A stretch of DNA of 64,000 nt from Candidatus Doudnabacteria bacterium (GTDB lineage Bacteria; Patescibacteriota; Doudnabacteria; UBA920). This document shows, piece by piece, positions 1-64,000 of the stretch (positions are counted from its first letter, which is position 1; each line of letters starts with the position of its first letter). Under the pieces are notes generated by a model. That model searched no databases, was not told the DNA's origin, and saw only the letters and a list, made by a program, of their open reading frames with translations. The translations under genes and the position numbers were made by a program. The stretch covers positions 35,021-99,020 of the forward strand of contig JAEUSF010000003.1 in assembly GCA_016788665.1 (NCBI GenBank), read 5' to 3'.

Positions 1-88
1 TATAAAAAAAGAGGCAAAAGAGGGTGATGTTGTTTTGGTCATGGCGGTGGGAAGCTTTAACACTCTTGCCTACGATTTATTGAAATAG
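1..88 (+). CDS. 3' end of an upstream gene; the C-terminus (...GDVVLVMAVGSFNTLAYDLLK*) resembles a Mur ligase C-terminus, possibly MurC
   Basis: Open frame 2..85 running in from the window edge, stop TAG at 86-88. MurB follows directly. Confidence 0.3.
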   Translation, partial: IKKEAKEGDVVLVMAVGSFNTLAYDLLK

Positions 89-92
89 ACTT

Positions 93-1184
93 ATGAATAT
101 ACATTCAAGCATTTTATTGGCCCCATACACGACTTTTAAAATAGGGGGCCCGGCAAAATTCTTTTGCGAAATTAAAGACCAGTTTGACGCACTGACTGCT
201 TTTGAGTTTGCAAAAAAAGAAAATTTATCAGTTTTTGTTTTGGGCGGAGGCAGTAATTTGCTAGTGAGTGACCGGGGTTTTAATGGTTTAGTAATAAGAG
301 TAGTAAACAGGGGGGTGGAAGTAATAAAACAGGATAACAGCGGTGTCAGTATTAGGGTTGCTTCTGGTGAAAATTGGGATGAGTTTGTAAGTTTTTGCGT
401 AAAAAATGGCTGGTGGGGTTTGGAAAATTTGTCTCATATTCCTGGCAGCACGGGAGCAATTGCTGTTCAGAATGTGGGGGCTTATGGTCAGGAAGCGAAA
501 AATGTAATAGATTCTGTGACAGTTTTTGATACTGCAACTAATCAGATTTTGAGTTTTAAAAATTCTGATTGTGGGTTTGCTTATAGGACTAGTATTTTTA
601 ATACATCGCAAAAAGGACGATATATTATTTTTGATATTATTTTTAAACTTAAAAAAACCGAAGCCCCTATACTTAGTTATAAAGATTTGGCTGAGTGGTT
701 CGAAAATAAATTTCCCGATTTGGAAAAAATAAGAAACGCGGTCATTCAGATTCGCGACCGCAAGTTTCCATTTCCCACCGAAGCAAAAAAAGGTAATGCC
801 GGTTCCTTTTTTAAAAATTTGCAGCTAAACGCCGAGCAGTATGGAATTTTAAAAGAAGCTGTGGTAAGGGAGTTCTCTTTAGAGGCTTGGGAAAAGCTCG
901 ATACAAAAGTATTTAAGGAAGGTAGTTTGTACAAAATACCGACCGCTTTTTTGCTAGAACTATGTGGACTTAAGGGTGTAGAAATTGGAGGTGCTTGTAT
1001 AAATGCAAATCAGCCCCTTGTTATTGTAAATAAAACTGGAGAAGCCACATCCTCGGATGTTGTTGAAGTGGCTAAAACTGTCTTAAATACCTTAAAATCT
1101 CGTTTGGGTGTGTGTGTGAATATTGAACCGGAACTGCTTGGTTTTTCCCAAAGTGAACTTAGGGATTTGGGGCGTGTGCTATAA
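93..1184 (+). CDS. murB: UDP-N-acetylenolpyruvoylglucosamine reductase (MurB)
   Basis: FAD-binding N-terminus (PYTTFKIGGPAKFF, VLGGGSNLL) and overall MurB-like sequence. C-terminal extension compared with typical MurB. Confidence 0.8.
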   Translation: MNIHSSILLAPYTTFKIGGPAKFFCEIKDQFDALTAFEFAKKENLSVFVLGGGSNLLVSDRGFNGLVIRVVNRGVEVIKQDNSGVSIRVASGENWDEFVSFCVKNGWWGLENLSHIPGSTGAIAVQNVGAYGQEAKNVIDSVTVFDTATNQILSFKNSDCGFAYRTSIFNTSQKGRYIIFDIIFKLKKTEAPILSYKDLAEWFENKFPDLEKIRNAVIQIRDRKFPFPTEAKKGNAGSFFKNLQLNAEQYGILKEAVVREFSLEAWEKLDTKVFKEGSLYKIPTAFLLELCGLKGVEIGGACINANQPLVIVNKTGEATSSDVVEVAKTVLNTLKSRLGVCVNIEPELLGFSQSELRDLGRVL

Positions 1185-1226
1185 TTTAGAGAGGTGGGGG
1201 TTATTGAAGAATTAATTGATTGTTTT

Positions 1227-1556
1227 ATGAATTTAAATATAAAAGCAACTAACACGACAGCCACGCCGGCTATAAAGCAGTTTATAGAAGAGAAGCTTAG
1301 TTCTTTGGAAAAATTTTTAAGGCCCGAAGATAAAATAAGGGTTGAGCTCGAGGTGTCAAAAAAACACCATACCGGGTTGGTGCATAGAGCAGAAATTGAC
1401 ATTCAGCCCCATGGGTATTATGCGGACAGTCGGGGTGTAGATTTTTACGCAGCAATGGACCTGGTAATGCCCAAAATTAAGGAACAGTTGGTTAAACAGA
1501 AGGACAAAAAGGTGAGTGAAAGGCGAAAGGTTAAAAGACTTGGAAAGGGTGCATAA
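1227..1556 (+). CDS. hpf: Ribosome hibernation promoting factor (HPF/RaiA, sigma-54 modulation protein family)
   Basis: MNLNIKATN...TPAIKQFIEEKL matches the HPF N-terminus. Basic C-terminal tail. The track ORF starts at an upstream GTG (1194); the internal ATG at 1227 is preferred. Confidence 0.75.
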   Translation: MNLNIKATNTTATPAIKQFIEEKLSSLEKFLRPEDKIRVELEVSKKHHTGLVHRAEIDIQPHGYYADSRGVDFYAAMDLVMPKIKEQLVKQKDKKVSERRKVKRLGKGA

Positions 1557-1681
1557 TAAAATATAATTTTTAATCAAGGGGAATCCTATCTTTTTTTAGG
1601 ATTCCCCTTGTTCTTTGGCGTTTTGGGTGGTATAATTAGACATCTAAAAGCAATTATTTCAGTAAATAAACCGGCTAAAAC

Positions 1682-4426
1682 ATGTCATTTTTTACAAGAA
1701 TTTTTGGAGGGGAAAAAACCGCTCTAGAAAAGTACGGTAGCGAGCTTAATAAAATCAACGGCTTTAAAGAAGACGTTTTTAAACTTACCCAAGAAGAAAT
1801 ACAGTCCGAAATTTCAAATTTTAAATTGCAAATTGCAAAATATTCTGACCGGGATTCCATACTCACTGAGCTAAAAAATATTAGGCCGAGGGTTTTTGCT
1901 TTAGTTAGGGAAGCTGCGGCCAGAAGTATTGGTCAAACGCATTATGATGTGCAAATGCTTGGGGGATTGGCCTTAAGCGATGGTCGGATCGCAGAAATGA
2001 AAACTGGTGAAGGAAAAACTTTGACCGCCACCGCGCCCATGGTTTTGTATGCCCTGGCGGGTAGGGGCGCGCATTTGGTTACGGTAAACGACTATTTAGC
2101 CAGGTGGCAGGCCAGTCTTATGGGGCCCGTTTATAAATATTTAGGTTTGAGTGTTGCTTCAATTCAGCACGAAGCTTCTTTTTTATATGACCCAAGTTAC
2201 CAGCCTGGTGAGGATGAGCTGAAAAAAATGGAAGGCGAAGTTCAGGGTTTGGTTATGGACGTAAAGCATATGAGGAAGGTTGACCGTAAGGAGGCTTATA
2301 TGGCCGATATAACTTACGGCACTAACAACGAATTTGGGTTTGACTATCTGCGCGACAACATGGCTCAGCATACTATGCAGCTTGCACAGAGAGATTTGTT
2401 TTTTGCCATTGTTGACGAAGTTGACTCTATTTTAATCGACGAAGCTAGGACGCCGCTTATAATATCTGCGCCGGATACCGAGCCCACAAGTAAATATTAC
2501 GATTTTGCTAAATTGGTAGAAAAGCTCGATGATAAGACGGATTACATAATAGATGAAAAGAAAAAAGCTACAAGTTTAACCGATGCTGGTATAAATAAAA
2601 TTGAAAAGCTTTTGAATGTGCCGAATATCTATGACACTTCAAAGGGGGTTACTACAATTCATCATATAGAGCAGTCGCTTAGAGCAAAAACCTTGTTTAA
2701 AAAGGATCGTGACTATGTTGTTAGGGAAGGTGAGATAGTTATTGTCGACGAGTTTACCGGTCGTATGATGTTTGGGAGGAGATATAGCGAAGGATTGCAT
2801 CAGGCTATCGAAGCTAAGGAAAACGTAGAAATTCAGGCAGAAAGTAAAACTCTGGCAACAATTACGTTTCAAAACTTGTTTAGGCTATATTGGTTTTTAG
2901 CTGGTATGACTGGAACGGCAAAAACGGAAGAGGAAGAATTTTTCAAAATTTACAGGCTTCAGGTGGAGCAGGTGCCTACCAACAAACCCAATGCGCGTTT
3001 GGATGGGCATGATATGGTTTATAAAACCGAAGACGCCAAGTTTAAGGCCATTGCCAAAGAAGTTAAAGAGCGCAATAAAAAGGGTCAGCCTGTTTTAATT
3101 GGTACAGTCAGCATAGCCAAGAACGAAATATTAGCAGAGCATTTAAAGTCGGAAGGTTTGAAATTTGAAATTTTGAATGCTAAAAATCATGAAAGGGAGG
3201 CTAATATTATTTCTCAGGCGGGACGCTTGGGTCAAATAACTTTGGCTACCAACATTGCTGGTCGTGGCGTGGACATTTTACTTGGTGGAAACCCCCCGGA
3301 CTTGGAAGAGGCGGAAGAAGTAAAAAAGGCAGGCGGTCTGCATGTGCTTGGTACGGAAAGACATGAGTCAAGGCGCATAGATAATCAGCTCCGAGGACGC
3401 AGCGGTAGGCAGGGGGATCCGGGCAGTAGTCAATTTTTTGTCTCTATGGAAGATGACCTAATGCGTTTGTTCGGCGGTGAACGTATGAAGTCTTTAATGA
3501 CAAGCTTAGGTTTGCCAGATGATCAGCCTATTGAAGCGAGATTGGTTTCCCGGTCAATTGAATCAGCTCAGAAGAAAATTGAAGGACTGAATTTTGACAC
3601 TCGAAAACATGTTTTAGAATTTGACGATGTCTTAAACCATCAGCGCAACCATATATACAAATTAAGAAGGAAATATTTGCCGGGCAGAGGCGCAGGGGCT
3701 GAAAAGCAAGAAGAGGCGAATGATGAGGGCGGACTAAAATCGGAATATCTGGAACTTGTTGAAAAAGAAATAGAAACTGTAGTAAAGTTTAATTTGAATG
3801 CCGGGGAACACGGGTCTTTGGAAACTCCAGAAGACAGGATTTTAAAAGAGCTGGGCACAATGATGCCAATAGATGCCGAGTTAACGGTAAAAGTTAAAGA
3901 GAGCGGTAAGAATTCGGCAGACAAAGAATTCGCAATTATAGATACTTTAACAGCATTTGCCACAGAGCTTTTGGAAAAAAGGCAAAAAGATATGGGTACG
4001 GAAGTCTTTGACGGTGCAATGCGGTTTATTGCTCTTTCCAGCATAGACCAACTGTGGATGGAACATTTGGATACCATGGACCATTTAAGAGACTCTGTAA
4101 GGCTAAGGGGATATGGACAGCGTGACCCGTTAGTGGAATACAAAAAAGAAGGTCATGAGCTGTTTAAGAATTTGCTGGAGGAAATTAATAAGCAAATGGT
4201 TTACACTGTGTTTAAGATTCAAGCTCAAATAGAGGCTTCTCCAGCGCCGGCTGCACGGTTAGTCACAAATAAGTCGGATTCTGCTGATTCTGGCCAGCTA
4301 ACGAGCGAAAGCGGCAGTGTGGGGAGGAATGACCCTTGCCCGTGTGGAGCTATTAATCCAGAAACAGGTAAGGCCTACAAGTATAAACGATGCGGTATGA
4401 TAAATGCTCCGTATCATAAAAAATAG
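1682..4426 (+). CDS. secA: Preprotein translocase ATPase SecA
   Basis: 914 aa. DEAD-like motor motifs (MKTGEGKTL, DEVDSILIDEART, TNIAGRGVDI). C-terminal zinc-binding tail CPCG...C. Confidence 0.95.
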   Translation: MSFFTRIFGGEKTALEKYGSELNKINGFKEDVFKLTQEEIQSEISNFKLQIAKYSDRDSILTELKNIRPRVFALVREAAARSIGQTHYDVQMLGGLALSDGRIAEMKTGEGKTLTATAPMVLYALAGRGAHLVTVNDYLARWQASLMGPVYKYLGLSVASIQHEASFLYDPSYQPGEDELKKMEGEVQGLVMDVKHMRKVDRKEAYMADITYGTNNEFGFDYLRDNMAQHTMQLAQRDLFFAIVDEVDSILIDEARTPLIISAPDTEPTSKYYDFAKLVEKLDDKTDYIIDEKKKATSLTDAGINKIEKLLNVPNIYDTSKGVTTIHHIEQSLRAKTLFKKDRDYVVREGEIVIVDEFTGRMMFGRRYSEGLHQAIEAKENVEIQAESKTLATITFQNLFRLYWFLAGMTGTAKTEEEEFFKIYRLQVEQVPTNKPNARLDGHDMVYKTEDAKFKAIAKEVKERNKKGQPVLIGTVSIAKNEILAEHLKSEGLKFEILNAKNHEREANIISQAGRLGQITLATNIAGRGVDILLGGNPPDLEEAEEVKKAGGLHVLGTERHESRRIDNQLRGRSGRQGDPGSSQFFVSMEDDLMRLFGGERMKSLMTSLGLPDDQPIEARLVSRSIESAQKKIEGLNFDTRKHVLEFDDVLNHQRNHIYKLRRKYLPGRGAGAEKQEEANDEGGLKSEYLELVEKEIETVVKFNLNAGEHGSLETPEDRILKELGTMMPIDAELTVKVKESGKNSADKEFAIIDTLTAFATELLEKRQKDMGTEVFDGAMRFIALSSIDQLWMEHLDTMDHLRDSVRLRGYGQRDPLVEYKKEGHELFKNLLEEINKQMVYTVFKIQAQIEASPAPAARLVTNKSDSADSGQLTSESGSVGRNDPCPCGAINPETGKAYKYKRCGMINAPYHKK

Positions 4427-4470
4427 AGCAAAATATATATTTACAAATCTAACTACTAACTACTAATACT

Positions 4471-4749
4471 ATGAGCGATTTTTTAAAAAAGCAACCAACG
4501 AAAACCGAGCAGGCTATGTATGAGCTTGCTATGCACATGCAGCATTTGGACAGAAGCCTGGTAACCAATTCGGCATTTATGGCAATTTTGGCAATGCAGT
4601 CGAAAATTGATCCGAAGGTTATTGCCGAATACTTAACTACCAAAAGGGAAGAAGTGCATGAGTACAGTAAAAAAATTAACGCAGCCATAGACGAAATAGA
4701 AGCAAAGTCCAAAGAGCAGCCAAAAGCAGAAGAAAAGCCTAATGGTTAA
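4471..4749 (+). CDS. Hypothetical protein (92 aa)
   Basis: ORF between secA and the Nudix gene, no recognisable motif. Ends at the Nudix start (14 nt apart); the listed Nudix-frame ORF start at 4742 overlaps its last 8 nt. Confidence 0.35.
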   Translation: MSDFLKKQPTKTEQAMYELAMHMQHLDRSLVTNSAFMAILAMQSKIDPKVIAEYLTTKREEVHEYSKKINAAIDEIEAKSKEQPKAEEKPNG

Positions 4750-4795
4750 AAATTTATTATCTTTTTTCGCACGCGTGAAAAAAGATAATTTTTTT

Positions 4796-5254
4796 ATGAC
4801 ACAACAAAGTGACAGGCCTAAAATAGGTATGGGGGTCTATATTTTAAACGAAAAGTTTGAGTTGCTTTTGACTTTGAGAAAAAACACAGTAGCATCGGGA
4901 AAATGGTGTCCGCCCGGCGGGCATTTGGAATACGGTGAAGAGCCGGCTGAAGGAGCGAAGCGGGAGGTTATGGAAGAAGTTGGTTTGAAAGTGGAGACAA
5001 TTGAATTATGGGCGGTAGTCAATAATATTATGAAGGATCCTGACAGGCATTATGTGAACCTGGATTTTTTTGCAGAAAAGTGGAGTGGAGAAGTTAGAAA
5101 TGTGGAGCCGGAAAAGTGTGAGAAAATAGAATGGTTCGGTCTAAACAATTTGCCTGAAAATTTAATGGATCCTTTGGTAAATTTCTTAAAGAGTAATCCC
5201 AAGTGTTTTTGCAAAAGCGGAAAACAATTAAATGAGTGCCATGGGAAAATATAA
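4796..5254 (+). CDS. NUDIX hydrolase
   Basis: Nudix box GGHLEYGEEPAEGAKREVMEEVGL (GX5EX7REUXEEXGU). Start taken at ATG 4796; the upstream ORF start at 4742 is an alternative. Confidence 0.8.
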   Translation: MTQQSDRPKIGMGVYILNEKFELLLTLRKNTVASGKWCPPGGHLEYGEEPAEGAKREVMEEVGLKVETIELWAVVNNIMKDPDRHYVNLDFFAEKWSGEVRNVEPEKCEKIEWFGLNNLPENLMDPLVNFLKSNPKCFCKSGKQLNECHGKI

Positions 5255-5808
5255 TGCTGAAATTTATTACCGGAAATAAAAATAAATTTAAAGAAGTTTC
5301 TGTAGGTTTGGCGCCTTTAAGAATTGAGCAGTTAAATATAGACCTATTGGAAATTCAGGAGCTCGACCGAAAGAAGATTATTGAACATAAAATTAAGGAA
5401 GCTTTTAAGCATCATAAGGGTGAGTTTTTAGTCGAGGATGCATCGTTTTATTTGCAAGCCTTTAATTATAAATTTCCAGGACCATTTGTTAAGTGGTTTC
5501 AGCAGGCTGTAACTAACAATGATATAGTAGCTTTGGTAAATAAAACCCAGAAACTAGGAGTCAAGTATGTGGTAGTTATTGGTTACGCTAAGAGTCCAAG
5601 CCAAATAAAGTTTTTTGAAGGTGTTGTAGAGGGGAGTATTGTAAAGAAAAAAGGTAAAGGGGGCTTTGGTTTTGATCCGATAGTTATACCCAAGGGGTCT
5701 AAAAAAACCTTGGCTCAAATGAAAGAAGTGGGTGATTATTCTTTGAGTGCTAGAGGCAAAGCTTTGGTTAAACTTAAAAAGTATTTAAAAACTAGGAACC
5801 AAAATTAA
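5254..5808 (+). CDS. rdgB: Non-canonical purine NTP pyrophosphatase (RdgB/Ham1/ITPase family)
   Basis: N-terminal ITGNKNKFKE and a later FGFDPIV motif typical of Ham1/RdgB. Start ATG overlaps the Nudix stop. Confidence 0.75.
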   Translation: MLKFITGNKNKFKEVSVGLAPLRIEQLNIDLLEIQELDRKKIIEHKIKEAFKHHKGEFLVEDASFYLQAFNYKFPGPFVKWFQQAVTNNDIVALVNKTQKLGVKYVVVIGYAKSPSQIKFFEGVVEGSIVKKKGKGGFGFDPIVIPKGSKKTLAQMKEVGDYSLSARGKALVKLKKYLKTRNQN

Positions 5809-5837
5809 GTTGGTAACATATCTGAAGTTTTGAATCT

Positions 5838-5938
5838 GATGATTCCCATTGTGATTTTTATAGTTGAAAAATGAGATGGTTGTTTAAACTAAATTTTTGA
5901 ATTTATTTTATATATTTGCTGGCACAATGGGAATCATC
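5838..5938. repeat. Long-range perfect 16-bp inverted repeat (GATGATTCCCATTGTG ... CACAATGGGAATCATC) enclosing a 69-nt AT-rich loop, between rdgB and the UDG gene
   Basis: Arms at 5838-5853 and 5923-5938 are exact reverse complements. Confidence 0.7.
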
Positions 5939-5970
5939 TGGCCTAAGCACGTGGGTCTAATTATATCTCA

Positions 5971-6534
5971 ATGAAATTGACTCTTAAACAAAAACAGGCA
6001 TCCCTTGAAATGATTAAAGGAGAGATTGAGAATTGTAAAATTTGCAAAAAAGGCAAAATAGGGAGAGCAGTTCCGGGAGAGGGAAGCGCTAATGCTAAAA
6101 TCGTTTTTTTGGGTGAAGCTCCGGGTAAAACGGAAGCCGAAACAGGCAGGCCGTTTATTGGAAGAGCGGGAAAGGTATTGCGGGGACTAATTCAGGACGT
6201 GGGTCTTAAAGAAGACGAAGTTTTTATAACTAGTCCGGTAAAATATTTGCCTAAGTATGTTACGCCGACCGAGGCTGACATAAAGCATGGTTTTTTGCAT
6301 TTAGATAAGCAGCTAGGAATAATACAGCCTAAAGTGGTGGTTTTAATGGGTAGAGTGGCAGCTTTGGCAATTTTAAAACGTCAGGTGGAAGTATCTAAGG
6401 AGCATGGTAAAATAATAGAACTTGATGAGAGAAAATATTTGTTAACCTATCATCCTGCAGCTCCCTTGTATAGCCCAAAAGTGAAACCAGAACTAGTAAA
6501 AGACTTTCGTAAAATTAAAAAATTACTCAAGTAA
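5971..6534 (+). CDS. Uracil-DNA glycosylase, family 4
   Basis: GEGSANAKIVFLGEAPGKTEAETGRPFIGRAGKVL is the family-4 UDG active-site signature. Confidence 0.75.
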   Translation: MKLTLKQKQASLEMIKGEIENCKICKKGKIGRAVPGEGSANAKIVFLGEAPGKTEAETGRPFIGRAGKVLRGLIQDVGLKEDEVFITSPVKYLPKYVTPTEADIKHGFLHLDKQLGIIQPKVVVLMGRVAALAILKRQVEVSKEHGKIIELDERKYLLTYHPAAPLYSPKVKPELVKDFRKIKKLLK

Positions 6535-6535
6535 G

Positions 6536-7054
6536 ATGCATATAAAGTTGGTCAAGCCTTCGGAGAAATATAAAAAGTCATTTCTGCAATCTTTTAAGTC
6601 TCTGTATTTGTTTAATTATCAAGACTTGGATTTGTCATATAAGCAAGTAAATCTAAATTTTAAAGAGTTTTTAAGAACACTGCATAATCAGTCAAATAAG
6701 AAAGCGTTGGCTAAAGGGCGCGTACCTAGTACAACTTATTGGCTTGTTCGGGACTTAAAATATTTAGGCAGTGTTAATATTAGACATTATTTAAACAAAC
6801 ATTTAAAAAGAGTCGGTGGTCATATTGGCTATGAAATTACACTCAAAGAAAGAGGTAAGGGGTACGGCAATGCGATTTTAAAACTGGCATTGAAAAAAGC
6901 TAAACGGCTTGGCATAGACAAAGCTTTACTGACTTGCGATAAAAGTAATATTCCTTCTAAAAAAGTTATTGAATACAATGGCGGCAGGATTATAAAAAGT
7001 TTGTTTAAACAAGGTAAAGCGCCGGAAAAACTACGATACTGGATAAAAGTATAA
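6536..7054 (+). CDS. GNAT family N-acetyltransferase
   Basis: GYEITLKERGKGYGNAILKLALKKAKRLG fits the acetyl-CoA binding motif A. Confidence 0.6.
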   Translation: MHIKLVKPSEKYKKSFLQSFKSLYLFNYQDLDLSYKQVNLNFKEFLRTLHNQSNKKALAKGRVPSTTYWLVRDLKYLGSVNIRHYLNKHLKRVGGHIGYEITLKERGKGYGNAILKLALKKAKRLGIDKALLTCDKSNIPSKKVIEYNGGRIIKSLFKQGKAPEKLRYWIKV

Positions 7055-7056
7055 AT

Positions 7057-7755
7057 ATGGAAAAACGAAATCAAAACATGCGGGAAGTATTGGATTCTTT
7101 GCCAGAAGTGGAAATAGATATTGTGGGGGCTGACCTAAAACTTTTAAAAGATTTTTTACTTATACAGGCAAAGTCTGAAACGAGGCGTTTGGCAACCAGT
7201 GTTTATGAAAAAACAAAACCATGGGTTATGCCGGAAGCGGCGAGTGTAAGTGAAAAAATTGTGCAGGCAATAAAGTTTGCTGCTGCAAATAATTTAAATA
7301 TACGTTTGCGTAAGGATGGGGAAAAACAGCTGTTTTGTGTTAAAACTAAACGAGATGAAAATAAGACGGGGCCAGATAACCGACAAGAATTTGAATTGGA
7401 GGTAACGGCTGAAGAACGAGTGGTGATTGAAAGCTTGTTGAATGCTTGTGGTTATGAGCTCTCGGCGGTTCGGGAAAAGGAACGAACCACATTTGTAATA
7501 AGCCACAGCGGGCAAAGTTTTAAGGTGGATATTGACGAGTATCCTGCGGTGGGCCTCAAGAATGAAGCCTCAGTTAAGGCTTATAAGGTTGAAGTTGAGG
7601 GTCCGGATGAGGTGGGTGTTAAAAATTTTGCAGAATCAATTATACAAAAAAGTGGGGCGGGGGGTGTTATGCAGAAAAGTACGGAAGCACAGTTTTTAAA
7701 AAGCCAGGGTTACCCTAAGAAAAAAATAAGACAGTTAAGATTTAATTATGAATAA
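7057..7755 (+). CDS. CYTH-like (triphosphate tunnel metalloenzyme) domain protein, tentative
   Basis: IRLRKDGEKQ...EFELEV...TTFVISHSG..FKVDIDEY resembles the CYTH beta-strand pattern. The canonical N-terminal EXEXK is not clear. Confidence 0.35.
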   Translation: MEKRNQNMREVLDSLPEVEIDIVGADLKLLKDFLLIQAKSETRRLATSVYEKTKPWVMPEAASVSEKIVQAIKFAAANNLNIRLRKDGEKQLFCVKTKRDENKTGPDNRQEFELEVTAEERVVIESLLNACGYELSAVREKERTTFVISHSGQSFKVDIDEYPAVGLKNEASVKAYKVEVEGPDEVGVKNFAESIIQKSGAGGVMQKSTEAQFLKSQGYPKKKIRQLRFNYE

Positions 7756-10294
7756 AGTTTTGTTGTCAAAATATATAAAGCCTGAACGTTACAAGCTTTC
7801 AGTTAAGCCCAGTTTGGAAAATTTTGTTTTTGAAGGTAAAGAAATGGTGTATTTGGAATTGTTAAAACCCGTTAAAGAAATTACACTCCATGCAAAAGAT
7901 TTGAAAGTTACTGACGTAGAATTTAAAATTCGAAATTTAAAATTTCAAACGGTAAAAATTAAATACGACACAAAAGCTGAAACTGTGACTTTTGTGTTTA
8001 GTAAGGCATTGCTAAAAGGTAAGGGTGAGTTGTCTTTAAAGTTTAAAGGCGTGTTAAATGACTTTATGCGTGGTTTTTACCGAGGCAGTTACACGCACGA
8101 AGGTAAAAAACGTTATTTGGCTACCACCCAGTTTGAAGCGACTGATGCCCGCAGAGCTTTTCCATGTTTTGATGAACCGGCATTAAAAGCGGTATTTGAG
8201 GTTAGTATTATTTTGCCTTCTGGTATGACCGCTATTTCCAACACCGTTGAAACCTCAGTTAAAGAGCATGGAGGTGGTTATAAAATAGTAGAATTTTCCC
8301 CAAGTCCGAAAATGTCTACATATTTACTTGCATTTATAGTGGGGGATTTTGAACATATTGAGGGTAAAACAAAAAGGGGTGTAACTGTAAGAGTTTTTGT
8401 TACACCCGGGAAAAGGCATCAGGCCAAATTTGCTTTAGAGTGCGGTATAAAGACTTTGGATTTTTATGAAAAATATTTCGATATAAAATATCCTTTGCCA
8501 ATAATGGATATGATTGCAATTCCAGATTTCTCCCATGGGGCAATGGAGAATTGGGGCGCGGTGACTTATAGGGAGTCGGCTTTGCTGGTTGATCCTGAAA
8601 ATTCTTCCAGTGCTAACAAGCAGTGGGTGGCTTTGGTTATTGCCCACGAATTAGCTCATCAATGGTTTGGTAATTTGGTCACAATGCATTGGTGGACAGA
8701 TCTTTGGCTTAACGAAGGCTTCGCCTCCTATATTGAATATTTGGCTGTGGACCACCTGTTTCCTGCCTGGGACATCTGGACTCAGTTTGCTTATGTAGAT
8801 TTGGGAGCGGCTTTGCGCCTCGATGGTCTTAAAAATACTCATCCTATAGAAATTGAAGTAAAGCATCCTGACGAAATTGGGGAAATTTTTGACGAAGTTA
8901 GTTACTCTAAAGGCGCAAGTTTGATTCGGATGTTAGCCGATTATTTGGGAGAAAAAAACTTTCGAGATGGGCTTAGATACTATTTAAAAAAGCATGCTTA
9001 TAAAAACACTAGGACCACAGATTTATGGGATGCTTTTGAAGCAGTGTCTAAAAGACCGGTAAAATCTCTTATGCAGAATTGGACCAAAAAAGAGGGTTAC
9101 CCGCTGCTTAAAGTTACAGAGCGTCCTAAAGAAATTGTATTAGAGCAGTCAAGATTTTATATTTCACAAATTTCCAAACGCTCCTATGGTGACAAGACGC
9201 TCTGGCAGATTCCTATTAGTATAAAGTCGGCTGGGCAAAAAAAAGTTTCCAAGATTATACTGGATACAAAGTCGAAAATTATACCGAAGCCAAAAGGCTG
9301 GGTAAAATTTAACACGGAAGAGGCTGGATTCTTTAGGACTGACTATCCGGCCCAAATGCTCAAGCTTTTGCACCCGGCCATTATGCAAAAGAAGCTATCT
9401 GCCGTGGATAGGCTAGGTATTATTCGTGACGCCTTTGCTTTAGCCGAGAGTCAGGAGTTGCCTACTGCCGAAGCTCTGAGACTAGCAGAGAGCTATAAGA
9501 ATGAAACAGATTTTACCGTTTGGACAGAAATTTCTGCTGGTATAAATTCAGTTTACCAATTAATATGTGGACAACCGTACGAGGCCTTGTACAAAAAGAT
9601 GGCCAGTGAAGTTTTTAAGAAACAAGCTCTTTTATTGGGTTTTAGGCCAAAAAAAGGTGAAAGCCATACCGCTGGGTTGCTTCGGAGTTTGTTGCTAAAT
9701 AACTACGGCTCTTTTGGCGGGCAAGAGGTAGTAAAAAAAGCGAAAGAAATTTTTTCATCTGGAAAAGTACCTGCCGATATACGGGGCGTGGTTTATCAGT
9801 TGGTTGCTGAAAGCGGGGGAAAGAAAGAATTTCAAGCTTTGCTAAAGAAATATAAAACTGAAAGCTTAAATGAGGAAAAGAATCGGATAGGAAGGGCGTT
9901 GGCAAATTTTAAGCAGCCAGAAATAGTACGCGACGTTTTAGATTTGTGTTTAAGTGAGCACGTAAGGCTTCAGGACGCCCCGCTAATTTTAGCCTCAGTT
10001 ATGGTTAACCCACATGGAAGGGAAGAGGGTTTTAAATTCTTGAAAAAGAATTGGGGCGAGTTAAGCAGGCGTTATCCTTCCAGTGGGCATATGCTGGCGC
10101 GTGTAATAAAACCTTTGGGGCTATTTTCTTCACAAAAGCATTTAGGTCTTCTAAAAAAGTTTTTTAAGAATAAAAAGTCAGCAGGTCTTGGAAGGGCAAT
10201 TGAGCAAGTATTGGAAAAATGTGAACTTAATGTTTTATGGTTAAGGAACGAAAATATTAAAATAAAAAATTGGCTGGAAAAACAGGTTGGTTAA
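7748..10294 (+). CDS. pepN: Aminopeptidase N (M1 family zinc metallopeptidase)
   Basis: GAMENWG exopeptidase motif and HELAHQWFGNLVT...LWLNEGFASY zinc-binding HEXXH-X18-E. Confidence 0.9.
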   Translation: MNKVLLSKYIKPERYKLSVKPSLENFVFEGKEMVYLELLKPVKEITLHAKDLKVTDVEFKIRNLKFQTVKIKYDTKAETVTFVFSKALLKGKGELSLKFKGVLNDFMRGFYRGSYTHEGKKRYLATTQFEATDARRAFPCFDEPALKAVFEVSIILPSGMTAISNTVETSVKEHGGGYKIVEFSPSPKMSTYLLAFIVGDFEHIEGKTKRGVTVRVFVTPGKRHQAKFALECGIKTLDFYEKYFDIKYPLPIMDMIAIPDFSHGAMENWGAVTYRESALLVDPENSSSANKQWVALVIAHELAHQWFGNLVTMHWWTDLWLNEGFASYIEYLAVDHLFPAWDIWTQFAYVDLGAALRLDGLKNTHPIEIEVKHPDEIGEIFDEVSYSKGASLIRMLADYLGEKNFRDGLRYYLKKHAYKNTRTTDLWDAFEAVSKRPVKSLMQNWTKKEGYPLLKVTERPKEIVLEQSRFYISQISKRSYGDKTLWQIPISIKSAGQKKVSKIILDTKSKIIPKPKGWVKFNTEEAGFFRTDYPAQMLKLLHPAIMQKKLSAVDRLGIIRDAFALAESQELPTAEALRLAESYKNETDFTVWTEISAGINSVYQLICGQPYEALYKKMASEVFKKQALLLGFRPKKGESHTAGLLRSLLLNNYGSFGGQEVVKKAKEIFSSGKVPADIRGVVYQLVAESGGKKEFQALLKKYKTESLNEEKNRIGRALANFKQPEIVRDVLDLCLSEHVRLQDAPLILASVMVNPHGREEGFKFLKKNWGELSRRYPSSGHMLARVIKPLGLFSSQKHLGLLKKFFKNKKSAGLGRAIEQVLEKCELNVLWLRNENIKIKNWLEKQVG

Positions 10295-10321
10295 GTATTT
10301 TAGTTTTGTCTTTTGACTAAC

Positions 10322-10350
10322 TTGCTGTAAATTTTAGCTTTTGATATAAT
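10322..10350 (+). promoter_or_regulatory. Putative sigma-70 promoter for secDF: TTGCTG-17-TATAAT with extended -10 (TGaTATAAT)
   Basis: Hexamers read directly from the sequence, about 85 nt upstream of the secD ATG. Confidence 0.4.
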
Positions 10351-10434
10351 CAGCAAAGTCAAATGTTTAACATCGGGTAAAAGCTTTTTAGCCAAATACG
10401 CCGGGTTTATACATATAATTCTTAAAGTTCTACC

Positions 10435-11904
10435 ATGAAACCGAAATTAAAGCATCTTGTTACATTCTTTGGTATTTTGCTGCTCACCTTGGCTGCGGTC
10501 TGGGTTGTACACCCTAAAGGTGCAAAAATAAATTTAAACAAACTAAAAATTCCATATAGCCAAGATTTTCGTCTTAGGCTTGGTTTAGATTTGCAGGGCG
10601 GTTCGCACTTGGTTTATAAAGCAGATTTTAAAGATGTTATAAGGGAAAACCAGGCAGATGCGCTTTCTGCTATTCGAGATATTATAGAAAGGCGTGTTAA
10701 TGGCTTCGGAGTAGCAGAACCAATTGTTCAGGTTTCTGGTAGTGACAGACTTATAGTAGAACTTCCGGGCGTTAAAGACGTAAACGAAGCAATTAGGCAA
10801 ATTGGCCAGACTCCCTATTTGGAATTTAGAGCACAAGACGAAAACACACCCACCGAAGTTCCAGAAAACGGGGTTATAACTGTTGACCCGCTGGACGGAT
10901 GGAAGGTTACAGGGTTGTCAGGTAAGCAGTTAAAGAAAGCCTCTGTTGATTTTCAGGGTTCGACTGGTTTAACAAACCAAGCGGTAGTCAGGCTTGAGTT
11001 TAACGATGAGGGCAGACAACTCTTTAACGATATTACAACTGCAAATTTGGGTAAGCCAGTAGCTATAGTTTTAGACGGTCAAATAATTAGCGCACCAACT
11101 GTGCAAACGGCAATAACTGACGGAGTGGCTATAATTTCCGGGAATTTTGGTGTAGCCGAAGCCAGAGAATTGGCAAGTCGTCTAAACAGCGGAGCTTTGC
11201 CTGTTCCTATTGAGCTAGTCTCACAGCAAAATATCGGAGCTACTTTGGGTAAAGAATCTATTCAAAAGTCAGTTATGGCAGGGTTTATTGGGTTGGTTTT
11301 GATAGCGTTGTTTATGTTGGTTTTCTATAGATTTCCAGGTTTGTTGGCGGTTATAGCTTTGCTTATTTATACCCTGCTTTCTTTGGCGGTGTTTAAGGTA
11401 GGTATATCTTTTACCGCAGTACTGCTTGTTGGGCTTTTCTTCTTCTTAGGGCTGTCTGTTAACTGGAGGTTTGGGATATTGGCTTTGGTCTCTTACATTC
11501 TTTTAATGTTCTTAAAAGCGCTTTCGCCAGTTACGTTGACTTTGGGCGGTATAGCCGGGTTTATTTTGTCGGTTGGTATGGCTGTGGATGCAAACATTTT
11601 AATTTTTGAAAGGCTGAAAGAAGAAATTCGTTCGGGGAAAGACATAGTAAGGGCTATTGACGACGGTTTTGACAGAGCGTGGTTATCTATTCGCGACTCT
11701 AATGTATCTAGCCTTATTACGACTTGTATTTTATACATGTTTGGCACGCCTTCAATAAAAGGCTTCGCCGTGACCCTTTCTATTGGTATTTTACTTTCTA
11801 TGTTTACAGCTATTTCTGTAACCAGGACCTTTTTAAAGCTTTTTGTTGGAGAAAATATTTTAAAGCATCCTTGGTTATTTGGGGTTAGTAGAAATAACCG
11901 TTAA
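10435..11904 (+). CDS. secD: Protein translocase subunit SecD
   Basis: N-terminal TM, large periplasmic domain, C-terminal 6-TM SecD/SecF fold. Followed by secF. Confidence 0.9.
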   Translation: MKPKLKHLVTFFGILLLTLAAVWVVHPKGAKINLNKLKIPYSQDFRLRLGLDLQGGSHLVYKADFKDVIRENQADALSAIRDIIERRVNGFGVAEPIVQVSGSDRLIVELPGVKDVNEAIRQIGQTPYLEFRAQDENTPTEVPENGVITVDPLDGWKVTGLSGKQLKKASVDFQGSTGLTNQAVVRLEFNDEGRQLFNDITTANLGKPVAIVLDGQIISAPTVQTAITDGVAIISGNFGVAEARELASRLNSGALPVPIELVSQQNIGATLGKESIQKSVMAGFIGLVLIALFMLVFYRFPGLLAVIALLIYTLLSLAVFKVGISFTAVLLVGLFFFLGLSVNWRFGILALVSYILLMFLKALSPVTLTLGGIAGFILSVGMAVDANILIFERLKEEIRSGKDIVRAIDDGFDRAWLSIRDSNVSSLITTCILYMFGTPSIKGFAVTLSIGILLSMFTAISVTRTFLKLFVGENILKHPWLFGVSRNNR

Positions 11905-11966
11905 GTCATTAATCCTTTGTCGGAATTTACCACCTAAACAGGCGGCGGAAACCGAGTCTAATCTAT

Positions 11967-12848
11967 ATGTTAAATATCTTAAAGTATTATAAATTGTGGT
12001 TTGTTGTCTCAGGGTTAATTTTGTTGTTTGGTATAGGCTCGCTTTCTATTTATGGTTTGAATTTGGGGATAGACTTCAAAGGCGGTACATTGACGGAAAT
12101 AAAGTTTGAACGACCTTATGACCTAAAGGCTGCAGAGAGTGCCGTAAAGTCTGCGGAACTCGGTAATTTTCAGTTACAGCCCGCCGATAATAACACTTTG
12201 CTTATAAAGACTGTTTCTGCAGAAAAAGAGAAGCATGACTTAATGCTTACTAAAATAAGAGAAATGGCTGGTGATTTTACTGAGCAACAATTCCAGTCCA
12301 TTGGGCCTTTGGTGGGAAAGGAGTTGGCGAAAAATGCATTTTATCAATTATTGCTTGTTTCTTTGGGTATAGTATTCTATATAGCCTATGCTTTCAGAAA
12401 AGTACCAAAACCATTTACCTCTTGGAAATTTGGCTTGGCTGCAATAATTGCACTTTTACACGACTTGGTTTTTGTTTTGGGTGTATTTTCCTTACTTGGT
12501 CATTTTAAAGGCGTGGAAGTGGATAGTATGTTTGTGACAGCACTGCTCACTGTTTTGGGTTTTTCGGTTCACGACACCATAGTCGTATTTGATCGTATTC
12601 GTGAAAATTTAAAGTTTTATGCCAGCCAAAGCATAGAATTTGTGGTTAATCACAGTATTGCGCAAACTATAGTTCGTTCTCTAAATACTTCCTTAACCGT
12701 TTTGTTTGTACTATTGGCCCTGCTCTTGTTCGGTGGGGAAACTATTCGTTACTTTGTGTTAGCCCTATTTGTCGGTATAATTGTGGGTACATATTCTTCT
12801 ATATTTATTGCTAGTCCGGCTTTGATGATTATGCAGAAGAAGAAGTAG
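11967..12848 (+). CDS. secF: Protein translocase subunit SecF
   Basis: DFKGGT motif, 6 TM, paired with secD. Confidence 0.9.
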   Translation: MLNILKYYKLWFVVSGLILLFGIGSLSIYGLNLGIDFKGGTLTEIKFERPYDLKAAESAVKSAELGNFQLQPADNNTLLIKTVSAEKEKHDLMLTKIREMAGDFTEQQFQSIGPLVGKELAKNAFYQLLLVSLGIVFYIAYAFRKVPKPFTSWKFGLAAIIALLHDLVFVLGVFSLLGHFKGVEVDSMFVTALLTVLGFSVHDTIVVFDRIRENLKFYASQSIEFVVNHSIAQTIVRSLNTSLTVLFVLLALLLFGGETIRYFVLALFVGIIVGTYSSIFIASPALMIMQKKK

Positions 12849-12917
12849 GACGTACTACGGATTTACCCTTTATCCTACAAAAGGTCTGGGAGGGGATGTT
12901 GCCAAAATAAATTTTCT

Positions 12918-12957
12918 AAAAATATCTTTGCAAATATGCAAAGATATTTTTTTATTG
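12918..12957. terminator. Rho-independent terminator after secF: perfect 15-bp stem (AAAAATATCTTTGCA / TGCAAAGATATTTTT), 4-nt loop, A-run before and T-run after (bidirectional-capable)
   Basis: The arms are exact reverse complements. Confidence 0.65.
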
Positions 12958-13059
12958 AATTATTAGGGAATTTACGACTTAATACGCATAAAAACAAAAG
13001 AAATTCAATATTTCCTTATAAATATGCGAGATTTTAGAAATTTAGGTAATAATTAACAT

Positions 13060-13088
13060 TTGACATAAAAAATAGTTTGTGCTATAGT
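13060..13088 (+). promoter_or_regulatory. Near-consensus sigma-70 promoter TTGACA-17-TATAGT, about 100 nt upstream of the 13186 gene
   Basis: TTGACA at 13060-13065, 17-nt spacer, TATAGT at 13083-13088, inside a 335-bp AT-rich intergenic region. Confidence 0.55.
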
Positions 13089-13185
13089 GTTGATATAAAT
13101 TTTTACACTATTATAAGCTAATTTTCTCTACGCGAATCTGCTTAGGCAGGATCTGCTGGGGAATGAATTACTTTTTCTGAATTTC

Positions 13186-14271
13186 ATGGGAATTTTAGAT
13201 ACAATTATAACTACTAGACATAACGTTAACTTTCAGGAGTTTAAACCCGAAGAAACCTTGCGGGAAATTTTGTCTTTGGTCGAAAAAGAGCGTGATAAAA
13301 AAATTCTGCGTCATCGTTATGGACTCCAAGATAGCGAAGAAAAAACTTTGGCTGCTATAGGCGAGGAGCATAATTTAACTCGTGAAAGAGTTAGGCAGAT
13401 AGAAAAAGATATAATCAAGCATTTAAAAAAGAACTCTGGACGGAGCGATGCCTTTTTAAAGGCCAAAGATTTTCTTTTAAACATAGTTGCAGAACATGGC
13501 AGGGTAATTGCAGAAGAAAATTTGCTTTTAAGGCTTAATCTGCAAAATAGTTCTGAACGAAACGCAGTTATATTCCTGCTTCACTTAATTGAAGAATTGG
13601 ACCATTTTATACACGACAACTATAAAAAAGCCTGGGTTTATGTGCTTTTTAACAATGATTTGTTGCATAAGAGCATGGAAGTCAGTAAGAATATTTTAGA
13701 CCAAAAAGGTAAACCGCTTGCTTCTGAAGAATTTTTACAGCATTTTAAGGAAACTGAGTTTTATAAGGAAAATCAAGCCGAGCTTACGGACAAAGTAATT
13801 TTGAACTTTTTAAGCTTGGCTATTGAAATTGAAAAAAATGTGTTTGAAGAATGGGGACTTTTGAATTGGAAAGAGATTAAGCCCCGTGACGTGGGTGACA
13901 AGGCTTACTTGGTTATGAAAAATGGTAAAAAGCCTTTGCACTATGCAGAAATTACTGAACTTATAAACAAGGCCGGTTTTGACAATAGAAAAGCTTATAA
14001 GGAAACAGTACATAACGAGCTTATAAAAGACGCACGCTTTGTTTTGGTTGGACGAGGAATTTATGCTTTGTCTGAATGGGGGTACAAACCCGGTGTAGTG
14101 GCCGATGTTATAAAAGAAGTTTTACTGGATTTTAAGGAGCCTATTAGTCGTGAAAAAATTATTGAAGAAGTTTTAAAACGCAGGATGGTAAAAAAGAATA
14201 CTATTTTGGTCGGTCTTTCAAACCGCAAGTTTTTTACAAAAGTCGGAAAAAACCTGTATTCTTTAGCATAG
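13186..14271 (+). CDS. Putative transcription-associated protein: N-terminal sigma-70 region-4-like HTH plus C-terminal HARE-HTH winged helix
   Basis: AAIGEEHNLTRERVRQIEKDIIKHLKK resembles sigma-70 region 4.2. The C-terminal ...HNELIKDARFVLVGRGIYALSEWGY matches the HARE-HTH ending of RNAP delta subunit N-domains (RF..l..g.WgL..W). Confidence 0.5.
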   Translation: MGILDTIITTRHNVNFQEFKPEETLREILSLVEKERDKKILRHRYGLQDSEEKTLAAIGEEHNLTRERVRQIEKDIIKHLKKNSGRSDAFLKAKDFLLNIVAEHGRVIAEENLLLRLNLQNSSERNAVIFLLHLIEELDHFIHDNYKKAWVYVLFNNDLLHKSMEVSKNILDQKGKPLASEEFLQHFKETEFYKENQAELTDKVILNFLSLAIEIEKNVFEEWGLLNWKEIKPRDVGDKAYLVMKNGKKPLHYAEITELINKAGFDNRKAYKETVHNELIKDARFVLVGRGIYALSEWGYKPGVVADVIKEVLLDFKEPISREKIIEEVLKRRMVKKNTILVGLSNRKFFTKVGKNLYSLA

Positions 14272-14314
14272 GTTACTGAGGCACAAAAGTTGGCCAAAAT
14301 ACGAAATTCAACCT

Positions 14315-15730
14315 TTGAGTATTTTGGTATCCGTCGATAGGCGGGTTAAGTACCTCAGTTGCCTTACAGAAACAAAAATGGACATATTAAAGGAGACTTT
14401 GCCAAATTTTGTTGAAATTTTTAAGATTGCCGGGCTAATAATTTTTAAATATTATGGCTGGGTGCTTTTTGTTTGGGTAATTATTTATATAATGTGGAAA
14501 AAGTATTTCGGCGAAATTCAGCACCAGTTTATACATAATCAAGAATGGGAATTTTTACAGCTTAGGGTTCCTAAGGAAAACAAAGCCAGCACTTTGGCGG
14601 TGGAGTCTATTTTTGCTCAAATGCATTCGCTTCACACCGGTCCGACTTTTGCCCAAAAATATATAGAAGGCAAGGGACAGCTTTGGTATAGCTTAGAGCT
14701 CGTGTCGCTGGGCGGCAAAATTGCATACATTATTCGCATACCAAAAAAAATGAGGCAGGTTGTAGAGGCATCTTTTTATGCACAGTATCCAGAAATTGAA
14801 ATTTTGGAAGTTAATGACTACATGGAAAATTTTAATTATGACCCGGAAAAAGATGAACATTTGGAAATTTGGGGAACAGAAGTATTAATGTCCGACGACT
14901 GGGCATTGCCAATTAGAACTTATCGCGATTTTGAACATCCTACTGCGGAGGATAAGATAATAGACCCGCTCTCTCCAACTTTTGAGGTTTTGTCTCTCAT
15001 TAAGCCCCATGAATTTTTGGGTATTCAGATTATAATTTCTCCAATAGGGGATTCTGACTGGATGCCTCATTCTGAGAGTAAGGTTAAGGAATTAATTGGC
15101 GAAGAGGCAGCGCATGAGCCAACTTTTACAGGTACTTTACTTAAGCCCGTGGAAGCTTTTTCTAGCATGAGCTACAGGTCTTTGGTTTTGGGTGGTGGGC
15201 ATGGGCGCGGTGGGCATGGAGAAGAAGAAGGTGCTCAGAAAAATAATTGGATGCAAATGACGGAAACTCAAAAAGAAAGGGTGACTTTAATTGAAAAGAA
15301 AGCAAGTAAGCCGGCTTATAAAACCAAGATTCGCTGGCTCTATATCTCGCCAAAGGAAAGTTTTGACAAGTCTAAACAGTCACTCTTGCCCGGGGCTTAT
15401 AGGCATTTTAGCAATATGCAGTCGAACAAGTTAAAACCAGATACCAAAAAAACCTGGACTAGCGCTGAATACATGTTTTCTGAAACTTTAGAAAAGCCTT
15501 ATTTGCAGAAAGTTGTTAACACCAAAAAGCGAAATATTTTTAAAGGTTATAAAAACCGCGATATTCATATAGGTAGACCTATGTTTGTAATGAACATAGA
15601 AGAAATTGCTACTTTATACCACTTTCCTATAACCACAGAAACTTCTCCAATACCGGCGGCTATAGACCGAGTTGAAAGCAAAAAGTCCCAAGCCCCTTCC
15701 AATTTACCCATAGCAGACATAGAAGAGTAG
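14315..15730 (+). CDS. Hypothetical single-pass membrane protein with a Gly/His-rich segment (GGGHGRGGHGEEEG); alternative start at ATG 14378
   Basis: One N-terminal TM helix (IAGLIIFKYYGWVLFVWVIIYIMW) and a large soluble domain. Tightly followed by the VirD4-like ATPase gene. Confidence 0.5.
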   Translation: MSILVSVDRRVKYLSCLTETKMDILKETLPNFVEIFKIAGLIIFKYYGWVLFVWVIIYIMWKKYFGEIQHQFIHNQEWEFLQLRVPKENKASTLAVESIFAQMHSLHTGPTFAQKYIEGKGQLWYSLELVSLGGKIAYIIRIPKKMRQVVEASFYAQYPEIEILEVNDYMENFNYDPEKDEHLEIWGTEVLMSDDWALPIRTYRDFEHPTAEDKIIDPLSPTFEVLSLIKPHEFLGIQIIISPIGDSDWMPHSESKVKELIGEEAAHEPTFTGTLLKPVEAFSSMSYRSLVLGGGHGRGGHGEEEGAQKNNWMQMTETQKERVTLIEKKASKPAYKTKIRWLYISPKESFDKSKQSLLPGAYRHFSNMQSNKLKPDTKKTWTSAEYMFSETLEKPYLQKVVNTKKRNIFKGYKNRDIHIGRPMFVMNIEEIATLYHFPITTETSPIPAAIDRVESKKSQAPSNLPIADIEE

Positions 15731-15751
15731 TTTATAAATAAAAAAATATAA

Positions 15752-17647
15752 ATGGATAATCAACCCAAAATTACCACATTTGCGAAAACAAACTTCCGGG
15801 GCAAGGAAGTGGCTTTTGGTATTAAGACCGACGACCGTAGACGGCATATGTACCTAATAGGTAAGACAGGTATGGGCAAAACCAGTTTAATGGAAAATAT
15901 GGTTATTCAGGATATTAGAAATGGCCACGGTGTTGCGTTTTTAGACCCACACGGCGACTCCGTTCAGCGCATACTAAACTGTATACCGCCCCACAGGGTT
16001 AACGATGTCGTGTATTTTAACCCAGCAGATTTGGAATTTCCTGTCGCATTCAATATTTTAGAAGCAGTAGATGCTAAGTATAAGCACTTGGTAGCCTCCG
16101 GACTTATGGGCGTGTTTACCAAAATTTGGGCAAATCTTTGGTCCGCCAGAATGGAATACATTTTAAACAACACCGTTTTAGCGTTGCTCGATAGCCCAGG
16201 TAATACATTGCTTGGTATAACCCGCATGTATGTAGACAAAAAATATCGAAAGAAAATAGTAGATAATATAAAAGACCCTGTTGTAAAAAGTTTTTGGGTC
16301 GATGAGTTTGCTAACTATAACGAAAAGTATAGAACCGAAGCCATTGCTCCTATTCAAAATAAGGTAGGGCAGTTTTTGTCGTCTGGGATTATACGCAACA
16401 TAGTTGGTCAGCCCAAAAGTACCATAGATTTGCGCGAGGTTATGGACAACCGGAAAATTTTAATTATGGACTTGTCTAAAGGCAAGGTGGGTGAGGATAA
16501 CTCGGCTTTGCTGGGGGCTATGATTGTTACCAAACTTCAGCTTGCTGCTATGTCCAGAACAGACATACCCGAGTCGGAACGTAAAGATTTTTATTTATAT
16601 GTAGACGAATTTCAAAATTTTGCAACAGACAGTTTTGCGACTATTCTTTCGGAAGCAAGAAAATATCGTTTAAACCTTATAGTCGGACACCAATATATTG
16701 CTCAATTGGAAAATGACAAAAATACTAAAGTTCGTGACGCAATATTTGGTAACGTGGGAACAATTGCAGTATTTAGAATTGGCGCAGCAGACGCCGAGTT
16801 TTTGGAAACTGAATTTGAGCCGATTTTTACACCAAACGATTTGGTGAATTTGCCAAAATACAATATTGTTTTAAAACTCATGATAAATGGCGTGGCCAGT
16901 GAGCCCTTCTCTGCAGTGACCCTTGCTCCCAACGACGCTTACCTAACCAATAATTCTGAGAAAGTTATACGAGTTTCCAGAGAAAGATATGCAAATCCGG
17001 TAGATGCGGTCGAGGAAAAAATAAGCCGCTGGATGGGAGCGGAATTTCATCAGGAATCTGCTGAAATGGTGGAGAGCGAGGAACAAGAAATAAAAGTTCC
17101 TACTCCTCAGGAAGAAATTGCTCCTTTGAATAATTCCGTTGTGCAAGTGACGCCTTTAACTATGTCTATGCCGGTAGAAGAGGAGCCGGCGCCTGCTGTG
17201 GTAGAAGAAAAGCAGGTTCTAAAGTTTGCCGAGCCGCCTCGAGAAGAACAAAGTTCAAAGTTTGTTAACTTTGAAGAACGAAAACCCAAAGAAGACAGAC
17301 CAAAGGGGTATAAACCTTCTTTAACTTTTAGACAGGATCCAGAATTTAAGCCTAAGCCTCAAAAATTTAACAGAGAAAAGATTTTTAAACATAGGGTAAA
17401 AGAGAAACCACAGAAAAAAGAAAATCCTATTTGGGATGCAGTTATTAAGGAGCAAAATCAAAAAAACCAAAATGCGCATAAGCGCTTGGAACAAAGTGTG
17501 AAAAGTTTGTTATCAGACGAAAAAGAGTTAGGACAACAATCTTCGCCTTCTTCCACGTCAACTCCTTCTGGTTTAGATGGTTCTGAAAAAAAACCTGACA
17601 CCTCGGTAAGGACCATTTTAAAGCCCAACAAGCCTGTTAGTTTTTAG
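15752..17647 (+). CDS. Type IV secretion coupling-protein-like ATPase (VirD4/TraD/TrwB family) with a roughly 200-aa disordered Glu/Lys/Pro-rich C-terminal tail
   Basis: Walker A IGKTGMGKTS and hydrophobic-D ILIMDLSKG. YLYVDEFQNF...ARKYRLNLIVGHQYIAQL resembles the TraD/TraG C-terminal (TraM-recognition) domain. Confidence 0.6.
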   Translation: MDNQPKITTFAKTNFRGKEVAFGIKTDDRRRHMYLIGKTGMGKTSLMENMVIQDIRNGHGVAFLDPHGDSVQRILNCIPPHRVNDVVYFNPADLEFPVAFNILEAVDAKYKHLVASGLMGVFTKIWANLWSARMEYILNNTVLALLDSPGNTLLGITRMYVDKKYRKKIVDNIKDPVVKSFWVDEFANYNEKYRTEAIAPIQNKVGQFLSSGIIRNIVGQPKSTIDLREVMDNRKILIMDLSKGKVGEDNSALLGAMIVTKLQLAAMSRTDIPESERKDFYLYVDEFQNFATDSFATILSEARKYRLNLIVGHQYIAQLENDKNTKVRDAIFGNVGTIAVFRIGAADAEFLETEFEPIFTPNDLVNLPKYNIVLKLMINGVASEPFSAVTLAPNDAYLTNNSEKVIRVSRERYANPVDAVEEKISRWMGAEFHQESAEMVESEEQEIKVPTPQEEIAPLNNSVVQVTPLTMSMPVEEEPAPAVVEEKQVLKFAEPPREEQSSKFVNFEERKPKEDRPKGYKPSLTFRQDPEFKPKPQKFNREKIFKHRVKEKPQKKENPIWDAVIKEQNQKNQNAHKRLEQSVKSLLSDEKELGQQSSPSSTSTPSGLDGSEKKPDTSVRTILKPNKPVSF

Positions 17648-17659
17648 TCCATAATTAAA

Positions 17660-17699
17660 CAGGGACACACTCTTATAAAAGAGCGTGTCCCTGTTTTTT
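17660..17699. terminator. Bidirectional rho-independent terminator between the convergent 15752 gene and trxA (CAGGGACACACTC / GAGCGTGTCCCTG, then TTTTTT)
   Basis: 13-bp stem with one mismatch, 8-nt loop, T-run after and A-rich before. Confidence 0.65.
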
Positions 17700-17711
17700 G
17701 TTATAAAAACT

Positions 17712-18032
17712 TTACAAGACAGTTTTTATAACTTCCACAATATTGCTTTTTGGCTGGGCTCCAACCATTTCGGCAACTACTTTACCATTCTTGAAAAACT
17801 TAAGGCTAGGTATACTCATTACTCCGTAACGCATTGCTAAGCTATTGTTTTCATCTACGTTTACGCTTGCAACTTTTAGTTTGCCTTGGTATTCGTTGGC
17901 TAGTTCTTCAACAATTGGAGAAAGTGCTTTGCAAGGACCGCACCATTCTGCCCAAAAATCTACTAACACCGGCATTTCTGCTTGTAATGCTTCTTTTTCA
18001 AAATTTTGTTCGTCTAATTTAACTCCGCTCAT
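17712..18032 (-). CDS. trxA: Thioredoxin
   Basis: WCGPC active site, 106 aa. Confidence 0.9.
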   Translation of the reverse strand: MSGVKLDEQNFEKEALQAEMPVLVDFWAEWCGPCKALSPIVEELANEYQGKLKVASVNVDENNSLAMRYGVMSIPSLKFFKNGKVVAEMVGAQPKSNIVEVIKTVL

Positions 18033-18152
18033 ATAAATTCCTTATCGGTTTTGTTAAAAACCTTATGTTTTTAACAAAAATAATGTTTATATTGCCAATT
18101 AATATTATCCACAATGGGAGAGTTTGTCAATTGATATAATAATAGAAGGAAT

Positions 18153-19124
18153 ATGAACGAAATGAAACAAAAAGAAAAAGGTCTGTTTTTGTTATGCTCC
18201 AGTATAGTTTTTTTGGCAGCTATTTTTTTATTGGTAAAATTTATTCATAACGCAGAATTTGGTAACGTAAAGGAGGTGGAATTACCCGGCCAGGTGCTTG
18301 GTGCGACGGTTGATGCACGTGGTGAGATGCCCTTCGTGGAAGAAGTTGTAAAAGAGCTGCCGGTTCTAAACGAAAAGTTTTTAGTGGATGTTGAGGCAAA
18401 AAGTTATATGGTTTTTAATTTAGATACCGGACAAGTGTTAGCTGAAAAAAACTCGGAAACAAAACTTCCAATTGCTAGTCTGACTAAGCTAATGACAGGC
18501 TATGTTTCTTATATAAATTTGGATTTTACAAAAAATTATACTATTTACCCAAAGCGGTTTTGGCAGGTTTCTCCGTTTTTAAACATAAAGACGGGCGATT
18601 CGATTAAGGCCGGCGACTTGTTTGAGTCTATGCTCATAGGCTCCGCTAATGACGCCGCATTTGCATTGTCCGAGGCATTTGAAACCGTAACTGGGTTGGA
18701 TTTTGTAAGGGAAATGAACACCCAGGCGTCTTTGCTGGGTATGAAAAATACGTCGTTTAGCAATCCGGCTGGATTCGACAGTCAAAATAATTTTTCAACC
18801 GCCAAAGACTTAAAAGTTTTGGTCGGTAAAGTATTTAACATCCCAGTATTCAATAACTTGGCTAGAAAAACTGTTTATTCATTTAAAAGCGAAACAGGTA
18901 ATTTGTATAGGGTAAAGGCTACCAATAAACTTATTGGTAAGTATTCAGATATTTTTGCTATAAAAACAGGCTTTACCAAAAGCTCTTTGGGGTCAATGGC
19001 CACAGTTCTGGAGGCAAATGGTAAACAAATAGTTATAATAGTTCTCGACAGCCAGACGCGGGAAGCGGATACTTTAAATATAAGAAAAGCCATTTTGGAA
19101 GCATTGGGTGCATCTGGTCAATAG
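18153..19124 (+). CDS. dacA: D-alanyl-D-alanine carboxypeptidase (S11 peptidase, PBP5/6-like)
   Basis: N-terminal signal anchor. SXXK (ASLTKLMT), SXN (SANDAA) and KTG (KTGFT) motifs. Confidence 0.8.
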   Translation: MNEMKQKEKGLFLLCSSIVFLAAIFLLVKFIHNAEFGNVKEVELPGQVLGATVDARGEMPFVEEVVKELPVLNEKFLVDVEAKSYMVFNLDTGQVLAEKNSETKLPIASLTKLMTGYVSYINLDFTKNYTIYPKRFWQVSPFLNIKTGDSIKAGDLFESMLIGSANDAAFALSEAFETVTGLDFVREMNTQASLLGMKNTSFSNPAGFDSQNNFSTAKDLKVLVGKVFNIPVFNNLARKTVYSFKSETGNLYRVKATNKLIGKYSDIFAIKTGFTKSSLGSMATVLEANGKQIVIIVLDSQTREADTLNIRKAILEALGASGQ

Positions 19125-19170
19125 TTGTTAGTTTATGGTAAAATAAAAGCATAGATTTTATAGCTATTAC

Positions 19171-20208
19171 ATGGACTTTTTGCCTTTAACTAAAATACTT
19201 TCGCTTACCAGCATTAGTTTTGCATTTGCTTTGGCGCTAACTCCGCTCCTAAGCAATTTTTTATATAAAAATGGCTTAGGTAAAAATATTCGAAACGATG
19301 GATCTACCCCTATTTTTACTAAAATGCATGCTGCTAAGGCTGGAACTCCGACTATGGGAGGCGTTCTAATTTGGGGAACGGTCACTGCACTTATAACTGT
19401 GTTTTGGTTTTTGGACAGAATTTTAAAAATTGACTTTTTTCATAACTTAAACTTTTTAACCAGAAAAGAAACCTTGTTACCACTGGGGGCTTTTTTGGGC
19501 GCTTCTTTAGTCGGGCTTCTGGACGACTGGCTTGATGTTAGAAAAAAGGGTTTTAAAGGACAAGGCTTGCGTTTCCGTTCTAAAATTTGGCTGTATGCCG
19601 GAGTGGCGGTAATTGGGGCTTGGTGGTTTTATTTTAAACTTGGTTTTAGTTCTGTGAATTTTCCATTTTTAGGCAGCCACGATTTGGGTTTTTGGTTTAT
19701 ACCTTTTTTTATGCTCGCTGTTGTGGCAACAAGTTTTGCTGTGGACTTAACTGACGGTTTGGACGGTTTAGCAGGTGGAACTTTGCTTATTGCTTTCTTT
19801 GCTTATGGTCTTATTGCTTACACACAAGGAAAGACTGACCTTGCTTCGTTAATTGGGGTAGTGTGTGGAAGTCTCCTTGCTTTTTTGTGGTTTAATGTTT
19901 ACCCGGCTAGGTTTTTTATGGGAGACACGGGCGCAATGGGTATGGGCGTGCTCTTGGCCATAGTGGCATTTTTAACTGACTCCGTTTTTTTGCTCGGGTT
20001 GGTAGGGTTTGTATTTTTAATTGAAGCCGTTTCTACTATTTTACAAATCTTGTCCAAAAAATATTTTAAACGCAAAATTTTCCTTTCGTCGCCGTTACAT
20101 CACCATTTTGAAGCTCTAGGCTGGCCCGAGACAAAAGTGACTATGCGTTTTTGGATACTAGCCGCGGTGTCGGCAATTTTGGGGGTTATTGTTTACTTTA
20201 TTGGTTAG
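19171..20208 (+). CDS. mraY: Phospho-N-acetylmuramoyl-pentapeptide transferase (MraY)
   Basis: Polytopic membrane protein. DLTDGLDGLAGG and MGDTGAMGMG motifs. Confidence 0.9.
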   Translation: MDFLPLTKILSLTSISFAFALALTPLLSNFLYKNGLGKNIRNDGSTPIFTKMHAAKAGTPTMGGVLIWGTVTALITVFWFLDRILKIDFFHNLNFLTRKETLLPLGAFLGASLVGLLDDWLDVRKKGFKGQGLRFRSKIWLYAGVAVIGAWWFYFKLGFSSVNFPFLGSHDLGFWFIPFFMLAVVATSFAVDLTDGLDGLAGGTLLIAFFAYGLIAYTQGKTDLASLIGVVCGSLLAFLWFNVYPARFFMGDTGAMGMGVLLAIVAFLTDSVFLLGLVGFVFLIEAVSTILQILSKKYFKRKIFLSSPLHHHFEALGWPETKVTMRFWILAAVSAILGVIVYFIG

Positions 20209-20247
20209 TAGGCAGTTGTTAGCAAATATCAAACTAAAATAAATACC

Positions 20248-21819
20248 ATGTATTCTCTTATAATCAAAAATGCGAAAGTAGTAGACGGCAGTGGAAAAAA
20301 TTCTTCTCCAGAACTTTTGGATGTAGCGGTGGAAAAAGACGAGATAGTAAATATTGGAAAAAATTTATCACCTAAAGCGCACAAGGTTATAGACGCAGAA
20401 GGGAAAGTTTTAGCGCCTGGGTTTGTAGATTTGCAAAACCACAGTGATAGTTATTGGCAAATTTTTGACAATCCTTCCTTAGATAGTTTGGTTAGCCAGG
20501 GCTTTACAACTATTGCCATTGGGCAGTGTGGGGCAAGTTTGGCACCTTTGGTTTCGAGTAGTGCGCCTTTAGCCATGCAAAAATGGCATAGCTTAGAAGG
20601 CGCTAATTTAAACTGGCAAACCTTTGAAGAATTTTTAAATGTGTTGTCCGAAAGAAAATACGGAACCAATGTTGCGAGTCTGGTGGGGTATGCAACTTTG
20701 AGGCGTGGTATTGTAGGGGACGAGATTCGCGCTTTAGAAAAGCCGGAGCTTGAAGCGGTAAAGAAAATATTAAAAGAAAGTTTTCAGGCGGGGGCGTTTG
20801 GTCTTTCGTCCGGCCTTTCTTACGCCCATGAAATTATTATTTCCCAGTTGGAGTTGTTTGAGCTAGCTAAATTGGTCAGTGAAAACAAAGCTTTGTTTTC
20901 TGTTCACTTAAGGAGTGAGTCCTCCGAAGCCATAGAGTCTGTAGAGGAAGTTTTAGAAATTGCCCGTTCCTCTGACTTGAACTTAAAAATTTCGCACTTA
21001 AAAATTCGCGGGGCAGCTAACTGGAAAAACCACACGCATTTGTTAGAGGTGTTGGAGAACGCATATCATAAAGGTATACGGGTGCATTTTGACTCTTATC
21101 CTTACGAAACAATTTGGCAGCCTTTGTATTCATATTTGCCAAAGTGGGCAATAGAGGGTGGTAGGAATTTAATGCTTAAGCATTTTTCTGACCCAGTTCA
21201 AAAGAACAAAATTTTAGCCTACTTAAATAGCAGCGATGTAAAATGGTCTGATATTGTACTGGCTTCCACTGGTAACCGTTTGCAGTTTTTGGGTAAGACT
21301 ATTGGTCATGTGGCAAAAAATTTAGAAATTTCTTCCGAAGCCGCTGTTCTTCATGTTTTAGAGCATGCTGGCAGTGAAGTTTTGGTTTTTGAAAAGAATT
21401 TGGACGAAAGTTCGGTGGAAGATTTTATGTATCATCCTTTAGGTTTTGTAGGCACCGACGGTGGAGGTTTTGGTATAAACCAAAAGGGCAAGCTAGTGCA
21501 TCCGCGCTGTTTTGGTACTGCACCTAAGTTTTTAAAAATGGTAATTGAGTCCTCTAAAATAACTTTGGAAGAAGCTGTTCATAAGCTAAGCGGCGGCCCG
21601 GCTCAGAAACTTGGACTGGTCGACAGAGGTTTTTTACGCATAGGTTATAAAGCCGACATGGTGTTGTTTGACCCGGAAAAAATTTCTGACAAAGCCACTT
21701 ATGAAAACCCATATCAATACAGCGAAGGCATAGAGCATGTGTTGGTAAATGGCGTGTCTGTGTTAAGCGAAGGCAAGCTTACGGGCGAACTAGGCGGCAG
21801 GGTGCTTAGGAAGAAATAG
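20248..21819 (+). CDS. Amidohydrolase-family N-acyl-D-amino-acid deacylase (D-aminoacylase)-like protein
   Basis: N-terminal IKNAKVVDGSG...PGFVDLQNHSD metal-binding motif of amidohydrolase-3/D-aminoacylase. Confidence 0.65.
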   Translation: MYSLIIKNAKVVDGSGKNSSPELLDVAVEKDEIVNIGKNLSPKAHKVIDAEGKVLAPGFVDLQNHSDSYWQIFDNPSLDSLVSQGFTTIAIGQCGASLAPLVSSSAPLAMQKWHSLEGANLNWQTFEEFLNVLSERKYGTNVASLVGYATLRRGIVGDEIRALEKPELEAVKKILKESFQAGAFGLSSGLSYAHEIIISQLELFELAKLVSENKALFSVHLRSESSEAIESVEEVLEIARSSDLNLKISHLKIRGAANWKNHTHLLEVLENAYHKGIRVHFDSYPYETIWQPLYSYLPKWAIEGGRNLMLKHFSDPVQKNKILAYLNSSDVKWSDIVLASTGNRLQFLGKTIGHVAKNLEISSEAAVLHVLEHAGSEVLVFEKNLDESSVEDFMYHPLGFVGTDGGGFGINQKGKLVHPRCFGTAPKFLKMVIESSKITLEEAVHKLSGGPAQKLGLVDRGFLRIGYKADMVLFDPEKISDKATYENPYQYSEGIEHVLVNGVSVLSEGKLTGELGGRVLRKK

Positions 21820-21920
21820 AAAAAAAGTTATGTTAGTAAAAATGGATAAAAATGGGGACATGACCCATTAATTTAGATTCAATATTTTTTGGTTATGGCT
21901 ACGTATTGTACCTTTTTTGC

Positions 21921-21954
21921 ATTTACTCCAATACTAGATAGTATTGGAGTAAAT
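21921..21954. repeat. Perfect 15-bp inverted repeat with 4-bp spacer (ATTTACTCCAATACT agat AGTATTGGAGTAAAT), just upstream of the GC-rich island A promoter
   Basis: The arms are exact reverse complements. Sits in the 260-bp AT-rich spacer at the island boundary. Confidence 0.75.
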
Positions 21955-21988
21955 GTTAAGAATCGGTTTTATTTATTTTAAGTTGCCC

Positions 21989-22018
21989 TTGTAAAAAGTT
22001 AGCAAATGTTGTATAATG
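21989..22018 (+). promoter_or_regulatory. Candidate promoter (TTGTAA-18-TATAAT) for the PEP-CTERM gene, followed by a 9-bp-stem 5' UTR hairpin (22027-22062) and GGAGGG RBS
   Basis: Hexamers and the AAATCCTTC/GAAGGATTT inverted repeat read directly. RBS at 22068-22073, ATG at 22077. Confidence 0.35.
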
Positions 22019-22076
22019 CCCTAAACAAATCCTTCAAACCTCGCTAGGTTAAGAAGGATTTTATGTTGGAGGGAAA

Positions 22077-22583
22077 ATGATTCTGTTTGTCATGCTCTTG
22101 GCAGGTAGTATGCTAGGGGCCACTCTCTCGCTCGGTACGGGGCCGACCATAGAGGTTTCGAACTTCTCGGCCGGGACGTCCGAGTTTAGTGTCCAGGTTT
22201 CGCAGCCTGGGTACAACTTTGCTGGAGTAAAAATCCAGCCGCTTGCACCGGGTCTTGACCTGGTACTGAACTCGGCTACAGTGAACGGCAATGTCGCCAC
22301 CGGCTTTTCGGTGGGTTCTTTGGACGGGGCGAAGTACATAGCCCCGGACTCGGCAACGCTGCTGTTGCCCAACTTCGCTGTTGGGACGGTGGTGTTTAAC
22401 CTCACCGCTACAGGTGCGGTCGAGGGACAGAGCCCAAGCCAGCTCTTTATGGTTTTCTTGCAAAACCAGAACAGCTACGGCTTTACGGCGTATAACACCG
22501 CCGATTCTCCGGAGCCTGCAACCTGGGCGCTCGCAGGAGCTGTGCTCCTGGTGCTTGTGGCACTGGGCAAAAAACCTAGTTAG
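22077..22583 (+). CDS. Secreted protein with signal peptide and C-terminal PEP-CTERM-type sorting signal (SPEPATWALAGAVLLVLVALGKKPS*); GC-rich gene, probably foreign
   Basis: N-terminal hydrophobic signal peptide. C-terminus is PEP + hydrophobic helix + KK, as in exosortase substrates. Gene GC is about 57% against about 39% in the flanks. Confidence 0.55.
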   Translation: MILFVMLLAGSMLGATLSLGTGPTIEVSNFSAGTSEFSVQVSQPGYNFAGVKIQPLAPGLDLVLNSATVNGNVATGFSVGSLDGAKYIAPDSATLLLPNFAVGTVVFNLTATGAVEGQSPSQLFMVFLQNQNSYGFTAYNTADSPEPATWALAGAVLLVLVALGKKPS

Positions 22584-22614
22584 CCTTCCAACTTTTGTTC
22601 GGAGGCTTTTTTAT
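22583..22614 (+). terminator. Rho-independent terminator for the PEP-CTERM gene (GCCTTCC...GGAGGC then TTTTTT)
   Basis: Hairpin followed by a T-run immediately after the stop codon. Confidence 0.5.
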
Positions 22615-22652
22615 TTGCAAAAAAATACGCTGGCAACGGTTGTCGCCAGCGT
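22615..22652 (-). terminator. Rho-independent terminator for the minus-strand gene 22680..23177 (ACGCTGGC / GCCAGCGT 8-bp stem, T-run on the minus strand)
   Basis: Perfect 8-bp stem. The A-run on the plus strand is a T-run on the minus strand. Confidence 0.5.
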
Positions 22653-22679
22653 ACAGAAGTTTCGCGAAGAGGGTCGGTA

Positions 22680-23177
22680 CTACTCTTTGAAGATCGTGGG
22701 ATAGGCCTTTTTGGCCTTTTCCCAAGCGTCGACCAGAACCTTGGGCTCCGGCGACTTGAGAGTGAGATCGGTTTCCCGAATTACGCTCTTGAACCGCTCG
22801 CAGTCTTCGGTCTCGAACGGGAAGGCAGCTCCTTCCTTGCATCCCGACGTGACTTCAATTTGGAGGCTCGTCCGGCTGTCTTCCAGCATCCTTCTTACGA
22901 CTTGGATCACGGTTCTTTGCGAACCGATCATACGGTTGATGCTCTGCAGAACTTCATGGTCTCCGAAGACAAGTCCTTTTTCCAGATCCTGGCCGCTGAC
23001 TTTTAGCTTACTCTGGAAGGTTTGGAGCTTTCCGCTCCATTCTTTGATAACCCGGACTTCGTTCCGGGCCGTCTCCAGCCTCATCTTGCCCATTTGGGCA
23101 AGAGGGTCTTCCTGCCCAAAGGCCGCGGAGGCGGCCAATACCAACACCAACCACAACACGATCATAACGCGTTTCAT
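22680..23177 (-). CDS. GC-rich secreted hypothetical protein (signal peptide MKRVMIVLWLVLVLAASAAFGQ, two Cys)
   Basis: Convergent with the PEP-CTERM gene and of similar elevated GC. Its upstream region carries CTCTTCG..CGAAGAG / TTCGCGAA palindromes. Confidence 0.5.
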   Translation of the reverse strand: MKRVMIVLWLVLVLAASAAFGQEDPLAQMGKMRLETARNEVRVIKEWSGKLQTFQSKLKVSGQDLEKGLVFGDHEVLQSINRMIGSQRTVIQVVRRMLEDSRTSLQIEVTSGCKEGAAFPFETEDCERFKSVIRETDLTLKSPEPKVLVDAWEKAKKAYPTIFKE

Positions 23178-23429
23178 TTGCTCTCTCTTCTGGTAGTAGT
23201 GTCTCTTCGTATTCGCGAAGAGCAGGCTGTGGGCCTTCTAAAAGACCCTAAAACTGCTCTTCGCGAAAAATATAGGCCTCCTTATACTTGAGTGTAATTA
23301 TAGCATATTTAGAATAAAAAGTCAATGTGCTCGTACGTACAAAAAAAACTTATAAACATTGGTGTATATGAACCAGCTTAATATTTTAGATTTGGCTAAA
23401 AATATGGTAAAATTAATAATATTTTTGGC

Positions 23430-24806
23430 ATGGAAATTAAAGATTTAAAAGACAAATTGGTCGCTGTTTTAGGCTTTGGCCTAGAAGGTCAGGCGACGAC
23501 AAAGTATTTGCTCAAGCACGGTGTAAAACCCGTGCTGTTTGACGAAAGGCCTTTGGAAAGTTTTGAAGCAGGTGAGCAGGATTTTATAAAGGCAGAAAAT
23601 TTGAATTTTATTTTTGGTCCGCAGGCTTTTTTGGAACTAAAAGGTTTTGACGTAGTTTTTAGGAGTCCCGGCATTAAGCTGTCTGAAATACAAGACAAGG
23701 TTTCGACTAAAACTGTAATTACTTCCCAAACAAAATATTTTTTTGAACATTGTCCTGCAAAAATAATTGGCGTAACCGGAACAAAAGGCAAAGGTACTAC
23801 AGCTTCTTTAATTTTCGAAATTCTACAAGCTACCAGCTACAAGCTACCACCTAGTGTTTATTTAACTGGCAATATTGGCAATGTTCAGCCTTTAGAAATA
23901 CTAGATGAACTTAAAAAGGAAGATGTGGTTGTGTATGAACTTTCGAGTTTTCAGTTGCAAGACTTAACTCAGAGCCCGCATATTGGAGTTTGTTTAATGG
24001 TTACCAGTGAGCATTTGGACTATCATAAAAGCGTGGAGGAGTATTGGCAAGCAAAGTCTGCTATAACACGATTTCAGACAAAAAATAACTTTACTGTTGT
24101 AAACGTGGATTACGAGGGGTCAAAATATATTGGTAGTTTAGGCGAAGGGATAAAAATATTCGTGAGTACAAAGCAAGTCTTACAAGAAGGTGTTTGTTTG
24201 GACGGCGAAAAAATTAAAGCAGTTTTTGGTTCGTTGAACTTAAGTATTCCGTTGCCAGTTGTAAGGTTAAGGGGTAGGCATAACTTAGAAAACATTCTAG
24301 CGAGCATTGCGGCCTGTTTGGCTTTGGGTTATGAAGTGCAGAGTATTTTAGAAACTGTAAAAAATTTTAATGGGTTGGAACACAGGCTTGAATTTGTTGG
24401 AGAAAAAAACGGAGTTAAGTACTATAACGACTCTTTTTCCACAACGCCTGACACTGCTATTGCAGCTTTGGAGAGTTTTTCTGAAAAAATTGTGGTCATA
24501 TTGGGCGGTTCTAGCAAAAAAAGTAACTTTGCCGTATTGGGAGAGAAGTTAAATACCGCTAATAATATAAGAGGTGTTGTACTGGTTGGCGACGAGGGTT
24601 CTAACATAAAAGCCCAGATAAAAAATTCAGCAATACAAATTTTAGAAGGGGCAAAGAATATGGCCGAAATTGTTAAGCAGGCAAATAGTTTGGCGGAGTC
24701 CGGTGACGTGGTTTTATTGTCCCCGGCTTGTGTGTCGTTTGGAATGTTTAAAAACTATAAGGACAGGGGAGAGCAGTTTAAATATCAAATATCAAATAAC
24801 AAGTGA
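23430..24806 (+). CDS. murD: UDP-N-acetylmuramoylalanine--D-glutamate ligase (MurD)
   Basis: Mur ligase P-loop IIGVTGTKGKGTT. The dcw-cluster context (mraY upstream, ftsW downstream) points to MurD. Confidence 0.85.
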   Translation: MEIKDLKDKLVAVLGFGLEGQATTKYLLKHGVKPVLFDERPLESFEAGEQDFIKAENLNFIFGPQAFLELKGFDVVFRSPGIKLSEIQDKVSTKTVITSQTKYFFEHCPAKIIGVTGTKGKGTTASLIFEILQATSYKLPPSVYLTGNIGNVQPLEILDELKKEDVVVYELSSFQLQDLTQSPHIGVCLMVTSEHLDYHKSVEEYWQAKSAITRFQTKNNFTVVNVDYEGSKYIGSLGEGIKIFVSTKQVLQEGVCLDGEKIKAVFGSLNLSIPLPVVRLRGRHNLENILASIAACLALGYEVQSILETVKNFNGLEHRLEFVGEKNGVKYYNDSFSTTPDTAIAALESFSEKIVVILGGSSKKSNFAVLGEKLNTANNIRGVVLVGDEGSNIKAQIKNSAIQILEGAKNMAEIVKQANSLAESGDVVLLSPACVSFGMFKNYKDRGEQFKYQISNNK

Positions 24807-24922
24807 TGGGTGATGGGATGAATCGCGAATAACAAATTTTAAATTATAAACGGAAAGTTTGGAGGATTATACTACTTCTTACTAATATCCTTTATGCTTA
24901 CTGCATCAGACAGAAAAAACAA

Positions 24923-26038
24923 ATGAAAAAGGAGATTTTAAAAACAAAGCGGTCCAAGTTAGACATTGAGCTGTTGCTTATTGCCGGTTTTTTAATATCT
25001 TTCGGGCTCATTGCTTTATATTCAGCTTCTACAGTCGTTTCTTATAAAAAATTTGGCGTGACAACTAAAAATATTGCCCACCAAATAACTAACGGCGGGT
25101 TAATTGGGTTATTGGCTTTAATTTTTTTGTATAAGATTGATTATCATATTTACAAAAAGTTTCTCCCGTATTTGCTGGGCGCTTCGGTTGTTCTTTTGCT
25201 TATGGTAAAGTTTAGTTCATTTGGTTATAGTGCCGGGGGTGCTAGCAGATGGCTTGATTTTGGCTTTATAACTTTTCAACCTTCCGAGCTTATAAAAATT
25301 ACCACAGTGGTGTATATGGCTGCTTGGCTGGAAAGAAAAAAACATTTATTAAATGACTTTTGGCAAGGTTTGTTGCCAAACTTAATAGTGGTGGGTTTAA
25401 TAGCTGGTCTAATATTGGCTCAGCCAGATTTTGGCACCATGCTTGTTGTTATTGCGATTGCTGCAGCCATGCTGTTTGCGGGAGGTTTAAGCTGGCGGTA
25501 CGTTCTGGCAGGTTTTTTTAGCTTAATCTTGGTTTTATACTTATTTATACATTTTGAACCGTATAGGGCAGAGCGCATGATGACTTTTTTAAACCCTGAA
25601 ATAGACCCACGCGGCATAAGTTATCAGGTTAACCAGTCTATTCTTGCCATAGGGGCGGGAGGGCAGTGGGGTTATGGTTATGGTTTGTCCAGGCAGAAGC
25701 ATAATTATTTACCGGCTACTTACACTGATTCAATTTTTGCTGTAACATCGGAGGAATTGGGGTTTTGGCGTGCAAGTTTAATTGTTTTGGGTTTTTTGGC
25801 ACTCGCCATTAAGGGTTTAAAAATTGCAAAAAGCGCACCCGACGTTTTTGGAAGCATGCTAGCGGTTGGAATAACCACCTGGCTTACCGTGCAGGCTATA
25901 GTTAACATTGGCGCTTTGTCTGGCCTTTTGCCTTTGACTGGTATTCCTTTGCCATTTTTTTCGTATGGAAGCACAGCTCTTATAGTTAATATGGCCGCGC
26001 TTGGCATATTACTTAATGTTTCAAAGTATTCTAAATGA
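24923..26038 (+). CDS. ftsW: SEDS family peptidoglycan glycosyltransferase FtsW/RodA
   Basis: 10-TM SEDS protein in dcw context. Confidence 0.85.
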   Translation: MKKEILKTKRSKLDIELLLIAGFLISFGLIALYSASTVVSYKKFGVTTKNIAHQITNGGLIGLLALIFLYKIDYHIYKKFLPYLLGASVVLLLMVKFSSFGYSAGGASRWLDFGFITFQPSELIKITTVVYMAAWLERKKHLLNDFWQGLLPNLIVVGLIAGLILAQPDFGTMLVVIAIAAAMLFAGGLSWRYVLAGFFSLILVLYLFIHFEPYRAERMMTFLNPEIDPRGISYQVNQSILAIGAGGQWGYGYGLSRQKHNYLPATYTDSIFAVTSEELGFWRASLIVLGFLALAIKGLKIAKSAPDVFGSMLAVGITTWLTVQAIVNIGALSGLLPLTGIPLPFFSYGSTALIVNMAALGILLNVSKYSK

Positions 26039-28206
26039 GAAAAGAACAGTTTAAAATTTATTTTCACCAGCATTATTTTCATAAGCTGATAGCTCCGAAA
26101 AGGCAACGTGGATTGTTTAAAACAATTTTTTCCGCTTTGTTTTATGCTGTGCGGTTTTTGTTTTTAGGGTTGTATGGACTTTGTTATTTGGTTGGGGAAG
26201 GCGTGCTGCTTTTTTTGCAAAAAGCCGTCACAGTTTTTATTCGCGATGTTATTAAGACCAAAGAAGTTTTATTACTTAGGGCAAAGCGGGCAAATTCGCG
26301 AGACTTTTTGGCGAACCATGTCTCACTAACCATGGCTGTTATTTGCATAGGTATTTTGTTTAGCGGTTTTGGGCTCTTTGCCCAAGGCCTTGAGCTAAAA
26401 GAAAATGTTTTAAATATATTTGGCCAGGGCAAGACCGACCTCGAAACCGCTCAGGCTCTTTTAAAAGAGCAAAAAACTGAAGCGGCCAGGCAAAGCTTGT
26501 ATGGCGCCATGAAAAATTTTCAGGCGGCTCAAAATCATATAAAGCAAACAAATACTGAATTAAAATTAATTCTCTCTTTTTTACCTCAAGGGGCAGATGC
26601 GAAAAAAATATTGGAGGCTTCTGAAAAGGTTTCTGAAGGCGGCCAAAGCCTTTTAGTCTTTTACGAAAATTTTAAATTGTTAAAATTCACGCCCGAGGGT
26701 ATTTCTTCTGCCGAAGAAAACCAAAAAGTTTTACAAAGTTCTGAGCAAGAAGTCAAAAAAGCAACCGCGAGTTTAAGAAAGGCCAGTGAGCTGCTTTCTT
26801 CAATAAACATAAAAAGTGTTCCGGAAAATTATAGAGCGGAATTTTTACAAGCAAAGAAACTAGCGGAAAATGTTTCTGGCATAAGTCAGACATTTGAGGA
26901 AATTTTTAGCTTGTTTAATTCGGTTTTGTCGCATTCGTCCAATATTTTGTTAGTGTTGCAAAACAACAACGAGCTTAGGCCAAGCGGCGGGTTTATTGGA
27001 AGTTTTGCTGCTATTAAACAAAGTTATGGCAAAATGTCCAGTATAAAACTCGGGAGTATATATGACCTTGACGGGCAATTAAAAGATAAAATTTTGCCCC
27101 CCATGCCAATGTTTGCCGTAAATGACAGATGGTATTTAAGAGACAGTAACTGGTTTTTAGACTTTAAAAAGTCTGCTAAGAAAATTACAGAATTTTATGA
27201 GAAAGAGGGCGGGGAAACCCCTGATTTGGTAGTTGCTCTAACGCCGAATTTAATAATTGACCTTTTAAAAATTACAGGTCCTGTAGAATTACCAAAATAT
27301 AAAATTTTACTTGACTCTGAAAATTTTGTGGAACGAACTCAGGTGCTCACAGAAATGGATATGACAACTCCAGAAAACACTCCTAAGCAGTTTTTGGCTG
27401 ACTTAATGCCGGTGCTTTTAGAAAGGCTTGGGCGTGTAAAATTTGAACAGTTCGACCAGCTAACGGAGAGCTTGTTTAAGAATTTATCCGAAAAGCATTT
27501 GCAAATTTACTCCCGCTATGAAAATATTCAAGAACGTCTAGAAGCATTTAACTGGGCTGGTAGAGTATACGAATCTGATTCTGACTATTTGGCCGTGGTT
27601 TCTAGTAATTTGGGCGGAACTAAGACGGACTTGTATGTAGAGCAGTCTATAAAGCTAGATGTAAGGCTCGAGGAAGACAAAGCAGTTAAAGAACTTACTT
27701 TAACTTTTAAAAACACATTGCCGGAACTCGAAAATACTTTTAACAAACGCTTTATAAGAATAATGGTTCCAAAAAATTCTAAACTCAAAAGTGTGAGGGG
27801 GTTTGATTATGTAAATTTGGAAAGGCCCGATGCGAAAGATTATAAAATTGACCCTGATGCTAAGGAGTGGGATGAAAATACTTCACGCAATATAGTAACG
27901 GGTACTTTAGTTGGTGAAGAGTCGGGCAAAACATTTTTTGGTAACTGGTTAACTCTGAAAGGCGGACAGGAAAGGGTGGTAAAAATTGTTTACGAAACTC
28001 CTTTGAGGTATGAAAAGTTTTTTAATTATAGTCTGCTTTTGCAAAAGCAACCTGGCGCAGAAGCTTCGGATTTCGAGTTAAATATTTTTCTGGGAGGCAA
28101 AAAGTTAATTTGGAGCAGTGATGGTATGGTGGTAGATGGTTTGTTTAAATTAAAATTTATATTAAATCAGGACCGCTTGCTCGGCTTGGTTTTGCAGCAG
28201 CCTTGA
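26035..28206 (+). CDS. Large membrane-anchored hypothetical protein (723 aa), possibly DUF4012-like (NNELRPSGGFIGSFAAIK)
   Basis: N-terminal TM segments and a long extracytoplasmic coiled/helical region. Sits between ftsW and murJ, overlapping the ftsW stop. Confidence 0.5.
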   Translation: MRKEQFKIYFHQHYFHKLIAPKRQRGLFKTIFSALFYAVRFLFLGLYGLCYLVGEGVLLFLQKAVTVFIRDVIKTKEVLLLRAKRANSRDFLANHVSLTMAVICIGILFSGFGLFAQGLELKENVLNIFGQGKTDLETAQALLKEQKTEAARQSLYGAMKNFQAAQNHIKQTNTELKLILSFLPQGADAKKILEASEKVSEGGQSLLVFYENFKLLKFTPEGISSAEENQKVLQSSEQEVKKATASLRKASELLSSINIKSVPENYRAEFLQAKKLAENVSGISQTFEEIFSLFNSVLSHSSNILLVLQNNNELRPSGGFIGSFAAIKQSYGKMSSIKLGSIYDLDGQLKDKILPPMPMFAVNDRWYLRDSNWFLDFKKSAKKITEFYEKEGGETPDLVVALTPNLIIDLLKITGPVELPKYKILLDSENFVERTQVLTEMDMTTPENTPKQFLADLMPVLLERLGRVKFEQFDQLTESLFKNLSEKHLQIYSRYENIQERLEAFNWAGRVYESDSDYLAVVSSNLGGTKTDLYVEQSIKLDVRLEEDKAVKELTLTFKNTLPELENTFNKRFIRIMVPKNSKLKSVRGFDYVNLERPDAKDYKIDPDAKEWDENTSRNIVTGTLVGEESGKTFFGNWLTLKGGQERVVKIVYETPLRYEKFFNYSLLLQKQPGAEASDFELNIFLGGKKLIWSSDGMVVDGLFKLKFILNQDRLLGLVLQQP

Positions 28207-28221
28207 TTCAGAATTGCATAA

Positions 28222-29835
28222 ATGATAAAGTATATAAAAATTTTGGAGTCAGATTTTACAGTTGGCAAAGCAGCTATTATTATTGGGTTTTTTAGTTTTG
28301 CGACAAAACTAGCAGCACTTTTTAGAGAAAGACTGTTTGCTTCTTATTTTGGCCAGGGCCCACTGCTCGATAGTTATTTTTCGGCTTTTCGTATACCGGA
28401 TTTTGTAACAAATTTGTTTGTTTTAAGTACTCTCTCGGTAGCTTTTTTGCCAGTATTTGCTAGGGAAAAAAAAGCCAGCAGGGAAGAAGCGGAAAAGTTT
28501 GCTAACACTTGTTTAGATTTTGGGCTTTTGTTTGTGGGGGCAGTGTGTCTGATTTTATTTGTTTTTTCTAAACCTATGACCCAATATTTGGTTCCGGGTT
28601 TCTCTGGCCAACAGCTACAAGATACGCTAAAGTTAACCCGTTTATTTTTGCTAACTCCAATTATTTTTACAGCTTCAACTATTTTTGGCGGAGTTTTAAA
28701 CGCGAAAAAAAAGTTTATAATAACCAGCTTGGCGCCACTGCTTTATAATTTGGGTATAATTTTCGGGATTGTTTTCTTATTTGGACGTTTTGGCATTTTG
28801 GGGCTAGGATATGGAGTTATTTTAGGGGCCTTGGCCCAGTTATTTGTTCAGGTTTACACGGTATGGTCGGGTGGCTTTTCTTTAAAATGGAGTTTTAATT
28901 CTAAGTTGCCGGCATTCCGCGAAATGTTGCAAATGTATTTGCCAAGAATTTTTACTTTTGACTTGGCAAATGTGACTTTGCTTCTAACCACAATTTTTGC
29001 GTCTTTGGTAGTGCCTGGATCTATAACCGCGGTGAATCAGTCTTTTAACTTACAGTCTGTTCCGATTGGAATATTTGCGTTTGCTTTGTCGTCGGCGGTG
29101 TTTCCGGTTTTTAGCGAACATTTTGCAAATAAAAACGAAATTGGGTATGCCAATAGTTTAAAAAAATCTGTACGTCAAATTTTGTTTCTAATGGTTCCCG
29201 CTACTGTTTTTCTGGTAATTTTTAGAGCTTACGTTGTTAGGCTTGTTTTAGGGGCGGGGAATTTTAGCTGGGAAGACACTGTCACAACTTTTACCTTTTT
29301 AGGTATTTTTGCTTTCTCGCTTGTAAGCCAGAGCCTTACCACTTTGCTTTCCAGGGCTTTTTTTGCAAGACATAATACCAAAACCCCTGTGAAGGCAAAC
29401 TTGGTGTCTGTGGCAATAAACATTGTTTTGTCTTATGTATTGTTTCAGAGGTTGGGTACGGAAGGTTTGGTTTTAGGATTTGTATTTTCTAGCATTTTTA
29501 ATGCATCGTACCTGGCTCTTTCCTTAAGGGATATACTGCGAAAACAGGCAGGTGTTCAGGTGGTTTATGAGTTAGAAAAATTTGTGCTTGTGGGTTTAAA
29601 TAAAATAATTATGTCTTCGGTCATAGGGGGCGCGGTTAGCTACGGCTTAATTTATGCTCTGGAGCCTTTTGTTTACACTAATACTTTTTTTGGTATATTG
29701 GTTCAGGCTGCATTAGCTGGAGCTGGTGGAGTTGCGGTATATTTGTTTGCCTCGTTTAAGTTAGGTTTAGTGGAGGCTCAGGCGGTATATATTGCAGTAA
29801 GTAAACTGCTGCCAAATAAAAAACCCTCTTTTTAA
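28222..29835 (+). CDS. murJ: Lipid II flippase MurJ (MviN)
   Basis: 14-TM MOP-superfamily protein with a MurJ-like N-terminus (FRERLFASYFGQGPLLDSYFSAFRIPDF). Confidence 0.9.
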   Translation: MIKYIKILESDFTVGKAAIIIGFFSFATKLAALFRERLFASYFGQGPLLDSYFSAFRIPDFVTNLFVLSTLSVAFLPVFAREKKASREEAEKFANTCLDFGLLFVGAVCLILFVFSKPMTQYLVPGFSGQQLQDTLKLTRLFLLTPIIFTASTIFGGVLNAKKKFIITSLAPLLYNLGIIFGIVFLFGRFGILGLGYGVILGALAQLFVQVYTVWSGGFSLKWSFNSKLPAFREMLQMYLPRIFTFDLANVTLLLTTIFASLVVPGSITAVNQSFNLQSVPIGIFAFALSSAVFPVFSEHFANKNEIGYANSLKKSVRQILFLMVPATVFLVIFRAYVVRLVLGAGNFSWEDTVTTFTFLGIFAFSLVSQSLTTLLSRAFFARHNTKTPVKANLVSVAINIVLSYVLFQRLGTEGLVLGFVFSSIFNASYLALSLRDILRKQAGVQVVYELEKFVLVGLNKIIMSSVIGGAVSYGLIYALEPFVYTNTFFGILVQAALAGAGGVAVYLFASFKLGLVEAQAVYIAVSKLLPNKKPSF

Positions 29836-30353
29836 ATGGGGTGGGGCAATTGGCCGCTGGGGTTTGCCGGCAGTGCAATGGGCAGGCCCATGTCCTTGCC
29901 CAGCTTGTCGGTAAGAGCTCGCGTCTCGGGGTACTGCTCGCCCTGCCTAAACAGGGCTTCTTGGTAGTTTCCAACAGCGCTGAGCAGGAAACTGAAAATG
30001 TTGGGTGAGAACCGGCCGCTTCTGCTTAGGCTGGTTTTGATGCTCCCTGCGTAGAACACAATGTTCTCGTACGACCTCTTTTCAACCCCCTGGTAAAACT
30101 TGTCACGAAGAGCTTGTAACTCTTCTTCGCTCGTTCCAAGCTTTGCGAGGTCACGAACGCCGGCTTTCGCCATTGTCCGCCAAATTTCGCCAATGGCGAG
30201 AACGGGGTCAGTGACGAGGCCGTCACGAAGTCCGCGCACGAGCTCGCAGGCCTGTGCGAGTTTGGTCTCTCTTTTTTCGCATTTGCTTGCGTACGCCTTT
30301 TGGGGCGCCCGCTAAAATTAGCGCGGTCAGCATGAGCGCTTTTACGAAATTCA
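29832..30353 (-). pseudogene. GC-rich secreted protein gene interrupted by a frameshift at an A6 homopolymer; restored product is about 173 aa with signal peptide MNFVKALMLTALILAGAP
   Basis: The signal-peptide frame (ATG at 30353, RBS AAGGAGGG 6 nt upstream) stops after 48 codons. Deleting one A in AAAAAAG joins it in frame to the 135-aa ORF 29832..30239. Its stop overlaps the murJ stop. Confidence 0.45.
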
Positions 30354-30460
30354 TTTTCTGATCCCTCCTTTTTGGGACTTTGGCTAGTTATCAGGAATTA
30401 TTGTTTAAGTCTAGAGCTTTAAGGCTTTATTCTTTTTGCTTTATTTGGTAAAATTGCCTT

Positions 30461-32299
30461 ATGTCACAACAAGAAAACATAAGAAATTTTTGCATAATAG
30501 CTCATATAGACCACGGGAAGAGTACGCTTGCCGACAGGCTTTTGGAAATTACGAATACTGTTTTGAAAAGGGACATGAAGAGCCAATTACTTGACCAAAT
30601 GGACTTGGAACGGGAGAGGGGCATAACGATTAAACTACAACCGGTACGCATGACTTACACAATGAAGAATGAAGAAGTTAGAACGCAGAATGGAAAAGAC
30701 ATTTCTGATTCTGAATTCTACATTCTTAATTTAATCGACACTCCTGGGCACGTGGACTTTTCTTACGAAGTGTCCAGGTCTTTGGCATGCTGCGAAGGTG
30801 CAATTTTGGTTGTCGACTCCACTCAAGGCATAGAAGCCCAAACCTTGGCCAATGTTTACTTAGCTTTAGAGCATGACTTGGCAATTATCCCGGTTATAAA
30901 TAAGATTGACCTGCCGAATTCAGACAGGCAAAAAACTGCCGAAGAGCTAAAGAGTGCTTTCGGCTTTACTGACGAAGAAATTTTGTATGCTTCGGGCAAA
31001 ACCGGCGAGGGCGTGGAAGATATAATTCATGCCGTAATTAAGCGCGTACCCGCTCCCAAAGGTGACAGTAAAAAACCTGTTAGGGCGCTAATATTTGACT
31101 CTATATATGACATACATAGAGGAGTGGTTGCTTACGTTAGGGTGTTTGACGGACAGATATTTCCGAGAGAAAAAATTTATACGTTGGAAAGTAAGACCGA
31201 GGCCGAAAGTTTAGAGGTTGGCTATTTTAAACCCAAAATGGAAAAGTCCGCTGAGATAAAAACCGGTGAAGTAGGTTATATTGTCACCGGACTTAGAGAC
31301 GTTTCCAAGGCCCGGGTGGGTGATACTATAACTCTGTTTGAGGGCCGCCAGACCGCCGAGCCTCTTCCAGGTTATAAACATGTGACTCCGATGGTTTATG
31401 CTACAATTTTTCCGGTTTCGGGCGATGATTATCCGTCTCTGCGTGATGCTATGGAAAAATTAAGGCTTTCCGACGCATCTCTTTCTTTTGAGCCTATAAA
31501 TATCCCTTCTATAGGATTTGGTTTTAGAACAGGGTTTTTAGGCCTTTTGCATATGGATATTGTGCAAGAAAGGTTGTCTCGCGAGTATAACTTAGATTTG
31601 GTTTTAACTGCTCCAAGCGTTGCGTACAGAATAGTGAAATCAGATGGTTCTGAAATTACTATCCATAATCCGGCTGAAATGCCCGACCCGAGTATAATAA
31701 AAGAAATGTACGAACCGTGGATGCTGGTTAATATTTTAACCCCGACGGATCATATTGGGCCCATTATGGAAATTGCTACTCAAAGAAGGGCTGTGAGTAA
31801 AGATATAAAATATATTTCAAAAGACAGGGTAGATATGTCTTTTGAAATGCCTCTTGCAAATATTATTTTGGACTTTTATGACAAACTTAAGTCCGTGTCT
31901 TCTGGTTACGCTTCTCTGAATTATGATTTTGTGGAAGAGCGGGTAGGAGATTTGGCTAAAGTTGATATTTTAGTGGCGGGGGAAAAGGTAGACGCTCTTT
32001 CGGTAATTATGCATCGTTCATTTGCGGCTCAGGAAGGCAAGGAATTGGTTGCGAAGCTAAAAGAGCTTATTCCGAGACATCAATTTGAAATAGCTCTTCA
32101 GGCCGCAATCGGAGGGAAAGTAGTCGCTCGGGAAACAATATCGGCGCTTAGAAAAGATGTGACAGGATATTTATATGGGGGCGATGTTACCCGAAAAATG
32201 AAGCTTTTAAACAAGCAAAAAAAAGGTAAGAAACGAATGAAAAAAATTGGCAAGGTTGACATACCGCAGGAAGCATTTTTAGCAGTACTTAAAAAATAG
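30461..32299 (+). CDS. lepA: Elongation factor 4 (LepA)
   Basis: AHIDHGKST G1 motif, 612 aa, LepA-specific C-terminal domain. Confidence 0.95.
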   Translation: MSQQENIRNFCIIAHIDHGKSTLADRLLEITNTVLKRDMKSQLLDQMDLERERGITIKLQPVRMTYTMKNEEVRTQNGKDISDSEFYILNLIDTPGHVDFSYEVSRSLACCEGAILVVDSTQGIEAQTLANVYLALEHDLAIIPVINKIDLPNSDRQKTAEELKSAFGFTDEEILYASGKTGEGVEDIIHAVIKRVPAPKGDSKKPVRALIFDSIYDIHRGVVAYVRVFDGQIFPREKIYTLESKTEAESLEVGYFKPKMEKSAEIKTGEVGYIVTGLRDVSKARVGDTITLFEGRQTAEPLPGYKHVTPMVYATIFPVSGDDYPSLRDAMEKLRLSDASLSFEPINIPSIGFGFRTGFLGLLHMDIVQERLSREYNLDLVLTAPSVAYRIVKSDGSEITIHNPAEMPDPSIIKEMYEPWMLVNILTPTDHIGPIMEIATQRRAVSKDIKYISKDRVDMSFEMPLANIILDFYDKLKSVSSGYASLNYDFVEERVGDLAKVDILVAGEKVDALSVIMHRSFAAQEGKELVAKLKELIPRHQFEIALQAAIGGKVVARETISALRKDVTGYLYGGDVTRKMKLLNKQKKGKKRMKKIGKVDIPQEAFLAVLKK

Positions 32300-32391
32300 A
32301 AAGGCGGTGCTTATCCACCAAAGGGAGGGTTGGATTTAAGAATAAAAAAAACCATACTTGATTTGGTTCATAAACCATCTTGTACGGTTTG

Positions 32392-32589
32392 CTACCAGAT
32401 TCGCGGTAAAGCCGGTAAGGTTCCGGTCTTGAACGCAAAACTAAACAGCAAGAATGCTAAGACGAATATTACAACCCGTAATCTTTCGCTTAAGCGTATT
32501 TGGCACTCGCTCAGAATCCAGCCTAGCAGGAATGTTACAACTCCTGACAAAATTGTCAGGTCGAATACCGTGCTAAAAATCTTCTCCAT
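32392..32589 (-). CDS. Small two-TM membrane protein (65 aa), hypothetical
   Basis: Hydrophobic ORF with GAGGAG Shine-Dalgarno about 9 nt upstream of the ATG. The overlapping plus-strand ORF looks spurious. Confidence 0.35.
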   Translation of the reverse strand: MEKIFSTVFDLTILSGVVTFLLGWILSECQIRLSERLRVVIFVLAFLLFSFAFKTGTLPALPRIW

Positions 32590-32663
32590 CTATCTATGAC
32601 TCCTCGTTTGATTTTTAGACTATCATTTTCTAAAACAATTTACAAATTTAATGTAAGAGCAAT

Positions 32664-33305
32664 ATGAACAAAAAAATTGGAATAGGTCTTGCTGTGATAG
32701 TAATAACTATCGCAGCTTATATGGTTTTTAATGTGAAAGACAAGGCGAGCGAATCTTCGGTTAAAAGCCAGGACCAGACTCAGATACAGTCTGAAATAAA
32801 GACAGAGTCGGAAAAAAAGTCGCTTAAAAGTTTGGCAATGGCTGGAAAGCCTCAAAAATGCACTTTTACCCAGCAAGTCGAAAATTCTGAAAGTTCGGGC
32901 ACTTATTTCATTTCTACTGGTAAAGTCCGAGGCGATTACAACGTAAAGACTCAAGGGCAAAATATTTCTGGGCATATGATTTTAGACGGGAGTATTATTT
33001 ATACTTGGTCAGATGCACAGACACAGGGTTTTAAGATGGAGGTTTTAGAAGAAAACAATTCCACTTCCCAAACTAACCAAAACATAAATGTGGCCCAGCA
33101 GCTTGCTTATAAGTGCGAAGATTGGAAATTAGACGAAGCAGTATTTTCTTTGCCTAAAGATGTAACTTTTAAAACAATGGCAGAAGCATCTGGTGGGGCC
33201 AATACTATGTCGCAAGACGATATAAAAGCTATGCAGTGTAAGGCATGTGACAATGTGCCTGCTGAAAGCGGGATGCAGTGCAAGCAGGCTTTAAATTGCA
33301 AATAA
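32664..33305 (+). CDS. Secreted/anchored Cys-containing hypothetical protein (213 aa)
   Basis: N-terminal signal anchor. Ser/Gln/Thr-rich linker. Six Cys in the C-terminal part. Confidence 0.5.
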   Translation: MNKKIGIGLAVIVITIAAYMVFNVKDKASESSVKSQDQTQIQSEIKTESEKKSLKSLAMAGKPQKCTFTQQVENSESSGTYFISTGKVRGDYNVKTQGQNISGHMILDGSIIYTWSDAQTQGFKMEVLEENNSTSQTNQNINVAQQLAYKCEDWKLDEAVFSLPKDVTFKTMAEASGGANTMSQDDIKAMQCKACDNVPAESGMQCKQALNCK

Positions 33306-33331
33306 AAAACACCTTTTAAAAAGATGTTTGA

Positions 33332-33481
33332 CTAGAGTTTGCCGATGATTAATTTGGCTGAAATGGCAATCGCTAAAGCTGTTGCAGCTGCGCCAAGCGC
33401 TACTTGGGCTGGAATGTTTAGGAGGAGCAAACTGCCAAGAGCCCCGGCTATGCCGACGCTAATACTAATGCATTTTCGCAT
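33332..33481 (-). CDS. 49-aa hydrophobic peptide (MRKCISISVGIAGALGSLLLLNIPAQVALGAAATALAIAISAKLIIGKL) with a perfect Shine-Dalgarno; not in the ORF track
   Basis: AGGAGG then 6 nt then ATG. Starts 10 nt after the stop of the 103-aa ORF 33492..33803 on the same strand. One to two predicted TM helices rich in small residues. Confidence 0.45.
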   Translation of the reverse strand: MRKCISISVGIAGALGSLLLLNIPAQVALGAAATALAIAISAKLIIGKL

Positions 33482-33491
33482 TCGATTCCTC

Positions 33492-33803
33492 CTAACTACT
33501 CATGCACAGTGGTGGCAGGTCATCCAGTGGCGATTCGCGGAACTTGGTTGGTATGCAACCGTGAGTCAGGATCGCGAGAACATACCAGCAGAATGTAGCA
33601 AACCTAACTGTCCTCCTCTGTCCTGCAATGGATAGCTCCCACGACAGCTCTGCTTCCATTGTGTGGTTTTCCCACTCGAAGACCAAGGCTGTTCTGTTGG
33701 CGAGAAGCGCCAGGTCATGATCGGTTTGTTGTGACATCGGCAAGCTTTCAAACGCTTGCCAACATTTTACAAGGTTGCTATAGCTAAGCCGAAAACTGAA
33801 CAT
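33492..33803 (-). CDS. Hypothetical protein (103 aa, possibly 81 aa from the internal Met MSQQTDHD...), first gene of a two-gene minus-strand unit in a GC-elevated patch
   Basis: ORF in a roughly 50% GC segment. TATAAT lies 8 nt upstream of its ATG on the minus strand. No recognisable domain. Confidence 0.4.
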   Translation of the reverse strand: MFSFRLSYSNLVKCWQAFESLPMSQQTDHDLALLANRTALVFEWENHTMEAELSWELSIAGQRRTVRFATFCWYVLAILTHGCIPTKFRESPLDDLPPLCMSS

Positions 33804-33840
33804 AAATTGATTATACTTTAAATTTGGTAATATTTAAAAT

Positions 33841-33957
33841 ATGAATATATTTAAACAAAGAAAGACTTTGCATAAAATAATGTATGCACTGGCAATAGTT
33901 ATGATATTTAGCATGTTGTTTTTAACACTTGGGCCAACTTTTTTTAGTGGGAACTAA
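33841..33957 (+). CDS. 38-aa single-TM peptide (MNIFKQRKTLHKIMYALAIVMIFSMLFLTLGPTFFSGN), translationally coupled (TAATG) to the downstream PH-domain gene
   Basis: Stop TAA overlaps the ATG of 33957..34427. Hydrophobic core. No clear SD. Confidence 0.3.
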   Translation: MNIFKQRKTLHKIMYALAIVMIFSMLFLTLGPTFFSGN

Positions 33958-34427
33958 TGAATTACAAAAGTGGTGAAAAAGTTATTAAGTTTTATACGCA
34001 AAGCAGGGTGTTGCCAGTTTTTTATTTTGGTATTTTTCTTTTGAGTGTAGGCATTCCCATGTACTTTTTAAAAAAGTACGAACTGTTTAGTAACTTTTCC
34101 AGAGTTTACTACGCTTGGCTTGGGGTTAGCGGGCTGTTATTTATTAGGCTATTTGCCCTCTGGCGAATGAATAAGGCCGTCTTAACAAGCCAGAGACTGT
34201 TGGTTATAATCCAGCATGGAATTTTTCATAGAGAAGTTGTGGATGTGCCAAAAGACAAGGTTGCCAACATTTCATACGAAAAAATTGGTATATTTCAGGC
34301 CATTTTTAATTTTGGAAATATGGCAATTAGACAGGTGGGTCTTACAGAACCTGTGGAAATAAAAAATTTGCAGTCCCCGCAGGTGGTAAAAGAAGAAATT
34401 ATGGCTGAAGTGAGGAAAGAGCAGTAG
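33957..34427 (+). CDS. Membrane-associated bacterial PH domain protein (bPH_2/DUF304, YdbT-like)
   Basis: Two N-terminal TM helices followed by a PH-like domain pattern (QRLLVIIQHGIFHREVVDVPKDKVANISYEKIGIFQAIFNFGNMAI). Confidence 0.55.
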   Translation: MNYKSGEKVIKFYTQSRVLPVFYFGIFLLSVGIPMYFLKKYELFSNFSRVYYAWLGVSGLLFIRLFALWRMNKAVLTSQRLLVIIQHGIFHREVVDVPKDKVANISYEKIGIFQAIFNFGNMAIRQVGLTEPVEIKNLQSPQVVKEEIMAEVRKEQ

Positions 34428-34493
34428 AGGGCGTCAAATTTTTTGAAATTTGCCTGAATTGTGTTACAATAAATAAAGAATTTAGGTAAAATT

Positions 34494-34871
34494 GTGAAAT
34501 CAAAAAAAGTTTTTTCAAACAAATATTTTCTAATATTGCTTTTAGTTTTAAGCATTTTTTTGGGTAGGCAAAAATATATTCAATACAAGCAAAGCCAAGC
34601 CGTTGAGGGTGAGAAGCAGAAGATTTTGGCCCAAATAGACAGTTTGCAAAAGAAAAATACAGAAATAGCAACTTCTTTAGAATATTTTAGATCAGAAAGT
34701 TTTAAGCAAAAAGTAGCAAGAGAACAGTTGAATCTAAAGAAACCTGGTGAGCTGGTTTATGGCTTTATAGAAGCAGATAGCCCTGTTATGACAAATGAGG
34801 GTTCTGGCTCACAAAAAAAGCCTTCTTCAAATTTTGAAGCTTGGGTTAAATATTTTATGGGTAAATTATAA
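34494..34871 (+). CDS. ftsB: Septum formation initiator family protein (FtsB/DivIC-like)
   Basis: N-terminal TM plus coiled-coil (LQKKNTEIATSLEYFRSESFKQKVAREQLNLKKPGE) typical of FtsB/DivIC. Confidence 0.55.
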   Translation: MKSKKVFSNKYFLILLLVLSIFLGRQKYIQYKQSQAVEGEKQKILAQIDSLQKKNTEIATSLEYFRSESFKQKVAREQLNLKKPGELVYGFIEADSPVMTNEGSGSQKKPSSNFEAWVKYFMGKL

Positions 34872-35617
34872 TGAAAAAAAAGAGATTGAAAAATATTCGT
34901 ATAGGAGCTGTCTTTTTTGCCATACTTTTAGTTCTGAGCGTGGTTTGGCTTTATACAAGAAACGGGCTAACTCAATCTAAAGCTAAAGTATTGCGTTTTT
35001 TGCCTTTACCAATAGCGTTAGTAGACAGCAAACCTCTTTTTGCCGAAGGCTTTTTGCAGATTAAAAACTCTTTGTCAGACCCTAATAAATTTTCTGACCG
35101 AGAAGTTTATGAGGCTTATATTAACTATGAAGCCAAAAAAACTTTGGTTCAAAAATTAAAAATTTCTTTTGACGAAAAGTCTGGTTGGTCCAATATATTT
35201 AAAAATTCTGAGTCTTTAGACGTGGCTTTAAAAACTTATTTTAATCAAAGCGAAGTATTAAACCCCGAGCCTTATAACTTGTCTAAAAATTTGGTTAGCC
35301 GCATCAGACAAGGAGAAGATTTTGCCAATGTGGCAAAAAGTTATAGTAATGACGAGTATAGTAAGTACTTTGGTGGTTTTGCCGGAATTTTGACATATAA
35401 CGAAGTTCTGCCGGAAATAAAAGCAAAGCTAGAGGTGGTAAGGGTGGGAGAGATAAGTGTTATGGCGAGCAGATATGGTCTGCATATAATTCAAGTTACG
35501 GAAAAGCTGTCAGAAAAAGCGCAAATAAGACAAATTAATTTACTGGTACCGGGCTATGAAAAATGGCTCGAAAGTGAATTGGATAAAATTAAAATCAAAA
35601 TCATTATAAAGCCTTAA
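34871..35617 (+). CDS. Membrane-anchored parvulin-type peptidyl-prolyl cis-trans isomerase (PrsA/SurA-like)
   Basis: PpiC signature GEDFANVAKSYSND...GGFAGILTYNEV...YGLHIIQV. Confidence 0.7.
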   Translation: MKKKRLKNIRIGAVFFAILLVLSVVWLYTRNGLTQSKAKVLRFLPLPIALVDSKPLFAEGFLQIKNSLSDPNKFSDREVYEAYINYEAKKTLVQKLKISFDEKSGWSNIFKNSESLDVALKTYFNQSEVLNPEPYNLSKNLVSRIRQGEDFANVAKSYSNDEYSKYFGGFAGILTYNEVLPEIKAKLEVVRVGEISVMASRYGLHIIQVTEKLSEKAQIRQINLLVPGYEKWLESELDKIKIKIIIKP

Positions 35618-35631
35618 CAGGCATAACAAAT

Positions 35632-37395
35632 ATGAACCAAGAACTATTGGCGTACGTAAAGTCTGCTAAGCAGCATAATATGTCCGATGGAGAAATTAGG
35701 CAGAATTTGCATAATGCCGGGTGGGAGGGTAAGGATATAGAAGAAGCTATACTAAATTATGCAGCAGCTTCGGGTTTGGCAGAACAGGTTTTAAGTCCTG
35801 TAATAAAGCCATCTGCTGGTGCAGAAGCGGCTCCTGCGGTTTTAGGTAATATTGCTAACACGCCAAAGAAAAATAATGTAAAAGTTATATTAAGTATTTT
35901 GGCTCTAGTTTTACTAGGCGGGGCCGGAGCTTTTGCTTACGTGTTTGGTTACCATACCCCAAACCAAGTTTGGAGCAAGTTTTTGACTGCAAAAAAGTCG
36001 GAAGTGTACGACAGTAAGTTTTCTTTGTCTTATAAAGATAATAACGCTAGTACGAGCAGCTCCGCGGAAGACTCAATTCTTGGTATTAAAAGTATTTTCT
36101 TAAAATTTGACGGCGATGTGTATTTGAACTCTGCTGACAAGAGTAATCCTGAGTCAACTGCGGACGTGCAGTATACTTTCGGTTCAGGTGATACAAATTT
36201 TAACACGGGTTTTAAATACAGGCTCAAGGGTAACGTAATTTATTTAAATATTGGTAGTAATCCTCTTTTGGACATGGCGACAGCCGGGTTAGTTCCTAGC
36301 GGCCAAGAAAAACCAGAGTGGCTTAAAATAGACACTAAGGCGTTAATGCAGGGTTCGGGTCAGGATTCTAGCTCTTTGGAAAGTTTGGGGAGTGTTTTTA
36401 CTCCGGAGCTCTCAAACCAAATTAGTGAAGTATGGAAAAATGCAAAGATTGTGAAGTTAAAAAAGTTTAAGGGCTTTGAAAAGGTTTCTGGAAGCATGAC
36501 TATGCATTTTGAAAATGAGCTCGACAAAGAAGCTTTTAAGTCTGTAATTATTGCATCGGTTCAGAAGTTAGCTGACGCCTCTAAAAATAGCGGCTCCACA
36601 AGCCCGGAAGAAATACAGAGTGGTATGGATTTAGCGACAAAAATAGTTGGAGCAATAGTTGAAAAAATTCAAGTAACAAACTTTGAAACATGGGTGGGGG
36701 TAAAAAACTTCAATTTATATAAAGTAAAGTTTTCCAGCAATGCGCCGTCCGTACTTGCTGCTTTGGGAAGTTTCCAGACTACAATGTCAGACGCAAGTTT
36801 TCAGGCAAGGGATACTAGGCGATACAGCGATATACAACAATTATCCTCCGCATTAGAGCTGTATTATAAGGACAACGGGGGTTATCCTGAAGCATTAAAT
36901 GGAAAACCTGTTGGCCTAGAGCCTGGTTATATATATAAAATTCCAGACGCTCCATTGCCACCAGATGGGAGCTGTAGTTCGTATTACAATACTTATTGGT
37001 ATACTCCAGTTGGACAAAAAAAGAACGTTAATGGTAAGAGTGTTCATTCCGATTACACGTATGATTTATGCTTTGGAGAACCTGTGGGTGGCTATCCGGC
37101 GGGACTGGCACGCTTAACACCCGAAGGTGTAACAGGAGGCTTGGTTTGTGACAGTCAAGACACTAATTGTAAGGCTAGTGAAAATGCGTCATCGGAAATT
37201 GTAGAATCTAAAGACGAAGTAGATGCAATTTTAGACAAGCTAAATTTTGCAGCAGAGTTCAATGTGGATGCTACATATGGAAACTATGGAAAGATTAGGG
37301 CTGTTGAGGAGCCAAAAGAGTTTTTTGACCTGACTGAAATGTTGTCCAGAGGGGGGAGTTATCCTTCTGACGAAGGTTTGAATATGAATCAATAA
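35632..37395 (+). CDS. Large membrane-anchored surface protein containing a type IV pilin/pseudopilin-like globular domain
   Basis: N-terminal soluble segment then a TM helix. RDTRRYSDIQQLSSALELYYKDNGGYPE resembles the pilin/GspG globular-domain start. Cys pairs in the C-terminal part. Confidence 0.5.
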   Translation: MNQELLAYVKSAKQHNMSDGEIRQNLHNAGWEGKDIEEAILNYAAASGLAEQVLSPVIKPSAGAEAAPAVLGNIANTPKKNNVKVILSILALVLLGGAGAFAYVFGYHTPNQVWSKFLTAKKSEVYDSKFSLSYKDNNASTSSSAEDSILGIKSIFLKFDGDVYLNSADKSNPESTADVQYTFGSGDTNFNTGFKYRLKGNVIYLNIGSNPLLDMATAGLVPSGQEKPEWLKIDTKALMQGSGQDSSSLESLGSVFTPELSNQISEVWKNAKIVKLKKFKGFEKVSGSMTMHFENELDKEAFKSVIIASVQKLADASKNSGSTSPEEIQSGMDLATKIVGAIVEKIQVTNFETWVGVKNFNLYKVKFSSNAPSVLAALGSFQTTMSDASFQARDTRRYSDIQQLSSALELYYKDNGGYPEALNGKPVGLEPGYIYKIPDAPLPPDGSCSSYYNTYWYTPVGQKKNVNGKSVHSDYTYDLCFGEPVGGYPAGLARLTPEGVTGGLVCDSQDTNCKASENASSEIVESKDEVDAILDKLNFAAEFNVDATYGNYGKIRAVEEPKEFFDLTEMLSRGGSYPSDEGLNMNQ

Positions 37396-37511
37396 AACCC
37401 TTTCTAAAAATACTTAAAAAAACATAATAGTAGTATAAATATTTTTTCACCCTTACAAGTGTAAGGGTGTTTTTTATTGTCAAAGAGGGTAAAATTCTAT
37501 ATAATTAAGCA

Positions 37512-38303
37512 ATGAAAATTGGTATTTTTGACTCTGGTTTGGGTGGGCTAGTTATTCTTAAGTCGGTAACGAAACTTCTGCCACAGTATTCTTATGTTTA
37601 TTTGGGGGATACTTTAAATTTGCCGTACGGAAAAAAAAGCCAGGCAGAAATTTATAACCTAACAAAAAAGGCCGTGGCGTTTTTGTTTAAACATGATTGC
37701 AAATTAGTTATAATAGCGTGTAACACGGCCTCGGCGGCAGCTTTACGCAAATTGCAAAAAGGTTGGTTGCCGAAAATGTATCCCGACCGAAGAATTTTGG
37801 GGGTTATAGTTCCTGTTGTTGAAGTTGTGAGTACAGAAAGGATTGGGGTTATTGCAACTAAGGCAACGGTGCTAACAAAAACTTATATAAAAGAGATTAA
37901 AAAATTAAATTCCTCAGCAAAAGTATTTCAGGTAGCAGCATCTGACCTGGTTCCCTTAATTGAGGCAAATAATTTTAAAGCAGCAAATGAAGCTTTAAAA
38001 AAGTATTTAACTCCTCTAATAAATAAGCATGTAAGCTCTTTGATTTTGGGCTGCACACACTACCCATTGCTAAAAAATGAAGTGCGGCGATTGGTTGGAA
38101 AAAATGTAAAAATTATTTCCCAAGACCAAATTATTCCGCTAAAATTGCAGTCATATTTAAACAAGCATGCAGAATTTAAGGACACTCTCTTAAAAAACCA
38201 CAAAACTGAATTTTATGTCACCAAGCTTGGTTCGAGCTTAAAAATAATTTCAAAGTCCCTTTTTGGAACGACTATAGAATTTAAGCGGGTCAATGTAAAT
38301 TAA
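37512..38303 (+). CDS. murI: Glutamate racemase (MurI)
   Basis: IGIFDSGLGGL, IIACNTAS and GCTHYP motifs. Confidence 0.85.
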   Translation: MKIGIFDSGLGGLVILKSVTKLLPQYSYVYLGDTLNLPYGKKSQAEIYNLTKKAVAFLFKHDCKLVIIACNTASAAALRKLQKGWLPKMYPDRRILGVIVPVVEVVSTERIGVIATKATVLTKTYIKEIKKLNSSAKVFQVAASDLVPLIEANNFKAANEALKKYLTPLINKHVSSLILGCTHYPLLKNEVRRLVGKNVKIISQDQIIPLKLQSYLNKHAEFKDTLLKNHKTEFYVTKLGSSLKIISKSLFGTTIEFKRVNVN

Positions 38304-38366
38304 ATAGGGTGTGTAAGGCATGGAATGATTCGCGGGTGCTAATTAACGAAATCTGTATTTATTGGT

Positions 38367-38442
38367 GCCGGCTTAGCTCATCTGGTAGAGCAGCGGTATC
38401 GTAAACCGCAGGTGGTCGGTTCAAGTCCGACAGCCGGCTCCA
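38367..38442 (+). tRNA. tRNA-Thr (anticodon CGT)
   Basis: Cloverleaf: acceptor GCCGGCT/AGCCGGC, D arm GCTC...GAGC, anticodon stem GCGGT/ACCGC with loop AUCGUAA, T arm GTCGG-TTCAAGT-CCGAC, encoded CCA. Confidence 0.85.
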
Positions 38443-38570
38443 TTAGGTACAGATTTGGTATTAAAAGCGTGGCCCCGGGTAGCATTGATTACCCACCAAC
38501 GAATGGTTCTGAAGTTTTAAAAGTTTATATATAAGCACAAAATGTGGGTTTTGGTCAAGTGCCTAGAGGA

Positions 38571-38599
38571 TTGACACTAAAGACACTTGTTTGTAAAAT
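38571..38599 (+). promoter_or_regulatory. Putative atp operon promoter TTGACA-17-TAAAAT
   Basis: Hexamers read directly, about 50 nt upstream of the atpI-like ORF. Confidence 0.45.
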
Positions 38600-38646
38600 T
38601 AAAGCAAATAAAATAAATAATTATTTGGCTTATATAAAAGTAATTT

Positions 38647-38991
38647 ATGCCTAAAGAAAACGACGAAAGCGATAACTACCCAGTGCCTGGCCGAATGAGC
38701 TTAGACCAATTACACAAAGAGCAGGCGGAGCTTAAGGAAGCAAAGGCTGTTAGTCAAAAAAACCCTGGTCCCAGGCTTTTAAACGCCATGTCTATGTTTA
38801 GCGTCGCTATAGATTTTGCGCTCATATTGTCTTTGCCGCTTGTTGCTTTCAGTTTGCTTGGACGTTGGCTCGATAATCGGTATAATCAAAAATTTTTTGT
38901 TATTATTGGTTTATTGTTTGCAATATTTGTCAGTAGCGTAGCAATTGCCAAACAAATAAATAAGCTCTCAAAATTAATTAAGAAAAAGTAA
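38647..38991 (+). CDS. ATP synthase protein I-like (AtpI/AtpZ) small 2-TM protein
   Basis: First gene of the atp operon, two TM helices. Confidence 0.4.
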   Translation: MPKENDESDNYPVPGRMSLDQLHKEQAELKEAKAVSQKNPGPRLLNAMSMFSVAIDFALILSLPLVAFSLLGRWLDNRYNQKFFVIIGLLFAIFVSSVAIAKQINKLSKLIKKK

Positions 38992-39870
38992 ATGCTTTTA
39001 GCAATTCCACCTCTTCAGGCCGAAACCTTGTTTAATATCGGACCTTTGCCAATTACAAATTCATACGTAAACACGACCCTGGCAACAATTGTTTTCATTG
39101 TCGTGGCCTTTTTTGTGCAACGAGGAATAAAGAAGTATTACACTAAAAATGTTGCCCCAAAAGGCTTTTTGAATTTTTTGGAAGCTTTGGTTGAATATAT
39201 GTTCGGATATCTGGACCAAGTAACCGCAGATAGGAAAAAGTCTTTGAAGTTCCTGCCTTTTATTGGAGGATTCTTCTTTTTTATATTGTTTGCAAATTGG
39301 CTTGGTCTAATGCCAGGCACAGGGTCTATATATATGTGGGGTATGCATCATGGCGAAGTTCATATGCTTCCAGTTTTTAGGCCAAGTAATACCGACTTAA
39401 ACATGACTCTGGCAATGGCAGTCTTGGCTGTGGCTACTTCTCATTTATTTGGCATTGCTGCAATAGGGTTTTTTAGGTACTTAAATAAATTTATTAAACT
39501 AGGGGACTTGTATAAAGCCATAATATCTTTTAACCCCGTTAAAATTTTAACTGCCATTGTTGAATTTTTTGTCGGAATAATTGAAATTTTTTCCGAAGTA
39601 GCAAAAATGGTTTCGCTGTCTCTTAGGCTTTATGGAAATGTTTTTGCGGGTGAAGTTTTGCTGACTGTTTTGGCAGGCTTGGTTGCGGTTTTTGTACCTT
39701 TGCCCTTTATTGCTCTTGAAATTTTGGTCGGTTTAATCCAGGCAACAGTTTTTTCTATGCTGACCCTTGTCTACTTTAATATGGCGACCATGGAGCATGG
39801 CGGGCATGATAGCGACCATGAGCATGTAGAGACCTCAAAAGAAGAGCCGGTGCGTACCCCGACTATATAA
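38992..39870 (+). CDS. atpB: F0F1 ATP synthase subunit a
   Basis: Conserved LSLRLYGNVFAGEVLL with the essential Arg. Confidence 0.9.
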   Translation: MLLAIPPLQAETLFNIGPLPITNSYVNTTLATIVFIVVAFFVQRGIKKYYTKNVAPKGFLNFLEALVEYMFGYLDQVTADRKKSLKFLPFIGGFFFFILFANWLGLMPGTGSIYMWGMHHGEVHMLPVFRPSNTDLNMTLAMAVLAVATSHLFGIAAIGFFRYLNKFIKLGDLYKAIISFNPVKILTAIVEFFVGIIEIFSEVAKMVSLSLRLYGNVFAGEVLLTVLAGLVAVFVPLPFIALEILVGLIQATVFSMLTLVYFNMATMEHGGHDSDHEHVETSKEEPVRTPTI

Positions 39871-39979
39871 TTTGCTACTAATGCCAGGCTCATTTCTTGG
39901 GCTTGGAATTAGGCGCTAATTAAGTTCCACTAGCGGACATTAAAACAATAATACGCCTAAAACAGATCCGCGTTATTAA

Positions 39980-40216
<237 letters not shown>

Positions 40217-40306
40217 GTTTTAAATTGGTTTGGCTTTATAAAAAGCCGAACCGTATTTGATACTTAACGCTACAGAATAAACTGTAGGATTCTAAAAGTA
40301 AACTTT

Positions 40307-40864
40307 ATGCTAGATTTTATACAAGTTGCTCATGCTGCAACCGAAGCTGCCGCTGTTGAAGCGGAGACCGGAGTTTTAGGAACTTTGGGAATAAACTGGA
40401 AACTTTTTTTGGCCCAATTGTTAAATTTTGGCGTCGTTTTATTTGTTTTAAACAGGTACGTTTTTACACCGGTTGGAAAAAAACTTGAAGAAAGAAGGCT
40501 TAAAATTGAAAAGGCTTTGCAAGATGCTGAAGACATAGAAAAAGAAAAGCAAGAATTTGAAAAGTGGAAGAGCGAGGCTGTGGCTGCTGCTAACAAAAAA
40601 GCTTCAGAAATTGTAACTCTGGCTCAAAATGAAGCGAGTAAAGAAAAGTCGGAAGCGCTTTTAAAAACAAAGCAGGAACAGGAGCAAGTAGTTCGCCAAG
40701 CAAAAAGCAAAATTGAGGAAGAAAAGAAGAAGTCTGTTCAAGAGGCCAAAGGTGAAATTGCAGGTATGGTGACTACGGCAACTGAAAAAATTCTTAAAGA
40801 AAAAATTACTGATAAGAAAGATAAAGAATTAATTGAAAAAACCGTCAAGGCAATAACGGAATAA
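40307..40864 (+). CDS. atpF: F0F1 ATP synthase subunit b
   Basis: N-terminal TM plus a long charged coiled coil. Operon position. Confidence 0.75.
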   Translation: MLDFIQVAHAATEAAAVEAETGVLGTLGINWKLFLAQLLNFGVVLFVLNRYVFTPVGKKLEERRLKIEKALQDAEDIEKEKQEFEKWKSEAVAAANKKASEIVTLAQNEASKEKSEALLKTKQEQEQVVRQAKSKIEEEKKKSVQEAKGEIAGMVTTATEKILKEKITDKKDKELIEKTVKAITE

Positions 40865-40865
40865 A

Positions 40866-41258
40866 ATGAAGTACACTTCAAAACAATACGCACAAAGTTT
40901 GCATGAAGCCTTGTCGGAAAGTAGTCCTAAAGACCAAGACAAGGTTTTAGACAATTTTGTTAAGATTCTCGTACAGAATGGTGATATACCTAAGTATTCG
41001 GAAATTGAAAAAGAACTTTCAGAGCTTATACTTCAAACGCAGGGCAAGAAAGTTGGCTATGTTAGTACGGCCCGGGAAATGAATTTAAGCACTGGGGTCG
41101 TTGAGGAACTGAACGAAAGTGTTAAGTCTGACCTGGAAATTCGCCAAAATGTTGAAAGCGGGCTCGTCGGCGGATTGGTTCTAAAAGTTGGCGACAAGCT
41201 TATAGACGCAAGTATAAAGGAGCAGTTAAATAAATTAAGCAAAAGTTTACAAGAATAA
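40866..41258 (+). CDS. atpH: F0F1 ATP synthase subunit delta (OSCP), unusually short (130 aa)
   Basis: Position between atpF and atpA. C-terminal [22 protein letters not shown] matches the delta C-terminus. Confidence 0.6.
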
Positions 41259-41260
41259 AT

Positions 41261-42760
41261 ATGGCACAAGCAAATTTAATAGAGCAATTAAAAAGTAAAA
41301 TTAGCGCCTTCGAGCCTTCTTCAAAAGTTGAAAAGGTTGGATATGTGTTAGAGGTTGCTGACGGCATAGCTAGAATTTCAGGTTTGACTGATGCTGCCAG
41401 TATGGAAATGCTAAGTTTTGAAAATGGCGCAAGCGGCGTTGCTTTAAACCTTGAAGAAAACCAGGTTGGTTGTATAGTTTTGGGTGACTACACGGGAATA
41501 AAAGTTGGAGGCGTAGTTAGACCGACTGGAAAAATATTATCTGTGCCTGTGGGTGAGGCTTTAATTGGCCGCACAGTCGGAGCTTTGGGTGAGCCTAAAG
41601 ATGGAAAAGGGGAGATTGTGGCTGCAAAGTTTTATCCGGTTGAGAAAATAGCTCCTGGTGTCATAACAAGACAAGGTGTAAAGGAACCTGTTCAGACCGG
41701 GGTAAAGGCTATAGACGCTCTTATCCCAATTGGTCGTGGGCAACGTGAGCTTATTATTGGTGACCGTCAAACTGGTAAAACTGCTGTTGCTATAGATGCC
41801 ATTATAAACCAAAAAGGTCAAAACATGGTTTGTATTTATGTAGCGGTTGGTCAGAAAGAAAGTAAGGTTGCAAAAATTACCGAGACTTTAAAAGAAAATG
41901 GTGCAATGGATTATACAATAGTTGTCTCTGCTTCGGCTTCTGAGCCGGCGGCTATGTCGTTTTTGGCACCTTACGCGGCAACAGCAATGGGTGAGTATTT
42001 TATGGACCAGGGTAAAGACGTTTTAGTTGTTTACGACGACCTTTCCAAGCAGGCTGTAGCTTATCGTGAAATTTCTTTGCTCTTAAGAAGACCGCCTGGA
42101 CGCGAAGCTTATCCGGGTGATGTGTTTTATTTACACTCTAGGTTATTGGAAAGAGCCGCAAAGTTAAACAAAGATTTTGGTGGTGGTTCTTTGACAGCAC
42201 TGCCAATTATAGAAACTCAGGCAGGCGACGTGTCTGCTTACATTCCAACAAATGTAATTTCTATTACAGATGGGCAAATATTCTTGGAGTCAGATTTATT
42301 TTATAAAGGTATTAGACCGGCTTTGAATGTGGGTATTTCCGTTTCCCGTGTAGGAAGTGCAGCTCAAACCAAAGCAATGAAGAAAGTGGCGGGCAAACTT
42401 AAATTAAGTCTCGCACAATTTAGAGAACTGGAAGCTTTTGCTCAGTTCGGTTCGGATCTGGACGAAAATACGAAGAACCAATTGGAACTTGGTCGCAGAC
42501 TCACGGAAATTTTAAAGCAACCTCAGTATTCTCCGCTTTCTTTAGAACAGCAAGTTACTGTTATTTACGCGGTATCTAACGGCTATTTTAACCCGATTGC
42601 GGCGGAAAAAATGCCGGAAACAGAAAAGGCTTTTCACCAGTACATGAAAGTTCATGCTAAAGATGTTTTGCAAGCTATTTCTACAACTAAAGAATTGAAC
42701 GAAGAAACGGAAAATAAATTAAAGGATGCAATTAAGAGTTTTGTGGAAAGCGTAAAATAA
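41261..42760 (+). CDS. atpA: F0F1 ATP synthase subunit alpha
   Basis: [10 protein letters not shown]-loop, 499 aa. Confidence 0.95.
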
Positions 42761-42765
42761 TTTCT

Positions 42766-43221
42766 ATGGAGTTTTTGCGGCCTGAGTTTGAAAAATATTC
42801 TGAAAAAACCGAAACGGGGTTGGAAAACAGCGTTGAGAGGCTAATGAAAATGGCGGAGTTAAAGTATGCAGAAAATAATTCTATGGTGCTGGTTGTTATA
42901 AACGGAGAGCCTAATGCTGGAAAAACTGAGTTAAAAAATAGGTTTCAGGCGTATTTTCCTAAAGTTGCCGGCCCCAAGCCTCTTTGCACAGCCGTGACCG
43001 GATTTCAAAAGCTTGAAACTTTGCAGGAATTCCCCGAAAAGTTTTTGCTCGTTGAAGAAGTGATCCCTTCGGCACTGGCGGACAAGCTGGCAGCCGATTC
43101 CGGGCTAACGGTTGGTTTATATATTTATATTTATAACCCAAATCTAGCAGAGCATATTTCTGAATCTAGTTCGAAAAGAGCGGACTTAATAATTATAAAT
43201 CCAGATTCTGTAAAAAAATAA
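42766..43221 (+). CDS. Small P-loop-containing hypothetical protein inserted between atpA and atpG (Walker A GEPNAGKTE)
   Basis: 151-aa ORF, 5 nt after atpA and 1 nt before atpG. GxxxxGKT motif at residues 47-54. Confidence 0.5.
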   Translation: MEFLRPEFEKYSEKTETGLENSVERLMKMAELKYAENNSMVLVVINGEPNAGKTELKNRFQAYFPKVAGPKPLCTAVTGFQKLETLQEFPEKFLLVEEVIPSALADKLAADSGLTVGLYIYIYNPNLAEHISESSSKRADLIIINPDSVKK

Positions 43222-43222
43222 T

Positions 43223-44107
43223 ATGGCAGGTATTAAAGAACTTAAAATTCGAATAAAGAGTATACGTGGGACAAGGAAAATTACCCGCGCAATGCAAATG
43301 GTTTCGGCGGCAAAAATGAAACGAGCTCAAAATGCAACGGTTTCTTCCCGTAGTTATTCCGAAATGGCTTGGGAAATTATTAAGAACTTAAGCCGCAAAG
43401 GTGCATTTTCACACCCCTTAATTAAGGCCTATCCGGACGCACAGAAGGTAGGTGTAATACTTATTTCTTCTAACAAAGGGTTGGTTGGAAGCTTGAATGC
43501 TAATTTAATATATTCTCTAAAACAGGTGGTAGCCGAAGCGGACACTTCCAAAATAATTGACCTAATTACTTATGGTAAAAAAGGTCAGATACTAGCTGGA
43601 AGGCTTGGAAAAAATATTAATGCAGATTTTCAAAAGATAGAAAAGGGTCCTAAAATTGAGGATATTTATCCAATTTCGCAGTACATAAGCGACGCATACG
43701 CAAAGGGCGAATACAGTAAATTTTATTTAATATATAATTTTTTCAATTCTACTCTAAGTCAAAAACCTGTTCTTAAGCAGTTGCTTCCTTTTTCTGATGA
43801 CTTGCTTAAACAGCTTGAAGACCCGGACAACCTTCCAACTTCAAACGACATTGATTATGTGTTTGAGCCAGATGTTAACCAAGTTTTGGAGCACTTAGTG
43901 CCTAGAATTTTAGAAAGCCAAATTTATCAGGCGGTTTTAGAAGCCGAAGCTAGCGAGCACAGCGCGAGAATGATAATGATGAAGAACGCGACCGAAGCGG
44001 CGGGTGACTTGATATCTGACTTAACCCTAACTTTTAACCAATTAAGGCAAAATAAGATTACTACCGAGCTCGCCGAAATTACTTCCGGTAAAATCGCTTT
44101 AGAATAA
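43223..44107 (+). CDS. atpG: F0F1 ATP synthase subunit gamma
   Basis: N-terminal ...IKSIRGTRKITRAMQMVSAAKM and C-terminal ...ITTELAEITSG are conserved gamma termini. Confidence 0.9.
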   Translation: MAGIKELKIRIKSIRGTRKITRAMQMVSAAKMKRAQNATVSSRSYSEMAWEIIKNLSRKGAFSHPLIKAYPDAQKVGVILISSNKGLVGSLNANLIYSLKQVVAEADTSKIIDLITYGKKGQILAGRLGKNINADFQKIEKGPKIEDIYPISQYISDAYAKGEYSKFYLIYNFFNSTLSQKPVLKQLLPFSDDLLKQLEDPDNLPTSNDIDYVFEPDVNQVLEHLVPRILESQIYQAVLEAEASEHSARMIMMKNATEAAGDLISDLTLTFNQLRQNKITTELAEITSGKIALE

Positions 44108-44108
44108 A

Positions 44109-44519
44109 ATGAACGAAGAAGAATTTAACCATTTTAATCCTTACGAGGGTAAAAAAGAATCTGGCTTAACACCAGATGAAAAAGATTTGGTCGCAAGTGA
44201 ATTATTTGCTGAACTTCTTGCCTCTTTGAAAGGCACTCAAGCAAGGGATCAGTTGGCAGAATTTATGATACCTGAGCTTGACGAAGATACTCCTGAGCAA
44301 GATGTAACGCCAAATCTTGAACGGCTTAAAGAGTTTTTGGTAAATAATGGTGTTGTTACCGGGCGAGAATTAGAAGAAATAGTTGAGCGAATAATAATTA
44401 AACTGCCCGACTTAAAACTTTCCCAAGAAGCAAATATTGCTACTTGGCAGCCTAGGGTTCAGAATTTTCTTGCAGATGAATTGCGTAAGTTTAACACTAA
44501 CAATTCCGACACGGAATAA
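44109..44519 (+). CDS. Acidic hypothetical protein (136 aa) inserted between atpG and atpD
   Basis: ORF 1 nt after atpG and 9 nt before atpD. Highly acidic, no recognisable motif. Confidence 0.45.
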   Translation: MNEEEFNHFNPYEGKKESGLTPDEKDLVASELFAELLASLKGTQARDQLAEFMIPELDEDTPEQDVTPNLERLKEFLVNNGVVTGRELEEIVERIIIKLPDLKLSQEANIATWQPRVQNFLADELRKFNTNNSDTE

Positions 44520-44525
44520 ATATAA

Positions 44526-45911
<1,386 letters not shown>

Positions 45912-46001
45912 CTCTATCCTAATGAACTTATGAGCTAGCGAAATACTATCGGGTTATTTAATTTTGCAGTTCAAAAAGTTTGCGAGTTCGAAGAAATTTA
46001 T

Positions 46002-46454
46002 ATGAACTTAATTACTTTTAAATTGGTGACGCCAGAAAAAACCGTTCTAAATATGGAATTGGTAAGTTTGACCTGTCCTACAACAACAGGTCAGATAACA
46101 ATTTTGCCAAATCATGAACCGCTTATTTCAACTTTAGTGCCCGGAGAAATGAAGGCTAAAACTAGCGATGAAGAATATTTGCTTAATGTGGCGGGAGGGT
46201 TTGTGCAAGTACAGGCCGGAAGTCAGGTAGTCGTTTTAGCAGATGCGGCGGAGCACTCATATGAAATAGATTTAAAGCGAGCCGAGGAAGCAAAAAAGCG
46301 CGCGGAAGCAGCAATGAAAGAAGTCAGGGTGAATCAGGAAGAGTACGCAAAAGTTGCTGCTGCTTTGGAAAGAAGCCTTGCCAGATTAAATGTAGCAAGA
46401 AAAAGATCTCGCAGAAAAAATCCAATTACCTCGGAAGGTATATTGGAGGAATAA
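46002..46454 (+). CDS. atpC: F0F1 ATP synthase subunit epsilon
   Basis: N-terminal beta-sandwich pattern (LVTPEKTVL...ITILPNHEPLIS) and a C-terminal helical hairpin. Confidence 0.85.
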   Translation: MNLITFKLVTPEKTVLNMELVSLTCPTTTGQITILPNHEPLISTLVPGEMKAKTSDEEYLLNVAGGFVQVQAGSQVVVLADAAEHSYEIDLKRAEEAKKRAEAAMKEVRVNQEEYAKVAAALERSLARLNVARKRSRRKNPITSEGILEE

Positions 46455-46462
46455 TTTGTAAC

Positions 46463-47179
46463 ATGAAATTTGAATACAAACCAGTCTCAGATTTAGAAAA
46501 CTTTGGCTGCGAAATATATAGTTTGCTTGTGGAAAACTCTAAGCAAACTTTTTTCGTTGGCGGGACTGTGCGTGATATTTTACTGAAGCGAAACGTAAAA
46601 GATGTTGATATTTCTACTAGCATTAAACCTGAAGTTGTTGCTGAAATTTTAAAAAAGCATTACATAGATTTCAATCAAACATACAAAAATTTAGGAATTA
46701 TTATTGCTTTAAAAGAACAACATGCGATTGCAGTTGCTACGTTTAGGAAAGAAGCCTACTCTAAATCCCGCTATCCTAAAATTACGTTTATACAGGAAGC
46801 AAAAAAAGATAGCGAGAGGAGAGACTTTACTATAAACTCCTTATACTTAAGCTTAAAAAACGGTCAAATATTAGACTTTCATAATGGCCTAGAGGATATA
46901 AAAAAGAAAAAGATTTGTTTTATAGGAGACCCGAAAAAACGCATTACAGATGATCCTCTGAGGATAGTTAGAGCGCTAAGATTTTCTCTAGAATTAAATT
47001 TTAAAATTGAAAATAAAAGTTATCTTGCCATAAAAAATAAGTTTTTAACTTTAGGAACTTTAACTAAAACAAAAATTTTTAGTGAAGTTGAAAAATTAAC
47101 AAACTTAAGTCAAAGAAAAATATTAATTAAGTGCTTAACTAACGAAAAAAATCTTGACAAATATTTCAAAAGCAGATAA
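46463..47179 (+). CDS. tRNA nucleotidyltransferase/poly(A) polymerase family head domain protein (minimal CCA-adding enzyme-like, 238 aa)
   Basis: FFVGGTVRDILL...DVDIST nucleotidyltransferase motif and the RRDFTINS motif. Confidence 0.7.
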   Translation: MKFEYKPVSDLENFGCEIYSLLVENSKQTFFVGGTVRDILLKRNVKDVDISTSIKPEVVAEILKKHYIDFNQTYKNLGIIIALKEQHAIAVATFRKEAYSKSRYPKITFIQEAKKDSERRDFTINSLYLSLKNGQILDFHNGLEDIKKKKICFIGDPKKRITDDPLRIVRALRFSLELNFKIENKSYLAIKNKFLTLGTLTKTKIFSEVEKLTNLSQRKILIKCLTNEKNLDKYFKSR

Positions 47180-47342
47180 AATAAATTTGTTGAACTAAAA
47201 AACTGTATTAGAAACCAATTGTAAAAAACAGAAACGTCAGGAGCGGAAATTTTTTTTACTACTAATCCGCATTTATGCGGAAGTAGAAAATTAAGAAAGC
47301 ATTAGGCCAAAATTCAGCATAATGCTTTCAAGGGAGAGCCTC

Positions 47343-47414
47343 ATGGCTGTCAAGAAAAAAGCTAAGAAGAAAGTAGCTAAGAAGAAAACCGCTTCCAAAA
47401 AGAAGCGCAGCTAG
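47343..47414 (+). CDS. Candidate 23-aa Lys/Ala-rich peptide (MAVKKKAKKKVAKKKTASKKKRS) with its own RBS and terminator
   Basis: GGGAGAG SD 5 nt upstream of the ATG. A 10-bp-stem hairpin terminator follows. Upstream leader has perfect palindromes (TCCGCATttATGCGGA, AAGCATTA...TAATGCTT). Confidence 0.3.
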   Translation: MAVKKKAKKKVAKKKTASKKKRS

Positions 47415-47442
47415 TCTTCTTAAAATCCGTTTTACGGAACAT

Positions 47443-47480
47443 AAAGCCGCCCCAAAACAGGGCGGCTTTATGTTGGTTGG
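47443..47480 (+). terminator. Hairpin terminator (AAAGCCGCCC / GGGCGGCTTT, loop CAAAACA) after the small basic ORF
   Basis: Perfect 10-bp stem followed by a U-rich stretch (TATGTTGGTT). Confidence 0.45.
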
Positions 47481-47539
47481 CGCACCTTGCTTTTTAAAAG
47501 CAAGTTTAGTATAATAATCGAAGGTCAATATCAATATAT

Positions 47540-47615
47540 CGCGGGATAGAGCAATTGGCAGCTCGTCAGGCTCATAACCTGAAGGTTCCCGGTTCGAGTC
47601 CGGGTCCCGCAACCA
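47540..47615 (+). tRNA. Initiator tRNA-fMet (anticodon CAT)
   Basis: Starts CGCGGGA and ends TCCCGCAACCA, with the C1:A72 mismatch typical of bacterial initiators. CUCAUAA anticodon loop. Close to the E. coli tRNA-fMet sequence. Confidence 0.8.
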
Positions 47616-47995
47616 TAAACCATTCGCTAACGCTCAGGTATATGGCGCGGTCATAAGTCGCGTTTTGAGTGTTGCGACCATTTGTTTATATTGGCGAATG
47701 GTTTATGACCTTACTCGGCCCCGTTTTGGCGGGAGAGTGTTTAGGGCATGAAGGCGACAAATATAATAGCAAAATCGTGACAGATTTTTCCCGCTGTCCG
47801 CGGGATTTATTTTGTTCGTAATTACGCGTGGCGGTCACGCTTAACGTGACTGTTGCCGCGCTTAGCGCGGCGGAGTAGCTGAAGTGTTACCCGCCCGAAC
47901 GTACCCCGCCAGAATGAAACTTTCGGGCTAGCGTTCGGTACGGGCGAGGAGCGTGGGACTCATAAGTCACCTAAGTGATCCGGGGTTTCTATAAT

Positions 47996-48029
47996 ATGTT
48001 TTATGCATATGTTTTATGCATATGTTTTA
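47996..48029. repeat. Tandem repeat, 13-bp unit ATGTTTTATGCAT x2.6
   Basis: Read directly (atgttttatgcat atgttttatgcat atgtttta). Confidence 0.8.
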
Positions 48030-48248
48030 AAGAACACTAAAGGAATTCTATATAAAGGATCAACGGATAATTTAGAATAAAGGAGCATAACTCAAAATTA
48101 TTTAAGTCATTCACGAGAGGTAGGGGAGCATGGATACTTGTGTATTTTGAAGAGTTTAACACTAGGCGAGAGGCGGAAATACGAGAAAAGTATTTTAAGT
48201 CTAAAGCTGGGTGGTTCTATTTTAAAAATACGTTACATCTATTATAAT

Positions 48249-48325
48249 GGCGGAGTAGCTCAGTTAGTTAGAGCGTGGGACTCATAAGCCCAAGGTCGGT
48301 GGTGCAATTCCACCCTCCGCTACCA
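48249..48325 (+). tRNA. tRNA-like gene with CAT anticodon (Met or Ile2/lysidine type), atypical T-loop (G at position 55); preceded by TATAAT
   Basis: 77-nt cloverleaf: acceptor GGCGGAG/CTCCGCT (G1:U72 wobble), D arm GCTC-AGTTAGTTA-GAGC, anticodon loop CUCAUAA, T arm GGTGG-TGCAATT-CCACC, CCA encoded. Confidence 0.5.
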
Positions 48326-48334
48326 AAACACTTT

Positions 48335-48388
48335 GGGACTCATAAGTCACTTAAGTGATCGGTGGTGCAATTCCACCCTCCGCTACCA
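48335..48388 (+). repeat. Partial tandem copy of the tRNA(CAT)-like gene: the anticodon-loop segment and the T arm/acceptor 3' end, interrupted by the palindrome GTCACTTAAGTGAT
   Basis: GGGACTCATAAG then TCACTTAAGTGATC then GGTGGTGCAATTCCACCCTCCGCTACCA. Identical to the 48249 gene except for the insert. Confidence 0.55.
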
Positions 48389-48498
48389 GTCTTCGCTAAA
48401 GCCACGGCTGGCTATGGCCAGCAATATCTAAAGAAGGCTGTCCGACGAAGTCACCTAAGTGACGAAGTTGGACATACATTTAGTCTATAAATTTACAT

Positions 48499-48575
48499 GG
48501 GACCGTAGCTCAATTGGTTAGAGCACTCGCCTGTCACGCGAGAGGTTACGGGTTCGAGCCCCGCCGGTCCCGCCA
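48499..48575 (+). tRNA. tRNA-Asp (anticodon GTC)
   Basis: Acceptor GGGACCG/CGGTCCC, anticodon stem CTCGC/GCGAG with loop CUGUCAC, T arm ACGGG-TTCGAGC-CCCGC, CCA encoded. Confidence 0.85.
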
Positions 48576-48584
48576 TTAGAAAAT

Positions 48585-48612
48585 GCCTCACCTTTATGGT
48601 GGGGCTTTTTCT
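48585..48612 (+). terminator. Rho-independent terminator after tRNA-Asp (GCCTCACC / GGTGGGGC then TTTTT)
   Basis: 8-bp stem including one G-U pair, then a T-run. Confidence 0.5.
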
Positions 48613-48664
48613 ATGGTTAGAGTGGGCGAAAAGTTTATCCGCCGTAGTTTTAGCGAAGGAGGAA

Positions 48665-48683
48665 GCCCCGCCGGTCCCGCCAG
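48665..48683 (+). repeat. 19-nt direct repeat of the tRNA-Asp 3' end (AGCCCCGCCGGTCCCGCCA), 90 bp downstream of the gene; att-like scar
   Basis: Exact copy of tRNA positions 48557-48575. Confidence 0.6.
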
Positions 48684-48825
48684 TAGAAAACCATCTTGCT
48701 TAAGATGGTTATTAGGGCCTAGGCAGGTTAGAGCTGCGGCTGAAACTATATGCTAAAATTATCCTATCAGCCCAAGAGAAAATCAAAGCCTTAAAAGAAG
48801 TAGCTAAAATATTAAGATAAAACTT

Positions 48826-49692
48826 ATGGTTGAGTATAAAAAGGGAGTCGGAATAAATTTTACAGACATACTAAAAGAAAAGCGTATTGAAAAGCAAGAA
48901 ACAATGGCCATACCCGAAACTCTTTCAGGTCAAGAGGTGGCAGATTTATTTCAAAAGGCTTACGCTGAACTAACTTTGAATATCAAGGAGCATTTAGTTG
49001 ATTCCAATGTCATACTAACTACAGCAGGATTGAAGGCTCAAACCGAATTTTTTGTAGATATAAAAGGCGAGGAGGATGCTGCCGGAGTGCAAGTACAGGT
49101 TAACAAACTAAATGAACTATTCAAGATACTAAATCCAGAGATTAAATTTTCTATGGTAAAAAAATCTATAAGTCCGCCTCGTAGAGGTAAGCGACAAATG
49201 GTTTCTATACAGAGCTTATTAGGTGCTGAAAGAGTTAGTAAAATCAGCAAAATTCCTGGCGTTATCCCTTTTGATAAAAGTACTGGTTGGGACGGTTTTG
49301 TTAAATGGCGTAGTAGCATTGCGAAAAACTTTGGTGCTCTCCAAGAAACAGGAACAAAACCTTTTGTAGACGACGAAGCATATACAAATGTATTAGCTGG
49401 CTTAATGAAAGGTTATCCTGATACAGCGATTTACGATTTTGCTGAGTGGTTCCCAACTGACAGATCAAAAGGTATGCAAGATTCGGAAATCCCATTTACT
49501 GGCTTATATTCAGAAGCTGAACCCAATTACGATTTTTACCCAGAACACGCTAATAATCCCGATATTAAAGAAAATATACAGCAAGCAGGTAAAATTTTGC
49601 AGCAATTTTACGAAAGTGATTGGCATAAACAAATAACGCAGGAATTACAGCATCATAAACGAAACGATAGCTGGCAAGTAGGAGGTGGGTAA
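48826..49692 (+). CDS. Hypothetical protein (288 aa)
   Basis: Long ORF downstream of the tRNA hotspot, no recognisable motif. Confidence 0.45.
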   Translation: MVEYKKGVGINFTDILKEKRIEKQETMAIPETLSGQEVADLFQKAYAELTLNIKEHLVDSNVILTTAGLKAQTEFFVDIKGEEDAAGVQVQVNKLNELFKILNPEIKFSMVKKSISPPRRGKRQMVSIQSLLGAERVSKISKIPGVIPFDKSTGWDGFVKWRSSIAKNFGALQETGTKPFVDDEAYTNVLAGLMKGYPDTAIYDFAEWFPTDRSKGMQDSEIPFTGLYSEAEPNYDFYPEHANNPDIKENIQQAGKILQQFYESDWHKQITQELQHHKRNDSWQVGGG

Positions 49693-49837
49693 GGGAGTAT
49701 TTTGCCAGGCTGCTTAAGATGCTTGGTCAAGAAGACGCAATTATTTGCGTTTCAATCACGATATAACAGCAATAATCTTACTGCTGTTTTTTATTTTTTC
49801 CATAAAATGCTATAGTGAAGCATATTAAAAATGTATT

Positions 49838-50266
49838 ATGAAATTTAACAAAAAACATTTAGTGTTGGTAGGTGTCATAGGCTTAGCTATTTTAGCTGTT
49901 GCCTTTTTGAATAAAAAACCTGCTTTGCCCGTTGAAAATAAGCAGGAAAGCGCCCAAGCTATTAAAAATCAAATAACCATAGTGGATAGCGTTGGTCTTG
50001 AAGCCGCCGAAAAAAACGAAATAAAGGCAGAAGTAGATGTTTATATGAATAAATATAAATTGCCCAAAGATATAGAGAATGTTTATACAATTCAAATACA
50101 GTCGCGAATAAACAATGCTTTAAAAGTTGAGACAAACCCAGGAGAACAACCCGACGATTTCCGTAGCATCCTTTATTTAAGAAATGTGAATGGAGTTTGG
50201 CGCTTGGACGAAAGCGCTGGACCTGAGTGTGCCTTTGAGCTGTTTGAAAGAGGGGAGTGTGAATAA
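49838..50266 (+). CDS. Secreted/anchored hypothetical protein (142 aa) with N-terminal signal anchor and C-terminal CAFELFERGECE
   Basis: N-terminal hydrophobic helix. Ends at a strong bidirectional terminator. Confidence 0.45.
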   Translation: MKFNKKHLVLVGVIGLAILAVAFLNKKPALPVENKQESAQAIKNQITIVDSVGLEAAEKNEIKAEVDVYMNKYKLPKDIENVYTIQIQSRINNALKVETNPGEQPDDFRSILYLRNVNGVWRLDESAGPECAFELFERGECE

Positions 50267-50304
50267 AAAAATAGACTTGCTATAATGCAAGTCTATTTTT
50301 TTTA
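50265..50304. terminator. Bidirectional terminator (ATAGACTTGC tataat GCAAGTCTAT flanked by an A-run and a T-run) between convergent genes
   Basis: Perfect 10-bp stem. The GT4 gene stop lies within the stem. Confidence 0.55.
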
Positions 50305-51362
50305 TGGTTATGCAAATTTAAAATTTTGTTATAGAGTTTTTCGTATTCTGTAACCATTTTATTATCGCTAAAGGTGTTTACAGAGTACTCGTGACAGTAT
50401 TGGCGGCTTATTTTATGAATATTTTTAATTGCCCTTACGGTTTCCTTCATATTTTTTACAACATATCCTGTTTTAGCGTATTCAATAATTTCCGGAATTG
50501 AGCCCAGATTGTTAGCGATCACCGGGCAACCGGAGGCCATGGCCTGAACGATGGTAAGCCCAAATGGCTCCGGCCATGTTGTCGGGTGCAAGGTACAAAG
50601 AGCTCTTTGAAAAAGGTTAATTAAAGACTCTTCCGACAGTTCACCTATGTATTTAACATCTTTTCTGTGCAATTTGAGTTTTGGTTTTATATATTTTTCA
50701 AAGTAGAGTTTAATATGAGGAATCTGAGAGTCGTACTTGGCAGCTATAACGAGTTTCATTTTAAGCTTTACGGCTGCTTCTATGGCTAAATGAGGCCCTT
50801 TTTCCGGGTCTATGCGTCCTGCAAACAACAAAAAATTTTCTGGGGATCTTCCTGGTTTATACTTTTTAAAATTTAGGCCGTTATAAACTTTGCCTAACAA
50901 ATTTGTTTTGGGGTATTTGTTTAAATAACTAATTTGTGATTCAGAAATACCTGTTAGAAATGGTTTGTTTAGTAGCGAAAAGTATTCAGCAGTTTCTTTG
51001 TCAAAGGCTCCATGCCAAGTTACTAAAACCGGAACTTTGGACATATTGGCTGTTGGTAAGCTAGGTAGAGAAAAATGGTCATGTATTATATCGAAGCCTG
51101 ATGTGCTGGAGTAAGCAAAACCTGCATGCATCAAATTTTGCACATTTGGTCTGTATACATTTTCGCTTTGGTATTGTCTTAAATGTTTTGGAATAAGACT
51201 TTTTAGTTTAGCGCTAGTTTTGGAATCTCCGCTGGCAAACAACGTAACTTCATGACCCCGTTTTACTAGCCCTTCTGTTAGCCAATGCACCACTCTTTCT
51301 GTTCCCCCGTATTTTTTTGGAGGAATGCTTTCTACAATAGGCGCTACAATTGCTATTTTCAT
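50280..51362 (-). CDS. Glycosyltransferase family 4 (GT-B, RfaG-like)
   Basis: EPFGLTIVQAMASGCPVIANNLGSIPEI is the GT4 C-terminal nucleotide-sugar binding motif (E-X7-E region). Confidence 0.8.
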   Translation of the reverse strand: MKIAIVAPIVESIPPKKYGGTERVVHWLTEGLVKRGHEVTLFASGDSKTSAKLKSLIPKHLRQYQSENVYRPNVQNLMHAGFAYSSTSGFDIIHDHFSLPSLPTANMSKVPVLVTWHGAFDKETAEYFSLLNKPFLTGISESQISYLNKYPKTNLLGKVYNGLNFKKYKPGRSPENFLLFAGRIDPEKGPHLAIEAAVKLKMKLVIAAKYDSQIPHIKLYFEKYIKPKLKLHRKDVKYIGELSEESLINLFQRALCTLHPTTWPEPFGLTIVQAMASGCPVIANNLGSIPEIIEYAKTGYVVKNMKETVRAIKNIHKISRQYCHEYSVNTFSDNKMVTEYEKLYNKILNLHNHKKNRLAL

Positions 51363-51426
51363 AGCCGAAATTTAACAGCTAAACCTGTATTTAAAATTAA
51401 AACCCCTTTTTAAGGGGTTTTAAAAT

Positions 51427-51834
51427 TTAAAGTCTAACGTTTATTTTTTTAGGCTCGGATTGCGGCTTTTTTTGGAAGACTACGCTCATAATACCGTTCT
51501 TGCAAACCGCTTCGGGTTCTTTGGTTTCGTCTATTTCGCCAGGCACCGCAATGCGGTATGAAAAAGAAGCGGAAGCCTTTCTGTAATATTTTTTATTTTC
51601 ACTTCCGTCTTCTTGGTCCCGACTGCCACGTATCCACAAAACTCCTTTGTCAAAAGTTACGTCAACTTTTTGGGGTTCCAGACCAGGTACCGCGGCTTCT
51701 ACCCTGACCGTTTTGTCATCTTCTGAAACCGTTAGTCCGGAAGAGGGTAAAAAGGCCGACCAGTCTTCGTCGTCAAGCCAGGTTTGCCATTTGGAAGGGC
51801 CCATAAAAGCCCTTGGTATAAGATCAAACGCCAT
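51427..51834 (-). CDS. Small heat shock protein (Hsp20/alpha-crystallin family)
   Basis: Alpha-crystallin domain pattern (VRVEAAVPGLEPQKVDVTFDKGVLWIRG...FSYRIAVPGEIDETK...NGIMSV). Confidence 0.85.
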   Translation of the reverse strand: MAFDLIPRAFMGPSKWQTWLDDEDWSAFLPSSGLTVSEDDKTVRVEAAVPGLEPQKVDVTFDKGVLWIRGSRDQEDGSENKKYYRKASASFSYRIAVPGEIDETKEPEAVCKNGIMSVVFQKKPQSEPKKINVRL

Positions 51835-51902
51835 ATAATAATCTCCTTCCTGTTAATTGCTCAATATTTTAAAGTAATTAACAGTATAAATTATTAATTC
51901 TA

Positions 51903-51929
51903 TTATCACTCTACACCAGAGAGTGATAA
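51903..51929. promoter_or_regulatory. CIRCE-like inverted repeat TTATCACTC-N9-GAGTGATAA (compare consensus TTAGCACTC-N9-GAGTGCTAA), about 70 nt upstream of hsp20
   Basis: Perfect 9-bp arms with a 9-nt spacer, a symmetric one-position variant of the HrcA operator. A TTGACA on the minus strand sits just upstream. Confidence 0.45.
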
Positions 51930-51972
51930 TTTGTCAAGAGTAAATAAAAAACCAGCTATAACAGGCTGGTTG

Positions 51973-52128
51973 TTAGTCGTCGTCGCGGCGAGGAATGAAT
52001 TCTTTGCGCGTTGGGACCGCGGGTTGGTTGTTTTGAAAGTCCGGTGCTGTTGGCACCTTAACCTGTCTGCCTCTTTCCTCAAGGCATGCGTCGTCAATCC
52101 GAGCACCTTCTTTATTTTCCCAAGACAT
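51973..52128 (-). CDS. Candidate 51-aa ORF (MSWENKEGARIDDACLEERGRQVKVPTAPDFQNNQPAVPTRKEFIPRRDDD) with GGAGGG RBS, upstream of the hsp20 operator
   Basis: ORF and SD read directly, with short SD spacing (3 nt). The region is GC-elevated. Confidence 0.2.
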   Translation of the reverse strand: MSWENKEGARIDDACLEERGRQVKVPTAPDFQNNQPAVPTRKEFIPRRDDD

Positions 52129-52219
52129 GTTCCCTCCAGTCTAGTGGATTTAACTACTTTTTTTTACCATAAAATAATTTTTTTGTCAATGTAAAGCAAA
52201 GTGTGCTAAAATTTTTTAT

Positions 52220-53239
52220 ATGACTACATTTTTATATGCGATTATTGTTATATTTGTTTTGGGTTTTGGCGCACTGCTGTATTTTTTGCTCGACTTAAAG
52301 AGAAAAAGCGAAAGTACGGACGACACGCAGGCTTTAAAGGTTATGATGGAATGGATGAAAGAAATGAAGCAAAGTACCGAGCAAACCCGCGAAGGTATGC
52401 AAAGAAGCATAGACGAAACAAATAAAGCTATAAACGAAAGGCTGGATAACGCAGCCAGAGTTATTGGCTCTTTGTCAAAGGAATTAGGCGGCATTTCACA
52501 AATTGGACCGGACATAAGAAGGCTGAGTGAAACTCTTGCAAGTCCCAAAATGCGCGGAAATTTTGGTGAGGAAATGCTTGAAAATATGCTCTCTCAAATC
52601 ATGCCCAAAGACTCTTATAAAATTCAGTATAGATTTAAAAATGGAGAGACGGTGGATGCATGCATTTTTATCGGTTCAACTATTTTGTCTATAGACAGTA
52701 AATTTTCTTTAGAAAATTTCAGGCTGTTTAAAGAGGCCAATACAGAAGAGTCGCAGGAAACTTTACGTAAGGCATTTTTAAAAGACGTAAAAAAACGTGT
52801 GGATGAGATTTGCAAAAAATACATCCTTCCTCAAGAAGGTACTTTCGACTTTGCCTTAATGTATGTCCCAAGTGAAGGTATATATCAAGAAGTTATAGAG
52901 GCTGACGACATAATTGAGTACTGCCGGGCAAAAGCCGTTATCCCAGTTAGTCCAAACACTATGTATATATACCTCCGAAACATAATGCTTTCTTTACGTG
53001 GCCAAGAAATAAACAAAAAGGCACAGGAAATCTTAAAAATGATTTCAGGAATAAAGACCGAAAGCGATAAATTTTCCAAAAATTTGGATATTTTGGGCAC
53101 TCACATAAAAAACGCTGGCAATACCATGGGTACCGTTACTACTGACTTTACACGCCTAAAATCGAACATTCAAAATGCGGCTAATTTAGAACTTGATTCG
53201 ACGGATACTGTACCGGAACCTACGAAACTTATTGAATAA
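52220..53239 (+). CDS. rmuC: DNA recombination protein RmuC
   Basis: N-terminal TM, long coiled coil, C-terminal RmuC nuclease-like region (FDFALMYVPSEGIYQE). Confidence 0.75.
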   Translation: MTTFLYAIIVIFVLGFGALLYFLLDLKRKSESTDDTQALKVMMEWMKEMKQSTEQTREGMQRSIDETNKAINERLDNAARVIGSLSKELGGISQIGPDIRRLSETLASPKMRGNFGEEMLENMLSQIMPKDSYKIQYRFKNGETVDACIFIGSTILSIDSKFSLENFRLFKEANTEESQETLRKAFLKDVKKRVDEICKKYILPQEGTFDFALMYVPSEGIYQEVIEADDIIEYCRAKAVIPVSPNTMYIYLRNIMLSLRGQEINKKAQEILKMISGIKTESDKFSKNLDILGTHIKNAGNTMGTVTTDFTRLKSNIQNAANLELDSTDTVPEPTKLIE

Positions 53240-53736
53240 TGAGGTTAAAAACATTGCCCGAAAACCCAGGGTTTACCTTGATTGAAATTTTGGTCGTAGT
53301 GTCAATAATTGGCCTATTGGCAAGTATAGCTATGGTTGGTTTACGAAACGCCAGGACACGGGCTTTAACTACTAGAGTAAGTGCGGATTTGGTACAAATT
53401 CAAAAACAAATTGACGTAACCAGATTAAGGCGCAACGCAACAGTTTTACAAATTACGGGCAGTGGATGTTCAGATTGTGCAAGCAGGAATACGAAAGTAA
53501 TAAGCAATTTTGCAAACATGGCGACTTTGCAAAGTTCTTGGAGACAGTTAGGCTTTGTAGATAGCCCAATGGACCCTTGGGGAACTCCATATTTAATAGA
53601 CGAAAATGAACTTGAGGCGGGTCCTAGTGACTGCCGATACGACAGCGTGTGGAGCGCGGGTCCAAATGGTATAAATAATGCAGGTGGTGCAGACGACGTT
53701 CAGACAAATATTACTCATTTCGTTTGTCCAAATTAA
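53239..53736 (+). CDS. Type IV pilin/pseudopilin with prepilin-type N-terminal cleavage/methylation domain
   Basis: G|FTLIEILVVVSIIGLLASIA class III signal, about 165 aa, Cys pair in the C-terminal domain. Confidence 0.75.
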   Translation: MRLKTLPENPGFTLIEILVVVSIIGLLASIAMVGLRNARTRALTTRVSADLVQIQKQIDVTRLRRNATVLQITGSGCSDCASRNTKVISNFANMATLQSSWRQLGFVDSPMDPWGTPYLIDENELEAGPSDCRYDSVWSAGPNGINNAGGADDVQTNITHFVCPN

Positions 53737-53742
53737 ACTTTT

Positions 53743-54381
53743 ATGGGAGAACTTTCTAAAAACACATGGGAAGGTCAGGAAAAAAAGGTTACAATGACTG
53801 GTTCGGAGCTTGTCACTGCTGAATATAAATTTGTTGTTTCCCGAAATTTAATAAAGGGCCTGTATTACTTAAACAATCTTTTGGAAATCCTGTTGCCTCA
53901 CCATATTCCGCATATACGACAAGCCGGAGCAAATAAATATATTGCCGACTTTGTTCCTCACGACGAAAGACATGAAAAGCTGCAAAGTAATCTGGACACT
54001 GAAATTGGCCTTTCTGTGGAAGAGGATGTTGAGAAAGATGTACGTATTAAAGAATTGAACGCTGAATTGCTGGAATTAGGTATATACGGCGACAATAAAA
54101 GCGGCCGTAATTACATTATAGACCCAAGCGGGAAGGCAGAATATGTAGACGCAATTTTACCTTGGCAAATTATTAAGGTATTTAACAAAAGTTCGTCTAA
54201 CCAGACTTCTTATGGTTTAGATTTAAACGTAGACTTTAATAAGCTGTCAGAAAAAGTTTCAGGGTTACCGGACCCAAGCTTAAAGCAAAAAGCTGCTTCT
54301 TTTCTTTCGCGATTAAATCAACTATGGGAAGAAGAAAGCCAAAAACAAGATTTATCAGAGTATTTGCACAAAATAAATTAA
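53743..54381 (+). CDS. Hypothetical protein (212 aa)
   Basis: ORF with tight spacing in the operon, no motif recognised. Confidence 0.45.
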   Translation: MGELSKNTWEGQEKKVTMTGSELVTAEYKFVVSRNLIKGLYYLNNLLEILLPHHIPHIRQAGANKYIADFVPHDERHEKLQSNLDTEIGLSVEEDVEKDVRIKELNAELLELGIYGDNKSGRNYIIDPSGKAEYVDAILPWQIIKVFNKSSSNQTSYGLDLNVDFNKLSEKVSGLPDPSLKQKAASFLSRLNQLWEEESQKQDLSEYLHKIN

Positions 54382-54391
54382 TTATAAAAAA

Positions 54392-54904
54392 ATGTCTATA
54401 CGAAATCCAGATCAAAGAGTAGGAGTGTTTGTAGATGTTCAAAATTTGTATTACAGTGCGCGAAATATTTACGGAGCCAGAATAAAGTTCAACGAAATTT
54501 TAAATGCAGCTGTAGCAGGAAGAAAACTTATTCGAGCTATTGCTTATGTGGTAGAGGCAAAAATGCCAGAGGAAGAGAATTTTTTTGAGGCATTAGAAAA
54601 AGCGGGCTTTGAAGTTAAAAGAAAAGAGCTACAAACTTTTGCCGGTGGCCATCAGAAGGGTGATTGGGACGTGGGCATTGCTATGGACATAGTTAAGCTT
54701 ATGAACAAGCTAGATGTTGTTGTTTTATGCAGCGGCGATGGAGACTATGTACCACTCCTAGAATATATGCAAATGTCCGGACAATTTACGGAAACCTTGG
54801 CCTTTGGTAAATCTTGTAGCGCTAAAGTTAAAGAGCTTACAGACCATTTTATTGACTTAGACGAGAACCCGAAAAAGTTCTTAATGCCAATTAGGAAGAA
54901 TTAA
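54392..54904 (+). CDS. NYN domain (LabA/MARF1-like) protein
   Basis: GVFVDVQNLYYSA...VVLCSGDGDYVPLL is the NYN acidic-residue pattern. Confidence 0.65.
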   Translation: MSIRNPDQRVGVFVDVQNLYYSARNIYGARIKFNEILNAAVAGRKLIRAIAYVVEAKMPEEENFFEALEKAGFEVKRKELQTFAGGHQKGDWDVGIAMDIVKLMNKLDVVVLCSGDGDYVPLLEYMQMSGQFTETLAFGKSCSAKVKELTDHFIDLDENPKKFLMPIRKN

Positions 54905-54967
54905 TAAACACAGGTTTTTTACAAGTAATCTTTGCAAACAACCTATCCGCTTTTTGTTTTATAAAAT

Positions 54968-55195
54968 ATGGAAACAATACGAAATATTGAACACGAGCCA
55001 GAACTTTCGGAATTTGAAGCGGAGTTTTTGGCGACAAATTTTCCGTCCGATAAGGTAACTAAACAGACCGAAACAGTTATGAGCAAGGGGGCTGAAACTG
55101 ACCGTTTTGTTAATTCGTTAATTAACAAAGGGGTATTAATTAATTCAAAAAGTAAATCAAATAAAGATTTTTGGTATTTGATAAGAATAAAATGA
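54968..55195 (+). CDS. Putative antitoxin (75 aa) of a PIN-type toxin-antitoxin pair
   Basis: Small ORF whose stop overlaps the toxin start (ATGA). Confidence 0.4.
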   Translation: METIRNIEHEPELSEFEAEFLATNFPSDKVTKQTETVMSKGAETDRFVNSLINKGVLINSKSKSNKDFWYLIRIK

Positions 55196-55638
55196 AAATA
55201 GTGTTAGACACCAACGTACTCATTGACGGTTTTAAAGACGAGTATTCTTACGAAAAGAAGATTATTAACGCTGTTATAGGCGGAGAAATCACAGCTTATG
55301 CCAATAAACAAACTCTGCGGGAAAACCGTTTGCTTTTGGGTATGCGAGTAGGGGACAATTCATATTTAGAGGAATTAAATCGTTTTTTCTCACAAGTAAA
55401 TAACGTTGTTAACAGAAGGCAGATTCATATTGTAAGCGATCCTGAAGACAATAAAATTCTTGAAAGTGCAGTTGAAGCCAGGGTTGACTACTTAGTAACC
55501 AATGATAAAGCCTTACTAGAGCTAAACAATTATCAAAATATTAAAGTGGTTACGCCTATAGACTTTTGGAAAACTTATAAAGACGAAGGTATGGACTTAT
55601 GGAAGCAATGGATAAACTACGTAAAAAATTCCAAATAA
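55192..55638 (+). CDS. PIN domain toxin (VapC-like)
   Basis: MKIVLDTNVLID N-terminal PIN signature, later acidic residues (SDPEDN, TNDKALL). The track ORF starts upstream at 55171. Confidence 0.6.
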   Translation: MKIVLDTNVLIDGFKDEYSYEKKIINAVIGGEITAYANKQTLRENRLLLGMRVGDNSYLEELNRFFSQVNNVVNRRQIHIVSDPEDNKILESAVEARVDYLVTNDKALLELNNYQNIKVVTPIDFWKTYKDEGMDLWKQWINYVKNSK

Positions 55639-55712
55639 CAAATATTATTTTTTTTATAACTTTTTGAGATTTTACTGTTTTGATGACTGTAATTTAGTGC
55701 TTATACAAATCA

Positions 55713-58682
55713 ATGCATTCAACAGAAGCCTTACTATCTGGACTTAATAGTGAACAAGCAGAGGCCGTTAAACACACTACGGGCCCGCTTTTAATAGTGG
55801 CTGGCGCTGGTACTGGAAAAACAACTGTTATAACCAGAAAAATCGCGTTTTTAATTGAACAAGGCTATGCAAAGCCTGAAGAAATTTTGGCACTAACCTT
55901 TACGGACAAAGCGGCAGGGGAAATGCAGGAGCGTGCAGATATGCTTTTGCCTTTGGGTTATAACGATATTTGGATTTCCACTTTTCACAGCTTCGGGGAA
56001 CGTGTCTTAAAATCGCATGGCTTGGATATAGGCCTCCCGAATGATTTTAGACTTTTAAACGAAATACAAGCATGGATACTTCTTCACAACAACTTTGAAA
56101 AGTTAAAGCTGGACTACTATCGGCCAATTGGAAGCCCCAACAGATTTATAGATTCATTATTAACCCATTTTTCTCGTTGTAAAGATGAGCTAATAACCCC
56201 CTCTGAATACTTGACGTATGCGGAAGAATTAAAATTGGGCAAACAAAAGCCTACAAGTAAGCGCACAAAAGAGCCTAAAAAATTGGTGACCGAAACTCAA
56301 GAAATTGACCAGACTGAAATAGCTAGAATACAAGAATTGGCTAATGCTTTTTCCGCTTATCAAAAACTTTTGCATGAGAACGATTACTTGGATTTTGGTG
56401 ACTTAATTAACTGCACCTTAGAACTCTTTACTAGGCGACCACAGGTATTAAATCGTTTTAGAAAAAAGTTTAAGTATATAATGGTTGATGAATTTCAAGA
56501 TACCAATTTTGCACAGTACCAGCTTGTTAAAGCCTTGGCCGGAGACCAATCAAACCTTACGGTCGTGGGAGACGACGACCAGTCTATATATAAGTTTAGA
56601 GGTGCAAGTGTTTCAAACATTTTAAAGTTTAAGGAAGATTTTCCGACCTGCAAAGAAATTACCCTTGTCGAAAACTACCGCTCTAGCCAAAATATTTTGG
56701 ACTTGGCTTACAATTTTATCCAGGCAAATAATCCAGACCGCTTGGAGGTAAAACTAAAAATAAACAAACATTTAAAAGCAGTTTCCGAAAAGGGTGAGGG
56801 TGTAATTTCGGTCCTGGAATCCGATGACTTAGGTGCCGAACTGAACTCTGTAGCAAAAAAAATTTTAGAAATCTATTCGAGCGAAGGCTCTGGGGCTTCA
56901 TGGAATGATTTTGCTGTTTTAATGCGAGCGAACTCTGCGGCAGAAGAGATTATACCTATTTTTGACTCATATCACATACCATATACATTTTTGGCTAATA
57001 AAGGGCTGTACAAAAAGCCAATAGTGCTAGATGTTTTGTCATACATGCGTATTTTGGACAATATATCGGACTCTAAGTCATTGTACCGCGTCCTTTCGCT
57101 CCCTAAATTTAATATAAGCCATTTAGAGCTTTCGGTTTTGTCTGCCTATGCTCATAAAAAAACCATAAATTTATTTGATGCAATTTATCCGGCGCTGACT
57201 TTTCCAGAACTTTCAGAAGAAGCAAAAAGCAGCTTAAAATTTCTTTGGGAAAATATACGCACCCACTCTGAAATGGCCAAAAGCTTTACCGCTGCAGAAA
57301 TGTTGGTTCGAATAATTCGCGACTTATCTTTTGAAAAAACTCTGAGTGAAGAGTCGGATATAGCGGCCCAGGCGCGTGAGCATTTGGAGCAGTTTTATAA
57401 GCGCATAGAAGAGTTTGAAAAGCAGAATGAGTATAAAAGTTTGCATGAGTTTTTGCTTGACTTAAGCCTAGAAATGAAAGCCGGTAGTGAAGGTGCTATA
57501 AAATTCGACCCCAATAGTGGGCCAGAAAGCGTTAAAATTATGACAGTCCACGCTTCTAAAGGGTTGGAATTCAAAAATGTCTTCCTGGTTAATATGGTTG
57601 ATCAACGTTTTCCAACTAGGCAAAAGAGTGAGTCTATTGAAATCCCTGAAAAACTTGTAAAGGATATTTTGCCCCAGGGTGATTTTCACCTGCAAGAAGA
57701 ACGTCGCTTGTTCTATGTGGCGGTCACCCGGGCAAAAAACAAACTTTTTCTTTCATGGGCGAAGGACTATGGCGGCAGTCGAACAAAAAAGCCTTCACAA
57801 TTTTTGGTTGAAACTTCGTTGGTGCCCAGCGAGAAAATAAACCGCGCAACAGGGAAGGTGGTTTTCACCAAGCCTTTAGTTTTACAAAGTGTTTCTCAAA
57901 AAGAAGGTTACGCTAGTTTACCGAACAAATTTTCTTATACCCAACTGACAGACTTCGAAAACTGTCCGTTAAAGTATAAATATGTCCACTACCTAAAAAT
58001 ACCTTGGGTCGGAAGTCACCATATGAGTTTCGGTTCCTCAATTCATAAAACATTCGAAGAGTTTTTAAAACAGTATAAAAATAACCAGGAACTTACACAG
58101 TTAGATCTGTTCGGAAAAAGACCCAGCGAGCAACCTCTGCCCGATTTTAGTCTTTTAGAAAACTACTACGAAAAATTTTGGATTGATGATTGGTACCCTA
58201 GTAAAGATGAAAAGGAAAAGTACAGACAAATGGGCCGTCGCATGATGCGCTATTTTTACGATAATCTTGATAATCAGAAGCCTGTCGCCAAATATATTGA
58301 GAAGTTTTTCAAACTAAAGCTTGGAGAGTTTGATTTTGTTGGCAAAATTGACCGCGCTGACCAGTTAAATAACGGTTTAGAAATTATAGATTATAAAACG
58401 GGCAAGACACCCAAAACAAAGAAAGACTTTGACCAATTGTATATTTATCAGTGGGCAGCCGAGGAATTTTTAAAAGAAAAGGTTTTAAGTCTAAAGTACT
58501 GGTACTTGCAGGAAAATGATTTTGTCGAAGAAAGTTTGGCAACCAACGAAGAAATACAAACTTTAAAGGAAAAGCTGAAGGGGCTTATGCATAGGGTTGT
58601 CGAAGCTGTGAAGTATAATCAGTTTAAAGAATTACATAAAAAAACCAAGGAGCATAATTGCGAATTCCTGGACTTGGAGTAG
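55713..58682 (+). CDS. UvrD/PcrA-type superfamily 1 helicase fused to a C-terminal PD-(D/E)XK (RecB/Cas4-like) nuclease domain
   Basis: Motif I AGAGTGKT, motif II VDEFQDTN, motif VI VAVTRAK. C-terminal GKIDRAD...LEIIDYKTGK nuclease motifs. 989 aa. Confidence 0.8.
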   Translation: MHSTEALLSGLNSEQAEAVKHTTGPLLIVAGAGTGKTTVITRKIAFLIEQGYAKPEEILALTFTDKAAGEMQERADMLLPLGYNDIWISTFHSFGERVLKSHGLDIGLPNDFRLLNEIQAWILLHNNFEKLKLDYYRPIGSPNRFIDSLLTHFSRCKDELITPSEYLTYAEELKLGKQKPTSKRTKEPKKLVTETQEIDQTEIARIQELANAFSAYQKLLHENDYLDFGDLINCTLELFTRRPQVLNRFRKKFKYIMVDEFQDTNFAQYQLVKALAGDQSNLTVVGDDDQSIYKFRGASVSNILKFKEDFPTCKEITLVENYRSSQNILDLAYNFIQANNPDRLEVKLKINKHLKAVSEKGEGVISVLESDDLGAELNSVAKKILEIYSSEGSGASWNDFAVLMRANSAAEEIIPIFDSYHIPYTFLANKGLYKKPIVLDVLSYMRILDNISDSKSLYRVLSLPKFNISHLELSVLSAYAHKKTINLFDAIYPALTFPELSEEAKSSLKFLWENIRTHSEMAKSFTAAEMLVRIIRDLSFEKTLSEESDIAAQAREHLEQFYKRIEEFEKQNEYKSLHEFLLDLSLEMKAGSEGAIKFDPNSGPESVKIMTVHASKGLEFKNVFLVNMVDQRFPTRQKSESIEIPEKLVKDILPQGDFHLQEERRLFYVAVTRAKNKLFLSWAKDYGGSRTKKPSQFLVETSLVPSEKINRATGKVVFTKPLVLQSVSQKEGYASLPNKFSYTQLTDFENCPLKYKYVHYLKIPWVGSHHMSFGSSIHKTFEEFLKQYKNNQELTQLDLFGKRPSEQPLPDFSLLENYYEKFWIDDWYPSKDEKEKYRQMGRRMMRYFYDNLDNQKPVAKYIEKFFKLKLGEFDFVGKIDRADQLNNGLEIIDYKTGKTPKTKKDFDQLYIYQWAAEEFLKEKVLSLKYWYLQENDFVEESLATNEEIQTLKEKLKGLMHRVVEAVKYNQFKELHKKTKEHNCEFLDLE

Positions 58683-58713
58683 TTTTTTGTTTTGGTTTAA
58701 ATTGTGATATAAT

Positions 58714-59091
58714 ATGATAAATACTGACCCAAGAAAATATTTAATAACCATACTGTTTGCAACTATTCTGTCAGGCTTTTCGCTGGTTAGTATTTTGGCC
58801 TACAAATCTCCAGTAGACTCAAGCTGGCAGATAATTATATTTTTGTATATTAGTATCTTTTTGTTCACGGTAGGGATAATAACAGGCCTAGGACTTTTAG
58901 CCAGAAGGCTTTTATCGTCAATGAGGTTTATGGAGAGTCTTTCTCATAGTCTTAGACAAGCATTTTTTGTAAGCACGTACCTAATTTTATGTTTAATACT
59001 TTCTTCTTTAGGCCTTTTATTCTGGTGGGTCGCACTTAGTCTACTGCTTCCATTTGTTACACTCGAGGCGTTTTTAAACCTCAAAATATAA
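58714..59091 (+). CDS. Hypothetical polytopic membrane protein (125 aa)
   Basis: Three to four hydrophobic helices. Confidence 0.4.
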   Translation: MINTDPRKYLITILFATILSGFSLVSILAYKSPVDSSWQIIIFLYISIFLFTVGIITGLGLLARRLLSSMRFMESLSHSLRQAFFVSTYLILCLILSSLGLLFWWVALSLLLPFVTLEAFLNLKI

Positions 59092-59096
59092 ACCAA

Positions 59097-60545
59097 ATGA
59101 CAGATTTACCCAAGGAAAACAAAACTGCCGCCCCACAGCAACCAGACAATCAGGAGAACCTGACATTTTTTAATGTAATGCCAAAAAATAAAAGTTCAAA
59201 CCTTATTAGGCCAGTTGTAAAAACAGTTTCAACACCTGCCGAAAAAGGCTTGTCATCCGATTTACCCAAAGAACCAGGTTTCTTTAAAAAAAACATTAAA
59301 TATTTTTTAATATTTATATTTTTATGCATACTCGGAACAGCGGGGTATTTTTATGCCCCCAGTTTTTTTGTTGACGACTATAAGTCCCAAAACTATCTCG
59401 CGACACAAACAGAACAGAATGACCAAACTTCTGAACAGAAAAATAAATGGCTTCTGGATTTTTTTGGAAAGACTGACTGCGAACAGGTTCTCTGCGGCGA
59501 CGAGGCAGATCCGGACCATGACGGTTTAAAGAACCTGGAAGAATTCGACCTGCAAACTGACCCCAACAATGCTGATTCCGACAAAGACGGAATAGCTGAC
59601 GGGGATGAGAAATATGTTTTTCTGACTAATCCTTCAAACGAGCACTCCGGTGTAAATAGTAATTACACGGATGCCGATTATGCAAAAAACGCATACGACC
59701 CAAAAACTGATGCTAAATATTTGGATAGCGAAATTGCAAATTTGCATGCAAAAATGAAGCAGTTTAGCTTGCATCAACCAACCATTACTACATTGGAAGA
59801 GCCTTTGTTAAATATTTACAAGTTTAACCAAGATTCACCTTTTGCCACAACAACGCCTTCAACAGTTTCACCAGCCCCTTCGTCTACCACAGACTCCGTG
59901 TTACCCAAAGAAACCGACCTGTCTCCTGCAGCAAAGCAAGACAGGGACACACAAAGGTCATTAACCATTAAAAACATTGGCGTCGCTCTAGTTAAGTATG
60001 GCGAAGGCAATTCTGGAAAATTTCCATCCTCAAACAGCTTTAGCCAAATGTATTCGACAGTTAAGGTGTACTTAAAAACAGCAACAAATCCAACAGACCC
60101 TTTGAATGTAAACAAATTTGTGTATACATACACAACAAATGAGGACAGAACTGACTTTACTTTAAGCTATTATAGCGAAACGTTAAATCAATTAATAAAA
60201 AAGGCCTTTAAAGACGCCAAAGAAGACAAGCAGAAAATGGAAAGTGCTGGCTTAGATGACCAACGGCGAAATGATTTAGAAATTATAAGGTCTACTCTAC
60301 TGGTCTACTCGGAAGATAATATAGCCGGGAACGAAATTTATGTTTTCCCGACAAAAGAAAAATACAAAACAGCTTTGGTTCCCAATTACATATCTAGTCT
60401 GCCCAAAGATCCTAAAAACCAGTTAGATTATGATTACCAGGTATCGGAAACTTTTGATACCTTTACGTTAAAAAGTATTTATGATGCTCCAGCAAATGGA
60501 AAGACAGGCTATATGTGTAATCAAGAAGAGTGCCGGGATTACTAA
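59097..60545 (+). CDS. Large anchored surface protein with thrombospondin-3/dockerin-like Ca-binding repeats (DPDHDGLKN, DSDKDGIADGDE) and a pilin-like domain
   Basis: N-terminal TM. DxDxDG-type acidic loops. RDTQRSLTIKNIGVALVKY resembles the pilin globular-domain start, as in the 35632 protein. Confidence 0.5.
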   Translation: MTDLPKENKTAAPQQPDNQENLTFFNVMPKNKSSNLIRPVVKTVSTPAEKGLSSDLPKEPGFFKKNIKYFLIFIFLCILGTAGYFYAPSFFVDDYKSQNYLATQTEQNDQTSEQKNKWLLDFFGKTDCEQVLCGDEADPDHDGLKNLEEFDLQTDPNNADSDKDGIADGDEKYVFLTNPSNEHSGVNSNYTDADYAKNAYDPKTDAKYLDSEIANLHAKMKQFSLHQPTITTLEEPLLNIYKFNQDSPFATTTPSTVSPAPSSTTDSVLPKETDLSPAAKQDRDTQRSLTIKNIGVALVKYGEGNSGKFPSSNSFSQMYSTVKVYLKTATNPTDPLNVNKFVYTYTTNEDRTDFTLSYYSETLNQLIKKAFKDAKEDKQKMESAGLDDQRRNDLEIIRSTLLVYSEDNIAGNEIYVFPTKEKYKTALVPNYISSLPKDPKNQLDYDYQVSETFDTFTLKSIYDAPANGKTGYMCNQEECRDY

Positions 60546-60577
60546 TAAGTTTAATTATTTAGCAATATAAATTTAAG

Positions 60578-60994
60578 ATGATAAATCTTTTGAAAAGACT
60601 TTTTGGAAAGACCGTATCTTCAAGCTTTCCAAATATTGTTGCGGCAAAAGTATTGGAAGTAAGTAAGCACCCAAATGCAGACAGATTAAGAGTAGTAAAG
60701 TTAGATATCGGAGGCAAACTGGTTGAGCCGGTTGTTTGCGGAGCATGGAATTTTGAAGCGGGCAATGTGGTTGCTCTGGCTTTACCAGGAGCTTTCATTC
60801 CGAAAAACATTCATTCCGAAAGATATGAAGGTTTTACATTGGGTAAGGCAAAGCTTCGGGGTATAGAAAGCCAGGGTATGATTTGTGCAAAGTTTGAATT
60901 AGGCCTGGGCCCTTTAGAAGACAAACCCGAAATTATGATTCTAAAACCAGACGTTGTTTTAGGTAGCGAATTTAGGCCCGAAATGCTAAAATAA
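60578..60994 (+). CDS. Stand-alone tRNA-binding domain protein (CsaA/Trbp111/PheT-B1-like OB fold)
   Basis: AAKVLEVSKHPNADRLRVVKLDIGG...VCGAWNFEAGNVVALALPGA matches the Myf/tRNA-binding domain. Confidence 0.7.
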   Translation: MINLLKRLFGKTVSSSFPNIVAAKVLEVSKHPNADRLRVVKLDIGGKLVEPVVCGAWNFEAGNVVALALPGAFIPKNIHSERYEGFTLGKAKLRGIESQGMICAKFELGLGPLEDKPEIMILKPDVVLGSEFRPEMLK

Positions 60995-61098
60995 ATTGCT
61001 CATGCCAATGGGCGATGTGCTGCAGGCCAAATATATGCCCTGAAATTTTAGATTGTTTAGGGTATTTGAAACAATAAGTATAATTAGAATATTTACAC

Positions 61099-62241
61099 AT
61101 GTCTCGTAACATCCAGATAGATCTTTCGGAGGAAAAAACTCTCAAAACTGAGCTTGAAAAACGAACAGACTTTGAGGCAGTGCGCATTAGGCGCTATTTA
61201 AACATGCCCGACTTATCTAGAACAGAAGGTAGCCCCATAAAAGAGGTGGTAGACCGGATACTGGCCTCTGAGTATTTTAAAGATTTAGACATTATACAAA
61301 CCCCGGAGATAGTCCCTGCGGATGTCAGCTTTGATTTGTTTGATTTTCCTAAAGACCATCCGGCCAGAAGTAAAAGTGACACTTACTACCTAGACGAAAA
61401 CAATATTCTCCGCACCCATACCACTGTTATGTGGTATTACTATTTAAATGACCCAGAAGTAAAAAAGGCTATTTCTGAAAATAAGCCGGTAGGCGCTTTT
61501 AGCTTTGGAAAAGTTTATAGGAAAGACGAAATAGACAGCAGGCACATGAACGTATTTCACCAAATAGATGGCTGGTATCTTGTTCCAAAGTCGGTTAAGA
61601 CACTGGACCAAAAAGACTTGGAAGAAGCTTTGGGTAACATTGCTAAAGCAATCTTTGGGCCTGAAATTAAATACAGGCTTAACCCTGACACCTTTCCATA
61701 TACCAACCCCTCTCTAGAAATGGAAGTTGACCTGAACTCCAAATGGGTAGAGGTTACAGGTTGTGGGGTTGTAAAAGGGACAGTTTTAGATAAATTGGGG
61801 GTAGATGGTAACAATTATACGGGCTGGGCTTTTGGATTTGGCTTAGAAAGGCTAGCAATTGCAAGTATGGAATTGCCTGATATAAGGCTTTTGTGGAGTG
61901 AAGACCCTAGAGTCATTAAACAACTTAAGTTAGGTTCAAAATTCCAAGAAGTCAGTAAATTTCCGCCAGTACCTAGAGATATTTCTTTTATTGTGGACAA
62001 TTCATTTGTACCCAATGATTACTTTGACTTAATTCGGGAAATCGGAGGTGACTTGGTGGAAGAAGTTTCCCTAATGGACAAATATGAAAATGAAGCCAAA
62101 TTTGGCAAAAATAAGATTAGCTATACTTACCATGTTGTGTACAGAAGCCCGGAAAGAACCTTAAAGGCCGAAGAAGTTGAGCCTCTTCATAATAAACTGT
62201 ACGAAGAAACCAGACGGATTTATAATGCGGTATTAAGGTAG
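61099..62241 (+). CDS. pheS: Phenylalanine--tRNA ligase alpha subunit
   Basis: Class II aaRS motifs (RTHTT, FGKVYRKDEID..H, GWAFGFGLERLA). Confidence 0.9.
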   Translation: MSRNIQIDLSEEKTLKTELEKRTDFEAVRIRRYLNMPDLSRTEGSPIKEVVDRILASEYFKDLDIIQTPEIVPADVSFDLFDFPKDHPARSKSDTYYLDENNILRTHTTVMWYYYLNDPEVKKAISENKPVGAFSFGKVYRKDEIDSRHMNVFHQIDGWYLVPKSVKTLDQKDLEEALGNIAKAIFGPEIKYRLNPDTFPYTNPSLEMEVDLNSKWVEVTGCGVVKGTVLDKLGVDGNNYTGWAFGFGLERLAIASMELPDIRLLWSEDPRVIKQLKLGSKFQEVSKFPPVPRDISFIVDNSFVPNDYFDLIREIGGDLVEEVSLMDKYENEAKFGKNKISYTYHVVYRSPERTLKAEEVEPLHNKLYEETRRIYNAVLR

Positions 62242-62365
62242 TTACGTTTGAAATGTAGTGCAGGCTTGTGGCTAGTCATATATAGGATTCCACCTTTATA
62301 CAAGCGGAAAAATAAACCAGCTTGGCTGGTAAAAACACCAAAATTTTGCTATAATAAATAGGTAA

Positions 62366-64000
<1,635 letters not shown>

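Follow-up and report, generated by a model that had tools for sequence, protein, structure and literature searches.

The genome of Candidatus Doudnabacteria (CPR; 39% GC) carries a short unit on the minus strand, inside a patch of about 50% GC, and the questions that it raises are whether the unit encodes proteins at all and, if so, whether these act together as a toxin/immunity or bacteriocin-like pair, as the original prediction proposed. We analyzed this unit within the window, by which we mean the whole stretch of 64,000 nucleotides, and compared it with the corresponding locus of a related uncultured bacterium (L083). The unit is probably a genuine lineage-restricted operon of two small membrane proteins that act together as an accessory module; the designation as a toxin/immunity or bacteriocin-like pair receives no direct support.

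Layout of the unit and its genomic setting

The unit consists of two small genes:
33492..33803, minus strand: gene 1 (C103), encoding 103 aa, with its stop codon TAG at 33494-33492
33332..33481, minus strand: gene 2 (C49), encoding 49 aa (MRKCISISVGIAGALGSLLLLNIPAQVALGAAATALAIAISAKLIIGKL), with its ATG at 33481

The stop codon of gene 1 and the ATG of gene 2 are separated by a spacer of 10 nt (33491-33482). A two-gene minus-strand unit of these proportions (103 aa, 10 nt, 49 aa) was the starting claim of the original prediction, the coordinates of which proved exact, and the unit has its own promoter and terminator. The predicted patch of approximately 50% GC was also recovered, with a GC content of 0.51 at 33400-33699 compared to a window mean of 0.391 (sd 0.055, 200-nt windows). 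GC at third codon positions (GC3) is raised in both copies of the pair, at 0.57 and 0.52 compared to ~0.31-0.41 in the neighboring genes, and because it is high in both copies this composition appears to be maintained rather than to be the fading signature of an import. Neither gene is apparently present in the GenBank annotation. A third conserved gene that adjoins the pair, N38 (38 aa), is apparently also absent from this annotation. Three GC-rich islands led by Shine-Dalgarno (SD) sequences (A, B, and C) are found in the window, and their products have no significant family match; when compared with each other, the islands show no significant mutual similarity except for a common terminator tail.

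The neighboring genes are lepA, p213, N38, bPH, DivIC, a PPIase, and a pilin-like gene, and the part of this neighborhood that comprises N38, bPH, DivIC, the PPIase, and the pilin-like gene is envelope-related rather than mobile-element-like. In both genomes the N38-bPH-DivIC cluster is transcribed divergently from the pair while p213 lies on its other side, and the promoter of the pair overlaps the N38 promoter region within a 37-nt spacer. The N38-bPH-DivIC cluster is conserved across relatives with or without the pair, and therefore does not need it. Among the flanking genes that we scanned, there was no transporter (ABC exporter), peptidase (C39), lysin, circularization, or modification family. 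None of 16 related GTDB loci carries the pair, nor do the other p213 contexts, and the same slot is occupied in L002 and in L081/L082 by unrelated small minus-strand units. The pair appears to be accessory, patchily distributed, and fast-evolving.

Three other interpretations of this region were considered and set aside. First, a plus-strand ORF of 98 aa (33339-33635) had no family match, and the plus frames scored below the sense frame in tblastx. Second, a 26-nt inverted repeat that brackets p213 and the unit, a candidate for the ends of a mobile element, was not reproduced in L002, and two AT-rich promoter regions that resemble each other explain it more simply. Lastly, a non-coding RNA positionally shared with a GC-rich unit in L002 was rejected, as that unit is analogous in architecture but has no sequence or Rfam relation to ours and contains a different small ORF.

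Coding status and conservation of the two genes

Several standard statistics speak against gene 1 being protein-coding. C103 shows no 3-nt periodicity in either genome (window copy chi2 5.2, p = 0.53), its codon-usage score falls under that of every native gene chunk, and its composition is atypical; moreover, dinucleotide shuffling of the island yields an ORF of at least 103 codons in 7% of cases, or in 1% when the 5′ ATG is fixed. Three large protein searches, including GTDB genomes and JGI metagenomes, recovered no homologs of C103, and nothing was recovered from JGI metagenomes queried with the concatenated flanking proteins. The question was settled by a homolog in the closer relative L083, reached through the neighboring gene p213: a 99-aa protein (L083 1588..1887, minus strand) with ~40% identity to C103 over 94 aa (tblastn E = 1e-24). 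The null result of the word-indexed search was a false negative, since the two homologs share no exact 5-residue word. Nucleotide identity between the two copies is 0.58/0.60/0.34 by codon position, pN is 0.41 compared to a pS of 0.82, and tblastx of the region gave 103 bits in the sense frame versus 56 bits in antisense. The reading of C103 as a non-coding leader or ncRNA, which the periodicity, codon-usage, and shuffle tests had favored, is effectively refuted by this homolog; judged by the comparison of the two genomes, C103 is clearly protein-coding despite failing the periodicity and codon-usage statistics.

C49 likewise has a homolog in L083 (1423..1572, minus strand), which is also exactly 49 aa in length, is 41% identical (E = 3e-10), and has identical MR... 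and ...GKL ends. The periodicity of C49 is clear in the window (chi2 22.2, p = 0.0013) and in L083 (22.1), and nucleotide identity by codon position is 0.59/0.73/0.33. Zero matches to C49 were found in a word-indexed search of 5.8 billion proteins or by exhaustive phmmer against 1.84 billion representatives; the L083 copy had never been called as a gene, and its product is therefore missing from protein sets. Conservation of the small ORF in related genomes was a point on which the original prediction could have fallen, and C49 passed it in one relative, L083.

Both homologs occur in L083 in the same order, between p213 and the N38-bPH genes. Third codon positions of the two copies are at random identity (0.33-0.34) and synonymous sites are saturated, while dN of the pair is 0.46-0.58 versus 0.06-0.42 for neighboring genes. 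The pair is known in two genomes only (the window and L083), so that these conservation statistics are pairwise. As far as this sequence comparison goes, it shows both genes to be coding and conserved, with gene order, spacing, SD, -10 position, and terminator all kept, and by the same measure the pair is under purifying selection through saturating synonymous divergence.

Database searches gave no family assignment for either protein. C103, C49, and their L083 homologs had no significant match in Pfam, NCBIfam, PHROGs, PADLOC, or PDB; in Pfam, including its holin, bacteriocin, type I toxin, GhoT/OrtT, and GhoS models, nothing was found at E <= 1, and C49 and its homolog matched no NCBIfam family at the same threshold. 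The upstream partner had been described as lacking a known domain, and these results agree; the HMM searches proposed for the bacteriocin, type I toxin, and holin families yielded no significant match for either ORF or for the L083 homologs. Searches of viral contigs, with single sequences and with profiles, and of phage genomes found no match, and the only matches in phage and plasmid DNA were to the AT-rich promoter spacer.

C103 has a predicted helical N-terminal part (~64 aa), a hydrophobic helix rich in Cys and aromatic residues (residues ~66-84), and a short tail. The hydrophobic helix is a probable transmembrane anchor: its best 19-residue Kyte-Doolittle window scores 1.45 in the window copy, which is borderline for a transmembrane helix by hydropathy, and 1.68 in L083, and the 19-residue segment is uncharged and preceded by R/K. 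An AF2 single-sequence model places helices at residues 8-19, 28-45, and 65-81 with low confidence (pLDDT 61.5), and has no fold match at E <= 0.001 in PDB or BFVD. Motifs invariant between C103 and its homolog are KCW, SQQT, WEN-T, EL-WEL, CWYV, GCIP, FR, and LPP.

C49 was originally described as a hydrophobic, small-residue-rich membrane peptide, and this description is borne out by a GRAVY of +1.47, equalled by 0 of 4009 random ORFs, a richness in Gly, Ala, and Ser, and an AF2 model with helices at residues 2-18 and 23-48 (pLDDT 73.6). An AG-LGS motif, Pro24 at the turn, and a KL--GKL C-terminus are invariant between the two copies. The model predicts a two-helix membrane hairpin with small-residue packing motifs, and the only charges are K/R near both ends, a confinement that suggests an N-in/C-in topology.

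Expression signals and RNA structure

Six elements on the transcribed strand bear on the expression of the pair:
33810..33838, minus strand: sigma-70-like promoter, TTTAAA (33838-33833), 17 nt, TATAAT (33815-33810), 10/12 matches
33488..33493, minus strand: SD sequence AGGAGG of gene 2, which overlaps the gene 1 TAG and lies 6 nt before the ATG at 33481
33418..33426, minus strand: anti-SD TCCTCCTAA, within gene 2 near codons L19-N22, pairing perfectly with TTAGGAGGA (33495-33487)
33511..33515, minus strand: CCACC, in the codons of the invariant Leu-Pro-Pro close to the 3′ end of gene 1, which can pair with the SD GGAGG
33549..33587, minus strand: 8-bp stem TGGTATGT (33587-33580) / GCATACCA (33556-33549), RNAalifold columns 217-224 with 248-255
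33299..33330, minus strand: intrinsic-terminator-like element, hairpin AAACAUCUUUU-UAA-AAGGUGUUU (33330-33309) followed by UUUUUUAUUUG (33309-33299)

The -10 box of the window copy ends 6 nt before the ATG at 33803, so that transcription is predicted to start at or next to the A of this ATG and to yield a leaderless mRNA; for the L083 promoter (TTTATA-17-TATAAT) the corresponding distance is 7 nt. Of 42 native genes, 9 have a -10-like hexamer whose end lies 6-9 nt upstream of the ATG, most often at 7, and leaderless initiation looks like a common native mode in this Doudnabacteria genome. The original prediction had noted an AGGAGG 6 nt before the 49-codon ORF, and this SD is present at 33493-33488 and conserved in L083, where 5 nt separate it from the upstream TAA and 4 nt from the ATG, in spite of the saturation of synonymous sites between the two genomes. 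Among native genes a 4-mer SD core occurs in 1 of 42 and AGGAGG in 0 of 42, and the conserved AGGAGG is an exception given that SDs are almost absent from the genome. In the window AGGAGG occurs 13 times, near the expectation from composition (~17, an estimate), and 3 of these 13 have an ATG at SD spacing. The predicted signals in both genomes, comprising the -10 box, the stop-to-start geometry, and the SD, are those of a leaderless first gene followed by a translationally coupled, SD-led second gene.

In the window copy, pairing with the anti-SD encloses the SD and AUG of gene 2 in a stable local structure (-36.8 kcal/mol, z = -2.73). This SD/anti-SD pairing has P = 0.004-0.007 under null models, and none of 60 shuffles reached the pairing probabilities of the SD (1.00) and AUG (0.86). 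L083 does not share the hairpin: there the SD is paired at 0.73 versus 0.78 in shuffles and the AUG at 0.11. We therefore rejected conserved SD sequestration as a regulatory mechanism, the signal being strong in the window but not in L083. A CCACC/GGAGG helix can form in both genomes (RNAalifold columns 289-293 with 312-316) with four pairs kept in both, and may have a functional role, though this CCNCC helix, with 2+2 G-C pairs on the two sides of a mismatch, is weak and was compared in two sequences only. The two arms of the 8-bp stem are made up of the codons for invariant residues on either side of the gene 1 hydrophobic helix (W-Y-V and C-I-P); 7 of its 8 pairs are identical in both genomes, the terminal pair changes from U-A to U-G, and the synonymous sites of TAT, ATA, and TGC are the same in both. 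With two sequences compared, this stem could be a by-product of amino-acid conservation. On the transcribed strand, folding of the 5′ 308 nt of the unit does not surpass that of shuffles (z = -1.03), and the consensus structure of the window and L083 is weak overall. A known structured RNA in the GC-rich patch was also considered and rejected, with no Rfam match at gathering scores or at E <= 10 and no tmRNA according to ARAGORN; the region is accounted for by its conservation as protein.

At the 3′ end, the hairpin at 33309-33330 that had been placed next to the convergent gene p213 (32664-33305, plus strand) proved to have a 10-bp stem and a 3-nt loop, with a U-tract after it, and the element overlaps the p213 stop codon. 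This hairpin was not listed by the consensus scanner because its stem has fewer than three G-C pairs; the equivalent in L083 is a CACC..GGTG hairpin with a TTTTTTTATTT tail. No plus-strand promoter-like site was found in 33300-33800, though an antisense transcript across the unit is possible by read-through from p213.

Candidate functions and comparison with known systems

We propose that the unit would be transcribed as an RNA of ~0.5 kb with its 5′ end on or beside the A of the ATG at 33803 and its 3′ end at the hairpin and U-tract (33330-33299), and that gene 1 would be translated from it as a leaderless mRNA. As gene 2 starts 10 nt past the gene 1 stop, with an AGGAGG that overlaps this stop, translational coupling is a plausible mode of expression: ribosomes that finish gene 1 would be delivered to the gene 2 start and would unmask it. 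In the window copy the SD and AUG would be locked in the 9-bp SD/anti-SD hairpin, and gene 2 would thus be poorly translated unless gene 1 is. C103 and C49 would then act jointly in the membrane, the partner being made first and the tiny peptide second; the coupling, the membrane topology, a physical interaction between C103 and C49, and any toxicity are all putative. With regard to function, we infer that a membrane-active peptide restrained by its co-translated partner is the most likely class, whether as toxin and antidote or as effector and immunity protein, but this specific reading is plausible rather than probable. The two-genome distribution, variable slot, fast evolution, and partner-first gene order fit a toxin-like module and an ordinary membrane complex equally.

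A harmless lineage-specific membrane complex, in which the two proteins are accessory subunits or regulators of the adjoining envelope/division machinery or of the secreted p213, is the alternative that survives best, and it is a substantial possibility that stops somewhat short of being probable. The unit lies between p213 and the divergent N38-bPH-DivIC cluster in both genomes, its promoter overlaps the N38 promoter region in the 37-nt spacer, it has been kept by purifying selection through saturating synonymous divergence, and it is general knowledge that most characterized small membrane proteins are regulators or subunits. However, N38-bPH-DivIC is conserved in relatives that lack the pair, unrelated small units fill the slot in sister lineages, and the GC content and SD use of the pair are unlike those of the native genes that it would supposedly serve.

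It is doubtful that the pair is a bacteriocin-like or toxin/immunity system in the strict sense, in which C49 attacks other cells or the producer and C103 is a dedicated immunity protein or antidote. C49 is small, very hydrophobic, and rich in Gly, Ala, and Ser, and a membrane-anchored partner is encoded in the same operon; the distribution is patchy and evolution fast, and a ~100-aa partner followed by a ~50-aa two-TM peptide recalls the ghoS-ghoT order. A Sec-type signal peptide is another possible reading of the first ~25 residues of C49 (MRK, then a hydrophobic stretch, then NIPA|Q), and its cleavage would leave a 24-aa hydrophobic peptide that contains Lys and the invariant KL--GKL C-terminus; however, the putative cleavage site is not kept in L083 (KVPV|E), and the mature peptide would be so hydrophobic that it could not leave the membrane. 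Also against this reading, no bacteriocin, immunity, holin, type I toxin, GhoT/OrtT, or GhoS model matched at E <= 1, PADLOC, PHROGs, and NCBIfam held nothing significant, the sequence of C49 reads without a Gly-Gly leader motif, no exporter, C39 peptidase, circularization, or modification family was found among the flanking genes scanned, and the helical model of C103 is unlike the ferredoxin/Cas2-like fold of GhoS.

It is very improbable that only C49 is translated and that the upstream 312 nt are an untranslated structured leader or ncRNA, as in a type I toxin mRNA. The periodicity of C103 (chi2 5.2, p = 0.53), its low codon-usage score and atypical composition, and its null result in three protein searches would suit such a leader, as would an SD sequestered in a stable hairpin in the window copy, a feature of many type I toxin mRNAs, and the fact that GC-rich patches in AT-rich genomes are often structured RNAs. 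The type I toxin reading is nevertheless contradicted, as the upstream 312 nt code for a conserved protein: the C103 frame is conserved as protein in L083 (E = 1e-24) with randomized third positions, and other frames score lower. In addition, no Rfam family was found even at E <= 10, the 5′ region folds no better than shuffles (z = -1.03), the structure common to the window and L083 is weak, no promoter that could drive an antisense RNA was found on the plus strand inside the island, and the sequestering hairpin is not conserved. Least credible of all are chance ORFs in recently acquired foreign DNA or a decaying pseudogene, which would account for the atypical GC content, the ORFs of at least 103 codons in 7% of shuffles, the near-chance frequency of AGGAGG and ATG in the window, and the apparent absence of the unit from the GenBank annotation, but not for the recurrence of both ORFs, intact, equal in length, and under purifying selection, in another genome whose synonymous sites are saturated, nor for a raised GC3 kept in both copies.

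The preferred reading, an operon of two small membrane proteins, provides a case in which CPR small membrane proteins escape both annotation and protein-database searches. C103 is a coding gene that fails standard coding statistics and whose homolog was missed by a word-indexed search of billions of proteins, and the evidence that settled its status came from a walk to a closer relative through a neighboring gene. Few of the small envelope proteins of CPR bacteria, which live attached to other cells, have been characterized; the pair is a tractable candidate for membrane-peptide/partner function and for translation-initiation rules in an SD-poor lineage. If it is an ordinary lineage-specific membrane complex, its wider significance would be modest. 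A bolder reading, which we regard as unlikely, is that the pair is the founding example of a CPR-specific membrane toxin/antidote module or of an effector/immunity module related to episymbiosis, with the peptide translated only via coupling. If this were true, a dangerous peptide would stand behind a strong conserved SD on a GC-rich mRNA in an SD-poor genome, the raised GC3 together with the flat periodicity of gene 1 would be a trace of selection acting on the mRNA, and islands A, B, and C would form a class of "expression-insulated" accessory envelope genes in reduced genomes.

Among known systems, class II bacteriocin/immunity loci, in a comparison that takes in Gly/Ala-rich circular and leaderless bacteriocins and draws its known side from general knowledge, share with the unit a small peptide rich in Gly, Ala, Leu, and Ile beside a small membrane protein in an accessory, patchy locus. 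The bacteriocin gene is usually first in such loci and the immunity gene second, whereas this order is reversed here; no leader motif, nearby exporter or maturation genes, or Pfam match was found, and C49 exceeds typical secreted bacteriocins in hydrophobicity (GRAVY 1.47) while being less cationic. C49 differs from phage holins in that only G-K-L follows helix 2 at its C-terminus, with no charged hydrophilic tail, and in that there are no lysin or phage genes nearby and no significant match in PHROGs, viral contigs, or phage genomes. Harmless subunits or regulators are common, for their part, among membrane proteins of this small two-helix type.

C49, at 49 aa, hydrophobic, and predicted to be helical and membrane-embedded, is in these respects a possible fit to the small (<60 aa) membrane toxins of type I systems, but it has two helices where most of these toxins have one. 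For a type I antitoxin RNA, no plus-strand promoter-like site was found in 33300-33800 and no Rfam sRNA or antitoxin family matched. In hok/mok/sok, translation of the toxin depends on an overlapping upstream reading frame, and the unit resembles this system in its small hydrophobic peptide, its occluded start, its predicted translation only via the upstream frame, and, at least in the window copy, its extensive mRNA structure around the SD. It differs in that the upstream frame here is a conserved protein and the two frames lie 10-15 nt apart without overlap, and in that the search for an antisense RNA gene or promoter was negative, the hairpin is not shared by L083, and there is no family match.

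The type V system GhoS/GhoT resembles the unit in part, by architecture, which by itself does not make the unit a member, the 103-aa gene being followed by a predicted 49-aa two-helix peptide. There, ghoS (an antitoxin of ~98 aa) lies upstream of ghoT (a toxin of ~57 aa), just as a ~100-aa gene lies upstream of the small peptide gene here, and GhoS has a ferredoxin/Cas2-like RNase fold. The ghoS/ghoT operon is bicistronic with a two-TM toxin, and GhoS is a soluble endoribonuclease that cleaves ghoT mRNA; GhoT and the orphan toxin OrtT of E. coli have two transmembrane segments, at residues 6-26 and 34-54 (PMC4344625). The unit is likewise bicistronic with a very small hydrophobic protein that is predicted to have two TM helices (C49, at 2-18 and 23-48). 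In contrast to the soluble GhoS, C103 has a predicted helical structure and membrane anchor, and no Pfam hit was found at E <= 1 for either ORF or for the L083 homologs. Lastly, with regard to translation, leaderless transcripts are described as common in mycobacteria, including toxin-antitoxin operons, and 5′-terminal AUGs are described on SD-containing E. coli mRNAs (PMC8485053, PMC4965119). The unit shares with leaderless mRNAs that have an SD-led second cistron a -10 box that would set the start at the A of the AUG and a downstream start predicted to be SD-dependent, with the difference that here this arrangement occurs in a genome almost free of SDs (1 of 42 genes).

Coding status and conservation of the C103-C49 unit

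The original prediction described two minus-strand open reading frames separated by 10 nt, an AGGAGG-6nt-ATG arrangement, a GC-elevated patch and a hairpin, and we found each of these in place. The unit comprises the following minus-strand features:

Ends at 33810, (-): sigma-70-like promoter TTTAAA-17-TATAAT, 6 nt before the C103 ATG
33492..33803, (-): C103, 103 aa, with its TAG stop at 33494-33492
33493-33488, (-): Shine-Dalgarno (SD) sequence AGGAGG of C49, overlapping the C103 stop codon, 6 nt before the C49 ATG
33332..33481, (-): C49, 49 aa, with its ATG at 33481, ten nt past the C103 stop
33330-33309, (-): 10-bp terminator hairpin, followed by UUUUUUAUUUG and abutting the stop codon of the convergent plus-strand gene p213 (32664..33305)

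GC content at 33400-33699 is 0.51, compared to a window mean of 0.391. A scan with LepA assigns the window to Patescibacteria, near Candidatus Doudnabacteria. Both genes are apparently unannotated in GenBank, where the locus tags of this Candidatus Doudnabacteria MAG are JNN11_: counting from the island gene A1 (MBL8030026) places p213 at MBL8030034 and the bPH gene at MBL8030035, and the protein collection holds no version of C103, C49 or N38, the 38-aa ORF upstream of bPH. A 26-nt imperfect inverted repeat (32638-32663 and 33806-33831, 77% complementary) brackets p213 and C103-C49, with its arms just upstream of the p213 and C103 start codons. It is not clearly reproduced in the related locus L002, and most simply represents two similar AT-rich promoter regions.

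Evidence from the single sequence was uneven. C103 has no 3-nt periodicity (chi2 5.2, p = 0.53; 312-nt chunks of real genes have a median of 18.8 and a 10th percentile of 10.6), its codon-usage frame score is -0.06 compared to +0.235 +/- 0.075 in native chunks, its composition is odd (Lys 1.9% vs 8.3%; Trp and Cys 3.9% each), and ORFs as long arise in 7% of island shuffles. A word-indexed protein search, a GTDB scan and a JGI metagenome scan recovered no relatives of it. C49 has significant periodicity (p = 0.0013) and a GRAVY of 1.47 that none of 4009 random ORFs attained, and it had zero matches, including in an exhaustive phmmer search against 1.84 billion representatives. No Rfam family matched the GC-rich patch. 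The failure of C103 in these tests, the coding look of C49 and the stable hairpin around the C49 start site pointed to a type-I-toxin-like mRNA with a long untranslated leader; protein-level conservation of C103 effectively refuted this.

This conservation was found through p213, for which a protein search returned two closer homologs (59% and 57% identity), whose contigs were fetched. The closest relative seen is L083, from the Logan assembly of SRR12901019 (LepA 97% identical over the C-terminal 118 residues on the contig). Between its p213 and N38 homologs, on the minus strand, L083 carries a 99-aa ORF (1588-1887) that matches C103 at 40% of 94 aligned residues (tblastn E = 1e-24). It is followed at once by a 49-aa ORF with 41% identity to C49 (E = 3e-10) and the same MR... 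and ...GKL termini, so that a check for conservation of the small ORF came out in its favour. At the DNA level the two units scarcely align, the top blastn match inside them covering 55 nt at 73%, and tblastx sense frames score 103 and 52 bits compared to 56 and 33 bits for their antisense shadows. Nucleotide identities at codon positions 1, 2 and 3 are 0.58, 0.60 and 0.34 for C103 (pN 0.41, pS 0.82) and 0.59, 0.73 and 0.33 for C49 (pN 0.34, pS 0.74). As pN is lower than pS, and pS is as saturated as in flanking genes (0.57-0.86), the comparison shows that both encode proteins, evolve under purifying selection and have descended along with the adjacent genes.

The earlier nulls can be accounted for: the two C103 homologs have no exact 5-residue word in common, as the indexed search requires, and gene calling had skipped the C49 copy in L083, which is therefore absent from protein collections. 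The C103 homolog in L083 is likewise flat across codon positions (chi2 2.6), and the family is a cautionary case for periodicity-based gene calling.

Expression signals and maintained GC content

The signals around both genes can be compared between the two genomes:

Expression signals of the unit (window; L083)
Promoter: TTTAAA-17-TATAAT; TTTATA-17-TATAAT
Gap between the -10 box and the start of gene 1: 6 nt; 7 nt
Start codon of gene 1: ATG; ATG
AGGAGG relative to the gene 1 stop: overlapped by TAG; 5 nt past TAA
AGGAGG relative to the gene 2 ATG: 6 nt before; 4 nt before
Terminator: hairpin and GGTGTTTTTTATTT tail; hairpin and GGTGTTTTTTTATTT tail

These correspondences, together with the protein comparison, show that C103-C49 is a real, conserved and compact two-gene unit with conserved expression signals. 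Long ORFs in the window lie nearly all on the plus strand, and among 42 such genes the SD 4-mer core occurs in one and AGGAGG in none. In nine of the 42, a -10-like hexamer stops 6-9 nt short of the start codon (peak at 7 nt), a sign of frequent leaderless mRNAs; combined with the scarcity of SD sequences, this suggests that initiation without a leader or an SD is widespread in this Doudnabacteria genome. The "perfect SD" of the original prediction is by count alone unremarkable, since the window holds 13 copies of AGGAGG, about as composition predicts (our estimate is ~17), three of them with an ATG at SD spacing. What makes it notable is its conservation in a genome whose native genes do without SD: AGGAGG is kept within a short spacer in L083 while synonymous sites are saturated, which argues that it is functional.

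In the window copy, a perfect 9-bp SD/anti-SD pairing closes a stable hairpin that contains the SD and AUG of C49; their pairing probabilities are 1.00 and 0.86, respectively, equalled by none of 60 shuffles. The strong downstream anti-SD is confined to this copy and has no counterpart in L083, where pairing probabilities are 0.73 for the SD, compared to 0.78 in shuffles, and 0.11 for the AUG. In both genomes, the CCNCC of the invariant Leu-Pro-Pro codons of C103, ~20 nt upstream, can pair with GGAGG, forming a weak helix. From the conserved signals and the window-only anti-SD we infer a shared mechanism in which C103 would be translated leaderless and C49 by termination-reinitiation coupling from C103, with an extra lock on the C49 start site added in this genome only.

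Third-position GC is high in both copies (0.57 in the window, 0.52 in L083) compared to ~0.31-0.41 in neighbours, and because it stays high despite saturated synonymous divergence, the GC-richness is maintained and not a fading signature of import. The two sequences share an 8-bp stem that joins the C103 codons for W-Y-V to those for C-I-P, synonymous sites included, and whole-transcript fold z-scores are -1.76 (window) and -2.49 (L083). Selection on the mRNA is one possible cause of the flat periodicity, high GC3, stem and fold seen in these two sequences.

Distribution and genomic setting

The 16 closest GTDB loci keep the order MurJ-like p537, lepA, variable gap, N38, bPH, DivIC, PPIase and pilin-like gene, with different cargo per lineage in the lepA-N38 gap; none carries C103 or C49. 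When profiles of both families were run on six-frame ORFs from the window and all 88 fetched loci, matches came only from the window and L083. The pair also evolves faster than its neighbours (dN 0.46-0.58 vs 0.06-0.42).

Among the 16 loci, p213 is retained only in L002, followed by an unrelated GC-rich minus-strand unit (8560-8912) before N38. There, TTGACA-17-TAAAAT ends 7 nt before the ATG of a 63-aa ORF, and two identical hairpins GACGCCGTTAGAGCGTC flank the AGGAGGAGGAG SD and a 27-aa ORF, with a GC-rich terminator after; this unit has no Rfam match, and alternative folds of the twin hairpins around the start site are possible. In the sister lineages L081 and L082, p213 is followed in this slot by an unrelated 72-aa ORF with a signal peptide. 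In the more distant lineage of L086 (1335-2636), the p213 homolog has a 113-aa Phage_holin_4_2 (PF04020) membrane protein upstream and a 78-aa weakly MazE-antitoxin-like protein downstream. Distant p213 homologs occupy other genomic contexts, and genes of this family may tend to sit beside small accessory modules.

N38 (33841-33957, +; MNIFKQRKTLHKIMYALAIVMIFSMLFLTLGPTFFSGN) has one hydrophobic helix and lies directly upstream of bPH (start at 33957). The protein collection lacks it; its identity in L083 is 92%, and tblastn finds matches at the same position in L001, L003, L005 and L009, with a 33-aa ORF there in L002. It looks like a real small membrane-protein gene.

C103-C49 (island C) is one of three long GC-rich islands off the plus-strand gene tiling, each with an SD-led ORF whose product, a secreted or membrane protein, has no significant family match. 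Strong SD-plus-ATG sites at gene starts occur in the window only in these islands. Island A (22001-23300, GC up to 0.585) has two convergent genes with strong coding periodicity, and island B (29701-30425, GC up to 0.59) is an insertion between the MurJ-like gene and lepA, where most relatives have ~35-270 nt:

22077-22583, +: A1, 168 aa, signal peptide, GGAGGG SD; hypothetical, MBL8030026
22680-23177, -: A2, 165 aa, signal peptide; hypothetical, MBL8030027
30223-30354, -: island B 43-aa ORF, signal-peptide-like, opened by AAAGGAGGG-8nt-ATG
29832-30239, -: island B 135-aa ORF, coding periodicity, GC3 0.65, overlapping the 43-aa ORF in another frame
22607-22617 (+), 29813-29823 (-), 33299-33309 (-): 11-mer TTTTTTATTTG, forming the U-tract that follows each terminator hairpin of the SD-led ORFs in islands A, B and C

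The A1 C-terminus is PEP-CTERM-like below threshold (Pfam E = 0.018), and the two island B ORFs may be one gene split by a frameshift or sequencing error. The 11-mer has exactly three copies in 64 kb (0.87 expected), and the 3' ends of the islands are otherwise unlike; the island C copy overlaps the p213 stop codon, and the L083 tail is near-identical (TTTTTTTATTT). Two further GC-rich stretches (47616-48248 and 48576-48826, up to 0.565) lie between and after tRNA-Met, tRNA-Met and tRNA-Asp genes; they lack long ORFs, and Rfam at E <= 1 matched nothing in them. A 35-aa ORF at 48140-48247 (MYFEEFNTRREAEIREKYFKSKAGW...) may resemble the C-terminal part of small GIY-YIG (UPF0213-type) proteins.

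Predicted proteins and functional readings

C49 is modelled as helices 2-18 and 23-48 (pLDDT 73.6) with an invariant Pro24 between them. Its Lys and Arg residues lie only near the two ends, and it has repeated small-xxx-small motifs, an invariant A-G-x-L-G-S stretch and a K-L-x-x-G-K-L C-terminus; the model fits an N-in/C-in membrane hairpin. C103 has predicted helices 8-19, 28-45 and 65-81 at low confidence (pLDDT 61.5), an uncharged 19-residue segment after Arg/Lys (Kyte-Doolittle 1.45 in the window, 1.68 in L083) and invariant residues that are mostly Trp and Cys (KCW, WEN-T, EL-WEL, CWYV, GCIP). Membrane topology and joint action of the two proteins are putative. The statement that the upstream partner has no known domain held, as neither C103, C49 nor their L083 homologs matched Pfam, NCBIfam or PADLOC at E <= 1. 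In PHROGs, the matches of the four proteins stayed at E = 0.11-0.31, single and profile searches of PDB sequences gave nothing below E = 0.7 for the two families, and the C103 model had no fold match at E <= 0.001 in PDB or BFVD.

A benign, lineage-specific membrane complex of C103 and C49 is a plausible if tentative reading. The original prediction, sound in its observations, was borne out only in part in its interpretation, and its reading as a toxin/immunity or bacteriocin-like pair gained no direct support. The partner gene comes first and the tiny, predicted two-TM peptide second, the peptide's start site would be gated, and the pair is patchily distributed and fast-evolving, all of which resemble antidote/toxin logic, but every membership test by sequence or fold failed, the envelope-gene neighbourhood fits the benign complex equally well, and we regard a toxin/antidote-like or immunity/effector-like role as plausible but somewhat less likely than that complex. 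The remaining probability falls to other functions.

In C103-C49, a CPR bacterium has a new pair of small-protein genes with instructive expression features and no relatives detectable beyond the two genomes. The discovery is genuine but modest, and the pair is of a general kind already known. Its nearest architectural analogue is GhoS/GhoT, which it resembles in part, with no match by sequence or fold.

Follow-up and report, generated by a model that had tools for sequence, protein, structure and literature searches.

We find that the atp operon of an uncultured Candidatus Doudnabacteria MAG carries, on the 64,000-nucleotide stretch analysed here (the window), one small extra gene on each side of atpG: X1 between atpA and atpG, and X2 between atpG and atpD, both seen in the ORF listing and in the raw sequence. 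Few gene orders in bacteria are kept as rigidly as the alpha-gamma-beta block of F-type atp operons. From the comparison with related loci we lean, with some reserve, towards the reading that the atpA|atpG and atpG|atpD junctions would be permissive slots of fast turnover in one Doudnabacteria-like sub-clade of the Patescibacteria, X1 being an old resident and X2 an ORFan. The slot genes would be small, same-strand, tightly abutted and fast-evolving, their identity varying from genome to genome, and X1 would be the oldest recognisable occupant of the atpA|atpG slot, apparently inherited vertically with the operon. A whole Doudnabacteria-like sub-clade of the CPR would then have both atpG junctions open to small genes, and a new minimal P-loop family—that of X1—would have kept its slot through deep divergence.

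Two additional genes within the operon

All genes of the operon are on the + strand. The best sigma-70-like promoter match upstream of it (38571..38599, +; TTGACA-17-TAAAAT) is a match to the consensus only, at 11/12 positions, and promoter matches in the operon region are in total no more numerous than shuffling predicts. An atpI-like gene (38647..38991, 114 aa; Pfam ATPase_gene1, E 8.3e-7) is followed by atpB for subunit a (38992..39870, 292 aa) and atpE for subunit c (39980..40216, 78 aa), two ORFs whose syntenic genes in L001 and L083 are PF00119 and PF00137 respectively; a terminator-like hairpin stands 3' of atpE (40226-40253). Then come atpF for subunit b (40307..40864, 185 aa; Pfam ATP-synt_B, E 2.5e-20), directly after it atpH for delta (40866..41258, 130 aa; Pfam OSCP, E 1.4e-18), and atpA for alpha (41261..42760, 499 aa, stop TAA), an ORF with 91% identity to L003. 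X1 (42766..43221, 151 aa, from an ATG at 42766 to a TAA stop; NCBI JNN11_02240, 'hypothetical protein') separates atpA from atpG for gamma (43223..44107, 294 aa; Pfam ATP-synt, E 8.7e-85; 272.7 bits against TIGR01146, for a cutoff of 194). X2 (44109..44519, 136 aa, from an ATG at 44109 to a TAA stop; NCBI JNN11_02250, also a 'hypothetical protein') separates atpG from atpD for beta (44529..45911, 460 aa, an ORF with 94% identity to L003), and atpC for epsilon follows (46002..46454, 150 aa; ATP-synt_DE_N, E 2.6e-21; ATP-synt_DE, E 2.3e-10), with its C-terminal helical domain. Apart from X1 and X2, the eight canonical F1Fo genes and the atpI-like gene are thus all present.

The spacers measure 5 nt ('tttct') between atpA and X1, 1 nt between X1 and atpG, 1 nt between atpG and X2, and 9 nt between X2 and atpD; coordinates and sequence agree exactly with the two inserted ORFs and the spacers that the first-pass annotation had described. 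Shine-Dalgarno sites are scarce in this genome, which barely uses them (1/34 long ORFs), so that their lack before X1 and X2 is uninformative either way.

With a stop-codon probability of 0.0706 per codon, on which we based the chance estimates, an open frame of 151 codons (X1) has a probability of 1.6e-5 and one of 136 codons (X2) of 4.8e-5; in shuffled 64-kb strands, runs of 136 or more codons without a stop occur 0.16 times on average. The in-frame codon-usage score is 0.284 bits/codon for X1 and 0.387 for X2, compared with 0.26-0.47 for the true atp genes, all other frames at X1 and X2 score negative, and the GC content (0.404 and 0.380 respectively) is similar to that of the neighbouring genes. 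The codon usage of X1 and X2 is native, and both ORFs are beyond chance. That one or both might be open noncoding spacer, i.e. an annotation artefact, could draw on X2, whose conservation is untestable as it has no homologue; against this stand the low chance of such open frames, the extension of both ORFs over the gaps to within 1-9 nt, a codon usage at the level of the atp genes and the purifying selection acting on the X1 homologues (see below), which leave this explanation barely credible.

The same first-pass annotation took AtpH to be truncated at 130 aa. Residues 13-128 of AtpH align to positions 54-172 of the OSCP profile, and in each of the 23 related loci with an atpH match delta measures 127-135 aa, the canonical N-terminus 'QYAQALYEA' being kept: rather than truncated, a delta of about this length is the rule across the clade and has no relation to the inserts. 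As the short delta is clade-wide, loci with empty slots included, we rejected the idea that X1 compensates for it.

The X1 family and its place after atpA

Residues 41-54 of X1 read V-L-V-V-I-N-G-E-P-N-A-G-K-T and include the Walker-A-like motif G-E-P-N-A-G-K-T (residues 47-54); the Walker A of the P-loop superfamily is thus present. A profile search for the X1 family among 1.84 billion representatives (E<=1e-3) returned 15 matches, 13 of them of 149-165 aa, the other two being long multi-stretch proteins (P0010 and P0017) that we set aside. In the alignment of 15 sequences (A2), G47, P49, G52, K53 and N145 are invariant, and D117, N124, P125 and D140 nearly so. Two motifs are conserved in the C-terminal part of X1, Y-I-Y-N-P-N and A-D-L-I-I-I-N-P-D-S, which take in the family the forms D-x-Y-V-Y-I-Y-N-P and A-D-L-I-I-x-N-P-D-S. 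A Walker-B-like strand, F-L-L-V-E-E, lies at residues 93-98; its Glu (E97) occurs in 11 of the 15 members and is His or Thr in the others, so that ATPase activity may not be universal in the family. D117 and D140 are better conserved than this Glu, but they are placed at strand starts.

X1 would be built of one N-terminal helix and, after it, some four beta-alpha units, the Walker A being invariant. The AF2 model displays the expected beta-alpha alternation, but with a poor pLDDT (47.6); by Foldseek its best match in the PDB is PPK2 (E 0.037), and the family profile matches PDB entry 9jix over profile positions 40-136 (E 3e-6). X1 remains below every curated cut-off (Pfam, at best 13.8 vs 21.9-22.4 bits; NCBIfam, 18.7 vs 247), and the 15 members match 45 different P-loop families, but weakly and without consistency, the best with E 3.5e-5. 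Neither X1 nor X2 matches the profiles of alpha/beta, gamma, delta (OSCP), epsilon, a, b, c or ATPase_gene1. Judged from its motifs, X1 is a member of an undescribed, unannotated small P-loop family.

Nine distinct members of this family (P0001, P0002, P0003, P0005, P0006, P0007, P0011, P0012 and P0013) lie directly after atpA, in 11 contigs, and atpG comes next wherever the contig extends: co-location and co-orientation with the atp genes hold across divergent genomes, the identity of the slot members to X1 being 27-58% where measured. The junction with atpA is mostly a stop/start overlap, TAATG, otherwise a spacer of at most 5 nt; this overlap, found in most relatives (5 nt in the window), suggests that X1 may be translated by coupling to alpha. 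The identities of X1 and AtpG to the window copies are 57/88, 39/58, 32/54 and 27/54%: X1 identity declines in the order that AtpG identity sets, which is consistent with vertical descent. Between L002 and L003, for a dS of about 0.26-0.32, dN/dS is 0.31 for X1 and 0.028 for atpG; by this estimate selection on X1 is purifying yet relaxed, with about one tenth of the constraint seen on gamma. Four members are found outside the slot: P0009 (L093) with a tRNA-Met gene on each side, some 2 kb downstream of the atp operon, P0021 beside the Archease and RtcB genes, and P0015 and P0019 at other places. A relic X1 paralogue was sought in the tRNA-Met gap of the window, the site of P0009 in L093, and none was found.

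Turnover at both junctions and competing explanations

Across 13 loci of the same sub-clade, both junctions flanking atpG are variably filled—with frequencies of occupancy that are biased, L083, L090 and L094 having been found via X1 itself—and they hold X1, unrelated orphan ORFs that match nothing in Pfam, a PF05635 protein or, in one case, an IS transposase. The PF05635 protein, a 23S-rRNA-IVS four-helix bundle (E 2e-38), occupies the atpA|atpG slot of L011 and L016; the slot contents of L016 also include an IS DDE transposase. In 12 loci from neighbouring clades the atpA|atpG slot is empty. An NJ tree of AtpA+AtpG+AtpD gathers every filled slot into a single clade, within which X1 is found on dispersed branches. 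In the sister lineages L004, L005 and L006 the slot contains non-P-loop ORFs and in L007 nothing; thus X1 is dispensable for a working operon. As these lineages lack or replace X1, and as X1 is far less constrained than gamma, it would not be a core subunit.

X2 contains 30 D+E for 14 K+R (net charge -16) and is predicted to be all-helical, with five helices and an acidic, probably disordered N-terminus. It has no homologue in 5.8 billion proteins or in the metagenome, viral, plasmid and phage collections, no Pfam match at E<=1, nothing in NCBIfam or PHROGs, no Foldseek match in the PDB below E 1, and no homologue among the other slot ORFs (hhalign against the slot family of L009/L083/L090 gives a probability of 0.5%). 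In the closest relative, whose AtpG and AtpD are 88% and 94% identical and whose operon is otherwise collinear, a 119-nt spacer replaces X2, and no conservation of X2 was found in related operons. X2 is best read, from these comparisons, as a strain-specific (one-genome) ORFan of the atpG|atpD slot. Probably expressed along with the operon, it would either have entered the slot very recently or have diverged fast, perhaps as a modulator of F1, or else be a passenger without any function in the ATP synthase.

The proposal made at first sight, that X1 and X2 could be lineage-specific accessory, assembly or regulatory subunits co-translated with the synthase, fares unequally in the light of these data. 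For X1 it gains from the nine members in the slot, the overlaps with atpA and a dN/dS of 0.31, and loses from the sister lineages that have unrelated genes or nothing at this place. For X2, absence from a close relative with an otherwise identical operon had been named as the observation that would speak against an accessory role, and this is precisely what we observe. A match to a mobile gene family had been named as well, and neither X1 nor X2 matches any such family: the best match in PHROGs has E 0.006, PADLOC reports nothing for either, tblastn against plasmids and phages gives no match, and scans of viral contigs, or of metagenome contigs with a 5-sequence X1 alignment and with X2, return nothing. 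Flanking direct or inverted repeats and target-site duplications around X1 and X2 do not exceed chance. In the literature that we searched, inserts of this kind in atp operons are not described.

Could X1 and X2 be just neutral or selfish passengers of tolerated junctions in an essential operon of strong transcription, persisting by free expression and linkage? We take this as a serious possibility, if on the unlikely side. The slot contents turn over among close relatives, and slots receiving a 23S-rRNA-IVS-type protein and an IS element may simply tolerate hitch-hikers; X2 is absent in the nearest relative; the slot ORF of L018 is visibly decaying compared with that of L020; a duplicated atpG 5' fragment, the footprint of an insertion, is present in L009 and L010; the constraint on X1 is relaxed about tenfold relative to atpG, and members of its family live outside the operon. 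On the other hand X1 has kept its slot, its overlap and its motifs down to 27% identity under a dN/dS of 0.31, which is hard to obtain for a neutral passenger, and no flanking repeat, composition anomaly or match to phage, plasmid or defence genes accompanies the two genes. At the opposite, both might be stoichiometric extra subunits of F1Fo, compensating for example for the short delta, which is the strongest form of the accessory proposal. The spacers of 1-9 nt, the location of both genes on the operon strand, the short delta and the conserved position of X1 would suit it; yet delta is short in 23/23 loci, those with empty slots included, so that the inserts do not track it, X2 exists in one genome only and X1 is missing in many members of the clade whose alpha, beta and gamma are 57-89% identical to the window's. 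We give this explanation little credit.

Two further explanations bear on the biochemical nature of X1. It could be a small P-loop kinase of NMP, nucleoside or polyphosphate type, co-expressed with the enzyme and not bound to it, as might be suggested by sub-threshold likenesses to PPK2 (NCBIfam E 8e-4; Foldseek E 0.04), KTI12, Zeta toxin, deoxynucleoside kinase and adenylate kinase. However all these matches are limited to the Walker A region and lie far under the curated cut-offs (18.7 vs 247 bits, for example), GTPases, AAA and STAND proteins are matched equally weakly, the PDB entry matched best is a minimal P-loop protein designed de novo, and the about 110 residues past the N-terminal helix leave no room for lid or substrate domains; a kinase appears to us just as improbable as an extra subunit. 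Alternatively X1 and X2 could form a pair of zeta-like toxin and acidic helical antitoxin, given the weak Zeta_toxin match of 7/15 family members (best E 2.7e-4) and the small, acidic and helical nature of X2. Nevertheless atpG separates the two genes, X1 is about half the size of a zeta toxin and scores 12.9 bits for a cut-off of 22.3, PADLOC detects neither, and X1 and X2 co-occur in no other genome; for the latter reason we rejected this pair, which is close to refuted.

We thus come back to permissive slots with X1 as their old resident. Within this reading X1 would most likely be a nucleotide-binding factor associated with F1 for its assembly or regulation. It is established that gene order in operons tends to follow the order of complex assembly, and on this basis the position of X1 may reflect its assembly partner. 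A broader version, in which the X1 family would be a new nucleotide-binding P-loop partner, produced by translation coupled to alpha and loading, assembling or gating F1 in ultra-small Patescibacteria, and the slots, X2 included, would harbour fast-evolving modulators—a diversifying regulatory layer on a machine that ranks among biology's most conserved, possibly tied to a host-dependent lifestyle—seems to us unlikely. We know of no P-loop accessory factor of bacterial ATP synthase, and our literature searches found none; should X1 act on F1, it would be the first case and would offer a handle on the tuning of energy conversion in organisms of minimal metabolism. If, on the other hand, the slot genes are passengers, they would provide a clean natural case of ORFan turnover, and possibly of gene birth, in an essential and highly expressed operon. 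The duplicated atpG 5' ends left by insertions could then reveal the mechanism.

Comparison with known systems

X1 shares with the P-loop NTPases the motif G-x-P-x-x-G-K-[ST] after a hydrophobic strand, the predicted beta/alpha alternation and a hydrophobic strand ending in Glu (LLVEE); it differs from them by its size of about 150 aa, its own C-terminal motifs and a Walker B acid that is not universal. The closest solved sequence to the X1 family is PL2x4_2 (PDB 9jix), a de novo designed minimal P-loop ATPase. With the TRAFAC GTPases (MMR_HSR1 and Der(EngA)) X1 has in common the G1 flavour 'G-x-P-N-x-G-K-[ST]-x-L'; MMR_HSR1 is weakly matched by 8/15 members, and Der is among the PDB matches (E 1.3e-5). 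However the likeness is restricted to the G1 region, X1 scoring 13.8 bits for a Pfam cut-off of 21.9, and alignment A2 contains no conserved DxxG (G3) or NKxD (G4).

Other small genes accompany ATP synthases. The genes atpI/uncI, atpZ and the atpQ/atpR of N-ATPases are likewise small and lineage-restricted, and they are co-transcribed with the enzyme. Their products are membrane proteins and they stand 5' in the operon, whereas X1 and X2 would be soluble, flank atpG within the F1 block and do not match any of these families. X2 is small and helical like the inhibitors of F-type enzymes (epsilon C-terminal domain, zeta subunit, mitochondrial IF1, cyanobacterial AtpTheta). The alphaproteobacterial zeta subunit combines a helical bundle with an inhibitory N-terminus that is disordered, and X2 resembles it in outline by its probably disordered N-terminal segment. 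X2 nevertheless differs from these inhibitors by its strong acidity, the lack of any sequence or fold match and its non-conservation in the closest relative; besides, the operon already possesses, apart from X2, an epsilon with the C-terminal helical domain. Finally, PF05635 proteins, which X1 and X2 do not match, use the same atpA|atpG slot in L011 and L016. This demonstrates that the slot admits genes known for residing in highly expressed loci.

Reading frames within the atp operon

The window, part of a Candidatus Doudnabacteria MAG, carries a complete F-type atp operon on the plus strand: an atpI-like gene (38647-38991), atpB (38992-39870), atpE (39980-40216), atpF (40307-40864), atpH (40866-41258), atpA (41261-42760), atpG (43223-44107), atpD (44529-45911) and atpC (46002-46454). 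On the same strand X1 (42766-43221), an ORF of 151 aa with a Walker-A-like GEPNAGKT motif, occupies the atpA-atpG junction, and X2 (44109-44519), an acidic ORF of 136 aa, the atpG-atpD junction; they are deposited on one 126,995-bp contig as hypothetical proteins JNN11_02240 and JNN11_02250. The spacers given by the first-pass annotation are exact in the raw sequence: X1 is flanked by 5 and 1 nt, X2 by 1 and 9 nt. Equally long open frames are expected by chance with a probability of 1.6e-5 (X1) and 4.8e-5 (X2), and codon usage scores 0.284 and 0.387 bits per codon respectively, against 0.26-0.47 for the atp genes, with negative values in every other frame. The GC of both ORFs is like that of the adjoining genes, and no repeats bracketing either were found. 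That X1 and X2 lack a Shine-Dalgarno site is uninformative: among the 34 window ORFs of 200 aa or more, just one has a Shine-Dalgarno-like core in the 20 nt before its start, and the organism appears to initiate translation independently of such sites. Start codons of the window stand in A-rich contexts, e.g. AAAATAATG.

AtpH had also been considered truncated, at 130 aa, in this operon (40866-41258). The short delta is in fact clade-wide: it measures 127-135 aa in all 23 Doudnabacteria-like loci with an atpH match, whatever the content of the junctions flanking atpG (hereafter slots), and is thus a separate trait of the clade. The canonical helix at its N-terminus (QYAQALYEA) is retained, and Pfam OSCP aligns to the subunit only from profile position 54. 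Elsewhere in the window, the 1-kb bin 22001-23000 has a GC of 0.532, against about 0.39 for the rest, and is probably an RNA gene or a foreign segment.

X1 and X2 as proteins

Curated libraries give for X1 weak, sub-threshold matches around the Walker A (PPK2, MMR_HSR1, Zeta_toxin, KTI12, TniB). A word-indexed search of 5.8 billion proteins returned two homologues (57-58% identity), both located in an atpA-atpG interval; a profile search, run on 1.84 billion cluster representatives, gave 15 matches at E<=1e-3, 13 of them 149-165 aa long, the long multi-stretch proteins P0010 (1172 aa) and P0017 (510 aa) being set aside. In the 15-sequence alignment of the family G47, P49, G52, K53 and N145 are invariant, a Walker-B-like Glu97 is present in 11 members, and the motifs D-x-Y-V-Y-I-Y-N-P and A-D-L-I-I-x-N-P-D-S are characteristic. 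Among PDB sequences, the best match to the family profile is 9jix—a de novo designed minimal P-loop ATPase (E 3e-6)—followed by Der/EngA and NSF, in their G1 regions. Scanned against Pfam, the 15 members weakly match 45 different P-loop families. X1 is thus a minimal P-loop protein that falls in no classified family. In its AlphaFold model, which is unreliable (pLDDT 47.6), beta and alpha elements alternate as expected; Foldseek found nothing significant with this model.

For X2 we found no family match in curated libraries, no homologue in the 5.8-billion-protein collection and no relative in metagenome contigs, viral contigs, plasmids or phages. Its single-sequence AlphaFold model (pLDDT 62.8) predicts an acidic, unstructured N-terminal segment plus five helices, with no fold match. 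The closest relative, whose AtpA, AtpG and AtpD are 91%, 88% and 94% identical to those of the window, possesses X1 and has at the position of X2 just a 119-nt AT-rich spacer. That X2 is a genome-specific ORFan is well supported.

Turnover of the slots flanking atpG

Related atp loci (L-numbers below) were fetched by AtpG similarity, and 22 Doudnabacteria-like ones were annotated. Neighbour-joining trees, one of AtpA+AtpG+AtpD and one restricted to AtpG, with L009 and L094 added, group 13 loci in one clade: the window, L003-L007, L009-L011, L016, L083, L090 and L094. Their atpA-atpG slot contains X1 in five loci, unrelated orphan ORFs in five, a PF05635 23S-rRNA-IVS four-helix-bundle protein (E 2e-38) in two (L011 4587-4982; L016 4573-4980), and is empty in one; these frequencies are biased, L083, L090 and L094 having been found via X1 itself. 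With the same bias, nine of the 13 loci carry an ORF in the atpG-atpD slot. No atpA-atpG ORF was found in 12 loci of neighbouring clades. The atpG-atpD gap of L016 contains in addition, on the opposite (minus) strand, an IS DDE transposase (6344-7522; PF01609, E 2.8e-33), so the operon tolerates an interruption between gamma and beta. L090, which bears X1, has moreover a 107-aa hydrophobic ORF without Pfam match between atpH and atpA (2974-3297); a third junction can therefore also be occupied.

Two pairs of loci show traces of turnover. L018 (5908-6072) and L020 (2084-2413) are 91% identical in nucleotides, apart from an indel of about 165 nt that removes the two predicted transmembrane segments from the atpG-atpD slot ORF (54 aa in L018, 109 aa in the intact L020); the L018 gene is caught in decay. 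In the atpA-atpG gaps of L009 (4298-4342) and L010 (4465-4522), a duplicate of the first ~15 codons of atpG separates two slot ORFs. The duplicated stretch, MPGTKELKTRIKSIQ, is nearly identical in nucleotides to the true atpG 5' end at 5001, and the remnant in L010 shares 74% identity with the L009 atpG 5' end. The arrangement resembles an insertion footprint: a second ORF would have entered around codon 16 of atpG, the 5' end being regenerated. The ORFs 3' of the duplicate (148 aa in L009, 135 aa in L010) share no similarity. As a side observation, a 24-nt GC-rich element, CCGCCGTAGTTTTAGCGAAGGAGG, located after tRNA-Asp in the window (48639-48662), recurs nearly unchanged at L009 4348-4371, inside the atpA-atpG gap and adjoining the atpG remnant; an 18-nt piece of this L009 stretch also matches the atpA-atpG gap of L012. 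By chance the window should contain no such match.

X1, a resident with a possible F1 role

The first-pass annotation suggested checking the atp operons of relatives for the same inserts; X1 recurs there, and X2 is absent from the closest relative. Nine distinct X1-family members (P0001, P0002, P0003, P0005, P0006, P0007, P0011, P0012 and P0013), on 11 contigs, lie directly 3' of atpA, and also 5' of atpG wherever the contig reaches far enough. At 4 of the 7 junctions read, those of L003, L083, L090 and L091, the start codon of X1 overlaps the stop codon of atpA or follows it directly (TAATG or TAAATG). Identities of X1 and AtpG to the window copies drop in the same order (57/88, 39/58, 32/54 and 27/54 percent), as vertical inheritance would predict. 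For L002 and L003, the sole pair unsaturated at synonymous sites (dS about 0.3), dN/dS is 0.31 for X1 and 0.028 for atpG. X1 is therefore a genuine gene maintained by purifying selection, with a constraint roughly ten times weaker than that on gamma.

Four members lie outside the slot. P0015 and P0019 come from short contigs on which no atp gene occurs; the marginal P0021 adjoins Archease and RtcB genes in a locus devoid of atp genes; P0009, in L093, has a tRNA-Met gene on either side and follows the same operon at a distance of about 2 kb. A tRNA-Met/tRNA-Met/tRNA-Asp cluster follows the operon in the window (47540-48575) and in L093 (3820-4750). The 633-nt tRNA-Met gap of the window, whose L093 equivalent is filled by P0009, contains a GC-rich stretch and an apparent frameshifted GIY-YIG nuclease remnant (hand-spliced translation: Pfam E 8e-4, 20 bits, under the cut-off).

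It is well supported that in one sub-clade both atpG-flanking junctions are permissive slots with a fast turnover, and that X1, a member of a new small P-loop family, is a long-standing resident there. The accessory or regulatory role initially proposed for both inserts is retained for X1 alone: because of its conserved position, its apparent coupling to alpha and the purifying selection, we tentatively infer that X1 would most likely be a nucleotide-binding factor directed at F1, for its assembly or regulation. The main rival is that X1 is a tolerated passenger of the operon, and for X2 a passenger or a very young gene is the more likely status. That the inserts are stoichiometric subunits of the ATP synthase is unlikely, since they are missing from near relatives whose core subunits are very similar. 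No description of such inserts was found in the searchable literature. Lineage-specific extra genes in atp operons are already known; here they come with an undescribed P-loop family.

Follow-up and report, generated by a model that had tools for sequence, protein, structure and literature searches.

The question raised by this locus is what to make of a GC-rich, hairpin-dense tract (positions 47617-47990) that lies in a tRNA gene cluster and holds pieces of a tRNA gene also present nearby as an intact copy. The source is a genome of Candidatus Doudnabacteria, a member of the CPR, and the window analyzed is the whole stretch of 64,000 nucleotides. A first-pass annotation, made from the sequence alone, had noted an ORF-free tract of about 52% GC and offered several readings: a disrupted, intron-containing or split tRNA gene, an unclassified structured ncRNA or, failing these, decay debris. 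The compositional claim holds, as the GC content of the tract is 0.516, versus 0.391 for the whole 64-kb window, and it contains only two overlapping 50-aa ORFs. For the locus itself the answer reached here is deflationary, with neither a split tRNA nor a new RNA gene. The tract probably comprises a conserved leader of tRNA-Met followed by a partial 5' copy ("ghost") of that tRNA, left by a selfish cassette of hairpin and GIY-YIG ORF that would have resembled a homing endonuclease element, would have targeted tRNA genes and is now decayed. This reading places the debris proposal closer to the truth than its companions, with the amendment that the debris is patterned and recurs with the cassette.

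Genomic setting and search for known RNA families

The features of this tRNA cluster given coordinates below lie on the + strand. The cluster is flanked by an ATP synthase operon and genes for a CCA-adding enzyme, a glycosyltransferase, HSP20 and RmuC, with other neighbors lacking a Pfam match. Its intact tRNA genes are an initiator-type tRNA-Met(CAT) at 47540-47615, which forms the left border of the tract (ARAGORN; Rfam tRNA model, 63.6 bits) and has exons identical to those in loci L001 and L016; a second, functional tRNA-Met(CAT) at 48249-48325 (ARAGORN; Rfam, 63.6 bits), identical in sequence to the tRNA-Met of L016; and a tRNA-Asp(GTC) at 48499-48575 (ARAGORN and Rfam). Outside the cluster ARAGORN locates a further tRNA, tRNA-Thr, at 38367. 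L016 is fully syntenic with the window, a neighboring protein being 74% identical, and the three-part division of the tract adopted below rests on comparison with this relative.

An Rfam 15 scan, a check that the first-pass annotation had proposed, covered the whole window at gathering scores and positions 47300-48800 at E <= 10. No RNase P, tmRNA, 6S, SRP, intron or other Rfam family was found in 47617-47990 at gathering score, and the only match inside the tract at E <= 10 was anti-hemB, at 13.9 bits versus a gathering score of 49.5 bits. Neither ARAGORN nor the Rfam tRNA model (E <= 10) detects a tRNA there, and ARAGORN detects no tmRNA, in agreement with the earlier failure to find signature motifs of RNase P and tmRNA. 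The group I intron model RF00028, which reaches 65 bits in L001 and L018, has no match in the tract. A tmRNA-like reading, suggested by a tag-like ORF (ALSAAE followed by a stop) and a tRNA-like 5' end, was rejected because there is no T arm or acceptor partner. The proposal of a free-standing structured ncRNA is likewise unsupported: Rfam offers no family, and the hairpins resolve into those of a conserved leader and cassette-type inserts. The fold of the whole region is modestly better than that of shuffled sequences (z = -3.7 on the + strand, -3.8 on the - strand). A count of strict GC hairpins across the window shows one cluster at 47.8-48.4 kb and another at 22.5-23.1 kb; the enrichment at the former is not overwhelming.

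Spacer and putative tRNA-Met leader

The spacer that makes up the first part of the tract (47616-47751) is lineage-specific and bears a long hairpin. The 9-bp inverted repeat already noted here proved longer than reported: the arms, ACCATTCGC and GCGAATGGT, extend over 17 nt each (47614-47630 and 47691-47707) and are 94% complementary. About 40 nt at the start of the spacer show a 76% match to L016 6880-6927, at a different tRNA, where the corresponding module follows a tRNA-Met 3' ghost; no other homologue of the spacer was found among 101 loci. A search for ghost tRNAs in 47616-47751 and the flanks of tRNA-Thr returned only noise, spacer scores of 16-17 being at noise level.

The second part is conserved. 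An upstream element at 47752-47815 (93% identical in L016 and 81-85% in L001 and L017-L020) carries a TATAAT box at 47762-47767; after the box, GTGACAG..CTGTC overlaps a hairpin, CCCGC-TGTCC-GCGGG, that has a T run. The element resembles a terminator or attenuator, with a terminator-like match at 47789-47805, and its stem shows compensatory changes (CCCGC/GCGGG, CCTGC/GCAGG and CCCTC/GAGGG) among L016, L001 and L017-L020. Comparison with L001 was made by local BLAST mapping, the intron in its tRNA cluster upsetting global alignment. Next comes a GC-rich double-hairpin leader (47816-47871), containing GTCACG-cttaa-CGTGAC (47834-47850) and GCCGCGC-tta-GCGCGGC (47855-47871); as DNA, 47826-47872 folds with z = -4.1. 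This leader is missing from L001 and L018. In L016 it lies directly 5' of the intact tRNA-Met, and from this abutment we place the ancestral tRNA start at 47869, so that the leader overlaps the position 1 side of the ancestral tRNA-Met by 3 nt. Over the 129 nt of 47752-47880 identity to L016 is 93%, with few and scattered differences in the leader. Judged from these alignments, 47752-47868 is apparently the native upstream leader of tRNA-Met, made up of a box resembling a -10 element, a hairpin like those of terminators or attenuators, and the GC double hairpin. All three GC-rich hairpins singled out by the first-pass annotation are present and non-random, although the two at 47834-47871 belong to this leader rather than to the tRNA fragment.

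A disrupted copy of tRNA-Met

The third part is the disrupted tRNA(CAT) copy that had been suspected, and it was borne out in detail. Beginning at 47869, which corresponds to the start of the intact tRNA-Met in L016, GGCGGAGTAGCT (47869-47880) exactly matches 48249-48260, or tRNA-Met positions 1-12 (the 5' strand of the acceptor and the start of the D-stem), and GAGCGTGGGACTCATAAG (47949-47966) exactly matches 48271-48288, or positions 23-40 (the 3' strand of the D-stem, the 5' strand of the anticodon stem and the CAT loop). The two are collinear and separated by exactly 68 nt. By chance an exact 18-mer match should turn up only about 2e-6 times in 64 kb, both strands counted, so the resemblance is not fortuitous. 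The interval between them had been described as a 68-nt structured insert; that description fits a 59-nt GC-rich hairpin, CCCGCCCGAACG...CGTTCGGTACGGGCGAG, with a predicted CCGAACG/CGTTCGG stem (47890-47948), at the junction of the ghost D loop and D-stem, while the other 9 nt (47881-47889) are the decayed D loop itself, GAAGTGTTA versus CAGTTAGTTA in the intact tRNA. The whole interval was also considered as a short intron, a candidate rejected for its size and for want of any model match.

Downstream of the anticodon loop a junction hairpin, GTCAC-CTAA-GTGAT, replaces the variable loop and is followed by TCCGGGGT (together 47966-47989), of which the latter (47979-47986) is a remnant of the start of the T-stem; tRNA homology ends there. 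This segment forms part of a 33-nt direct repeat, 47954-47986 matching 48334-48366 at 91%. Three sites in the window carry the motif GTCACYTAAGTGA, all within the tRNA cluster, versus 0.06 matches expected; because it is palindromic, it is scored as five matches on both strands. An intron-containing or split functional tRNA is unsupported: no tRNA or intron model matches, the ghost has neither a contiguous T arm nor a 3' acceptor strand, and a complete tRNA-Met lies 380 nt downstream.

Additional ghosts accompany the 3' ends of tRNAs in the cluster. One at 48334-48388 (chain alignment score 72.9), which lacks an ORF, consists of tRNA-Met positions 28-40, a hairpin TCACTTAAGTGA in place of positions 41-47, and then positions 48-77; the same construct occurs with the same boundaries at L016 6832-6889, carrying another hairpin, TCCGCC-TCA-GGCGGA. 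A 3' ghost of tRNA-Asp at 48615-48682 (score 38.2) consists of GAAAAGTTTA, a TCCGCC...GGAGGA hairpin and the last 19 nt of tRNA-Asp, and L016 carries two ghosts of the tRNA-Asp type with the hairpin TCCGCC-TCT-GGCGGA. Upstream of tRNA-Asp, a hairpin at 48436-48472 includes a third copy of GTCACCTAAGTGAC with GAA/GAA internal loops on its flanks (z = -2.2).

The adjoining GIY-YIG ORF

Between the 5' ghost and the intact tRNA-Met lies a GIY-YIG (UPF0213/Slx1-like) pseudogene of about 81 codons (48009-48247), recognized by three-frame translation, with one frameshift near 48078 and a TAA stop (48245-48247) that ends 1 nt before the tRNA. Its start is overlain by a 13-nt tandem repeat, ATATGTTTTATGC, of 2.8 copies (47994-48032), which encodes MFYAYVL twice, in two different frames. 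The repaired ORF matches Pfam PF01541 (57 bits, E = 1.9e-15), the PDB entries 1YWL (E = 2.5e-11) and 1ZG2 (3e-11) and the SLX1 homologue 7WME (1.2e-3), and by tblastn has matches in L016 and L009. Most ORFs of this family are 68-102 aa long, and they contain the catalytic domain alone, lacking the DNA-binding domain of the I-TevI/Seg type; the NCBIfam model for group I intron endonucleases scores them at 17.8-22.9 bits versus a cut-off of 56.

Placement of the cassette differs among relatives. In the window it adjoins tRNA-Met; in L016 it is at tRNA-fMet, and a 30-nt 3' ghost follows the ORF; L001 and L018 have it at neither tRNA. In the sister genomes L001, L018 and L020, tRNA-fMet is instead occupied by a group I intron (RF00028, 65 bits) with a PF11645 ORF. 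Both copies of the GIY-YIG ORF in the Doudnabacteria lineage are damaged, by the frameshift in the window and by an in-frame TAA in L016, damage that may stem from errors in MAG assembly. Farther downstream, a 288-aa ORF shows no convincing relationship to its positional counterpart in L018 (E = 0.018).

Recurrence of the arrangement at other tRNA genes

Homologues of the ORF were sampled at 80 metagenomic loci, making 84 ORFs when the window, L009 and L016 are counted. Thirty-eight of the 84 lie <= 260 nt from a tRNA gene, with twelve tRNA identities represented, and 37 of these 38 share the strand of their nearest tRNA. The single exception is a decayed ORF copy in L076, whose nearest tRNA is on the opposite strand and which has a same-strand tRNA-Leu(caa) downstream in a tandem array. 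Members of the window ORF's own clade touch a tRNA in 24 of 31 cases; of all homologues sampled, about half have no tRNA beside them, and most of these belong to another clade. When 40 loci of this "no tRNA" category were searched with Rfam, a tmRNA (670 nt away), the start of a 16S rRNA and a weak tRNA were found, once each; the association therefore involves tRNAs and a single clade rather than the homologues as a whole. Among 2.9 million viral contigs there was one match to the ORF family.

The window's organization proved to be recurrent. Considering the 20 metagenomic loci in which the ORF lies 0-100 nt upstream of a tRNA, about 18 show the layout of ghost tRNA, GC hairpin, GIY-YIG ORF and intact tRNA on one strand, at tRNAs of ten identities besides Met; the ghost upstream of the ORF is in each of these a 5' copy of the same tRNA. 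Chain-alignment scores of the ghosts range up to 81, and 11 of the 20 exceed the 99th percentile (39) of a mismatched-tRNA control with a mean of 21.6. The distance from ORF to tRNA is 0-40 nt in most of these ORF-then-tRNA (D-type) loci. The ghosts hold GC-rich hairpins or 30-nt double hairpins inserted without loss of tRNA bases, and precise inserts analogous to the 59-nt one were found in most D-type loci (12 listed), at positions that vary (10/11, 12/13, 16/17, 20-22, 31-38 and 67/68). Hairpin-bearing 3' ghosts occur in L016, L022 and L037. No ghost was found at the tRNA-Gln and tRNA-Phe neighbors of GIY-YIG ORFs.

Hairpin type follows the lineage of the ORF rather than the type of tRNA, grouping the Met-associated hairpin of the window with the Leu-associated one of L022, and L026 (Arg) with L076 and L045 (both Leu). 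The L022 ghost hairpin, CCCGCCCGACCG...CGTTCGGGCGGG, is related to that of the window, and the L022 ORF is the closest relative of the window ORF.

Interpretation and alternative explanations

The arrangement is most readily reconciled with a cassette, comprising a GC-rich palindromic hairpin and a GIY-YIG gene of about 80 codons, that would have become established between the leader and the functional tRNA, leaving the ghost upstream. Its nuclease activity and its mobility are presumed from homology and from distribution. The nuclease would break the DNA of a tRNA gene, and the combination of a bare catalytic domain with many different tRNA sites suggests that it may recognize DNA structure rather than a long sequence. 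Repair of the break by copying from a cassette-bearing template would then place the ORF directly 5' (or 3') of an intact tRNA, with a partial tRNA duplicate on its other side. The hairpin would travel with the ORF lineage and interrupt the ghost, where it could plausibly destroy the nuclease target or split a direct repeat that would otherwise delete the cassette. Since the ORF is co-oriented with the tRNA, its expression probably depends on transcripts that start at the tRNA promoter and read through; the frameshift in the window ORF marks this particular element as a decaying relic. A stretch of 4-22 nt of locally derived tRNA sequence between hairpin and ORF is awkward for a simple insertion in one piece, and the model accounts for the tract only from 47752 onward, the spacer that forms its left third lying outside it.

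Among alternatives, one would treat the hairpins as autonomous, MITE-like palindromes lodged in dispensable DNA, with ghosts arising by tandem duplication and decay of tRNAs and the ORF a mere neighbor. Hairpin-bearing ghosts without an ORF (48334-48388 and 48615-48682 in the window, 6832-6889 in L016) would accord with this, as would the apparent homogenization of hairpins within each genome (three copies of GTCACYTAAGTGA in the window and three of TCCGCC-NNN-GGCGGA in L016), the different hairpins occupying the same ghost site in the two, and the precedent of mobile GC-rich hairpin elements in mitochondrial genomes (PMC4478555, PMC2800124). We nevertheless regard it as unlikely, in that ghost and hairpin lie directly on the far side of the ORF at about 18 of the 20 ORF-then-tRNA loci, hairpin type tracks ORF lineage across different tRNAs, and same-strand orientation in 37 of 38 cases with a spacing of 0-40 nt would not be expected of unrelated neighbors. 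Somewhat less probable still is that ghost and hairpin form a functional RNA part of the cassette under its own selection, as a 5' UTR, a tRNA-like decoy, or a processing signal that would release or stabilize the nuclease mRNA from the tRNA precursor. Co-orientation would indeed place the ghost in the 5' UTR of the ORF, the inserts remain hairpins while differing in sequence from locus to locus, the inserts occupy arm-tolerant tRNA positions (D loop, variable region, anticodon and T loops), and the fold of 47816-47990 surpasses shuffled sequences (z = -2.8). Yet no conserved sequence or common secondary structure emerges beyond a GC palindrome, no Rfam family matches, insertion positions range widely (from 10/11 to 67/68), and the two strands fold equally well, as expected of a DNA palindrome.

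tRNA genes are common integration sites, and the way in which tRNA 3' ends are directly repeated after tRNA-Met and tRNA-Asp resembles classical att duplication, so that the fragments might be attL/attR-type scars of integrase islands since deleted, with the GIY-YIG ORF as leftover cargo. Such an origin is very improbable given a neighborhood with no tyrosine or serine recombinase, intervals of only 0-380 bp between repeats, hairpin-interrupted 5' ghosts upstream of the tRNA that are unlike integrase products, and an architecture of roughly 300-400 bp repeated at about 18 unrelated loci. Scarcely credible is a reading of 47869-47978 and 48334-48388 as split tRNA halves joined in trans through self-complementary TCACYTAAGTGA tails, or of the 68-nt insert as an intron. 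The two pieces do together span positions 1-77, and share a near-palindromic 12-mer that could pair between molecules at 11 of 12 positions. On the other hand, an intact, identical tRNA-Met lies between them, they overlap as a direct repeat (both contain positions 28-40) instead of abutting, the 5' piece has a decayed D loop, intron models give no match, and L016 and L009 each have only one of the two pieces. To our knowledge, split tRNAs require the bulge-helix-bulge (BHB) splicing endonuclease system of archaea, and no such system is known from bacteria.

From a broader perspective, the family is more interesting than this relic: a nuclease domain of about 80 aa, devoid of a DNA-binding module, lies in constant co-orientation beside tRNA genes of a dozen identities, accompanied by a partial copy of the tRNA in question that a hairpin interrupts. 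We offer as a tentative proposal, one that may well prove wrong, that Slx1-like minimal GIY-YIG genes and GC palindromes of CPR and further uncultured bacteria constitute an undescribed class of mobile element colonizing many kinds of tRNA gene, in which DNA structure (the hairpin, or a tRNA gene able to form a cloverleaf) would replace a DNA-binding domain in targeting and the partial tRNA duplicate would keep the host tRNA functional. If mobile, these elements would be a compact system in which to study how structure guides targeting to tRNA genes, would give part of the uncharacterized UPF0213 family a role, and would explain many of the "pseudo-tRNA" fragments and GC-rich hairpins that confuse annotation of CPR tRNA clusters. 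A literature search confined to sources other than subscription journals found no published description of the ghost-hairpin-ORF-tRNA architecture.

Comparison with known systems

Several known systems share one or more of these features. The stand-alone UPF0213/Slx1-like proteins (1YWL, EF2693; 1ZG2, BH0048) belong to the same sequence family and are similarly minimal, at about 80-100 aa without an accessory domain. They are described as vertically inherited, repair-type proteins of unknown role (PMC1564403), in a survey that does not report tRNA adjacency, ghosts or hairpins. In the same bacterial radiation, CPR rRNA genes contain non-intron insertions that encode GIY-YIG proteins, often at the tips or bases of stem-loops (PMC11270868), a further case of such ORFs at structural RNA genes. 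Those insertions interrupt the rRNA genes, whereas here the functional tRNA is intact and a partial duplicate carries the insertion; that paper does not mention tRNA genes. The group I intron with a homing endonuclease in tRNA-fMet of L001, L018 and L020 is also selfish and occupies the same locus in sister genomes; the window has no such intron, and its 68-nt insert is far too short for a group I ribozyme. Mitochondrial GC clusters, double-hairpin elements and repetitive hairpin-forming elements are mobile and family-like, often near tRNA or rRNA genes (PMC4478555, PMC2800124), and are likewise short GC-rich palindromes or double hairpins in AT-rich genomes; being eukaryotic, organellar and without an established protein partner, they offer a likeness by analogy only.

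The closest known analogue of the cassette is SegB of phages T4 and T6, a free-standing GIY-YIG homing endonuclease encoded in a tRNA gene cluster. It recognizes a site that takes in the conserved T-psi-C stem-loop of tRNA genes, it drives inheritance of itself and neighboring tRNAs, and its cleavage followed by recombination, through microhomology of the tRNA 5' end and the segB 3' end, yields tandem [tRNA + segB] repeats (PMC2330249; PMC13096335). The present locus resembles it in having a GIY-YIG nuclease gene among tRNA genes: the frame-repaired ORF contains the GIY-YIG domain and adjoins its presumed target, with differences in presence and absence among relatives, and tandem [ghost + ORF] units in L026 and L076 resemble the repeats formed by SegB. 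In contrast, SegB is encoded by phages and has a DNA-binding region of the I-TevI/Seg type at its C terminus, and hairpin-interrupted partial tRNA copies have not been described for its elements, whereas the ORF described here is a bare domain of about 80 aa in bacterial chromosomes. The cassette family may be viewed as the counterpart, on bacterial chromosomes, of phage SegB, for which a link to amplification of tRNA loci has recently been made.

A tRNA cluster with a decayed GIY-YIG ORF

The GC-rich stretch at 47617-47990 of the window is part of a tRNA gene cluster, downstream of an ATP synthase operon and of a 238-aa gene that resembles CCA-adding enzymes. Three tRNA genes in the cluster are called intact by both ARAGORN and Rfam: an initiator-type tRNA-Met (47540-47615), tRNA-Met(CAT) (48249-48325) and tRNA-Asp (48499-48575). 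All that the first-pass annotation described in the stretch is present. Its GC content is 0.516 versus 0.391 in the window; the inverted repeat ACCATTCGC/GCGAATGGT is longer than noted, with 17-nt arms that are 94% complementary; two GC hairpins occur at 47834-47850 and 47855-47871 (DNA fold z = -4.1); and the tRNA-Met fragments, representing positions 1-12 (47869-47880) and 23-40 (47949-47966), are exact copies 68 nt apart. An Rfam scan at E <= 10 matched no family in the stretch.

Missed at that time was a decayed ORF between the tRNA-Met fragment and the intact tRNA-Met. In a three-frame translation, one frame reads MFYAYVLKNTKGILYKGSTDNLE to a stop and the next goes on as RIKEHNSKLFKSFTRGRGAWILVYFEEFNTRREAEIREKYFKSKAGWFYFKNTLHLL, also to a stop. 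Repair of this single frameshift yields a GIY-YIG domain (57 bits against Pfam PF01541) of the stand-alone UPF0213/Slx1-like type, matching PDB entries 1YWL and 1ZG2 at E ~3e-11 and an SLX1 homologue at E 1e-3. The start of the ORF is covered by a 13-nt tandem triplication, and its stop codon (48245-48247) falls 1 nt from tRNA-Met. A strong sigma-70-like promoter match (TTTAAA-16-TATAAT, 10/12) at 48221-48248 ends one base before tRNA-Met position 1. Boxes resembling -10 elements similarly abut other tRNAs that follow GIY-YIG ORFs (loci L026, L009 and L063), and transcription from such predicted promoters would begin within the tRNA or right at its start.

The ancestral leader of tRNA-Met

In a protein search the 238-aa gene matched an NCBI entry from a Candidatus Doudnabacteria MAG with 100% identity, and relatives with 74% and 64%. 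Synteny between the window and the 74% relative, L016, is complete, from the ATP synthase operon through the CCA enzyme, the tRNA cluster, the glycosyltransferase and HSP20 to RmuC. Local BLAST mapping and reading of the two sequences aligned L016 6638-6764 with window 47752-47880 (93% match), and in L016 the leader with both GC hairpins leads directly into an intact tRNA-Met; hence GGCGGAGTAGCT at 47869 is the ancestral tRNA-Met start. Judged by this alignment, the GC hairpins first noted are part of the tRNA leader. L001 and L017-L020 likewise retain the leader core AAAATCGTGACAGnTTTTTCCnnCTGTnnGnnGG with its T run; across three lineages the stem has changed in compensatory fashion (CCCGC/GCGGG, CCTGC/GCAGG and CCCTC/GAGGG), and the core scores as terminator-like.

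Upstream of tRNA-Met, window 47762-47815 is conserved and comprises TATAAT followed by GTGACAG...CTGTC, which overlaps the hairpin CCCGC-TGTCC-GCGGG and its T run. Only one of the two hairpins can form at a time, and their predicted arrangement resembles an attenuator in front of a tRNA gene.

Recurrence beside diverse tRNA genes

The same order as in the window was found in L009, an unrelated Patescibacteria locus: 22 nt of tRNA-Ile lead into a 78-nt GC-rich double hairpin, tRNA sequence resumes as GAGCG-CAAG, and an intact GIY-YIG ORF follows, with an intact tRNA-Ile 10 nt on. Metagenome contigs were then scanned with an alignment of three ORFs; from at least 411 confirmed relatives the best 80 were kept, and ORFs and tRNAs in these loci were located by tblastn and ARAGORN. 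Of 84 ORFs, a total that takes in the window, L009 and L016, 38 have a tRNA gene no more than 260 nt away, and in 37 of these cases the nearest one is encoded on the ORF's own strand. In the remaining case, the decayed ORF copy in L076, the closest tRNA is on the opposite strand, a same-strand tRNA-Leu(caa) of the tandem array lying downstream. Twelve tRNA identities are represented (Leu, Asn, Arg, Ser, Gln, Cys, Thr, Trp, Phe, Met, Asp and Ile).

In a neighbour-joining tree, the window's ORF clusters with those of L022 and L016; of the 31 members of their clade, 24 abut a tRNA. A second clade is mostly not tRNA-linked, and no ghosts (non-functional partial tRNA copies) were found at its tRNA-Gln and tRNA-Phe neighbours. 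Rfam detected almost no other RNA genes in 40 loci without a called tRNA. In L078 (1363-2126) one ORF from the tRNA-linked clade has a 16S rRNA gene about 120 nt downstream, and two ORFs without a called tRNA in L048 (1300-1500 and 2430-2620) each follow GC hairpins and an apparent tRNA 3'-end fragment, TTCGAA-CGTAGACC-GCTATCCCC.

Ghost tRNAs and their hairpins

In 20 loci where an ORF ends 0-100 nt before a tRNA, copies of that tRNA were sought upstream of the ORF, and exact-match listing together with gap-tolerant chain alignment disclosed a 5' ghost in about 18. Chain scores with the locus's own tRNA reach 81, as against a mean of 21.6 (sd 5.6, 99th percentile 39) for mismatched tRNA/locus controls; they exceed the control 99th percentile in 11 of the 20 loci and the 95th in 14. 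The true ghosts with low scores, recognised by eye, consist of the first 12 nt of a tRNA with a 30-nt double hairpin after them.

Most ghosts in this set are interrupted by a GC-rich palindrome with zero loss of tRNA bases. The inserts measure 20 nt in L026 (CCTGCCTGCCGGCAGGCAGG), 19 nt in L045, 41 nt in L023 and 28 nt in L095 and L100, and are 30-nt double hairpins in L035, L049, L053, L058, L063, L070 and L081 (for example, TCCGCCCAAGGCGGA plus CCGGCCTAGGGCCGG). Insertion points vary (10/11, 12/13, 16/17, 20-22, 31-38, and 67/68 in a 3' ghost), many being in loops. The window ghost fits exactly: positions 1-12 lead into a decayed D loop (GAAGTGTTA) and a 59-nt hairpin, after which come positions 23-40 and then a junction hairpin. 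Clear 3' ghosts follow the ORF in L016, L022 and L037, and [ghost + hairpin + ORF] units occur in tandem in L026 and L076.

Ghost sequence matches the local tRNA and hairpin type follows ORF lineage. A CCCGCCCGAMCG...CGTTCGG...GGGCG hairpin is common to the window (Met) and L022 (Leu), which has the ORF most closely related to the window's, and CCTGCC...GGCAGG to L026 (Arg), L076 (Leu) and L045 (Leu). On sequence comparison, short hairpins look homogenised within a genome: GTCACYTAAGTGA occurs three times in the window, always in this tRNA cluster, versus 0.06 expected, and TCCGCC-NNN-GGCGGA three times in L016. An ORF-less tRNA-Met 3' ghost has equal boundaries in both genomes, with each genome's own hairpin.

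In L016 the homologous ORF, with one in-frame TAA, occupies a different place: it comes after tRNA-fMet, and beyond it lie a piece resembling an anticodon loop, a hairpin of the TCCGCC-CAG-GCGGAT type and 30 nt copied from the 3' end of tRNA-fMet. Both the window-type cassette (hairpin plus GIY-YIG ORF) at tRNA-Met and the L016-type at tRNA-fMet are missing from L001 and L018, in which tRNA-fMet instead contains a group I intron that bears a PD-(D/E)XK ORF. Three related genomes therefore harbor three different selfish occupants in one tRNA cluster. The intron, seen in the 64%-identity relatives (L001 6138-6989, with equivalents in L018 and L020) and not in the window or L016, splits tRNA-fMet in the anticodon loop (Rfam RF00028, 65 bits) and holds an ORF of 149 aa of the PD-(D/E)XK_5 family (PF11645).

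Other features of the window

The 238-aa "CCA tRNA nucleotidyltransferase" (46463-47179) has the PolyA_pol head domain (PF01743) only, and in every syntenic relative such a gene lies directly upstream of the cluster. Between it and tRNA-fMet is a tiny lysine-rich ORF (47344-47415; MAVKKKAKKKVAKKKTASKKKRS), kept in L016 and L001, with a conserved, hairpin-containing leader from ~47240 and a strong terminator. An 18-nt inverted repeat (48391-48408/48641-48658; 89% complementary, arms 232 nt apart) encloses tRNA-Asp, its terminator and part of a tRNA-Asp 3' ghost, one arm lying within the ghost's hairpin. Between that ghost and a conserved 142-aa gene is a 288-aa ORF without a Pfam match (48826-49692); at its position L016 has nothing and L018 an unrelated-looking 311-aa ORF (E = 0.018), which suggests variable cargo beside the cluster. 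Elsewhere, about 1.2 kb at 52-57% GC (22050-23250; window mean 39%), between amidohydrolase and MurD-like ligase genes, contains several short GC hairpins and only overlapping ORFs of 100-170 aa on both strands, none with a Pfam match; Rfam gave no match at gathering score and only noise at E <= 1. Perhaps this is a large structured RNA, or else a GC-rich insert that has decayed.

Interpretation and comparison with known elements

The simplest account of 47869-47989 is that of a displaced, dead 5' copy of tRNA-Met, part of a small selfish cassette (hairpin and GIY-YIG ORF) that lodges against tRNA genes and leaves one tRNA intact, the window ORF itself being now decayed. The cassette and leader do not account for the left third of the stretch (47616-47751), for which local BLAST against L016 found no counterpart at the same position; a module located after a different tRNA in L016 resembles the first ~40 nt of this segment.

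A true split or intron-containing tRNA, which the first-pass annotation had raised as a possibility, is not supported, and we regard it as very improbable; that the fragments are scars of an integrase is scarcely more credible. It is unlikely that ghost and hairpin together have a functional RNA role, and somewhat less so, if still doubtful, that the hairpins are independent, MITE-like passengers.

For the cassette we favor a homing-like mechanism, all of it proposal, wherein the nuclease would break a tRNA gene and repair would copy a cassette-bearing template. This route is favored because the closest characterised system, SegB of T4/T6, is likewise a GIY-YIG enzyme within a tRNA cluster, and because strict co-orientation, together with 0-40 nt abutment in most loci with an ORF directly upstream of the tRNA, suggests that the ORF may be expressed from the tRNA promoter. 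As the proteins are bare Slx1-like catalytic domains, DNA structure rather than long sequence is suspected to guide them; eukaryotic members of this branch are structure-specific nucleases (PMC1564403). The hairpin may disable the nuclease target in the ghost, or split a direct repeat. Short local tRNA sequence between hairpin and ORF does not neatly fit any single-insertion model.

We found no description of hairpin-interrupted tRNA ghosts flanking Slx1-like GIY-YIG ORFs in the full-text literature, a search with most subscription journals outside its coverage. Alongside SegB, it turned up mitochondrial hairpin elements and the GIY-YIG-bearing insertion sequences of CPR rRNA genes (PMC11270868), in the account of which tRNA is not mentioned. 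In kind, the cassette counts as a homing-endonuclease-like element of the free-standing sort, and the window locus itself is a relic of one.
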